A stretch of 32,000 nt of DNA from contig CAWFMJ010000024.1 in the NCBI GenBank assembly GCA_963816715.1, positions 14,111 to 46,110 on the forward strand, given 5' to 3'. Of the stretch, positions 1-32,000 are shown piece after piece. Position numbers and translations under genes: made by a program. This DNA comes from an uncultured delta proteobacterium (lineage in GTDB: Bacteria; Desulfobacterota; Syntrophorhabdia; Syntrophorhabdales; WCHB1-27). Positions within the stretch are counted from its first letter, which is position 1, and the number at the start of each line of letters is the position of its first letter. A model generated the notes under the pieces. It worked only from the letters and a program-made list of their open reading frames with translations, searched no databases and was not told the DNA's origin.

Positions 1-3000
1 AGGTATTGGCGCCGCTGAATGAAGAGTCGGTGCGCAAGGCAGTGCGATACCTGAAGAGTAAGAAGGTCGAATCCATCGCGGTGATGCTTATGTTCTCGCC
101 CATTCATCCCCAACACGAGGAGAGAATTGGCGAGATCGTTCGAGAGGAATGCCCCGGCGTCTATGTCGCCTTGTCATCTAAAATATTGCCCGTAATAGGT
201 GAGACCGAGAGATGGAGCACCACGATGTTCAGCGCCTACGTGGCCCCCGCAGTCAGCAGGTACCTGGCGGATCTGCGGCAGGCCCTCAAAGAATCGGGCT
301 TCAAGGGAGAATTGGCCTTCACGCAGAGCAACGGGGGGATCGCCACTCCCGACATCGTTCTCGACAACCCGGCAGTGCTGCTTCTTTCAGGTCCCGCGGC
401 GGGTCCGTCCCTCGGCCTTGCCCTCGGAGGCGTTCATGGTTCGCAGAACATCCTTTCCGTTGACATGGGAGGCACCAGTTTTGACGTGGGCGTCGTCTAC
501 GATGGAAACGTGAACATCGTGCAGCAAAAGATTATCGACGCCAAGAAATTCAGCCTCCCGTCTGTAGACGTGGCGGCGGCAGGAGCAGGCGGAGGGAGCA
601 TTGCGTGGATCGACGCGAGCGGAAGACTTCAAGTGGGTCCCAAGAGCGCGGGCGCCTATCCGGGCCCTGCCTGCTATGGCACGGGCGGCACGGAACCGAC
701 GGTCACCGATGCCGACGTTGTGCTCGGCTACATCGACCCGGAATTCTTCCTCGGCGGGGAGACAAAACTCAGGAAGGACCTCGCGGAAAAAGCCATCAAA
801 GAGAAGATAGCCGACCCGCTCGGCATGTCGGTGATCGACGCGGCCGCGGCAATCTACGACATCGTGAACGCGGTCATGGCGGGCGCCACGGACGTGAGCT
901 TTGCGAAACGCGGGTACGACCCGAGAGAGTTCACGCTGTGCGCCGCAGGCGGAGCGGCGCCCGTGCACGCCGTGCCGATCATGGAAGAGCTCGGCATCAA
1001 GAAATTGATCATACCGAAAGTCGCCCCAACCTACTGTGCTTTCGGGATGATGTTCTGCGACCTGAAGCACGACTACACGAAACCCTACGCATCCGAGACG
1101 ACGAAGGCGGACCTCGCCCTTATGAATCGTCTCTACGACGACATGGAGAAAATGGGCCGGGAGACCTTGAAGCGCGAAGGCGTCTCCCCGGAAGACGTGG
1201 TCATTGAGAAATCGATGGAGGTCAGGTACTACGGTCAGTTCCGGCAGCGATTTGCGAAGGTCCCCGCGGGGGACGTGACCGATGAGACGCTCAAGGCGAC
1301 AATTGACAACTTTCACGAGGTGCACAGTTCGGCCATGGGTTACGCCGATCCTGCCTTTCCCACCGAGATAATGTGTCTTCACCTGACGGCCGCCGCCAAC
1401 TTGGCAAAGCCCGAACTACGGGCAACGAACGGAGGGGCAGGTGAGTCGGCGTCGGCAGTGAAGGGCGCCCGGGAAGCCTATTTTGACGGTCATGGCACGA
1501 TGAGGGCGAAGGTTTACGATGGGAATAAGCTCTTCGCAGGCAACAGCGTCGAAGGTCCCGCCATCATCGAAGAAAAGTTCACGACTGTCGTGATACCTCC
1601 TGCCGCGACGGCTTCGGTAGATATCGTCGGGAATTACCTCGTGACCACCGACGGGACAGCCGGAAGCAAACGACCGACGAAGGAATCGGGAGGCAACGTC
1701 GATCCGACGACCTTCTCGGTGATTTGGAACAAATTCGAGTACCTGGCCGACCAGATAGGGCAGAAGATACTCTACTCCACGCAATCCTTTGTGACGGCGA
1801 ACGCCCGCGACCTCGGCCAGACGCTCTTGAACAAAGCCGGGAAGATTGTCGTTGCGTCGGCCTATTTGCCCATCCATACGCTTGTGGCTGAAGAAGCCAT
1901 CAGAGGCATTGAGTCCTATTTTCACGGCGACTACGAGCCGGGCGATTTCGTCGTGTCGAACGACCCTTACATTGTCAAGGGAGGACACCTTCCCGACTGG
2001 AATTTCATCAGGCCAATCTTTTACAAGGGCGAACACATCGGGTACTTCCAGGCAAAGACGCACGTTACCGACACAGGCGGCTTTCTGCCCGGAGGATACG
2101 GACCCGGCGCCTATGACATAATCGCCGAAGGGCTCAACATCCCCCCTATCAAGGTCTACAAAAAAGGAGTCCTGCAAAAAGAACTATGGGGATTTCTGTT
2201 GCGCAATATCAGGAACCCTACCGAAGTGGACATGGATACCAATCTGATAAACGGCGCAATGGCCCAGGCTGAAGAACAAGTGGCGTTGCTCTGCGACAAG
2301 TATGGCGTCGAAGCCGTCAAGGCCTGTCTGACGGAAATAGTGGCCGCAGGCGAAAAGGCAATGCGTGCGGAAATCGCCAAGATACCCGATGGCGTTTACT
2401 ACGGGGAATCGGCCACGGACTGGGACGGCAAGACGGACAAACCAATCTTCGTCCGGGTGAAGACTACCGTGAAGGGAGAGGAGATTACCTTCGACTTCTC
2501 GGACAGCGACCCCCAGGCTACCTTTGTCAACGTTCCCCTCGGTCTCACCAAAATGGATGTACTGCCCGGCTTCTATTCGCTCATCGATCCCAGCGTCCCG
2601 AAGAACGGCGGCACCATGAACCCCGTCACCGTGATCGCGCCCGAAGGAACCGTCGTGAACCCTCAGTACCCCGCAACGGTAGGGGCGTCGCAGATCGCCT
2701 GCGGCATCCAGATAGAGGAAGCCTGCATGTATGCTCTCAACCAGGCCATGCCCGATCGGGCTATGGCGGGATGGTCGAAGCATCTTTGCCCCATTCAGTT
2801 AGGCATGGATCCGAGGATCGTCGATCCGCGAACAGGACACATCAAACAGTACTGGTCCGAAACCTTCGGCTCTGACGGAGGGTCGGGCGCCCTCAAAGGC
2901 TATGACGGGTGGCAGGGAGTTGCCATCCTCGGGTCAGGGGCGAACTTCGGGAGGCCGAACATGGAGTTCTATGAAGCAACCTGTCCCTACCTAGTGACAA

Positions 3001-3467
3001 AGTACGAGATCCTTCCTGACTGGGAAGGCGCCGGCGAGTTCCGCGGCGGTCCGGGCACCTTTGTCGAACTCGTCGCCTACACTGCCGAGGGGGCGCCATC
3101 CCTGATCATGACGGGAAACAGCGACGGGACGAGATTCACCGTGCCGGGCGCTGCAGGCGGCCAGGATGGGCCCAAGGCAGAGATGTACCTGGAAGCCGTC
3201 GACGGGACCCGGAGAGTCCTTCGCACGATGACCACCGTCCCCATTTTTCCGGGCGAAAAATGCGCGAGCAGGGCAGCCGGCGGAGGAGGGTGGGGAAACC
3301 CGCTCAATCGGGACCCGCAGCGCGTTCAAAACGATGTGATCGAGGGACTCGTATCGCTCCAGAGAGCAAGGGATGTCTATGGGGTCGTCTTCTACCCGGA
3401 GACGTTTGAGGTGGATGCGGCGGCTACGGACGCTCTCAGAAAAGCGATGAAGGCAAAGCAGGCTTAA
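1..3467 (+). CDS. Fused hydantoinase/oxoprolinase-family protein (HyuA-like N-half + HyuB-like C-half), 5' end cut by window edge
   Basis: One continuous 1153-codon frame is open from the first bases of the window. The track start at 6 is a TTG inside the domain, so the true start lies upstream. The N-half carries hydantoinase A/ASKHA-type segments (LLLSGPAAGP, SVDMGGTSFDVG, AAGAGGGSIAW). From about nt 1690 (DPTTFSVIWNKFEYLADQIGQKILYSTQSFVTANARD, SNDPYIVKGGHLPD) it is hydantoinase B/oxoprolinase-like. Stop TAA at 3465-3467. Confidence 0.85.
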   Translation, partial: VLAPLNEESVRKAVRYLKSKKVESIAVMLMFSPIHPQHEERIGEIVREECPGVYVALSSKILPVIGETERWSTTMFSAYVAPAVSRYLADLRQALKESGFKGELAFTQSNGGIATPDIVLDNPAVLLLSGPAAGPSLGLALGGVHGSQNILSVDMGGTSFDVGVVYDGNVNIVQQKIIDAKKFSLPSVDVAAAGAGGGSIAWIDASGRLQVGPKSAGAYPGPACYGTGGTEPTVTDADVVLGYIDPEFFLGGETKLRKDLAEKAIKEKIADPLGMSVIDAAAAIYDIVNAVMAGATDVSFAKRGYDPREFTLCAAGGAAPVHAVPIMEELGIKKLIIPKVAPTYCAFGMMFCDLKHDYTKPYASETTKADLALMNRLYDDMEKMGRETLKREGVSPEDVVIEKSMEVRYYGQFRQRFAKVPAGDVTDETLKATIDNFHEVHSSAMGYADPAFPTEIMCLHLTAAANLAKPELRATNGGAGESASAVKGAREAYFDGHGTMRAKVYDGNKLFAGNSVEGPAIIEEKFTTVVIPPAATASVDIVGNYLVTTDGTAGSKRPTKESGGNVDPTTFSVIWNKFEYLADQIGQKILYSTQSFVTANARDLGQTLLNKAGKIVVASAYLPIHTLVAEEAIRGIESYFHGDYEPGDFVVSNDPYIVKGGHLPDWNFIRPIFYKGEHIGYFQAKTHVTDTGGFLPGGYGPGAYDIIAEGLNIPPIKVYKKGVLQKELWGFLLRNIRNPTEVDMDTNLINGAMAQAEEQVALLCDKYGVEAVKACLTEIVAAGEKAMRAEIAKIPDGVYYGESATDWDGKTDKPIFVRVKTTVKGEEITFDFSDSDPQATFVNVPLGLTKMDVLPGFYSLIDPSVPKNGGTMNPVTVIAPEGTVVNPQYPATVGASQIACGIQIEEACMYALNQAMPDRAMAGWSKHLCPIQLGMDPRIVDPRTGHIKQYWSETFGSDGGSGALKGYDGWQGVAILGSGANFGRPNMEFYEATCPYLVTKYEILPDWEGAGEFRGGPGTFVELVAYTAEGAPSLIMTGNSDGTRFTVPGAAGGQDGPKAEMYLEAVDGTRRVLRTMTTVPIFPGEKCASRAAGGGGWGNPLNRDPQRVQNDVIEGLVSLQRARDVYGVVFYPETFEVDAAATDALRKAMKAKQA

Positions 3468-3543
3468 ACGAAATAGCTGCAGGACTTGGACAAGATCAAG
3501 CAGACCGGTTTTCGGCAGCACCACCAAGCTTGGAGGGGGAAGA

Positions 3544-4470
3544 ATGAAGATTCTGGGATTGAGCTGCGGAAGAAAGATGGGAAATTCAGAGGTTCTCGTG
3601 AAGGCGGCCCTCATGGGAGCCGAAGAGGCCGGGGCAGACGTCGAGATCATGCGACTCATGGATTTGCACATAAAGCCGTGCAGGGGCTGCGAGAGCTGTA
3701 CGGCGAAAATGGCGAAAGGCGAACTGGCCGAGTGCGTGATCAAGGGCGATGACCTGGGCTTCGTGGCGGAGAAATTCGGAGCGTTTCAAGGTCTTATCGT
3801 CGGCTCGCCGGTCTATTTTCTCGCCCCGCCGGGCTATCTGAAGGTGCTTACCGACCGGATGATATCGAGAGAAATCAACGCCACCATGGCGGCAGCCAGG
3901 GATGGGGAAAAGAAACGGCCCGTCGGGCTTATCGCCGTGGGCGGCGGAAACAAGTCGTGGACGCCGATGGGCCTGTCTTTGATGAAGCTTCTCACCTTTA
4001 CGGAATTCACAACAATAGACCAATTGCACGTTACGGAAGCGGCCCGCCCTGCCCAGATCCTTCTCGACGAGCGAGCGCTGGGCAAGGCAAAAGTACTGGG
4101 CAGGCACGTTGCTCAGGCAGCGGCAGGGCCGGCTGACGCCATGACGTTTATGGGGGATGACGCGGGAATCTGTCCCGTCTGTCACTCCAATATGGTTGTC
4201 CACTTGAAGCAGGGGCCGACCGTGGAGTGCCCGATCTGCGGCGCTGCCGGGACACTGAAGCTTGAGGGAGACAATGTCGCCATGGTCCTCGACGAGGCAA
4301 GCATGAAAACGAACCGCTCCACCCTCGGGGGCAGGCTGCACCACTTTCTTGAGATCAAGGAGATACACGAGCGGTACTACGCAAACATCGACGAAGTTCA
4401 GAAAAGAGAGGAGAAGTACAAATCCTACCTCTCATACCTCATGCCGCCGACCGGCAAAGGGGCTCGGTGA
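3544..4470 (+). CDS. Iron-sulfur flavoprotein-like (flavodoxin-fold NAD(P)H/FMN reductase family) with C-terminal Cys4 zinc-ribbon extension
   Basis: ATG is preceded by GGAGGGGG. The N-terminus MKILGLSCGRKMGNSEVL is typical of the flavodoxin-like fold. It has a compact Cys motif, CRGCESC...C (CX2CX2CX11C), like Isf-type 4Fe-4S sites. The motif GSPVYF is present. The C-terminus carries CPVC...CPIC at 4171-4239. Confidence 0.7.
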   Translation: MKILGLSCGRKMGNSEVLVKAALMGAEEAGADVEIMRLMDLHIKPCRGCESCTAKMAKGELAECVIKGDDLGFVAEKFGAFQGLIVGSPVYFLAPPGYLKVLTDRMISREINATMAAARDGEKKRPVGLIAVGGGNKSWTPMGLSLMKLLTFTEFTTIDQLHVTEAARPAQILLDERALGKAKVLGRHVAQAAAGPADAMTFMGDDAGICPVCHSNMVVHLKQGPTVECPICGAAGTLKLEGDNVAMVLDEASMKTNRSTLGGRLHHFLEIKEIHERYYANIDEVQKREEKYKSYLSYLMPPTGKGAR

Positions 4471-4584
4471 AGGGTTGAAGAGGCGCTCCAAGAAGCGGGA
4501 GAAGCAGGGGGACCCAGCTCGGGCGGATAGGCAAAGCGCTCTACGGGTCGAACGCCAAAAACCATTTCCAGAAAGGGAGGGCAC

Positions 4585-5856
4585 ATGAAGGAAGAAAGTT
4601 ACCCCGGTTACAGGTGGTTTGTCATAGTGGCCATGGGAATCATTGTTGTTGCCCAGGGAATAGTCCTCATAGCTCCGGCGCCGCTGGTGGGGGTTGTTGC
4701 GAAGAAGCTGGGGATGACGATAGGCCAGGCAACGGGCGGCACGATGGGACTCTTCACCATCGTGGTGGCGGTCGTCTCCATGGCGGGCGGGCCTCTCATG
4801 GACAAACTCGGGTCGGCTTGGTCAAGGATCCTTTCTGTTGCGCTTATGCTCATCGGTACGTTGCTCATGCCGATTATCGGAACGTCTTTCGGCGGACTTC
4901 TCGTCTGCAGGGCCATACAGGCGGTCGGGGCGGCATTCACCATGGGTTCTCTTGCCAGGATTGCTTCCGACTGGTTCCCGCCGAACCAAAGGTCGCTTGC
5001 CGTGGGACTTCAGGGCACGGGGCAGGCAATAGGCATCGCCCTGGGGTTTGCTCTCATACCGTCGGCCTTTGCACGCAGCGGCAACCTTGAATGGTCTTTG
5101 ACCACGTCAACAACAATAGCGCTCGCAGTAGGAGGAGTGCTGGGCCTGATAATCCTGTTTGGACCCAAGCCGCCTATCCAGGCCGCGGTCAGCGGTTCAT
5201 CGGCGCCGACGGGTTTGTTCAGGCGCGCAGTCGCCACGCCGGCGACATGGGTCGCCATCGTTGGCGGCGCGGTGATGACCTGGGTCTATATGGCATTTAA
5301 CGATCTCACCCCCGGATATCTAGCAATAGACAAACCCGTCGGGCTTGGCTTAGGGCCGGTGCACGCCGGTCAAATCATGATCGGCGCGCAACTATCCTTC
5401 ATGCTTGGCTGCATCTTTACAGGAATCATCATCGAAAAACTGTTCCGCGGCAGTACGAGACCGCTGCTCGTCATCTGTACGATCGGGTCCGCCGTCTGCG
5501 TGTACGCCGTCAAGTCTCAAGCAGTCCTCGCCAGCCAACCCCTTCTCCTGGCGACGATAGTGCTCGCCGGGTTCTTCCTGGGAGTCCCTCTGGCTGCCGC
5601 GCTCGGATTCCTCGCAAAATATTATCCGAATCAAATATCGGGCGCTCTTGGGGGGCTGGGAATGGGAATCTCGATCCTCCTCGGCGCCATAGGGTTGAAC
5701 GTCAATGCCTATCTGCTGCACACAACCGGCTTCTATTTCACCTCCATCACGCTCATAACGGTTCTATCGATTGTCTCCTTCGTCATCTGTCTCTTTCTCG
5801 TGCCTCCCAAGGCATTCGGCGTTCAACGCGAAGCGGGGCTTGCCCTGAACACGTGA
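4585..5856 (+). CDS. MFS-type transporter
   Basis: 423 aa and strongly hydrophobic throughout, with about 12 predicted helices by eye and a glycine-rich MFS-like pattern. RBS GGGAGGG lies upstream of the ATG at 4585. Confidence 0.8.
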   Translation: MKEESYPGYRWFVIVAMGIIVVAQGIVLIAPAPLVGVVAKKLGMTIGQATGGTMGLFTIVVAVVSMAGGPLMDKLGSAWSRILSVALMLIGTLLMPIIGTSFGGLLVCRAIQAVGAAFTMGSLARIASDWFPPNQRSLAVGLQGTGQAIGIALGFALIPSAFARSGNLEWSLTTSTTIALAVGGVLGLIILFGPKPPIQAAVSGSSAPTGLFRRAVATPATWVAIVGGAVMTWVYMAFNDLTPGYLAIDKPVGLGLGPVHAGQIMIGAQLSFMLGCIFTGIIIEKLFRGSTRPLLVICTIGSAVCVYAVKSQAVLASQPLLLATIVLAGFFLGVPLAAALGFLAKYYPNQISGALGGLGMGISILLGAIGLNVNAYLLHTTGFYFTSITLITVLSIVSFVICLFLVPPKAFGVQREAGLALNT

Positions 5857-5870
5857 ACTTCACCGCTTCT

Positions 5871-5925
5871 GTGAGGCGCACAAGGGGCAACAGCGCGAAG
5901 GCCTGCTGCTCCTTGTGCGCCTCAC
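5871..5925. repeat. Perfect 15-bp inverted repeat (GTGAGGCGCACAAGG / CCTTGTGCGCCTCAC) with 25-nt loop, between the MFS and SnoaL-like genes
   Basis: Read directly: left arm 5871-5885, right arm 5911-5925. The loop contains a further CAGC/GCTG pairing. No T-tract follows. The track's GTG start at 5915 lies inside the right arm. Confidence 0.6.
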
Positions 5926-5950
5926 AGAGCAAGTAATGGAGATTACGGCA

Positions 5951-6424
5951 ATGGATAATCCTCTCGAAGTAAAGGTGCAGTGGTTGTTGGACCGAACGTC
6001 GATAAGCGAATTACTTTACAGCTTCGCCCATTCTCTCGACACAGGCGACGTGGAACAATATGCGAACAATTATGCCGAGGGCGGCGTTCTCGAACTTCCC
6101 GACCCGACGTCTGCTTCAGGCGCGACCCTCATTATCCCCCGAGACCGCATGACAGACTTTGTGCGAAAGGGGCTGCTGGCCAGGTATCGGGCTACCCACC
6201 ATATCAGCACTAACCATCAGATCGGCATCACCGGCGATACGGCCGTTTCGCGCTCGTATCTCCAGGCTGTACACGTCGGCGAGACCCCCTTCGACCACTG
6301 GGACGCAGGCGGCTGGTACGACTGCACCTACGTCAGAACGACCGAGGGGTGGAGGTTTGCGAGCGTCAGGCTGACGCCGGTATGGTTGACCGGCAAACCG
6401 GGCTCCATCGACTCCAAAGAATGA
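5951..6424 (+). CDS. SnoaL-like / NTF2-fold protein (SnoaL_4-type)
   Basis: The segments ISELLYSFAHSLDTGDVEQYANNYAEGGVLE and RATHHISTNHQIGITGDTAVSRSYLQAVHV match the NTF2/SnoaL-like polyketide cyclase pattern. The start is uncertain. GTG 5915 sits inside a hairpin and ATG 5936 is possible. ATG 5951 is preferred because GGAG lies 9 nt upstream. Confidence 0.65.
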   Translation: MDNPLEVKVQWLLDRTSISELLYSFAHSLDTGDVEQYANNYAEGGVLELPDPTSASGATLIIPRDRMTDFVRKGLLARYRATHHISTNHQIGITGDTAVSRSYLQAVHVGETPFDHWDAGGWYDCTYVRTTEGWRFASVRLTPVWLTGKPGSIDSKE

Positions 6425-6446
6425 GAGGATCAGGAAAGGAGGATGC

Positions 6447-7637
6447 ATGACAAGGGCATTAGAAGACGTGACGGTGATAGACCTTACGCAGGCGCTTGCA
6501 GGCCCGTTTTGCACCCAGCAATTGGCGTTGATGGGCGCCAACGTCATACGAATTGAGCCGCCCTCGGGCGGTTACGGAACAGCCGTCTTCGGGGGCTTCG
6601 AAATGGACATCCGGAGAAGGCTGTTCGGCACCTGTTTCGCGAACAAGAAGAATACAACCCTCAACCTGCGCACCGAGAAAGGCAAAGAGTTGTTTTTCCG
6701 TCTGGTGGAGAAGGGGGATGTAATCGTTCAGAACTTCTCGCCCGGCACTATGGAGAAGTTGGGTCTTGACTACGAGGTGCTGAAGAAAGCAAATCCCAAG
6801 ATCGTCTACTGCGCCATTTCGGGATACGGACAGACCGGGCCGTGGAAAGACAAAGTCGCCTACGACATGTTTGTTCAGGCATCGACCGGCTTCATGAGCA
6901 TGAACGGCTACCCCGATAGAGAGCCGCTCAGGGTCGGCGTACCGATCTCGGACCTGCTGGGAGGGCTCTATGCCGCTATCGGCATATTAACCGCCCTCCA
7001 TGCGCGAGATAAGGTGACCGGCGAGGGACAAATGATCGATTGCGCCATGTTCGACGCAACCATTTCGCTTCTTCAGGAAGCTGCATCCCTCAGCCTGTTT
7101 CGCGGCGAGCCTGTGCCGCGGACGGGGAACCGTCATCCCTTTGGCGCTCCCTCCGACACGTTCGACACCAGGGACGGCAAGCCGGAATATATCGGGACCC
7201 AGACGGATGGCCAGTGGAAGGCCCTCATAGGCCTGATTGCCCCGAACGATGTCGAAAAAAGGGAATGGGGCGTGCTCGACCGCCTGAAGCGCGGCGATGA
7301 GATCGATGCGATCGTCCGGGCATGGGCAAAAACGAAAACGCGGGAGGAAATCGAGGAACTCCTTTCACGTTGCGACGTGCCCTGCGCCCCTGTTCTGAAC
7401 ATGATCGAGGTTTCACAACACCCGCACACAAAAGCGAGGGAGATGTTCATTGACGCCGACGACATGTTCGGAACCATCACAGGGCTGATAGGAGTGGCGC
7501 CGAAACTGTTGGGCACGCCGGGAAGGATCGACTGGGGGATCATGGAGCGAGGGGCTTTCAATGAAGAAGTTTATGCAGGTCTCCTGGGGCTGACTGAAGA
7601 GGAGATGGATGACCTGAAGGAGAAACATGTCATCTGA
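6447..7637 (+). CDS. Family III CoA-transferase (CaiB/BaiF family)
   Basis: DLTQALAGPFCTQQLALMGANVIRIEPP and YCAISGYGQTGPW are hallmark family III CoA-transferase segments. RBS AAGGAGG lies upstream. Confidence 0.85.
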   Translation: MTRALEDVTVIDLTQALAGPFCTQQLALMGANVIRIEPPSGGYGTAVFGGFEMDIRRRLFGTCFANKKNTTLNLRTEKGKELFFRLVEKGDVIVQNFSPGTMEKLGLDYEVLKKANPKIVYCAISGYGQTGPWKDKVAYDMFVQASTGFMSMNGYPDREPLRVGVPISDLLGGLYAAIGILTALHARDKVTGEGQMIDCAMFDATISLLQEAASLSLFRGEPVPRTGNRHPFGAPSDTFDTRDGKPEYIGTQTDGQWKALIGLIAPNDVEKREWGVLDRLKRGDEIDAIVRAWAKTKTREEIEELLSRCDVPCAPVLNMIEVSQHPHTKAREMFIDADDMFGTITGLIGVAPKLLGTPGRIDWGIMERGAFNEEVYAGLLGLTEEEMDDLKEKHVI

Positions 7638-7702
7638 GCAGACGATGGACAATGCCGGGAAGTCCGCCGAACGAGTTCCGGCACAGAGGAGGAGGCGTGA
7701 GT

Positions 7703-8473
7703 ATGGGCGTCGTTGAATACCAAAAGAAGCATCATCTGTCGATTATTACTTTGAACAGACCGGAAAAACTGAATGCGTTTACCGAGGAGATGTTCGCGGC
7801 GCTAAGGGACTGCTGGACGCGCTTCCGGGACGACGAAGATGCCTGGATCGCAATACTGACGGCGCGAGGCAAATCGTTTTCCGCCGGCGCCGATAAGGAA
7901 TGGTTTCAGAAGACGCTCGCCGGCGAGGTCTCGATTGAGACCTTTGCCAGCCTGACGGCGCAGGACCCTTACTGGTCGGGAAGATTGGACAAACCCGTCA
8001 TCGCCGCAGTTAACGGATTTTGCGTGGGAGCAGGCCTCGATCTCGTGCTTCGTGCAGATCTGAGGACGGCGGCCCAAGGAGCATGGTTTCAGCAGGTCGA
8101 GGTGCAGCGAGGCAACGTGATGTTCTTCTTTGACAACCTGCCCTGCGCTATCGCCGCAGAAATGATCAGCGGCTTCCGCATCACCGCCCAACGGGCCTAC
8201 GACGTGGGCATGATCAACCGGGTTGTGCCGGACGATCAATTGATGGACCAGACGATGGAACTGGCCGAAGAGCTGTTGACAAGACAGCCGCTGGCGCTTT
8301 ATCACGCGCTCAAACTGTTGCGGGACATGAAAAACGCCTCCGCCGTCGTTCCCCGCAGTTTGATCGACCGCTATGCCACGGAACTTTCCAAAGGGTTGAT
8401 GCAGACAGAGGACTGGAAGGAAGGAACAGCGGCATTCCTCCACAAAAGGGCGCCAGCCTACAAGAAGCGGTAG
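7703..8473 (+). CDS. Enoyl-CoA hydratase/isomerase (crotonase superfamily)
   Basis: ITLNRPEKLNAF, FSAGADK and AAVNGFCVGAGLDLVLRADLR are the crotonase oxyanion-hole segments. ATG 7703 is preferred over the track start 7652 because GGAGGAGG lies immediately upstream. Confidence 0.85.
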   Translation: MGVVEYQKKHHLSIITLNRPEKLNAFTEEMFAALRDCWTRFRDDEDAWIAILTARGKSFSAGADKEWFQKTLAGEVSIETFASLTAQDPYWSGRLDKPVIAAVNGFCVGAGLDLVLRADLRTAAQGAWFQQVEVQRGNVMFFFDNLPCAIAAEMISGFRITAQRAYDVGMINRVVPDDQLMDQTMELAEELLTRQPLALYHALKLLRDMKNASAVVPRSLIDRYATELSKGLMQTEDWKEGTAAFLHKRAPAYKKR

Positions 8474-8623
8474 CTCGCCTTTTCTATCCAATATTTCCCG
8501 CGTGACAGCGACAAAAGGGGAGCATGAGTCGATCTCCCCTGATATGCGGTGGGGGGCGTTCCTGGAAGCCTCAACGTCAGGTCCGCCAGAAATGCCAAGG
8601 AGCTCCAGCGGCATGTGGTTTGC

Positions 8624-10651
8624 ATGCAAGATAATCGTATGTCTGGAGAACCTGATAGAAAAGAGGCCCTTCGCAAACCGAAAAAACAATACTGCAGGCC
8701 TTTCGAAACGTTGCCCGACGGATTCGCCTCGGTAGACCTGAATGGACGGATTATTGACAGTAACCCTACTTTCCAGGCGATGGTGGGATATACTCGCGAA
8801 GAACTCTCCGGCCTTTCGTATCATCGACTAACCCCCGAGAAGTGGCACGCCCGTGCGGACAAGATCATCAGGGAGCAGGTATTGAAGAGGGGCTATTCCG
8901 GGGTCTGCGAGATGGAGTGCCTGAGAAAAGACGGAACGGTTTTGCTCGTCGAGGTCAGAGCCCACCTCCTCAAGGATGAAAGCAGCGGCCCCGCGGAGAT
9001 ATGGGGGTTTATCAGGAACACTGCCAAGCGCAAAAACATGGAAGAGACTGTGCGGGAAAGCGAGGAGAAGTTCAGACTCCTTTTTGAGAAGTCGGTCGAC
9101 GCCGCGCTCCTCCTGGATGGGGATACGTTCGTAGACTGCAACGAGGCTGCCTTAGAGCTCATGCGTTGTACGGCAAAGAACCAGCTCGTGGGGCTTCGTC
9201 CCTCCGACATCTCCCCGGAGAGACAGCCCGACGGCCGCTTATCTTCAGAAAAAGCCGAGGAACTCGCCGATGTCGCCCTGGGGGAGGGCGTCAGCCGTTT
9301 CGAATGGGTGCACCGGAATTTTTCCGGCGAAGAGCTCTGGATCGAAGTCTCTCTCACCGGCATTCCCATTCGAGGAAAACAGATGATGTACACGGTGTGG
9401 AGGGATATCGCCGAACGCAAGAAGGCCGAGGCTCGGCTGAGGGAATCTGAGGAGCGTTACCGGATAGCCGTTGAACATTCCAACGACGGAGTGGCTATTG
9501 TCAGCGGGCAAAGAAACGTATACGCGAATCAGAAATTTCTTGACATTCTCGGCTACGAGAGACCTGAGGAGATTATTGAAGAATCTCGTCTGCTCGGCGC
9601 GCACCCCGACGATCGGGAGATGGTGGCGGAGTATGCTCGCCGAAGGGAGCAAGGAGAGTCGGCGCCCCTGCGTTATGAATTCAAGGGGATGCGGAAGGAC
9701 GGCACGAAGCTCGACATGGAAGCTTCTGTTGCCTGCATCACTTACCACGGGAAACCAGCCTCACTCGCCTATCTCAGGGATATAACGGAGCGTAAGCTGG
9801 CGGAAGCGGAATTCAGGAGAAGCGAAGAGAGATACCGGAAGATTTTTGAGAATGCCATCGAGGGCATCTTTCAGACTACTCCTGAGGGGAGATTTTTGAA
9901 CGCCAACCCTGCTCTCGCCAGGATGTTCGGGTACGAATCGCCCGAAGAACTCATGGAAAAAGTCACCGACGTGGGGTGTCAACTTTACGCGGGTCCGGAA
10001 GACCGCGAGAACATCATAGCCTTCGTCCAGAAGCAGGGCGTCCTGAGAAACGTCGAGCTGCAGTTTCTGCACAAGGAAGGATTCAAGATCTGGGTCTCAT
10101 TAAACTACAATACGATTCAGGACGCGGACGGGAACACGCTCTATTATGAAGGAACATGCATAGATATCTCCGAACGCAAGCTTGCCGAGGAAGCGCTCAA
10201 GAAAAGGGAGAAAGAACTGGAGATCAAGTCCCTGAACCTGGAAGAGGCCAATACGGCGCTAAAGGTGTTGCTGAAACACAGACAAGAGGATAAGACAGCG
10301 CTCGAAAACACAATCCTCGCTAATGTCAGGGAAATGGTCTTTCCCTATATTGAGAAGCTGAAAGGCAGCCATCTCGGTGATAATCAGTTGACCTACTTGA
10401 ATATTCTGGAGTCGAGTTTGAATGAAATTGTTACGCCCCTTTCGCAGAAGATGGCCGCAGGCTACGCCCGCTTTACACTGATGGAGATTCAGGTAGCGAC
10501 ACTGACCAGAGCCGGAAAGACGAGCAAAGAAATCTCGGGGCTTCTTGGCTTGTCCAAGCGTACCATTGACACCCATAAGAATAACATGAGAAAGAAACTC
10601 GAACTGAGCAATAAGAAAGTCAATCTGCAGGCCTATCTGAGGACCATGTAG
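8624..10651 (+). CDS. PAS-domain (x4) LuxR-family transcriptional regulator, one-component type
   Basis: Four PAS-like repeats are present. The last three end in DI(A/T/S)ERK(K/L)AE; the first ends in FIRNTAKRK. A coiled-coil linker follows, then a C-terminal LuxR/GerE helix-turn-helix (TLMEIQVATLTRAGKTSKEISGLLGLSKRTIDTHKNNMRKKLEL). The start is ambiguous: GTG 8615, ATG 8624 or ATG 8639. Confidence 0.8.
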   Translation: MQDNRMSGEPDRKEALRKPKKQYCRPFETLPDGFASVDLNGRIIDSNPTFQAMVGYTREELSGLSYHRLTPEKWHARADKIIREQVLKRGYSGVCEMECLRKDGTVLLVEVRAHLLKDESSGPAEIWGFIRNTAKRKNMEETVRESEEKFRLLFEKSVDAALLLDGDTFVDCNEAALELMRCTAKNQLVGLRPSDISPERQPDGRLSSEKAEELADVALGEGVSRFEWVHRNFSGEELWIEVSLTGIPIRGKQMMYTVWRDIAERKKAEARLRESEERYRIAVEHSNDGVAIVSGQRNVYANQKFLDILGYERPEEIIEESRLLGAHPDDREMVAEYARRREQGESAPLRYEFKGMRKDGTKLDMEASVACITYHGKPASLAYLRDITERKLAEAEFRRSEERYRKIFENAIEGIFQTTPEGRFLNANPALARMFGYESPEELMEKVTDVGCQLYAGPEDRENIIAFVQKQGVLRNVELQFLHKEGFKIWVSLNYNTIQDADGNTLYYEGTCIDISERKLAEEALKKREKELEIKSLNLEEANTALKVLLKHRQEDKTALENTILANVREMVFPYIEKLKGSHLGDNQLTYLNILESSLNEIVTPLSQKMAAGYARFTLMEIQVATLTRAGKTSKEISGLLGLSKRTIDTHKNNMRKKLELSNKKVNLQAYLRTM

Positions 10652-10991
10652 CGGTCTGCGCAATGTACCGGCCTGGTAAACGCAGATTCTGCCCCGGATA
10701 AGCTTGTTCCGGATAGCCCGCCCCTCGTTCACGTTCTTCGAGATACGTAGGATGACCTACGTACTAACTACGCATAAATCCAGTATGCACGGACCTTGAT
10801 TTATTACAGCGAATTCCGAAGACCTATCCATGGCGCGATTCAATGGCCAATCGGGGAAGGTCCCGCGGCGGACATTGTGGTCGAAGGCAACGCTGGGAAG
10901 GAAGGGCGCTAATCGTGGACCACGCGAAGGTTTTGAGAGACGCGGACAAGGATGACGCCATCCAAAAGAACAGACAAGGGAGAAGAACGAC

Positions 10992-13196
10992 ATGAGTCTG
11001 AGAAACGTGAAGATCGGAAAGAAGCTCGGTTTCGGATTCGGAATCATCGTACTCCTGATGGTCGTGCTGACAGTAATAGGCGTATCTGGACTGGCGAGCA
11101 TGAAAGGAAAGCTTGACCGGATCGTCAACGTGAACAATGCGCGCATCGAATATGGGAACCGCCTCATACTGGCCGTCGATGACATCATCTTGAATCAGCC
11201 CGAGCTGATCACTTCGAAGTCTGCCGCCAAGAAGGAGGAGGTGAAAAGCAAGATCGAAAGAGCCAGGGCTGAGTACGGGGAGGCCTTGGGCAATCTCGAA
11301 AAACTCCTGGATACGCAGAAGGAAAGAGACCTTGTTAACGCGATAAAGCAGATGATCGCGGGCGCCAAGGAGTCTAACAACAGGATGATGGAGCTGAGCC
11401 TCAACAACGAGATAAACGAGGCGCTCTCGGTTTACTCGAGTCAGGCGCGACCGATGGGAGAAAAAGTGCGGCAGGCGTGCGAGGAATTCATCAGCCTACA
11501 GCAGACGTTGAACAGAACCAGGTACGAAGAGACGGTGGCAACGTGCGCTTTCATCGAGACTTTTCTTATTTTCGTTGCTGGGCTTGCGGTGCTTCTGGGA
11601 ATATCGGCGGCGTACGTTCTCACCCGCATGATCAAGATCCCGCTTCAACACTTGGTGGAGGCCACGGATAAGCTTGCCGCCGGCGACCTCAACATCGCTA
11701 TTGAGTCGGATGCGGACGACGAGATCGGCATGCTCTCCCGTTCTTTTGAACGTATGGTCGGAAATGTGCGCAATTCTGCAGCGGCGTTAGAACAGATAGC
11801 GCGCGGGAACCTGGACATTGACCTCGAGGTCAGATCGGATAATGATCTCCTCAACAAGAACCTCCATACGATGGTTGCAACTCTGAAGAGCGTTAATGAC
11901 GAGATGAATAAGCTTTATCGGGAGCAGAAAGCGGGGGATATCGAGTACCTTATCCCTGTCGACAAATTTGCCGGCGCCTATGAACAGGTGGCGATGGGCG
12001 TAAACGAGGCCGTCAAGCTGCACGTCGATAATGTTCTCAAGATACTCGGCATTTTGTCTTCCTACGCCGAAGGTGATTTCTCGCCAGTTCTCGAGAAACT
12101 TCCCGGCAAGCAGATAATAGCGAACGAGAAGATGGATGCGCTGAGAGATTCCATGAACGAGGTTTCCCGCATTGCCGAAGAGATCGCATCGGGCAACCTC
12201 GTGCTCACGGTGAAAGAGCGCTCAGCCAAAGACGATCTGATGCGATCCTTTGCTGTCATGGTCGCAAAGCTGACCGAAATCGTCAACAGCGTGAAGACCG
12301 CCGCAGACAACGTAGCCGCCGGAAGCGAACAGATGAGCGCAAGCTCCCAACAGGTGTCCCAGGGCGCGACCGAGCAGGCTGCATCCGCTGAGGAAGTTTC
12401 ATCATCTATGGAACAGATGGTCTCCAATATCAGGCAGAACGCCGACAATGCGCAGCAGACCGAAAGGATCGCCCTGAAGGCCGCGCAGGACGCGGAGAAA
12501 GGGGGCGGGGCAGTCATAGAGACAGTAGCCGCCATGAAGGAAATCGCCACGAAGATCACGATAATAGAGGAGATTGCCCGCCAGACGAACCTTCTCGCCT
12601 TGAACGCCGCCATCGAGGCTGCCCGTGCAGGGGAACACGGCAAGGGTTTTGCTGTCGTAGCCGCCGAGGTCCGGAAGCTTGCCGAGAGAAGCCAGGTAGC
12701 AGCCGGCGAGATAAGCAAGCTGTCAGCCTCCAGCGTTGATGTGGCGGAGAAAGCCGGCGAAATGCTCGCCAAGATCGTTCCCGATATCCAAAAAACCGCA
12801 GAATTGGTCAGCGAAATCAACGCCGCAAGCAACGAACAGAACGCCGGAGCTGAGCAGATCAACAAGGCGATTCAGCAGTTGGACCAGGTTATCCAACAGA
12901 ATGCTTCGGCAACAGAGGAGATGGCGTCGACCTGTGAGGAGCTGTCCGGCCAGGCAGGTCAGTTGCAGGATACGGTCGAGTTTTTCAAGGTAGCGGACAG
13001 CGGAGCGGCAGAGCGGCACAAGAGCAGAGGGGTTCAAGGAGGAGGGGCAAAAGGAGCGAATGCTTCTCCACGCCCCCTCGTCGACTCTCCCACGCAAGCG
13101 TCGAGAGATGGAAAAGGCAGCGGCAAGCACGGCAGCATCGCCCTGGACCTGGACAGCGGGAAAGACAAGTTGGACGACGATTTCGAGAGATTCTAG
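10992..13196 (+). CDS. Methyl-accepting chemotaxis protein (4HB/HAMP-containing)
   Basis: The N-terminal TM segment ([21 protein letters not shown]) is followed by a periplasmic helical region, a second TM and HAMP ([29 protein letters not shown]). The highly conserved MCP signalling hairpin is present ([42 protein letters not shown]). RBS AGGGAG. Confidence 0.92.
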
Positions 13197-13433
13197 GGCA
13201 AAGGCGGCAGGGGCCGAGGCTTTTTCAGGCCCCCTTGCCCCCTGAACCCACTTTTCCAATAGGGAGGCTAACGAAGAGCGTGCCGTGTGCTTCGTGGCGT
13301 CAACAAAAGCGAGACTTTGCGAGCGCAGGAATGAAACCTGCGACCCACCCATGACCCTTCCAGACTACACCTTATTGAATTTATTGAGTATAAATGGCGG
13401 AGGGAGAGGGGAATTCGAACCCGGGCCTGCTTG

Positions 13434-13871
13434 TCAGGGTGATTCGTACAGCGATTCGGGCAGCGATTCTATATACGCCTTGATCTCGTCTCGCACGCGC
13501 CGGTAGTGCCGCATGGCCTGCTCTTTGTCCGGGGCGTCTTTTGCGAGCCGGGGCGGATCCTCAAAACTGCGGTGGATGAGAGCCGTTTTGGCGGGGAAGA
13601 AGGGACAGGTCTGCTGGGCATCGTCGCAGAGGGTGATGACGTAATCAAACTCCCTATCGCCCAGCTCTGCCACCGATTTGGACCGCTGCCCGGAGATATC
13701 AACGCCTGCTTCCTCCATGGCCCGCACGGCCCGTGGATCGACGCCTTGAGGCTGGGTTCCCGCCGAGTACGCTTCCAGAATGTCTGCCTTCAAGCGTTTT
13801 GCCCATCCTTCGGCCATCTGGCTGCGGCAGGAATTGCCCGTACAAAGGAACAACACTTTCAGTTTCCGCAT
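13434..13871 (-). CDS. arsC: Arsenate reductase, thioredoxin-coupled LMW-PTPase type
   Basis: P-loop LFLCTGNSCRSQMAEG (CX5R). The downstream Cys pair VITLCDDAQQTCP matches the C10/C82/C89 architecture of pI258-type ArsC. Confidence 0.9.
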   Translation of the reverse strand: MRKLKVLFLCTGNSCRSQMAEGWAKRLKADILEAYSAGTQPQGVDPRAVRAMEEAGVDISGQRSKSVAELGDREFDYVITLCDDAQQTCPFFPAKTALIHRSFEDPPRLAKDAPDKEQAMRHYRRVRDEIKAYIESLPESLYESP

Positions 13872-13926
13872 GACCTGCTCCGAAAGTCATCCTGCTGAAT
13901 CTTACAGGAATGGCGCCGCCCAATCT

Positions 13927-14229
13927 TTACTGACAGGAGGGGCAGCCGTCGTCATCCACGACGCAACAGGCCTTCTTTCTGCCAAGCATCTTGTTGAGTA
14001 GGCCCGCTGCACAGCCCACACCCGCCCTCACGTTCAGGGAGCCGCTCGGGCAGTTCTGCCGGCAGGCGCCGCACTCGATGCACGCGTCCCGGGAGGCGAC
14101 TTCGATCTTCCCGTTCACAGGCCGGAACACCTCGCGCGGGCAGACGGCAAGGCACATGCCGCAGCCCGTGCACCGGGAAGCGTCAAAGGCGAGAGTGACC
14201 ACATCTTCAAGGTAGAGCAAGGGACGCAT
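13927..14229 (-). CDS. hgcB: HgcB, 2x[4Fe-4S] ferredoxin partner of HgcA
   Basis: This 100-aa ORF starts at ATG 14229 and is the C-terminal part of the track's 352-aa ORF. It has two ferredoxin motifs, CTGCGMCLAVCP and CIECGACRQNCP; the second contains the HgcB signature C(M/I)ECGA. A single Cys lies at residue 73 (GVGCAAG) and a vicinal CC at 88-89. The start lies 5 nt after the hgcA stop. Confidence 0.85.
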   Translation of the reverse strand: MRPLLYLEDVVTLAFDASRCTGCGMCLAVCPREVFRPVNGKIEVASRDACIECGACRQNCPSGSLNVRAGVGCAAGLLNKMLGRKKACCVVDDDGCPSCQ

Positions 14230-14234
14230 GGCTT

Positions 14235-15152
14235 CTACCCTCCCATCGCTGCGGCGGCGATCCACAGAGCGAGGCCCACGGTCATCCCCCCTACTTCGAG
14301 GGGAAGGGCAAGACGCATCTCCTTCTGAACTCCGGAGAGCGACGTATACGTGGAGGCGCCGGTAAAGTTCATCGCCAAAAATGCAGCCAAAGCGGGAATG
14401 GAGAAGAGCTGGGCGAGAGCAGCGGCCACGCCGGGATGCAGGAAGGCGTTGTTGAACGCGAGGGCGCAAAGGGCGAACAGGAAACCCGGGCCGAGGCCCT
14501 TTGTCGAGAAGGCCCTGCCGGGCAGCCAGGGGAGAAGAAGGGGGGCAAGGGTCGCTCCGGCAAGGATCGAGGCGCCGAGGGAAACGGCAGCCGGCAAGAT
14601 CCAGTATGCCGCCTTCGATACAGAGAAGCCGGAAACAAGGAAGAAAAGGATGGAGAGCCCCGCCGCCGCGAGGATACCCCACTTGAGGCCGGGCACAACC
14701 TCCATGGGGACCAGGGCGAGCCTCTCGTTGAGACAAAAATCCTTTGTCCGCATCCGGCCCGTTGCCTTCAGACCGTTTTTGAGGAAGGCAGGCAGGTCGT
14801 CCGCGCGGACCGGGCCGTAAACCACCTGAAAACCGGAGCGCTGCCTTACAACGTGTGCCGATACGCCGGGCGCGCCCAACTGCGGCACGATAAGGCGCCG
14901 ATGGGATACGATGGCCGCGAGGCCGCTCGACTCGATGCGCTCCACCAGCTCGTCCGTCCCGAACGTGCCCTTTCCCGCTGCGCACCAGACGTTAATCCCC
15001 TGCGTGTCGAGGACGAGGATCCACCCATCTATCCCGGCGAGGGCCCTTCTGAGGAGGTCGAAGGTCATCTTGTAGTTCGCGGTCACAAAAACCGGCGATT
15101 CCGGACGGGCAGTTCCTATCCCATACAGGCCGGGCTCGACCGCGTAGCGCAT
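14235..15152 (-). CDS. hgcA: HgcA, corrinoid mercury-methylation protein (minimal ORF from the first in-frame ATG; the true N-terminus very likely lies upstream, see 15153-15359)
   Basis: The diagnostic cap-helix motif GINVWCAAGKGTFGT is present, corresponding to N(V/I)WCA(A/G)GK. The corrinoid-binding-domain-like N-half (VFVTANYKMTFDLLRRAL, WILVLDT) is followed by about 5 hydrophobic helices. It sits directly upstream of hgcB. Confidence 0.88.
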   Translation of the reverse strand: MRYAVEPGLYGIGTARPESPVFVTANYKMTFDLLRRALAGIDGWILVLDTQGINVWCAAGKGTFGTDELVERIESSGLAAIVSHRRLIVPQLGAPGVSAHVVRQRSGFQVVYGPVRADDLPAFLKNGLKATGRMRTKDFCLNERLALVPMEVVPGLKWGILAAAGLSILFFLVSGFSVSKAAYWILPAAVSLGASILAGATLAPLLLPWLPGRAFSTKGLGPGFLFALCALAFNNAFLHPGVAAALAQLFSIPALAAFLAMNFTGASTYTSLSGVQKEMRLALPLEVGGMTVGLALWIAAAAMGG

Positions 15153-15359
15153 GCGTCCGATCCCCCATCGCGCCTTGAAGGCGCCGAGTCGGTCAGACCC
15201 GCTAAAAATCTGCGATACCCGAGGGACGGCGCCGACGCCGGTCTCTATCGAACCCGTGACGAAAGCCTGATCGAAGCGCGGAGGACTCGCCTGAGCCCTT
15301 TGCTTCGGTCCTCAACAGGCTTTCGCGGCAGGCGTCTTGATCTGGCACAAGGTTTCCAT
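15153..15359 (-). other. hgcA: In-frame upstream extension of hgcA containing a TGA codon (15312-15314); candidate selenocysteine recoding, or alternatively a nonsense lesion
   Basis: Hand translation of the minus strand gives ATG(15359-15357) ETLCQIKTPAAKAC-TGA-GPKQRAQASPPRFDQAFVTGSIETGVGAVPRVSQIFSGSDRLGAFKARWGIGR-ATG(15152). There is no ATG, GTG or TTG between the TGA and 15152. From memory of HgcA homologues, this stretch looks like conserved HgcA N-terminal sequence. Confidence 0.5.
15272..15307 (-). promoter_or_regulatory. SECIS-like bipartite hairpin starting 4 nt after the in-frame UGA of hgcA
   Basis: The mRNA reads UGAGGAC-CGAAGC-AA-AGGGCUC-AGGC-GAGUCCU-CCGC-GCUUCG. The lower stem is 6 bp (CGAAGC/GCUUCG). 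The upper stem is 7 bp (AGGGCUC/GAGUCCU, with one G-U pair). The apical tetraloop AGGC places GG at nt +24/+25 counted from the U of UGA. This is comparable to the loop G23/U24 position in the E. coli fdhF SECIS. Folded by hand only. Confidence 0.35.
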
Positions 15360-15366
15360 ATTTTCA

Positions 15367-15395
15367 AACATAAACGCTTTCGACGTCCCTGTCAA
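15367..15395 (-). promoter_or_regulatory. Sigma70-type promoter candidate for hgcA (TTGACA-N17-TATGTT)
   Basis: On the minus strand, the -35 TTGACA is at 15395-15390, followed by a 17-nt spacer and the -10 TATGTT at 15372-15367. The ATG at 15359 begins 8 nt after the -10 hexamer, which implies a leaderless or near-leaderless transcript. Confidence 0.35.
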
Positions 15396-15400
15396 GAGGA

Positions 15401-15497
15401 TATATAAACTATTTTAGATGTGAGGTAACTATTTGATTGACCTGGGCCACGATATGCGTTATCAATATTAATCATACTTGATGTAAGCGGAGGGAAA
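15401..15497. promoter_or_regulatory. AT-rich divergent control region between hgcA and arsR, with candidate arsR promoter and operator repeats
   Basis: Plus-strand TTGACC (15437-15442), N17, TATCAA (15460-15465), with RBS GGAGGG at 15489-15494. An inverted repeat ATCAA-N12-TTGAT (15461-15482) overlaps the -10. The direct repeat AACTATTT occurs at 15407 and 15427, 20 nt apart. Confidence 0.35.
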
Positions 15498-15860
15498 ATG
15501 GATGAGCTCCTATCCTTATTCAAAGCGCTGTCGGACGAAACGAGGTTGAGGATAGTAAAGCTCCTGGAGAACGGCGAGCTTTGTGTATGCCATCTCGTGG
15601 CCGCTGTCGACATGTCCCAGCCGAAGGTTTCGTTCCACCTCAAGGTACTGAAGGGGGCGGGGCTGATCAAGGACAGGCGCGAGGGGAAATGGATGTATTA
15701 TCGCCTCAATGAATCGGACCTGTTCAAACGACTCCTTTTTCTGTCCGTCGCCGACCGGGTCCGGGAGGAAGAGATGGCGGCCGACCACGCAAGACTCGAC
15801 GCGTTCAGGACGCCGCGCGCGGATGGGGACCCTGGGACCGGTTGCTGTGTGGGGGCATGA
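15498..15860 (+). CDS. arsR: ArsR/SmtB-family metalloregulator
   Basis: [50 protein letters not shown] is a winged HTH carrying the type-1 As(III) site ELCVC(D/H)L. An additional vicinal CC lies near the C-terminus (GTGCCVGA). Confidence 0.9.
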
Positions 15861-16951
15861 AAATGAACGACACGACCCGCAGACTGTCTTTCCTCGACCG
15901 CTTCCTGACGCTCTGGATCTTCCTCGCCATGTTCGTCGGCGTCGGCTGGGGATATGCCTTCCCCGGCGTGGTGGCTTTCTGGAATCGCTTCCAGAGCGGG
16001 ACAACGAACATCCCGATTGCCATCGGCCTTATCCTCATGATGTACCCACCCCTGGCGAAGGTCAGGTACGAAGAGCTCGGCGAGGTTTTCAAGAACTTCA
16101 AGGTCCTCGGCCTGTCACTCGTGCAGAACTGGGTGGTGGGCCCGATCCTCATGTTCGTTCTCGCGATCGTTTTCCTCGAGGGCTATCCCGACTATATGGT
16201 GGGCCTCATCATGATCGGCCTGGCCCGCTGCATCGCCATGGTCATCGTGTGGAACGACCTTGCCAGGGGAGACGCCGAGTACTGCGCGGGCCTCGTGGCC
16301 TTCAACGCCCTCTTCCAGGTCCTCTTCTTCAGCGTTTACGCCTACGTCTTTATCACGGTCCTGCCCCCGATGCTCGGCCTGAAAGGCGTTGTGGTCAATA
16401 TCACCATAGGCCAGATCGCCAAAAGCGTCTTCATCTATCTGGGCGTTCCTTTCATCGCGGGCGTAGCGACGCGTTTTGTCCTCATTAACGTCAAGGACAA
16501 GGTCTGGTATCACGAGCGGTTCATCCCGAAGATCAGCCCCATCACCTTGATCGCCCTCCTGTTCACGATCCTCGTGATGTTCTCCCTCAAGGGCGAGTAT
16601 ATCGTCAAGATCCCTCTCGATGTAGTCCGCATCGCGGTTCCGCTCCTTGTCTACTTCATCGTCATGTTTCTCGTTTCCTTCTACATGAGCGGCAAGGTCG
16701 GCGCCCACTACGGCCAGGCAGCCACCCTGTCATTTACTGCGGCTTCCAACAACTTCGAGCTGGCGATCGCCGTCGCGGTTGCCGTTTTCGGCATCAATTC
16801 CGGGCAGGCCTTCGCAGCAGTCATAGGTCCGCTGGTTGAAGTGCCGGTGCTGATCAACCTGGTCCATCTGTCTCTGTGGTTCAAGAGGAAATACTTCCCC
16901 TATGCAAGAGAAACAGCAATCGGGGTGTGCTACTACACGTGCAGGCAGTAA
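15857..16951 (+). CDS. acr3: ACR3-family arsenite efflux permease
   Basis: [21 protein letters not shown] and the conserved [13 protein letters not shown] segment with the essential Cys are present, with about 10 TM helices. ATG 15857 overlaps the arsR stop (ATGA). ATG 15863 is an alternative start. Confidence 0.9.
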
Positions 16952-16976
16952 GACTATTTCGATCAAGGGGGCCGAG

Positions 16977-17426
16977 ATGAAGAACAGAACCGAAGTTGCG
17001 GTAGAGAAGTTTATGCAGGGTTACAACTGTGCCCAGTCGGTATTCTACTCTTTTTGCGACGACGTCGGATTCGATAAGAATGCGGCGTTGAAAATAGCCT
17101 GTGGATTCGGGGCCGGCATGGGGCGCAAAGAGGAGGTCTGCGGCGCCGTAACGGGCGGGATAATCGTCATCGGTATGAAATATGGCAGGGGCGAGAACGA
17201 CGCCCGTGCGGCTACGGAACTGACCTATGCAAAGACGCGAGAGCTGATGGACCGTTTTTCAGAGAAGCGCGGGACCTTCATCTGCCGAAAGCTGCTGGAC
17301 GGCTGCGAACTCACCGCCGAGGAGGGACAAAAGCACTTCAAGGAGAAGGACCTCTCGAACAAAACATGCAAGCTGTGCGTTCAAGACGCAGTCAGCATCC
17401 TGGAAGGCATCATTCAGGCAGAGTGA
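16977..17426 (+). CDS. C_GCAxxG_C_C family putative redox protein
   Basis: Family-defining pattern: YNCAQSV, CGFGAGMG (GCAxxG-like) and EEVCGAVTGG, plus late cysteines (FICRKLL, CKLC). ATG 16977 with RBS AAGGGGG is preferred over the track start 16902, which overlaps acr3. Confidence 0.8.
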   Translation: MKNRTEVAVEKFMQGYNCAQSVFYSFCDDVGFDKNAALKIACGFGAGMGRKEEVCGAVTGGIIVIGMKYGRGENDARAATELTYAKTRELMDRFSEKRGTFICRKLLDGCELTAEEGQKHFKEKDLSNKTCKLCVQDAVSILEGIIQAE

Positions 17427-17440
17427 ACCGGCCAAATGCT

Positions 17441-17475
17441 GTTCAAAATCTCGTGTTTGTAACCTTTTTTGTTTG
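17441..17475 (+). terminator. Candidate intrinsic terminator of the arsR-acr3-C_GCAxxG_C_C operon
   Basis: Hairpin GTTCAAA (17441-17447) pairs with TTTG(T)AAC (17456-17463), with an 8-nt loop and one bulge. It is followed by C-TTTTTT-GTTTG (17464-17475). The stem is AT-rich and therefore weak. Confidence 0.4.
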
Positions 17476-17796
17476 AGAAGACAAATGCGGTGGGACTTGC
17501 TCTGTTCCGTTTAATCAGTTCCCACGCCCTGTCGCTTGGGCTTGAATCCACCTGCTTTAACCGGCGGTGGATCGGGGACGAGTGCCAGCTCGGCCGGGTC
17601 AAGGCGGCGCCTTGCCGACCGCTGCCAGCAAGCCTTGAGGGGGCGTTCCCGGCCGACTATTTGCATCCGGCTCGCGGCGCCCCGATCGCCGCTCACAGCC
17701 CGCCTTCCCCTCCGTCGGGGAGCGCCTCACGAAAATTATACCGTTGCAAGAGTGGCGAACTTCCCATTCCGTCCCCCGGCAAACCTCGTCCTTTTA

Positions 17797-17825
17797 TTGA
17801 AATAGTCCTTTGCCTGTGATAGATT
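17797..17825 (+). promoter_or_regulatory. Sigma70-type promoter candidate upstream of the dGTPase-like gene
   Basis: TTGAAA (17797-17802), N17, TAGATT (17820-17825), with a TG at 17817-17818 (extended -10). It lies about 28 nt upstream of ATG 17853. Confidence 0.3.
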
Positions 17826-17852
17826 ACCTTGGTATTATCGCTCTTTATCAAT

Positions 17853-18890
17853 ATGAATATCAGGGAAATGTTAGAGGACCGAGAGGAGAAGAACCTCTCC
17901 TCATACGCGCAGAAGAGCCGCCTTACCAGGGGACGGCTGGAGGAAGAAGTCCCCTGCGACATCAGACCGGCTTTTCAGCGCGACCGGGACAGGATTGTCC
18001 ACTGCAAAGCCTTTCGCAGGCTCAAGTATAAGACGCAGGTTTTTCTTTTCCCCTCCGACGACCATTACAGGACCCGCCTCACCCACACGCTCGAGGTTTC
18101 TCAGATCGCCAGAACGATCGCCAAGTCGCTCTTTCTGAATGAGGACCTCGTCGAGGCCATCGCGTTAGGCCACGACCTGGGCCATACCCCTTTCGGCCAT
18201 TCGGGGGAAGCGACCTTGCACAAGCTTCACCCGGGGGGCTTCCGCCACAACGAGCAGAGTCTGCGAGTGGTCGATGTCCTTGAGAGGGAAGGGCGCGGCC
18301 TGAATCTGACCATTGAAGTGCGGGACGGAATATTGAAGCATTCCAAAGGACGGGGATCTCTGATCGTGAAAGACGAGGCGAAAAAACCGCTTACCAGAGA
18401 GGCGGAAGTGGTCAGGATCGCCGATGTGATCGCCTACATCAATCACGACATCGACGACGCTATAAGGGGCGGCGTGATTGCGCTGGAAGACCTGCCCGCC
18501 CGATGCCGAAAGGTTCTCGGCGAGACGCATTCGAAGCGAATAGATCGCATGGTGCGAGCGGTAATAGGGGAGACGGCAAAGCGAGGCAACATGGCCGTCG
18601 AGCCCGAGATTGAAGAATGTATGATGGAGCTTCGCGACTTCCTCTACTTTCGTGTCTACGAAAATCCGACCGTGCACGAAGAATTCGAGAAGTGCTCAAA
18701 GATTATCGAGGAGATTTACCGCTATTTCATGGACCGGCCGGACGCCTTTCTTCAAGAGGCGGGATACAAAACGTTTCTGGCGCCGCCTGCGGTCAGCGTC
18801 TGCGATTTCATAGCGGGAATGACGGATCGCTACGCCTTTACTCTTTTTGAGAAGCTATTCCTTCCCATGCCTTGGAAGATGCCCGTTTAA
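17853..18890 (+). CDS. dgt: dGTP triphosphohydrolase-like HD-domain protein (short Dgt family)
   Basis: [55 protein letters not shown] and DRYAF are the canonical dGTPase-family segments. ATG 17853 is preferred; TTG 17829 is possible. Confidence 0.85.
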
Positions 18891-18902
18891 AGGGGAGAAA
18901 GA

Positions 18903-19817
18903 ATGAAGAAAACAATAGTCGTGGCGGACAAAGACGAAAAGGTGCAGCAAGCCTTTATGACCATCTTCTCCAAGGAGCAATATACGATCCTCTGGGCCCC
19001 GAACGGAAAAGATTTAGAAAAGATTGCGGCCAAAGCCAACCCCGACATCTACCTCGTCAATATCAGCCTCCCCAAACTCAACGGCATTGAGGTTCATCGG
19101 AAGCTCCAAAAGGAAGGCCGACTCGACCGCGCGACCTTTTTCTTCCTCAAGGATGAGGCCGACGTTGAGCCGCTGGGGATCGACGTCGACGGCGTCATAG
19201 AGAAGCCGATCAACTTTTTCAGGGTCTACGAGACCCTCACGGGCGATGATGAGGTGATCGAGCTCACCGATCTCGTGGAGGAAAAAAGGCCGGTGGACGA
19301 AAGAAAGCCGGAAAGCGCGTCGGCGGCCAGGAGTGCGCCGCGGCAGGTTGAAAGCGCTCCGCTTCAAGCCAAGAGCGTGCCGAACCGGACCGAGAGCAGG
19401 GAAAAAGAGGCGCCGCCGGCCCAAGCCCGTCTGGAACGCGCCATCGAAGAATTGCCCCCAAAACCAAGAGCAGAATGGACGAAAGGCGCCGCGGGCGAGG
19501 AGGGAGAGGCGCAAACGATCATCGGACGCCAACTGCGACAGGCGATGGAGACAGTCCGGGAAGGCGTCGTCTCCGCCGAAGAGACAGATGAGCGTGTTTC
19601 CGTAACGAGCCCGGCCCCGCTGTCGGCGGAGCTTCAGCAGCAGCTCAAGGCGGTGCTCAACCAGGCCATGGAAGAGGCAGCCGACAAGCTGTCCAGCCGG
19701 CTCGCTCCCATCCTGACCCGGTACGTCGAAGATTACGTCCGGCAAATGCTTTTGGAAATCACCGAAAAAGTGATCAGAGAAGAAATCGACAAACTATTGA
19801 AGGAGTCCATTGCGTGA
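18903..19817 (+). CDS. Receiver-like (pseudo-receiver) domain protein with acidic/Pro-rich linker and C-terminal amphipathic helical region
   Basis: The N-terminal ~120 aa have the CheY-like pattern (KKTIVVADKD, GVIEKP). The phospho-acceptor position reads DIYLVNISLP, with Asn where Asp is expected. RBS GGGGAGAAAG. The stop overlaps the valS GTG start (GTGA at 19814-19817). Confidence 0.6.
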   Translation: MKKTIVVADKDEKVQQAFMTIFSKEQYTILWAPNGKDLEKIAAKANPDIYLVNISLPKLNGIEVHRKLQKEGRLDRATFFFLKDEADVEPLGIDVDGVIEKPINFFRVYETLTGDDEVIELTDLVEEKRPVDERKPESASAARSAPRQVESAPLQAKSVPNRTESREKEAPPAQARLERAIEELPPKPRAEWTKGAAGEEGEAQTIIGRQLRQAMETVREGVVSAEETDERVSVTSPAPLSAELQQQLKAVLNQAMEEAADKLSSRLAPILTRYVEDYVRQMLLEITEKVIREEIDKLLKESIA

Positions 19818-22465
19818 TAGAGAAGGTTTACGATCCGAAGCAGGTGGAGCAGAAATGGCGTCAGTACTGGATGGAAAAGGGTTATTTCATCGCGAAGAGC
19901 AAGTCGGAAAAGCCGCCTTTTTCGGTCGTGATACCGCCGCCCAACGTTACGGGCGTTCTGCATATGGGCCATGCCCTCAATAATACCCTCCAGGACATTG
20001 TCGTGCGCTTCAAGAGAATGTCGGGATTCAACGCCCTATGGCTGCCGGGCACGGACCACGCGGGCATCGCGACGCAGAACGTGGTGGAAAGGGAGCTTGC
20101 CAAAGAGGGTCTCAGCGCCGAAAGCATAGGAAGAGATGCTTTCATAAAAAGAGTCTGGGAATGGAAGGAGAAATCGGGCGGCCGCATCATTGAGCAACTC
20201 AAAGCATTGGGCGCCTCCTGCGATTGGTCCCGGGAGCGATTCACCATGGACGAAGGGCTGAGCCGGGCCGTGCGGGAGGTCTTCGTCAGGCTCTACGAAG
20301 AGGGGCTCATTTACCGGGGCAACTATATCATCAACTGGTGCCCGCGGTGCAAAACGGCCCTTTCCGACGTGGAGGTGGAGCACGAAGAGACGAAGGGACG
20401 CCTCTATTACATAAAATACCCGCTTGCAGACGGCGCCGGTTTTCTCACCGTCGCGACGACGAGGCCGGAGACCATGCTGGGGGATACGGCACTGGCGGTC
20501 AATCCGGAGGACGTCAGATATAGTTCGCTCGTTGGGAAAGAAGTGGTCCTCCCCCTTGCCGGCAGAAAGATCCCTGTTATCGGCGATGCCTACGTCGACA
20601 TGGCCTTCGGAACGGGGGCGCTCAAAATCACCCCCGGCCACGACTTCAACGACTTCGAGATCGGCAAAAAACATAATCTCGGGGTGGTGAAGGTCATTGA
20701 CGACGCGGGCCGCATGAACGAGCAGGCGCTCCAATACAACGGAATGGACCGGTTTGAGGCGAGGGAGCGGATCGTCGAGGACCTCCGGAAGGAGGGCCTC
20801 CTCGAGAAGATAGAAGACTACCCGCTCGTTATCGGGCGGTGCTACCGCTGCAAAACCATTGTCGAGCCCATCGTCTCGCTCCAGTGGTTCGTCTCCATGA
20901 AGCCTCTTGCCGCCGCGGCGATCGAAGCGGTGCGGGAACACCGGGTTTCCATCATCCCCGACATGTGGGAGAAGGTCTATTACGAGTGGATGGAGAACAT
21001 CAAGGACTGGTGCATATCGCGCCAGATCTGGTGGGGACACCGCATCCCCGTCTGGTATTGCGATAAATGCAACGAAACCTTTGTCTCCCGACAGGACGTG
21101 ACGGAATGTCCCCGGTGCGGCGGCGCGCCGAGACAGGAATCTGATGTGCTCGACACCTGGTTCTCATCCGGCCTCTGGCCCTTTTCTACCCTCGGCTGGC
21201 CCGACGAGACTGACGATCTCAAGACGTTCTATCCCACGTCCCTGCTGGTGACCGGCTTCGACATACTCTTCTTCTGGGTTGCCCGGATGATCATGATGGG
21301 GCTCCATTTCATGGGCGACATCCCCTTCAAGGATGTTTACATCCACGCCCTCGTGAGGGATGCCGAGGGCAAGAAAATGAGCAAATCAAAGGGGAACGTG
21401 ATCGATCCCCTGGTGATGATCGACAAATACGGCGCCGACGCCTTCCGGTTCACCTTCGCCATGCTGGCGGCCCAGGGAAGGGATGTGCTGCTTTCGGAGG
21501 AGCGCATCGAGGGAACCAGGAACTTCGTCAACAAGATCTGGAACGCTGCCCGTCTCACGATCTCGCTCCTCGAGTCTTCGCTCGAGGACAATGCGGTGTT
21601 GTTCGCCGAGCCCGTCCAATCGACATTTCTCCCCGACAAATGGATCGTCTCGCGATTGCAACGGGTGACGAAAGAGGTTTCTGAGGCGATCGACGCCTAC
21701 CGGTTCAGCGATGCGGCCCACGGCCTCTACGGCTTCGTCTGGCACGAGTTCTGCGATTGGTACCTGGAGCTGATAAAGCCGAACCTCTACGGCAAAGTAA
21801 CCGGTTTCGACGCCGCCGCAACCGCTTCGACCCTCTATTTCACCTTCGTGCATATCCTCAAGCTGCTCCATCCGTTCATGCCCTTTGTCACCGAGGAGCT
21901 TTACCAGAAACTGCCCCACCGGCAGGAAGCGGCCCTGACCGTCTCGTCGTTCCCGCGCTACGACGAAAGCAGGGTGGATGAGACGAGCGAGGCGCAGATG
22001 GGCATGGTCATGTCGATTATCGACACGGTCAGGAACATGCGCGGCGAGATGGGCTTCCCTCCGAGCGCGAAGGTCGAGCTGCTGCTCCGGACGGACAATC
22101 ACCGCGCCCTTTTGGACACGTACGGATACTACATCAAAGATCTGGCGCGGGCTTCCGACATCGCCTACGTGACCGGCGCGGCGCCGAAGAGGGCTGCCCT
22201 CGGCATCAGCAAAGACGTCGAGGTGTTCATCCCCATCCGCGACGCAGAGGTCATCAATAGGGAAATGGCGCGGGTGGAGAAGGAACTCGGCCGAATCGCG
22301 GGAGAGATCGACAGGGCGTTCAACAAAATAAACAACCGGGCGTTCAGGGAAAAAGCGCCCGACGAGGTCCTGGCAAAAGAAGAGGCCAATTTCGAAGAGC
22401 TTCGCTCAAAAAGGGAGAAGCTCCTTGGCAGCAAGTCGATGCTTGAAGAGATTCTGCGGGCATGA
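19814..22465 (+). CDS. valS: Valine--tRNA ligase
   Basis: PPPNVTGVLHMGHAL (HIGH motif), KMSKSKGN (KMSKS motif), an editing-domain insertion and a C-terminal coiled coil. 883 aa. Confidence 0.97.
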   Translation: MIEKVYDPKQVEQKWRQYWMEKGYFIAKSKSEKPPFSVVIPPPNVTGVLHMGHALNNTLQDIVVRFKRMSGFNALWLPGTDHAGIATQNVVERELAKEGLSAESIGRDAFIKRVWEWKEKSGGRIIEQLKALGASCDWSRERFTMDEGLSRAVREVFVRLYEEGLIYRGNYIINWCPRCKTALSDVEVEHEETKGRLYYIKYPLADGAGFLTVATTRPETMLGDTALAVNPEDVRYSSLVGKEVVLPLAGRKIPVIGDAYVDMAFGTGALKITPGHDFNDFEIGKKHNLGVVKVIDDAGRMNEQALQYNGMDRFEARERIVEDLRKEGLLEKIEDYPLVIGRCYRCKTIVEPIVSLQWFVSMKPLAAAAIEAVREHRVSIIPDMWEKVYYEWMENIKDWCISRQIWWGHRIPVWYCDKCNETFVSRQDVTECPRCGGAPRQESDVLDTWFSSGLWPFSTLGWPDETDDLKTFYPTSLLVTGFDILFFWVARMIMMGLHFMGDIPFKDVYIHALVRDAEGKKMSKSKGNVIDPLVMIDKYGADAFRFTFAMLAAQGRDVLLSEERIEGTRNFVNKIWNAARLTISLLESSLEDNAVLFAEPVQSTFLPDKWIVSRLQRVTKEVSEAIDAYRFSDAAHGLYGFVWHEFCDWYLELIKPNLYGKVTGFDAAATASTLYFTFVHILKLLHPFMPFVTEELYQKLPHRQEAALTVSSFPRYDESRVDETSEAQMGMVMSIIDTVRNMRGEMGFPPSAKVELLLRTDNHRALLDTYGYYIKDLARASDIAYVTGAAPKRAALGISKDVEVFIPIRDAEVINREMARVEKELGRIAGEIDRAFNKINNRAFREKAPDEVLAKEEANFEELRSKREKLLGSKSMLEEILRA

Positions 22466-22512
22466 TGAGAGCAGCCCGAAGGACGAGGGACGATCGTTCG
22501 CTGCGCTCGATA

Positions 22513-22534
22513 GGACGAAAAAACCTTTTCGTCC
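22513..22534 (+). terminator. Hairpin GGACGAAAA-aacc-TTTTCGTCC downstream of valS (possible terminator)
   Basis: A perfect 9-bp stem with a 4-nt loop lies 48 nt after the valS stop. The U-run is part of the stem rather than trailing it, so this is not a textbook intrinsic terminator. Confidence 0.3.
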
Positions 22535-22619
22535 ATCATCCTAGTCCCGAAGGGACGGTCGTCCATCATCCCTCGGGCAGTAAAGCAAAGCGGTCGTACA
22601 TCGGATAAACGAGGTGCAT

Positions 22620-22913
22620 ATGAAAATGACCGGAAAGGACGTCGAATACGTCGCCCATTTGGGCAGGCTGGAGCTTGCGCCCGAAGAGATCGATCTGTAC
22701 ACACAGCAACTGGACCGCATCCTCGCTTACATGGACCAGCTCAATTCACTCGATACAACGGGAATAGAGCCGACGACCCATGCCATCCCCATGACGAACG
22801 TCTTGAGGCAAGACGAAGTGCGGCAGAATTTTCAGGTGGAGGAGGCTGTCGGCAACGCCCCCGAGCGCGTCGGTCCCTTCTTCAAGGTTCCGCCCATCAT
22901 AGAAACCGAATAG
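22620..22913 (+). CDS. gatC: Asp-tRNA(Asn)/Glu-tRNA(Gln) amidotransferase subunit C
   Basis: [47 protein letters not shown] is typical of GatC. GAGG lies upstream. The start could be GTG 22614, ATG 22620 or ATG 22626. Confidence 0.9.
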
Positions 22914-22921
22914 GAGACGGC

Positions 22922-24382
22922 ATGGAAGAGCTTTTGCAAAAAGACATCGCGGAACTGAGGGGTCTGTTGAAAAGCGGAGAAATGACGTCCGTTGAGCTGA
23001 CCCGCTTCTACCTTGACAGGATAAAGAAATACGACGAGCTGACCGGGTGTTACCTGAGGCTGACGGAAGAGCTGGCGCTCAGGAAAGCTGCGGAGGCCGA
23101 CGAAAGAATACGCGCGGGGAAAGACGGCGAGCTGACCGGCATTCCTTTCGGCATGAAGGACATTCTCTGCGCCAAAGGGATCGAAACGACCTGCGCCTCT
23201 CAGATGCTCAAGGGTTTCGTGCCGCCCTATGACGCGACGGTCATCAGAAAATTGGACGAAAGCGGTTACATCCACCTGGGCAGGATCAACATGGACGAGT
23301 TCGCCATGGGTTCGTCCACAGAGAACTCCTCTTATCAAATCACGAAGAACCCGTGGGACCTGGAGCGTATACCCGGCGGCTCGAGCGGCGGTTCCGCCGC
23401 GGCCGTGGTTGCCGGTCTCTGCGCGGCAACGTTGGGGACGGACACGGGCGGTTCCATCAGACAACCGGCGAGTCTCTGCGGCGCCGTCGGCCTGAAGCCC
23501 ACGTACGGAAGGGTGTCGCGTTACGGTTTGGTGGCCTTTGCCTCGTCCCTCGATCAGATAGGACCGATCACCAAAAGCGTGGCCGACTGCGCCATCGTGC
23601 TGAAGACGATCGCCGGCCACGATCCCTTGGATTCGACTTCCATCCCGCAGCCGGTCCCCGATTATCCTGCTGTGCTCGGTAAGGAGATCAAGGGTTTGCG
23701 GCTCGGCATGCCCAAGGAATACTTCATTGAAGGGATGGAAAAAGAGGTGAAGGAAGCGGTCGAAGGATCGCTCAAGACCTTCGAGTCCCTCGGCGCCCGG
23801 ATAGTTCCTATTTCTCTTCCCCATACTGAGTATGCCGTCGCCTGCTACTACATCATCTGCACCGCCGAGGCGTCCTCCAATCTCGCCCGCTATGACGGGG
23901 TAAAGTACGGCATGCGGGTTGAGGGCAAGGACATTATCGATATGTACAAGCGAACGCGGTCGGCCGGCTTCGGAAAAGAGGTCAAAAGGCGCATTATCCT
24001 CGGCACCTACGTCCTCTCTTCGGGCTACTACGACGCCTATTACCGCAAGGCTGGCCAGGTGAGGACCCTGATAAGGGGAGATTTCGACAAGGCCTTCGAG
24101 CAGTGCGACGCCATCGTCACGCCGGTCTCCCCGACCACGGCTTTCAGGATCGGTGAGAAGACCGATGATCCGCTTACCATGTATCTCTCGGACATCTTTA
24201 CCATACCGGTGAATCTCGCCGGTCTGCCCGCAATTTCCCTGCCCTGCGGGTTCGATGGCAAAGGATTGCCCATCGGTCTGCAGATCATCGGCAGGCCGCT
24301 CGACGAGGCGACCCTGCTCCAGGCGTCCTATCTTCTGGAGACGGAGAAGAAGCTGAAGAAGATGCCCGACAGGTTCGCATGA
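22922..24382 (+). CDS. gatA: Asp-tRNA(Asn)/Glu-tRNA(Gln) amidotransferase subunit A
   Basis: Amidase signature [14 protein letters not shown] and [13 protein letters not shown]. 486 aa, immediately after gatC. Confidence 0.95.
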
Positions 24383-25023
24383 CCGCGGAGACGCCCGATC
24401 CGCAAGGCTTTCTCTCCGCCCTTTTGAACATGGGCATAGACCGCTACGTCTCGGGGAAGCAGGAAGGGCCCACTCTTGCCCGCCTCAAGGGGCAGGTGGA
24501 TGCCTGCACTCGTTGCGAGCTGAGCCGCACCCGGCGCTCCGTCGTCTTCGGGGAAGGCGACGAGGCCGCCCGGCTGGTCTTTGTCGGGGAGGCGCCGGGC
24601 GAGGAAGAAGATCGCCAGGGCAGACCCTTTGTCGGCAGGGCGGGCAAGCTCCTCGACCAGATGATCGAACGAATAGGTCTTCAGCGGAAAGAGGTCTTCA
24701 TCTGCAATGTCCTCAAATGCAGGCCGCCCAACAACCGGGACCCGGAACCCGGCGAGGCGGAACTCTGCAAAGGCTACCTGTTCGCCCAGCTTGAGATAAT
24801 AGAACCGCACCTCATCTGCACCCTCGGGAAGCACGCCTACAATACGCTCCTCGGCGTCGACGCGCGGATCACCCGCATCCGCGGCATCCTCACCTCCTAC
24901 CGCGGGATCAAGCTCCTGCCCACCTACCACCCGTCTTATCTGCTCAGGAACCAGAGCGCAATCAAAGAAGCTTACGAAGATATGGAGAAGGTAAAGAGCC
25001 TCCTCGCGGCTGAGAGGGGCTGA
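24379..25023 (+). CDS. Uracil-DNA glycosylase, family 4 (Fe-S type)
   Basis: [33 protein letters not shown] and [16 protein letters not shown] are the family 4 motifs with cluster cysteines. The ATG overlaps the gatA stop (ATGA). Confidence 0.85.
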
Positions 25024-25102
25024 AAACAATCGAAGCATGACGGGACTTCTTCTCCCGTTCCGGTTGAGAAAGCAATCTCGTCGCATTATATTCGAATAAG
25101 CT

Positions 25103-25886
25103 ATGCGTCCAATCTGGTCAGGCGCCGTCAGCTTCGGGTTGATCAACATCCCAGTGAAGCTCTACTCGGCGGTAGGGGAAAAGGGTCCCGACCTTGACAT
25201 GCTCAGGCGTCAGGATCTTTGTCCCATACGGTACGCACGGGTCTGCCGCGACACGGGGGAGGAGGTCCCCTATGAGGATATCGTGAAAGGCTATGAGTAC
25301 CGAAAGGGCGATTATGTCGTTCTCGAAGACGAGGACTTCAAACGGGCCGCTGCCGTGAAGACCCAGACCATCGACATTGTGGAATTTGTCGACGTCAGCG
25401 AAGTAGACCCGAAGTTCTTTGAGAAACCTTACTACCTCGAGCCGACGAAACAGTCAGCCAAGGCCTACGCCATTTTGCGGGAAGCCCTGAAAAAAACAGG
25501 GAAAGTGGGCGTGGGCGTCTTCGTTCTCCGCAACCGGGAACGCCCGATCGCCCTCAAGCCGGAGGGGGACCTCATCGTGCTCGAACAGATGCGCTTCGTC
25601 GACGAGATCAGGACGCCCGAGGGACTCAATTTGCCCTCGAAGGACGAAGCGACCGAGCGGGAGCTGGACATCGCGATAAAATTGATCGACCAACTCGCGG
25701 AGCCCTTCAAGCCCGAGCAGTTTCACGACTCCTACAAAGAGGAACTGGAAAAAGCTAGTGCAGGACAAAATTCAGGGAAAACCGCCTGAAGCCCCCAAAG
25801 AGGCGCCGACGCCGACGGAAGTGCCGGACCTCATGGCAAAGCTCCGGGAAAGTCTCGAGTATGCGCGAAAAAGAAAGACCGCCTGA
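25103..25886 (+). pseudogene. ku: Ku (NHEJ DNA-end-binding protein), interrupted by a +1 frameshift at an A5 run (25749-25753); as sequenced the ORF ends at 25789
   Basis: MRPIWSGAVSFGLINIPVKLYSAV is the canonical bacterial Ku N-terminus. After ...YKEELEK the given frame reads ASAGQNSGKTA-stop. The +1 frame reads LVQDKIQGKPPEAPKEAPTPTEVPDLMAKLRESLEYARKRKTA-stop (25884-25886), which is a typical Ku C-terminal tail. Removing one A from the run restores a single ~260-aa ORF. Confidence 0.85.
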
Positions 25887-28475
25887 CGAGTCCGGCGAAA
25901 ACCTCAAAGAATACCGCGAAAAACGGGACTTCTCGGTCACTCCCGAGCCGCCAGGGACAAAAGGCGCCGAGGAAGAAAGGCCGCTCTCTTTCGTGGTTCA
26001 CAAGCATCAGGCCTCGCATCTTCACTATGATCTCCGTCTGGAACTTGACGGAGTGTTGAAAAGCTGGGCAGTCCCGAAGGGGCCGTCCCTCGATCCGGGC
26101 GAAAGAAAGCTGGCGATGATGGTGGAGGACCACCCCTTCGACTACCGGACCTTTGAGGGAGTCATCCCCGAGGGCAATTACGGGGCCGGGACAGTGATGA
26201 TCTGGGACCGGGGCGATTATCGCGCCGCTGGCCGCACGGGCCGACGGGAGAGCGAGGAGGCGCTGAGACAGGGTTTGAGCCGAGGCCATATCAGCTTCGT
26301 GCTGAACGGGCAAAAGCTGAAGGGGGAATTCGCCCTCGTGCGTTTGAAAAGAGCCGAAGAGAACAGTTGGCTTCTCATTAAGGCAAAGGATGAATTCGCG
26401 CAAAGTCCGTGGCGTCCGCAGGACGAGACGTCGGTCGCCTCCGGTAGGAGCATGGAGGAAATCGCGGCGGCGGAGGCCGCTACCCCCGCAGCGGCCCTTC
26501 ACGCTAAGGAGAAGGACCGCCAGGCGCCAAAGTACACGCCCCTCGACCTTGCCGATGCCCCGGCAGCGCCCATGCCCGCGCATGTCAAGCCGATGATGGC
26601 AACCCTCGTGGAAAAGCCCTTCGACCGGCCCGGCTGGCTCTTTGAAATCAAGTGGGACGGGTATCGGGCTCTTTGCGAGGTGAAAGGAGGCGCTGTCCGC
26701 CTCTACTCCCGAAACGACTTGACCATGAATGATCGCTTCCCGGCCCTGGCGGCGGCCCTCGCCAGCTTGCCCTTCGACGCTTTGCTTGATGGAGAGATAG
26801 TGGCGCTGGACAAATCGGGGAAGGCCGACTTTCAACTGCTTCAAAATTACCTGACGTCGGGCCAGGGCGAGCTTGTCTATTATGTCTTCGACCTCCTTTA
26901 CTACAGTGGCCGGGACCTCAGAGTGCTTCCCCTCACCAGACGCAAATCGGCCCTCGAGAAGATTATCGCGGGCCGACCCTTCCTGAGGCTGAGCGACCAT
27001 GTGGAGGCGCAGGGAGAGGCCCTTTTCCAGGCGGCGAAAGAGGCAGGCGTCGAGGGGATCGTCGCAAAGGACGGCGGCAGTCCCTACCGGTCGGGTCATC
27101 GGGGCCGGGAATGGCTGAAGGTGAAGACGCACTTGCGCCAGGAAGCGGTGATCGCCGGCTTCACTCAGCCGCGGGGCGGAAGGACCGGCTTTGGCGCCCT
27201 CGTCCTCGGTGTTTACGAAAACGGCTCGCTCGTCTACATCGGTCATACGGGCGGCGGATTTACCGACGCGCAGCTCGAGTCTCTTCACAAGCTCCTTCTG
27301 CCGCTTGCCGCAAAAGAGTCCCCTTTCAATAAGCCGCCGGCGACGAACACGCCGGCGACGTGGGTCGCCCCCAAGCTCGTCGCCGAAATCAGCTTTTCCG
27401 AGTGGACGAAGGAGGGGATCATGCGCCACCCTGTTTTTCTTGGCCTACGAGAAGATCTCGATCCCCTTGACGTGAAGAAGGAGCAACCCCAAAACCTGTC
27501 ATTCGGGACGATGCCCGGCTCAGACCCTCAGGTGGGGACGGAAGCCTCGAGAAAGCGCAAAGGAAGGCTCGTCGCCATCAACGACGTCAAGGTCGATCTG
27601 ACCAATCTGGAGAAGGTGCTCTGGCCCGGCGAAGGATATACCAAAGCAGACCTGATTGCCTACTACCGGTCTGTGGCGCCCTTTATCCTCCCCTATCTCA
27701 AGGACCGCCCGGAGTCGCTCCATCGCCATCCCGACGGCATCGCTTCCCCGGCTTCTTCCAGAAGAACGTCGGCAACGCCTTCCCGGCCTGGGTCGAAACG
27801 GTCCGCGTCTATTCAGAGTCGGACGGCAAGGAAGTGAACTACCTCCTCTGTCAGGACGAAGCGGCCCTCGTCTACATGGCAAACCTCGGCTGCATCGAGA
27901 TCAATCCCTGGCATGCAAGGACCGGACATCTCGATAATCCCGATTACATGGTCCTCGACCTCGACCCCCTGGACATTCCGTTCCATGAGGTGGTGCGATG
28001 CGCCCTTGTCACCCGCGACGTGCTCGCCACGGTAGGCGCCGCCTGTTTCTGCAAGACATCGGGCGCCACAGGCCTTCACGTTTATGTCCCCCTCGGAGCC
28101 CAATACTCCCACGATCAGGCCACGCAGTTCGCCCGGCTCGTCAACCACCTGGTACACCGGCGTCTGCCCGGCAGCACAAGCCTCGAAAGGATGCCGGAGA
28201 AGCGAAAAGGAAGGGTCTACCTCGACTTCCTCCAAAACGGCCGCGGTCAGACCCTCGTTGCGCCCTATTGCCTGCGGCCCGGAAAAGGCGCTCCGGCTTC
28301 CACCCCGCTTCTCTGGGAAGAGGTGAACGACTCCCTCGATCCCGCCCGCTTCACCATAGAGACCATGGGGGCGCGTTTGCAGCAGATGGGCGATCTGTGG
28401 AAAGATGTGCTCGGCCCCGGCATCGATATGGAGCAGTGTCTCGCCCGAATCGACGAAATGTTCGAAAAACCGTAG
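25861..28475 (+). pseudogene. ligD: DNA ligase D (phosphoesterase-ligase-polymerase order), split by a frameshift at a C4 run (27746-27749) into ORFs 25861-27837 and 27834-28475
   Basis: PE domain: FVVHKHQASHLHYDLRLELDG. Ligase domain: FEIKWDGYR (motif I lysine) and EGIVAK. Pol/primase domain start: LTNLEKVLWP...RHPDGI. After the C4 run, frame 0 becomes ASPASSRRTS...stop. The other frame reads GFFQKNVGNAFPAWVETVRVYSESDGKEVNYLLCQDE...MVLDLDP...SGATGLHVYVPL, a canonical LigD-Pol sequence. One additional C restores a single ~871-aa ORF. Confidence 0.85.
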
Positions 28476-28765
28476 CCTCTTCTCTTTCGACCCACTGCGT
28501 TGAAGCATAGTCGCGTCGTGTTCTCTGCTTAGCGCGAGATGTTGCACGAGACGCTCACCCTTCTGGCGATGAGGGGAAAACGCACCGGCGTCGCGACGTG
28601 CCTGCAAAGGGAAGGAAATGGTGCGCCGAGGTCTTTGCGGTTCCAGGTTTTTTTGGAAACGGCGGCGGGATCGGAGGCTGCCCTTGTCGGCGTCCAGGAC
28701 AGCCTCCCTATGCTCAAGCTATGCGCCTGTTGGGCGTGAAACCCTGCGCATTCCTGTTTTCCCTC

Positions 28766-29986
28766 CTACCACGTGTTGGGCGCCATCTTGATCGTCCATA
28801 CCTTGGGAAGGGCCGGATAGACGGGCATGCGTTCGCCATTCCACCACTGGAGCCCAAGAAGCGGCGTGAAGGCCAGGCCTTTCTCGTTGAATTTGACGTC
28901 GCCCATGGTGCTGCTCTTGAAAGAGCCTCCGAACACGGCGTCTCTCACCTTCTCGGGTTTCAGCGAACCGGCCTTCTCTATGGCCATGCAAAGAATCTCG
29001 GCATTGGCGTAGGAGAGTCCGACGCTCGTGGAGTCGCGTCCGTTGTGGTCCTTCATGAAGCGTTTCTGAAGCTCTTCCGACATGGGCGCACCGTTTTTGG
29101 AGGCCCAGAAGCCGTCATGAATCACGTAGTTTGCGTCTTTGCCCATGGCCTGGACGAACTCCCTCGGCCAGAACCCCTTCCATCCGTGCAGATACGGCAC
29201 CCTGAAGCCTTGCTCTTTCATCTGGCGCAGGAGGGTGATTCCGTCGGTGGGAGACCCCAGCCACAGCAGCGCGTCCGCCTTAGCCGCTTTCCATTTCAGG
29301 ATGAATGAGGAGAAGTCTTTCATCCCCGGTGCGTAGGGCTCGTCAACAACAAAGGTGTAGCCGTACTGCTTTGCGAAAGCTTTGAATCCTCCCCCGAAGC
29401 CCTGGCCGTCCTGATTGTCCTCCATCATGAGGGCGGGTCTTTGCGGCCGCTGCTCTTTTGGCAAGGCCTCCCAGATAAGGAACGGGGCGTGGGCCGCTTC
29501 GGCCGCACTGGTGAAAAAGTCGGACGTCCACTTGAAGTTTCCTTTTTCGATGTCTTCCAGCCAGCTTGTAGCAATCGGATAGTACATCTTGTATTTCTCG
29601 CAGACGGTAGCCGCGGCGAGGTTGATCGGCGTGATGTTGCTGGAAAGGGCGAAGTTGATCTTATTCACCCTGATGAGCCGCTCCATCCCCTCCGCTCCGC
29701 CGTCAGGAACAGATTTGTCATCCGCGAAGATAAGCTTCACGGGCAGCTTCCTGTTGTACTCCTTGACGAAAACGCCGCCTTTCTTGTTGATGTCTATGAT
29801 CGCCTGCTCGTAGGCCCATTTCATCTCCGCCGCGGTCATTGCGTTCATGCCGGTCAGAGAAACGAGCGCGCCCACAAGGATTTCCTTTGGCCCTTCCGCA
29901 GCCGTCGCCCTGCTCAAAGGCGCCAGACAAACCGCGAGCAGCAAGAAGATGAAGCCGAGCCACAACAGACGTTTCTTTTGCGTCAT
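28766..29986 (-). CDS. ABC transporter periplasmic substrate-binding protein (Liv/branched-chain amino acid-type, Peripla_BP_6-like)
   Basis: Signal peptide MTQKKRLLWLGFIFLLLAVCLAPLSRATAAEG, then ILVGALVSLTGMNAMTAAEMKWAYEQAIIDINKKGGV, which is typical of LivK-family binding proteins. No permease or ATPase genes are adjacent in this window. Confidence 0.8.
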   Translation of the reverse strand: MTQKKRLLWLGFIFLLLAVCLAPLSRATAAEGPKEILVGALVSLTGMNAMTAAEMKWAYEQAIIDINKKGGVFVKEYNRKLPVKLIFADDKSVPDGGAEGMERLIRVNKINFALSSNITPINLAAATVCEKYKMYYPIATSWLEDIEKGNFKWTSDFFTSAAEAAHAPFLIWEALPKEQRPQRPALMMEDNQDGQGFGGGFKAFAKQYGYTFVVDEPYAPGMKDFSSFILKWKAAKADALLWLGSPTDGITLLRQMKEQGFRVPYLHGWKGFWPREFVQAMGKDANYVIHDGFWASKNGAPMSEELQKRFMKDHNGRDSTSVGLSYANAEILCMAIEKAGSLKPEKVRDAVFGGSFKSSTMGDVKFNEKGLAFTPLLGLQWWNGERMPVYPALPKVWTIKMAPNTW

Positions 29987-30289
29987 AGTCCCCCCCTTTG
30001 TTTTGTCGCCTTCCCTTCTATTGTCCCATGATTGCCGTCACTGCGAAGATGCTCTGCCGATTTGCGTTCGCACATCCCCCCTTTCTTACGAGACGCGACG
30101 TATAAGCGCGACAGAACCGGGCCTTCCCCATCGGCGTTTAGAAACCGGACACGACGCTTTTAAAACATGGGCGCATCCGCCGTTCCTACCGGATGCCTGA
30201 CGCGCAACGGTACCTCCATTATACACCAGCACCATGCGGCAAGCACGATGATTTCCGCGCCTTTAAAAAAATGCTACGCTAAGGAACCC

Positions 30290-31885
30290 ATGCGAGTATT
30301 GCTTGTTCAGCCGCCCATAGAGGACTTTTACGACACCTCCATCAGGACGTACCCGCTCGGTCTGCTCTATCTCGCGACGCGCGTGAGCGCGATTGCCGAC
30401 GTCGTCCTCCTCGATGCGAGGACCGGCTACAAGCCGCGGCAGCTTCCGAAGCACGAATTTCATGAGCTTGAGCCGTTCTACAGGGAAAGCTTCACTCCTT
30501 TTTCGTTTTTCAGCCGCTACCGTCGTTTTGGGCTCACTTCCGTTGAAATGAGACAGATCGTGGAAAAGGAACGGCCCGACGTGGCGGCGATCTCCTCAAT
30601 GTGCAGCGCCTACGAAAAAGAGGCGTTGGAAGCGGCAACGGCGGCCAAAGAGGCGAACCGGGAAATCGTGACCGTGATGGGCGGCGTCCACGCTACGCTC
30701 TTCCCTGAACGCCTTCTTGCGCATCCCGATGTCGATTACTGCGTGCGGGGAGAAGGAGAAACGCCCTTTTTTGAGCTGGTTTCCGCCTTGTGCCGTGGTC
30801 TGCGGCCGGGCAGCGACATTCCGGGTCTCTGTTTTAGGGAAGGCGGGCAGTTCCACATCTCCGATCCGAACGTCGAGACGGACATCGACCTCCTGCCCGC
30901 CCGACAGTATGCGGACGCGAGCCGTTACGTGATCAACAGGAAAAAGTATGCTTTCTTTCTCACTTCCAGGGGTTGCCCCTTTTCCTGCGCTTTTTGCGGG
31001 AAACCGCCCATCCCCTACAGGAAGCGGCGACTGGACGGCATCGCCGAAGAGATAGAAGCGTGCGCCGGAGGGGGCATAGAAGCAATCGACTTTGAGGACG
31101 ATATGCTCAATCTGGACAAGCAATCTTTCCAGGCGACGCTTAACCTGCTTGCCCCCAAAGCATTCACGCTGTCCGCCATGAACGGCATATACCCGACGCA
31201 CATGGATGCGGCAACGCTGGATCTCATGTATTCGGCCGGCTTTCGACGCCTCAACTTTTCCGTCGTGGATCTGTCCGAGTCGATCCTGTCGGCCCAGGGG
31301 AGAGCATCCCAGAAAAGTTTCATGAAGCTCCTGCCCTATCTCGACCGCTCGCCCTTCCTGACAGAAGTCCATTTTATCGTGGGCCTGCCGGGGCAACGCC
31401 CCGCGGACCTGCTGGATACCCTCTGCTTTCTCATGGGTCAGAGACTGCTATTGGGACCCAGCATCTTTTATCTTTCGCCGGGCAGTCCGATAGCCGCATC
31501 CTTCGACAGCGCCGCGGCGCCGTTGGCGCGGATGCGGTCGAGCGCCATGCTTCCCGTCAACCCGCTCTTTCCGCGGAGCGTCACCTTCGCCTTCATGAAG
31601 CTCGTGAGGTTCATCAACTACACAAAGCAACTCCTCGACCGGCACGACGGCATAAGCAGGGCGAGCGAACTCCCCGTTATTCAAGCCGTCGCGGCCGACG
31701 AGCGGAAGCAAGTGATCTTCGAGCGTCTCCTGTTCGGGAAGAAGTTCGTCTGCTACGAGCCGGGGCGGAACGGGCCTGAGGATGAAGCAGCCGACCCCAA
31801 CCTGGTCCGGATGTTCTTCGAGAAAGCGAAAGGAATGACCATCAAAGGGTACAAGACGGACAAGACGCTGCTGGTAGACGTCTGA
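30290..31885 (+). CDS. B12-binding-domain radical SAM protein (class B)
   Basis: MRVLLVQPP...YPLGLLYLA and DVAAISSM...VTVMGGVHAT form the N-terminal cobalamin-binding-like domain. SRGCPFSCAFCG is the CX3CX2C radical SAM motif. ATG 30290 with AAGGA upstream is preferred over the track start 30167. Confidence 0.85.
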   Translation: MRVLLVQPPIEDFYDTSIRTYPLGLLYLATRVSAIADVVLLDARTGYKPRQLPKHEFHELEPFYRESFTPFSFFSRYRRFGLTSVEMRQIVEKERPDVAAISSMCSAYEKEALEAATAAKEANREIVTVMGGVHATLFPERLLAHPDVDYCVRGEGETPFFELVSALCRGLRPGSDIPGLCFREGGQFHISDPNVETDIDLLPARQYADASRYVINRKKYAFFLTSRGCPFSCAFCGKPPIPYRKRRLDGIAEEIEACAGGGIEAIDFEDDMLNLDKQSFQATLNLLAPKAFTLSAMNGIYPTHMDAATLDLMYSAGFRRLNFSVVDLSESILSAQGRASQKSFMKLLPYLDRSPFLTEVHFIVGLPGQRPADLLDTLCFLMGQRLLLGPSIFYLSPGSPIAASFDSAAAPLARMRSSAMLPVNPLFPRSVTFAFMKLVRFINYTKQLLDRHDGISRASELPVIQAVAADERKQVIFERLLFGKKFVCYEPGRNGPEDEAADPNLVRMFFEKAKGMTIKGYKTDKTLLVDV

Positions 31886-32000
31886 GAGAAACCTCCCGCT
31901 TGCCTTTTTCGGCTGTTGTACATAGGTTCGATAGAAGGACGGAAGGCGTCGCGCGAATAGCGACTCGGGCCCGCCGGGAGAGCCTGCTCGTTCGGCGGTC

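Follow-up and report, generated by a model that had tools for sequence, protein, structure and literature searches.

A divergent ars/hgcAB gene cluster with a predicted selenocysteine-containing HgcA in an uncultured Syntrophorhabdus relative

Arsenic resistance genes beside the mercury methylation genes hgcAB have been published before. In McDaniel et al. (2020, PMC7438021, Fig. 6), which is a survey of selected examples, acr3, arsC (Trx/Grx), arsR and arsM directly flank hgcAB or lie a few ORFs off in diverse putative methylators. In Pseudodesulfovibrio mercurii ND132, ArsR2 and hgcAB form one operon (Goñi-Urriza 2020; Gionfriddo et al., bioRxiv 10.1101/2022.10.17.512643). There, arsR lies on the same strand as hgcAB and is cotranscribed with it, no other ars gene is colocalised, and the arsenic-responsive ArsR2 regulates hgcAB transcription. 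Gionfriddo et al. tested both ArsR control and arsenic induction, described ArsR2 as distinct from the other ArsR/SahR proteins of ND132, found that hgcAB transcript levels do not predict methylation rates and raised an arsenic-related native role of HgcAB. Minimal arsRBC-type operons (arsR-acr3-arsC) combine a CVC-type ArsR repressor, an Acr3 permease and a thioredoxin-coupled LMWP-type ArsC. Finally, selenocysteine in HgcA is already known from Haft and Gwadz (bioRxiv 10.1101/2022.07.06.499078; NCBIfam NF040863; review PMC13188914), who described proteins in which a UGA directly follows a Cys codon within an N-terminal extension, upstream of the formerly annotated start, and aligns with a CC pair in non-Sec homologues.

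Here we describe a compact cluster in which six genes share 4 kb and are organized as two divergent operons, on the chromosome of an uncultured Syntrophorhabdus relative (Desulfobacterota). It was detected in a stretch of 32,000 nucleotides, hereafter the window. Its features are as follows.

13434-13871, minus strand: arsC, thioredoxin-coupled LMWP-type arsenate reductase, 145 aa, third gene of its arm
13872-13926, minus strand: hgcB-arsC spacer, 55 nt, with a GGAG Shine-Dalgarno sequence just 5' of the arsC ATG
13927-14229, minus strand: hgcB, 2x[4Fe-4S] ferredoxin, 100 aa, beginning 5 nt past the hgcA stop
14235-15359, minus strand: hgcA, corrinoid mercury-methylation protein, 374 codons including one UGA predicted to be read as Sec
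15265-15320, minus strand: SECIS-like hairpin, apical stem 15298-15293 with 15288-15283, loop AGGC at 15292-15289
15312-15314, minus strand: predicted Sec codon TGA (residue 16), with TGT (Cys15) directly before it
15360-15497, between hgcA and arsR: control region, 138 bp, with back-to-back promoter-like elements
15498-15860, plus strand: arsR, ArsR/SmtB metalloregulator, 120 aa (NF033788, 108 bits; PF01022, 67 bits)
15857-16951, plus strand: acr3, arsenite efflux permease (TIGR00832, 448 bits; cut-off 283)
16977-17426, plus strand: C_GCAxxG_C_C gene, Cys-rich protein in its Cys form, 149 aa, 25 nt past acr3

Profile matches and sequence reading place all six genes where an earlier note on this DNA had put them, and both the 55-nt hgcB-arsC gap and the 138-nt hgcA-arsR interval that it gave are exact. 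Its divergent arrangement of hgcA-hgcB-arsC and arsR-acr3-C_GCAxxG_C_C is likewise borne out, and is strengthened by the comparative data below. Gene identities and operon-like spacing are clear: arsR and acr3 overlap by 4 nt (ATGA), and the remaining gaps within the arms do not exceed 55 nt. By gene content, ArsR, Acr3 and ArsC would constitute a functionally complete arsenic resistance set. Unlike in ND132, arsR is divergent and heads its own arsR-acr3 operon while arsC stands behind hgcB. Unlike in minimal arsR-acr3-arsC operons, arsC is separated from arsR-acr3, lying behind hgcAB on the opposite strand, and the third place in the arsR operon is taken by the C_GCAxxG_C_C gene.

HgcA scores 431.8 bits against NF040863 (cut-off 275), and the cap-helix motif INVWCAAGKG and membrane-type region reported earlier are present, the latter as a hydrophobic C-terminal half. 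The earlier note had named a non-methylating HgcA-like paralogue as a finding that would speak against it; with 432 bits on the HgcA model it proves to be a genuine HgcA, and the HgcAB-like fusion paralogue was rejected at 194 bits, under its cut-off of 285. HgcB matches NF040864 with 109.9 bits (cut-off 99). It contains CTGCGMCLAVCP and CIECGACRQNCP, with the Cys at residue 73, and carries two CX2CX2CX3CP motifs, Cys88-Cys89 and a C-terminal CPSC. Cys73 and the CC pair are thus as previously described, but the pair is not C-terminal because 11 residues (VVDDDGCPSCQ) follow it.

On the plus strand, ArsR displays GELCVCHL in helix alpha-3, the classical CVC As(III) site, and a C-terminal GCC with its CC pair; both Cys motifs were found in 9/9 related ArsR proteins examined. 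The acr3 start is most likely the ATG at 15857, within the arsR stop overlap, and acr3 is 86-91% identical to its counterparts in five loci (L002, L003, L162, L163 and L165). The C_GCAxxG_C_C protein matches PF09719 (116 bits) and TIGR01909 (82.7 bits). Its start is most likely 16977 rather than 16902, as suggested by homology with L015 and P0124 and by an upstream AAGGGGG Shine-Dalgarno sequence. The same highly conserved C_GCAxxG_C_C subfamily also occurs in an Omnitrophota arsR-arsP-...-arsM-...-acr3 operon (L169).

ArsC matches Pfam LMWPc with 80 bits, and its top NCBIfam match, TIGR02691, reaches 134 bits, under the cut-off of 174; its translation reveals a Cys10-X5-Arg16 P-loop, the triad Cys10/Cys82/Cys89 and Asp105. 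Homologues lie 3' of hgcB in four other loci (L001, L164, L154 and L063), and the two genes are 54 nt apart in L164 but overlap by 13 nt in L001. A scan of the hgcB-arsC junction gave neither a promoter-like nor a terminator-like site, and the spacer folds weakly and lacks a T-run. Structurally, arsC belongs to the hgcAB arm as its third gene, in agreement with the earlier proposal, and hgcA-hgcB-arsC would form a single transcript. Its 5' end is predicted at the hgcA ATG or within one or two bases of it, and the mRNA would therefore be leaderless.

The 138-bp control region contains putative sigma-70-like promoters lying back to back. The promoter scan reported, on the hgcA side, a -35 TTGACA (15395-15390) and a -10 TATGTT (15372-15367) followed by 7 nt and the ATG, matching the consensus at 10/12 positions. 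On the arsR side, TTGACC (15437-15442) may serve as -35 and TATCAA (15460-15465) as -10, the latter violating the usual final-T rule and going unreported by the scan. These elements are conserved across the clade: TTGACA and GTCAA are invariant in 10 related intergenic regions with their spacing kept, and the hgcA arrangement TTGACA-17 nt-TAnnnT-7 nt-ATG, together with the arsR -35 hexamer, is conserved in 10 loci. The best conserved AT-rich block (15452-15484) overlaps the arsR -10 and 5' UTR. An ArsR operator could not be defined in the 138 bp; a second candidate beside the hgcA -35 resembles the AT-rich block only loosely.

Comparison of hgcAB neighbourhoods in related genomes, suggested in the earlier note, placed a divergent arsR directly upstream of hgcA in 10/10 Syntrophorhabdia-type loci. 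An arsR with intact sensor cysteines persists where acr3 is split or a remnant (L164, L166, L167) and in L001, where acr3 was not detected. ArsR-like genes are also linked to hgcAB on the same strand in several other lineages. In other phyla, ars genes recur independently beside hgcAB: Bacteroidales have arsC-hgcAB-acr3, a Bacillota MAG has arsR-hgcAB-acr3-arsC, and L011 has acr3-arsC-hgcAB. At 46 of 167 hgcA loci overall, a gene of ars type or of the C_GCAxxG_C_C family lies no more than 3 kb from hgcA.

We consider that these data are best, and somewhat probably, explained by a divergent ars/hgcAB cluster with a Sec-containing HgcA, one hgcA-hgcB-arsC transcript and common ArsR control. An ArsR dimer would bind the shared 138-bp region and repress one or both promoters; As(III), or some other thiophilic metal(loid), sensed at the Cys-Val-Cys of helix alpha-3 and the C-terminal Cys-Cys, would release it, and arsenate reduction, arsenite efflux and HgcAB would be turned on together. 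From the gene arrangement we infer that mercury methylation may stand under As(III)/ArsR control. The conserved arsR/hgcAB pairing and promoter elements support such common control without proving it, and one point against it is that the near-consensus hgcA promoter could be constitutive.

Indeed, the two arms could be regulated separately, which we regard as possible though distinctly less likely. ArsR would then autoregulate only arsR-acr3-C_GCAxxG_C_C, a strong promoter of its own would drive hgcA-hgcB(-arsC) constitutively or on another signal, and adjacency would reflect common ancestry or co-transfer rather than common control. The AT-rich block sits towards arsR and some 70 bp upstream of the hgcA -35, a position that suits arsR autoregulation better than hgcA repression, and the hgcA promoter is, as noted, close to consensus. 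Moreover, expression of hgcAB has frequently been described as weak or constitutive, with methylation not tracking transcripts (Gionfriddo et al.), and about 72% of the 167 loci have no ars-type gene within 3 kb, so hgcAB can do without ars genes. Separate regulation accounts less well for an arsR beside hgcA in all ten related loci even where acr3 is decayed or absent, for the same-strand ArsR-like/hgcAB linkage of further lineages, for the ArsR control shown experimentally in ND132 and for the position of arsC within the hgcAB arm.

It seems improbable that HgcAB itself handles a metalloid, for example by transferring a corrinoid methyl group to As(III) on the Cys-Sec pair, the cluster then being one arsenic pathway and mercury methylation a side reaction. 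A vicinal Cys-Sec pair, as predicted in HgcA, could serve to bind either As(III) or Hg(II). The location of hgcAB between arsR/acr3 and arsC and the cross-phylum recurrence of ars genes beside hgcAB are consistent with this idea, as is the greater As(V) sensitivity of an ND132 hgcAB knockout (Gionfriddo et al.). Against it, HgcAB is not known to methylate arsenic, the majority of hgcAB loci lack ars neighbours, and the sequence fits an As and a Hg substrate equally, with no distinguishing feature; such a role has, moreover, been proposed in print before.

The Cys-Sec pair rests on an in-frame TGA in hgcA that the earlier note overlooked. The hgcA start at 15359 given there, kept as MET/MEx in relatives, is right if this TGA is decoded as selenocysteine and wrong otherwise. 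The HgcA model match begins at residue 45, 25 residues ahead of the first canonical start after the TGA, no ATG, GTG or TTG occurs in frame between the TGA and residue 70, and protein similarity extends on both sides. Seven full-length homologues (P0003, P0005, P0022, P0076, P0079, P0083 and P0089) carry SCCG/SCCP here, and it is the second Cys of this motif to which the TGA aligns. Among 147 evaluable related loci, 70 have TGA at this site and 35 encode CC; the 72 stop-bearing loci comprise 70 TGA, 2 TAA and no TAG, and the TGA immediately follows a Cys codon in 63/70. While PCUGP is perfectly conserved in the 20 cases of Haft and Gwadz, the pentapeptide is ACUGP here and the context is looser among the loci compared (SCUP, GCUP, TCUA and others). 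No selA, selB, selC or selD was found within the window.

Downstream of the UGA lies a covarying hairpin, with 19 nucleotides from UGA to loop. In the window sequence alone its minimum free energy is not exceptional (-25.6 kcal/mol, z -1.66). In an alignment of 38 sequences, pairing holds in 84.6% of stem cells, and 6/7 pairs show two-sided changes; 0/500 shuffles scored as high, and slid controls reached at most 57.9% paired. Taken together, the alignment of TGA with the CC cysteine, its frequency among the loci and the covarying hairpin indicate that HgcA is a selenoprotein with an N-terminal Cys15-Sec16. A pseudogene or assembly error with a genuine stop, to which the 305-aa product of the plain ORF call (start 15152) and the 305-aa database entry P0001 might point, is effectively refuted by the stop bias and preceding Cys codons, the Cys in homologues, the flanking similarity, the hairpin and the published selenoprotein family.

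Ars genes around hgcAB, control of hgcAB by ArsR and the hypothesis of an arsenic function have all been published before (McDaniel 2020; Gionfriddo 2022). Our own comparison contributes the clade-wide divergent arsR/hgcAB core of Syntrophorhabdia-type loci, the retention of arsR despite acr3 decay and the tight hgcB-arsC coupling, which we did not find stated in the accessible part of McDaniel et al. Alignment-based covariation of the hairpin is a small addition to the manual SECIS inspection of Haft and Gwadz. At the level of gene arrangement, the cluster is the counterpart of the ArsR-hgcAB control that experiments demonstrated in P. mercurii ND132.

The six genes that the earlier note had placed at 13434-17426, as a mercury-methylation pair embedded in an arsenic-resistance module, were all recovered there with family models and translations, and its spacings proved exact (55 nt between hgcB and arsC, 138 nt in the intergenic region between the divergent arms):

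15359-14235, minus strand: hgcA (NCBIfam NF040863, 431.8 bits, cut-off 275)
14229-13927, minus strand: hgcB (NF040864, 109.9 bits, cut-off 99)
13871-13434, minus strand: LMWP-type arsC (Cys10/Cys82/Cys89 triad; TIGR02691, 134.4 bits)
15498-15860, plus strand: arsR (GELCVCHL and a C-terminal GCC)
from the ATG at 15857, plus strand: acr3, in ATGA overlap with the arsR stop codon (TIGR00832, 448.2 bits)
16977-17426, plus strand: C_GCAxxG_C_C gene

The NF040863 alignment covers 323 of the 325 model positions, and the HgcA translation contains the cap-helix motif N(V/I)WCA(A/G)GK with its corrinoid-ligating Cys (GINVWCAAGKGTFG, reading GINVWCAAGKG in context) as well as long hydrophobic segments, seen by eye, at residues ~215-374. 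The models identify the protein as HgcA and not as an HgcAB-like fusion or a CFeSP/CdhD paralogue, the HgcAB_like model giving 194 bits (cut-off 285) and the acetyl-CoA synthase gamma subunit model 78 bits (cut-off 306). hgcB starts 5 nt past the hgcA stop codon and encodes two CX2CX2CX3CP [4Fe-4S] motifs (residues 20-30 and 50-60) and Cys73. The vicinal Cys pair described as C-terminal exists, at residues 88-89, but 11 further residues including CPSC come after it. Across the clade of related loci defined below, an acidic stretch likewise comes after this pair, which is not C-terminal (window 13927-13962); the tail carries CxxC in the window (...KKACCVVDDDGCPSCQ) and in the related locus L164 (6925-7227, ...KACCVVDDDKCPSCR), while that of L001 (9130-9432) is a variant with a single Cys (...TACCGVDDDSRTCQS). 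In L163 (6928-7230), a long-read-type assembly, a frameshift and not a selenocysteine (Sec) codon accounts for the short, 64-aa hgcB call, and among 141 HgcB genes examined for Sec none has a stop codon in place of Cys73.

On the arsenic side, ArsR is a winged-helix HTH_5 protein (PF01022, 67 bits; NF033788, 108 bits) with a CVC site of the Cys32/Cys34 type in helix alpha-3, and the Acr3 match spans positions 1-326 of the 327 in its model (cut-off 282.8 bits). The arsC product, previously labelled Trx-type, has the LMWP fold (PF01451, 80 bits), the CX5R P-loop C10TGNSCRS, Cys82 and Cys89, but scores under the TIGR02691 equivalog cut-off of 174.3 and is therefore filed as an LMWP-type ArsC-like protein with a Trx-type triad. 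L161, a second assembly of essentially the window sequence (Logan contig ERR11523660_1227202), has an apparent indel near the arsR 3' end (window ~15840-15860) that creates a longer read-through frame and affects the C-terminal CC motif; a difference in assembly or strain is the probable cause. The genes flanking the cluster are ordinary chromosomal ones: a chemoreceptor-like ORF convergent with arsC, genes for an HD phosphohydrolase, an amidase and LigD, and a large ORF interpreted as valS. Next to the cluster, and judged by translation alone, the ORF at 10992-13196 resembles a methyl-accepting chemotaxis protein and that at 8549-10651 has PAS-like repeats and a LuxR-like C-terminus. No connection to the cluster was seen for either of these ORFs or for a B12-binding radical SAM gene at 30167-31885.

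The earlier note overlooked an in-frame TGA in hgcA (15314-15312), right behind a Cys codon. Protein similarity continues on both sides of it. Since no ATG, GTG or TTG lies between this TGA and residue 70, a mechanical ORF call yields only 305 aa; the HgcA family model match begins at residue 45, upstream of the start of that ORF. Full-length homologues align an SCCG or SCCP motif here, with the second Cys opposite the window TGA; P0005, a homologue from a Syntrophorhabdales MAG, reads METLIPLHTPAAPSCCGSWKRTQASPP where the window reads METLCQIKTPAAKAC-TGA-GPKQRAQASPP. The site could be evaluated in 147 hgcA loci of genome and metagenome collections: it is TGA in 70 (directly behind a Cys codon in 63), CC in 35, a single Cys in 21, devoid of Cys in 19, TAA in two and TAG in none. 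Downstream of the TGA, 15298-15293 pairs with 15288-15283 to form a SECIS-like hairpin with a G-containing 4-nt loop, AGGC, separated from the TGA by 19 nt. In a 38-sequence alignment 84.6% of the stem cells are paired and six of the seven pairs show changes on both sides, values unmatched by any of 500 shuffles or any slid control. The single-sequence fold of the window hairpin is unexceptional (z -1.66), and a search of 13000-18000 against Rfam matched neither SECIS nor any other family. The TGA opposite a homologue Cys, the census and the covarying hairpin together make the window HgcA a predicted Cys15-Sec16 selenoprotein with little room for doubt, and a pseudogene in which the TGA is a true stop is effectively excluded. 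Sec machinery was present in all 20 species examined by Haft and Gwadz (bioRxiv 10.1101/2022.07.06.499078); none of selA, selB, selC (tRNA-Sec) or selD lies within the 32-kb window. Standard gene callers cut this HgcA short at its Sec codon. P0001, the database entry for the window protein, has the 305-aa form, and so do many close relatives; surveys or structures modelled from such calls lack the probably metal-binding Cys-Sec tail.

Comparative synteny placed the window in a set of ten Syntrophorhabdia-type loci (the window, L001-L003 and L162-L167). The closest HgcA relatives are those of L001 (75% identity), P0005 (70%) and Syntrophorhabdus aromaticivorans UI (L003, 65%); a metagenome scan for close relatives returned mostly 48-58% identity, with L081 alone at 72%. 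In 10 of 10 loci a divergent arsR faces hgcA across ~140 bp, and every one of these ArsR proteins retains GELCVC(H/Y)L and the C-terminal CC. The rest of the ars set is more variable. acr3 is intact in the window, L002, L003, L162, L163 and L165, split into two ORFs in L164 (4207-5297), reduced to short remnants upstream of arsR, found by tblastn, in L166 and L167, and not detected in L001; arsR and hgcAB are intact beside the split gene and beside the remnants, and the arsR-hgcA pairing persists in loci with a decayed or missing acr3. arsC follows hgcB in the window, in L164 (54-nt gap) and in L001 (13-nt overlap) and lies on the arsR side in L167, and three loci (the window, L165 and L166) have the C_GCAxxG_C_C gene on their arsR arm. 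The slot held by arsC in the window is filled by a pyridine nucleotide-disulfide oxidoreductase gene in L165 (7473-8840, 455 aa with Pyr_redox_dim) and L163 (7266-8381, 371 aa), with VKOR and TetR genes close by.

Judging from gene order, linkage of ars genes to hgcAB has arisen independently in other phyla. Bacteroidales carry arsC-hgcAB-acr3 and one Bacillota MAG arsR-hgcAB-acr3-arsC, each on a single strand; the locus L011 reads acr3-arsC-hgcAB, again on one strand. An ars-type or C_GCAxxG_C_C gene lies within 3 kb of hgcA in at least 46 of 167 loci, and short contigs, of which there are many, may hide further cases. Several Desulfobacterota have an ArsR-like gene upstream of hgcAB on the same strand and so resemble Pseudodesulfovibrio mercurii ND132, whereas arsR of the window is divergent.

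We aligned the ten clade intergenic regions to examine the control region. On the hgcA side, an invariant TTGACA (15395-15390) is followed after 17 nt by a TAnnnT box (TATGTT, 15372-15367) and, 7 nt further, by the ATG, with no Shine-Dalgarno sequence ahead of it. The arsR side has TTGACC (15437-15442), whose hgcA-strand GTCAA is invariant across the ten loci, then 17 nt and TATCAA (15460-15465). Between TATCAA and the arsR ATG stands a Shine-Dalgarno sequence, GGAGGG, and an AT-rich block conserved at 15452-15484 overlaps the arsR -10 and 5' UTR. A repeat search and column inspection of this alignment for an ArsR operator revealed neither a clear dyad common to all loci nor, at the hgcA promoter, a second site that matches, yielding only short AT-rich palindromes, one TTAATATT-like at 15461-15472 and TATATA beside the hgcA -35. 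Between the two -35 hexamers the window has an exact 8-nt direct repeat, AACTATTT, at 15407-15414 and 15427-15434 (20 nt apart), with partial conservation in L001 and none in the remaining relatives. A scan of the hgcB-arsC junction detected no promoter-like or terminator-like element, and no terminator was found after arsC.

The best-supported reading is that two divergent operons would answer to one ArsR-type, As(III)-responsive switch, hgcA-hgcB-arsC forming a single transcript. The position of the TATGTT box 7 nt from the ATG, together with the missing Shine-Dalgarno sequence, suggests that hgcA would be translated from a leaderless or near-leaderless mRNA. Alternatively, ArsR may autoregulate its own arm only, with hgcAB expressed independently; the conserved AT-rich block sits on the arsR side, which keeps this separate regulation plausible as the main rival, less likely than the shared switch. 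Far more speculative, and in our view improbable, is a reading in which the conserved target of the CVC/CC-type ArsR of Syntrophorhabdia would be the Sec-hgcAB operon and not arsenite efflux, as the persistence of the arsR-hgcA pair without an intact acr3 might suggest. HgcAB with its Cys-Sec tail would then be a metalloid-induced, integral part of arsenic or thiophilic-metal handling, made from a leaderless hgcA-hgcB-arsC mRNA, with the C_GCAxxG_C_C protein perhaps an accessory thiol/selenol redox partner.

The C_GCAxxG_C_C gene was also considered as a hidden hgcAB partner. Genes 51-60% identical to that of the window lie near hgcAB in six Smithella/Syntrophaceae-type loci (L015, L018, L023, L026, L042 and L148). 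In L015 (1858-4551, ORFs read in that locus) the gene is divergent from one for a MarR-like regulator with the C-terminus GACGCCK; hgcA, immediately downstream of the regulator gene, is of the non-Sec type (with Cys residues and no UGA at the Cys-Sec site) and is followed by hgcB. The subfamily of the window protein is very conserved (72-85% identity across phyla), and five further contexts of it had no hgcA neighbour. One of these, an ars-type operon in the Omnitrophota locus L169 (2967-8238), holds arsR, arsP, the C_GCAxxG_C_C gene, a SAM methyltransferase (arsM-like), Thioredoxin_3, a DsbD-like gene and acr3. We therefore downgraded the partner proposal, as the subfamily is not hgcAB-specific; to judge from these neighbourhoods, it appears to be a general accessory in metal(loid) or thiol stress.

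The earlier note's observation is confirmed and its interpretation partly supported, but the concept is not novel. hgcAB regions flanked by acr3, arsC, arsR and arsM appear in Fig. 6 of McDaniel et al. 2020 (PMC7438021), and Gionfriddo et al. (bioRxiv 10.1101/2022.10.17.512643) report control of hgcAB in ND132 by an arsenic-responsive, ArsR-like regulator and explicitly raise a native arsenic-related role for HgcAB. Nor is the Sec codon a discovery, being already published and built into NCBIfam/PGAP; nothing here is conceptually new. The additions are small: the divergent arsR/Sec-hgcAB core is conserved across the clade, arsR is kept where acr3 decays, promoter geometry is conserved, and covariation supports the HgcA SECIS hairpin.

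Mercury biogeochemistry still asks what controls hgcAB expression and what purpose HgcAB truly serves, and the present locus offers a clean natural example of methylation genes interleaved with a full ars set (regulator, pump and reductase), and in related genomes the pairing of regulator and hgcAB outlasts the pump. Consequently, S. aromaticivorans UI, a cultured organism that shares the acr3-arsR/hgcAB core of the window, would be a good second model next to ND132 for ArsR/As(III) control.

Follow-up and report, generated by a model that had tools for sequence, protein, structure and literature searches.

Background

HgcA makes methylmercury, a neurotoxin that accumulates in food webs. Haft and Gwadz described most HgcA proteins as selenoproteins with an N-terminal Cys-Sec motif (bioRxiv 10.1101/2022.07.06.499078; the J Bacteriol version of 2023 is cited in PMC13188914). 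In their set, 20 of 20 HgcA genes carry this CU motif in an N-terminal extension, the pentapeptide PCUGP is perfectly conserved in the 20 sequences, and all 20 species possess the selenocysteine (Sec) machinery; the preprint describes no HgcA SECIS, promoter or leaderless arrangement (bioRxiv 10.1101/2022.07.06.499078). The protein WP_250697417.1 is likewise listed with a 'CU' motif (PMC13188914), and a biochemical paper of 2024 states that some HgcA homologues 'may be selenoproteins' (PMC11588087). In the latter study recombinant HgcA of strain ND132, called full-length and bearing an N-terminal His-tag, was active in Hg methylation in lysates of E. coli; the CU extension goes unmentioned there (PMC11588087). 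The formerly annotated HgcA appears to be the form used in the published biochemistry, presumably lacking the tail. We found no published demonstration of selenium in the polypeptide for any HgcA.

Here we analyze an hgcA locus in a 32-kb stretch of bacterial DNA (henceforth the window), in which the gene annotated as hgcA is preceded by an in-frame TGA. On the strength of sequence comparisons we consider it very probable that this hgcA encodes a selenoprotein HgcA, the TGA at 15314-15312 specifying Sec and yielding a Cys15-Sec16 dyad on an N-terminal tail. The preliminary description of this DNA had proposed the same dyad, and with it implied that a Sec-containing HgcA would be new. The dyad is supported by what follows, but the novelty is not, since Haft and Gwadz had already described the N-terminal CU motif (bioRxiv 10.1101/2022.07.06.499078): the gene is a well-supported new example of a known selenoprotein and not a discovery.

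The reading frame of hgcA and the identity of its product

The listed open reading frame for hgcA (14235..15152, minus strand) begins at an ATG (15150..15152) and encodes a 305-residue product with the N-terminus MRYAVEPGLY, which is also what the gene callers of NCBI, ENA and Logan output (P0001). The in-frame translation preceding this ATG reads ...FVTGSIETGVGAVPRVSQIFSGSDRLGAFKARWGIGR-M, and the ATG itself (Met70 in the numbering of the longer protein) falls within a conserved RWGIGRM motif. In the aligned region before Met70, residues D56, G59, W65, G66 and R69 are invariant across 30 sequences, bearing out the preliminary observation that the annotated start lies inside HgcA-like sequence; the stretch ahead of Met70 is conserved as protein across phyla. 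The interval from the TGA to ATG 15152 (159 nt, 53 codons) likewise agreed with the earlier reading in a codon-by-codon check, with no in-frame ATG, GTG or TTG and only ATA, ATT and ATC; a start-free run of 53 codons has a chance of about 0.07 and is weak evidence taken alone.

Upstream, the frame is closed by the TGA (15312..15314, minus strand) as previously noted, and directly before it stands a TGT codon for cysteine (15315..15317, minus strand). Together TGT-TGA (15317-15312) form codons 15-16 of the proposed gene, 54 codons ahead of the annotated ATG. Beyond the TGA the frame stays open, again as previously read, past ATG 15359 and ATG 15371, up to a TAA at 15416-15414; the translation across the TGA is M-F-E-N-METLCQIKTPAAKAC-[TGA]-GPKQRAQ. 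The proposed true start is the ATG at 15357..15359 (minus strand; METLCQ...), with which the starts of orthologues align (METLIPLH in P0005 and MKTHCEIE in L001) and which lies 7 nt downstream of a predicted -10 hexamer. From this start the full-length hgcA frame spans 14235..15359 on the minus strand, with 374 codons including one UGA (Sec16) and a TAG stop at 14237-14235. The gene is otherwise intact, with no further stops, and a second assembly that covers this sequence (L081, a Logan contig from run ERR11523660) has the identical TGA. ATG 15371 is rejected as the start: the predicted -10 hexamer contains it, and orthologues begin where ATG 15359 does.

That the product is a genuine HgcA is indicated by the NCBIfam equivalog model NF040863, which it matches with 431.8 bits (cut-off 275; E = 1.5e-129), profile positions 1-323 of 325 aligning with residues 45-370. 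The model thus begins at residue 45, 25 residues ahead of Met70. Homologues P0003 (70% identical), P0005 (70%) and P0022 (62%) each cover 100% of the protein. The cap-helix motif N(V/I)WCA(A/G)GK, with its Co-ligating cysteine, is present as NVWCAAGK at residues 123-130, where N123, V124, W125, C126, A127 and G129 are invariant across the 30 sequences. To place these residues in a structural context we used the AlphaFold2 model of the Cys-Cys orthologue P0005, 70% identical to the window protein, which stood in for the latter. It displays five long helices in the segment from residue 210 to residue 371, and the window protein aligns to it there without notable gaps, in keeping with the five-transmembrane-helix C-terminal domain that characterizes HgcA. 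In this P0005 model residues 1-20 have a pLDDT below 50, consistent with the flexible N-terminal tail proposed earlier, and residues 21-60 have a pLDDT of 76-93 and form two strands (34-40 and 43-48) and a helix (54-64). Between the TGA and this confidently folded part no start codon occurs, which leaves the folded protein no alternative start.

Cysteine and TGA alternate at the aligned site

We then compared the site across 80 hgcA loci of other genomes (GTDB species genomes; the window is not counted). The aligned codons are Cys-TGA in 34 loci, whose genomes are spread over several orders, and Cys-Cys (Cys-TGY) in 22. In the protein alignment a CC pair stands opposite the C-TGA of the window in P0003, P0005, P0022, P0076, P0079 and others, so that the check for cysteine at the TGA position recommended in the preliminary description came out positive. 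The closest full-length homologues (62-70% identity) are Cys-Cys at this site, and the DNA of locus L082 reads tgc TGC there. Four further loci have Ser-, Thr- or Gly-TGA with a hairpin of 4-6 bp stems nearby. The residues around the dyad are more variable than the earlier collection implied: the window has ACUGP, PCUGP occurs in only 3 of the 34 CU-type loci, and the survey as a whole includes SCUPP, GCUPK, SCUAP, CUC, GUC, SU and TU. The pentapeptide is therefore unreliable as a defining feature, and the CU dipeptide is the reliable one. Cultured organisms that share the motif include Syntrophorhabdus aromaticivorans UI (L004, PCUGP), P. mercurii ND132 and G. sulfurreducens PCA.

A covarying SECIS-type hairpin follows the TGA

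Immediately 3' of the TGA the transcript is predicted to form a bipartite hairpin (15272..15307, minus strand). Its lower stem pairs CGAAGC (15307-15302) with GCUUCG (15277-15272), its upper stem comprises 7 bp (15299-15293 with 15288-15282), and its apical loop, AGGC (15292-15289), starts 22 nt past the U of UGA. The bipartite structure and AGGC loop of the preliminary description are thus recovered by folding, with a free energy of -17.1 kcal/mol for the 36-mer. The published model of the bacterial SECIS calls for a loop of 3-9 nt, an upper stem of 4 bp or more, a distance of 16-37 nt from the UGA, a G in loop position 1 or 2 and a minimum free energy of -7.5 kcal/mol or lower (PMC13188914), and the window hairpin satisfies every one of these constraints. 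A scan of 15150-15500 against Rfam at E-values up to 10 returned only a spurious snoRNA match (11.5 bits). In a shuffle test of the single sequence the stability is marginal (z = -1.66; 10 of 200 shuffles fold equally well); hence the significance of the hairpin rests on comparative data.

These data set the TGA and Cys forms sharply apart. Requiring a stem of at least 5 bp and a loop of 4-6 nt starting 19-28 nt after the codon, we recovered a hairpin in 34 of 35 CU genes (the 34 loci plus the window) as against 1 of 22 CC loci (Fisher p = 2.2e-13), with 25 of the CU-gene hairpins at offset 22 with a 4-nt loop. In one recent Sec-to-Cys convert the hairpin persists as a fossil. In alignment A2 the in-register pairing holds in 82% of cells, compared with 29-59% when the 3' partners are slid; one pair displays a compensatory change from U-A to C-G in 11 sequences, and the covariation score was reached by 0 of 500 shuffles. 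The consensus across the family is GGCUC-AGGU-GAGCC, which encodes A-Q-V-S. The folding and covariance analysis advocated earlier has therefore upheld the hairpin as a conserved and covarying element of the TGA forms.

Promoter, regulator and hgcB

Upstream of the proposed start lies a predicted sigma-70-type promoter (15367..15395, minus strand) with a -35 element TTGACA (15395-15390), a 17-nt spacer and a -10 element TATGTT (15372-15367). It shows 10 of 12 matches to the consensus and is the only hit in 1.8 kb. The arrangement of promoter and start ATG is conserved in six related loci (L082, L001, L002, L003 and L004 among them). The transcript is accordingly predicted to begin at ATG 15359 or right beside it, ahead of the TGA, which would make it a leaderless mRNA.

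Divergent from hgcA is a gene for an ArsR/SmtB-family regulator (15498..15860, plus strand; NF033788, E = 1e-31), and L082 shows the same divergent arrangement. ArsR controls hgcAB in P. mercurii ND132 (bioRxiv 10.1101/2022.10.17.512643), and the divergent protein is likely to be the regulator of hgcAB here. The hgcA-arsR intergenic region, searched for an ArsR operator, yielded only short AT-rich palindromes. Downstream, the partner ferredoxin gene hgcB (13927..14229, minus strand; 100 aa; NF040864, 109.9 bits against a cut-off of 99) starts 5 nt past the hgcA stop and is preceded by a GGGAGGG Shine-Dalgarno sequence. The C-terminal Cys pair of HgcB has been designated C94/C95 (PMC11588087). 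The window hgcB has the Cys form (GVGC) at an occasional Sec site. Among its relatives, a TGA aligns to a tail cysteine of HgcB in L082 and L054, and in L077 the CC tail of HgcB is reachable only through a TGA.

Alternative readings of the TGA

One competing account takes the TGA as a true stop, with a functional 305-residue protein initiated at ATG 15152 and the 15-codon open reading frame serving as a leader peptide or remaining untranslated. Gene callers in three sources give precisely this product, ATG 15152 has a purine-rich GGGGGA 8-9 nt ahead of it that could allow some internal initiation, and the ND132 HgcA, whose construct presumably lacks the CU extension, still methylates Hg when expressed in E. 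coli; in that case basic catalysis does not require the tail. The GGGGGA is, however, merely the codons of the conserved W-G-I, and the shortened product would miss 25 positions of the HgcA equivalog model along with the conserved, confidently modelled beta-hairpin and helix. The 53 codons from the TGA to Met70 are conserved as protein across phyla, and a stop would leave unexplained a position-locked, covarying hairpin confined to the TGA forms. We regard a true stop as highly unlikely, and the 305-residue database protein is an annotation artefact in which a Sec codon has been taken as a stop.

Still harder to sustain is the notion that the TGA is a nonsense mutation in an hgcA pseudogene or a base-call or assembly error. 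Such errors are plausible in principle, since a C-run near 27736-27745 holds a frameshift in ligD, giving the contig at least one apparent single-base indel. Against this, the TGA stands at the same aligned codon in 34 other genomes of several orders and is identical in the second assembly, the remainder of hgcA is intact, and error would not be expected to place a TGA 22 nt ahead of a SECIS-type hairpin; we accordingly give an error or mutation only the slimmest probability. The UGA might alternatively be read through without Sec, by a near-cognate Trp or Cys tRNA or some other recoding, with the hairpin as a generic stimulator. Cysteine does work at this position in many relatives, but the geometry and G-containing loop of the hairpin fit the SelB-dependent bacterial SECIS model, Sec machinery was found in 20 of 20 species examined by Haft and Gwadz, and TGA is the commonest ordinary stop in the window; this reading, too, strikes us as very improbable. 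A genome-wide reassignment of TGA is rejected, as the codon terminates 15 of the 24 other genes in the window and the genetic code is therefore not recoded. The window itself encodes none of selA, selB, selC and selD, and no tRNA was found in its 32 kb. The pairing of TGA with cysteine, its recurrence in 34 of 80 loci, the covarying hairpin and the absence of other starts together favor Sec at codon 16.

A model for synthesis and function, and its implications

In the mechanism that we propose, transcription from TTGACA-N17-TATGTT would yield an mRNA beginning at or within 1-2 bases of AUG 15359, and translation initiating at this AUG would reach the UGA at codon 16. By the established bacterial mechanism the hairpin would then recruit SelB together with Sec-tRNA(Sec) plus GTP, and Sec would be inserted in place of termination. 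Translation would proceed via the beta-hairpin and helix (residues ~30-65), the corrinoid-binding domain with its NVWCAAGK cap helix and the transmembrane domain, giving a 374-residue HgcA with vicinal Cys15-Sec16 on a disordered N-terminal tail of ~20-30 residues. The dyad would most likely act as a very high-affinity soft-metal ligand that captures Hg(II) or another thiophilic substrate and exchanges it, in either direction, with HgcB's Cys-Cys tail and the methyl-corrinoid site; its role would be filled by Cys-Cys or Cys-Cys-Cys in related genomes.

A broader joint reading for the Syntrophorhabdus-like clade is offered only tentatively, and we think it rather unlikely to hold in full. It combines a leaderless hgcA mRNA with a Sec-UGA at codon 16 and a SECIS, such that selenium (through SelB) would gate full-length HgcA, as would arsenic or S-adenosylhomocysteine (SAH) through the divergent ArsR. 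Substrate would be acquired primarily at the Cys-Sec tail, which would trade Hg(II), or some other soft-metal or organometallic substrate, with HgcB's Cys-rich tail, and the HgcB tails of some relatives (L082, L054 and L077) may hold unreported Sec.

A Cys-Sec pair on HgcA would rank among the strongest biological Hg(II) ligands and would tie methylmercury formation to selenium availability, both of which are ideas already published. The value of the window is confirmatory and practical: a real selenoprotein could be recovered from raw sequence reading without tools, and databases still carry the truncated 305-residue HgcA. The comparison also adds quantitative support, in that the SECIS hairpin of the TGA forms is position-locked and covaries, whereas the Cys forms lack it, and the predicted promoter and leaderless start can guide construct design.

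Comparison with known systems

The window protein agrees with the HgcA selenoproteins of Haft and Gwadz in its family (NF040863), in the N-terminal extension ahead of the old start with a single UGA after a Cys, in the ...CUGP continuation and in having occasional Cys-Cys counterparts; it differs in the residue before the dyad, which is Ala (ACUGP) in place of the Pro of their PCUGP. The same authors described SaoL (MerB-like), SaoB, SaoC and a MerT-family selenoprotein, which share with it a vicinal Cys-Sec and mercury-like or organometallic chemistry, and whose non-Sec homologues are 'packed' with extra Cys. These have unrelated folds and carry the CU near the C-terminus or in exported proteins, whereas in HgcA, a membrane corrinoid protein, it sits on the N-terminal tail. 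Like the bacterial SECIS elements (bSECISearch consensus, with E. coli fdhF/fdnG as prototype), the hgcA element is a hairpin within the coding sequence immediately 3' of the UGA, but it forms a sequence family of its own that no Rfam model matched.

MerA has an N-terminal NmerA domain and a C-terminal Cys pair as Hg(II) hand-off tails. The HgcA tail resembles these and the Cys-pair tail of HgcB in presenting paired soft ligands on a mobile segment beside a metal-processing active site; those tails are all-Cys, whereas one ligand of HgcA would be selenium and its hand-off role is putative. Mammalian thioredoxin reductase ends in Gly-Cys-Sec-Gly, a redox-active selenenylsulfide center whose Sec is specified by a eukaryotic SECIS in the 3'-UTR. 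Both proteins would thus have an adjacent Cys-Sec, with a Gly after it, on a terminal arm that is flexible, but in the reductase the pair is C-terminal, functions as a redox selenenylsulfide, depends on a 3'-UTR SECIS and belongs to an unrelated fold.

The hgcA frame extends through an in-frame TGA

The hgcA gene of the window was called in the ORF listing at 14235-15152 on the minus strand, coding for 305 aa with the N-terminus MRYAVEPGLY, and our protein search recovered an unnamed protein (P0001; NCBI, ENA and Logan) that is exactly this truncated form. Translated further upstream, the same frame reads HI-stop-NSLYILLTGTSKAFMFENMETLCQIKTPAAKAC-stop-GPKQRAQASPPRFDQAFVTGSIETGVGAVPRVSQIFSGSDRLGAFKARWGIGRMRYAVE..., where an in-frame TGA (15314-15312, minus strand) directly follows a TGT cysteine codon (15317-15315, minus strand). 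As the preliminary description had noted, the frame stays open 5' of this TGA through ATG codons at 15359 and 15371, and none of the 53 in-frame codons between the TGA and the ATG at 15152 is an ATG, GTG or TTG. A start-free run of this length has a chance probability of about 0.07 and is weak evidence taken alone. The window's own sequence is also present in a second assembly, a Logan contig from run ERR11523660, and the TGA is identical there. Genome-wide reassignment of TGA can be ruled out because it is the ordinary stop of 15 of the 24 other genes in the window.

The 374-residue product of the long form (14235-15359), with selenocysteine (Sec, U) written as Cys at codon 16, scored 431.8 bits on the NCBIfam equivalog model NF040863 for HgcA (cut-off 275), and on the model for HgcB, NF040864 (cut-off 99), the gene at 13927-14229 reached 109.9 bits. 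In the long form the NF040863 match starts at residue 45, and the database start, Met70, comes 25 residues later. The ATG at 15152 had been described as lying inside HgcA-like sequence, and in a 30-sequence alignment the invariant HgcA residues indeed include D56, G59, W65, G66 and R69, all upstream of Met70. We also made an AlphaFold2 model (mean pLDDT 79.5) of P0005, an orthologue 70% identical to the window HgcA. Its residues 21-60 have pLDDT values of 76-93 and form strands at 34-40 and 43-48 followed by a helix at 54-64; residues 1-20, including a Cys pair at 15-16, lack secondary structure and stay below a pLDDT of 50. Together with the invariant residues, the model indicates that the protein is structured and conserved between the TGA and Met70, and that the Cys15-Sec16 dyad sits on a disordered tail, in line with the flexible tail proposed earlier.

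The Sec/Cys signature across hgcA loci

Full-length relatives that span 100% of the long form were also among the hits of the protein search, and these have the Cys predicted for the TGA position: the window reads METLCQIKTPAAKAC-U-GPKQRAQASPPRFDQAFV, P0005 METLIPLHTPAAPSC-C-GSWKRTQASPPSLDQPFV, P0003 ...HTPAAPSC-C-GSRKRTQASPPRLDQPFV and P0022 ...EKITPSC-C-GGRRRAETVPPRLDQPFV. The Cys of P0005 is genuine, since the DNA of its locus (L082, Syntrophorhabdales MAG GCA_050011095.1) has tcc tgc TGC ggg at the site. We then surveyed 80 hgcA loci from one scan of GTDB species genomes, walking upstream in frame from a conserved anchor at each locus. Cys-TGA (CU) occupies the aligned site in 34 of the 80, for example AQSC-U-GPKMRTQ in L001 and VPC-U-GPSEKRG in Syntrophorhabdus aromaticivorans UI (L004), and Cys-TGY (CC) in 22. 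Four have Ser-, Thr- or Gly-TGA with a hairpin nearby (4-6 bp stems), three further TGAs appear fortuitous, and in 17, mostly from Bacteroidota, Bacillota and others, the N-terminus is short and lacks any dyad. The dyad variants comprise Ser-Sec in L012, Thr-Sec in L030 and L033, the reversed order Gly-Sec-Cys in L045 (Desulfacinum infernum DSM 9756) and Cys-Sec-Cys in L054; all five have a hairpin at about the usual offset, with a stem of only 4 bp in L030.

A conserved SECIS-type hairpin follows the TGA

The bipartite hairpin proposed downstream of the TGA is real. On the minus strand, its lower stem pairs 15307-15302 with 15277-15272 (CGAAGC:GCUUCG), its 7-bp upper stem pairs 15299-15293 with 15288-15282, and its AGGC loop (15292-15289) starts 22 nt after the U of UGA. 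The fold (-17.1 kcal/mol) is only marginally better than dinucleotide shuffles (z = -1.66) and is weak evidence by itself; as this holds for the start-free run too, the case rests on comparison with other sequences. Hairpins with at least 5 consecutive pairs and a loop of 4-6 nt that begins 19-28 nt after the codon's first base are present in 34 of 35 CU genes (the 34 loci and the window), 25 of these 34 having a 4-nt loop at offset 22, versus one of 22 CC loci (Fisher's exact test, p = 2.2e-13), with similar G+C in the two groups (0.61 vs 0.60). In a 39-sequence alignment, in-register pairing across the 7-pair helix amounts to 82%, as against 29-59% once its 3' partners are displaced by 1-3 columns. 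At pair 30/37, 26 sequences have U-A and 11 have C-G; at pair 28/39, 27 have G-C, five G-U and three A-U. The covariation score was reached by none of 500 column shuffles. The loops (AGGU, AGUU, AGGC, GGCA, GGGC and similar) have G at position 1 or 2 followed mostly by G or U, agreeing with the published bacterial SECIS model, which calls for a 3-9 nt loop with G in its first two positions, an upper stem of 4 bp or more, a spacing of 16-37 nt and an MFE of -7.5 kcal/mol or lower (PMC13188914). The CC loci have a telling exception in the closely related L082 (3045-3090): TGC replaces TGA there, yet GGACUC-AGGC-GAGUCC is kept at the same offset, and this looks like a fossil SECIS from a recent Sec-to-Cys change.

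Predicted promoter and start

The sole sigma-70-type promoter match in 13800-15600 consists of TTGACA (15395-15390), a 17-nt spacer and TATGTT (15372-15367) on the minus strand. Its -10 hexamer ends 7 nt before the ATG at 15359, and the other candidate start, at 15371, falls inside that hexamer. L082 and L001-L004 likewise display TTGACA, 17-18 nt, TATNNT, 6-7 nt and ATG; the TTGACA is perfectly conserved ahead of hgcA in all six of these Syntrophorhabdus-like loci, window included, and none of the six has a usable Shine-Dalgarno sequence at the hgcA start. This spacing and the missing Shine-Dalgarno suggest that the hgcA mRNA is leaderless, that it begins at the AUG upstream of the UGA and that its codon 16 is the Sec codon. 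Such an mRNA would start upstream of the TGA, and not downstream of it, the placement that the preliminary description had set against its own reading. The arrangement was not seen in the more distant CU-type loci.

Interpretation of the TGA and possible role of the dyad

The Cys pairing, the conserved SECIS-type hairpin and the lack of an alternative start make it very probable that codon 16 specifies Sec. A true stop with internal initiation at Met70 is most unlikely, as it would remove conserved, folded sequence and gives no account of the hairpin. We consider UGA read-through without Sec to be just as improbable. A pseudogene or sequencing error might be entertained on a contig carrying an apparent single-base frameshift in ligD, but the hgcA TGA is found again in 34 genomes and in the second assembly, which leaves this the least credible explanation.

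While gene identity, UGA position, Sec/Cys pairing, hairpin conservation and the lack of another start are shown by the sequences, the decoding steps are taken from the established bacterial pathway: SelB bearing Sec-tRNA(Sec) plus GTP would bind the hairpin and decode UGA16 as Sec, yielding a 374-residue HgcA whose disordered tail bears Cys15-Sec16. The dyad would probably act as a high-affinity soft-metal ligand, capturing substrate or exchanging it with HgcB's Cys-rich tail close to the methyl-corrinoid. The 17 loci without the tail imply that it is dispensable in some lineages; as recombinant ND132 HgcA, presumably without the CU extension (the paper is silent on it), also methylates Hg in E. 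coli lysate (PMC11588087), the tail is presumably an accessory element outside the catalytic core.

HgcB and the gene neighborhood

The window HgcB (13927-14229, minus strand) and its closest relatives in L001, L003 and L082 do not end in the usual Cys-Cys; their tails run ...KKACC, then an acidic stretch and more Cys (VVDDDGCPSCQ). The window protein has the Cys form (GVGC) where a few HgcB proteins have Sec. In some HgcB tails a TGA ends the frame at the place of a tail Cys in relatives: L082 (~4428) ends ...SCPS-TGA-TAG versus ...GCPSCQ in the window, L054 (~4427) ends ...TGRC-TGA-TCC-TGA versus ...GCC in relatives, and L077 (~1287) reaches the usual CC tail (SCCD) only via TGA read-through. 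These may be Sec sites distinct from the published GVGU site; no convincing hairpin was found downstream.

The hgcAB pair lies inside an arsenic-resistance cluster (13434-17426) with a divergent arsR (15498-15860), acr3 (15842-16951), a C-GCAxxG-C-C family protein (16902-17426), whose family has selenoprotein members, and, downstream on the hgcAB strand, a thioredoxin-type arsC (13434-13871). Such a setting is consistent with control of hgcAB by ArsR, as published. In L082 too, arsR and a C-GCAxxG-C-C gene adjoin hgcA; downstream of its hgcB come a 455-aa pyridine-nucleotide-disulfide oxidoreductase (4473-5840; mercuric-reductase or lipoamide-dehydrogenase type) that has a dimerisation domain, and then a VKOR-family gene, while arsC occupies the corresponding place in the window.

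Elsewhere in the window, ligD (DNA ligase D, 25861-28475) is split into two ORFs (658 and 213 aa), and the switch of frame, near 27736-27745, comes between ...LHRHPDGI and FFQKNVG at a C run (tccccggc). A single base seems to have been deleted here, through either an assembly indel or a true frameshift; the adjacent Ku gene (25103-25789) is intact. The single 1153-aa ORF at 6-3467 (plus strand), left open by the window edge, is a fusion of alpha and beta subunits of the hydantoinase/oxoprolinase type (caprolactamase- or acetophenone-carboxylase-like). A CoA-transferase and an enoyl-CoA hydratase come after it, and together they probably make up a carboxylase or lactamase catabolic cluster with no relation to hgcA.

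Relation to published work

The novelty implied in the preliminary description does not hold: selenoprotein HgcA with a CU motif is already known from Haft and Gwadz (bioRxiv 10.1101/2022.07.06.499078; J Bacteriol 205:e00259-22, as cited in PMC13188914), whose preprint gave the extensions of DND132_1056 and GSU1440, reported Sec machinery encoded in all 20 species examined and added reference data to the NCBI annotation pipeline. A 2026 review counts HgcA (NF040863, motif CU) and HgcB (NF040864, GVGU) among prokaryotic selenoproteins (PMC13188914), and a 2024 PNAS biochemical study goes no further on the proposal than 'may be selenoproteins' (PMC11588087); we found no experimental demonstration of Sec in HgcA in the literature. 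Neither the SECIS of HgcA nor the promoter arrangement is described in the preprint, and the modest additions made here are the comparative SECIS statistics, the fossil hairpin of L082 and the leaderless prediction. The window protein differs from the HgcA of Haft and Gwadz only in having ACUGP instead of PCUGP; residues flanking CU vary widely across the surveyed loci, and the dyad variants in L012, L030, L033, L045 and L054 indicate that the published 'PCUGP' is not invariant.
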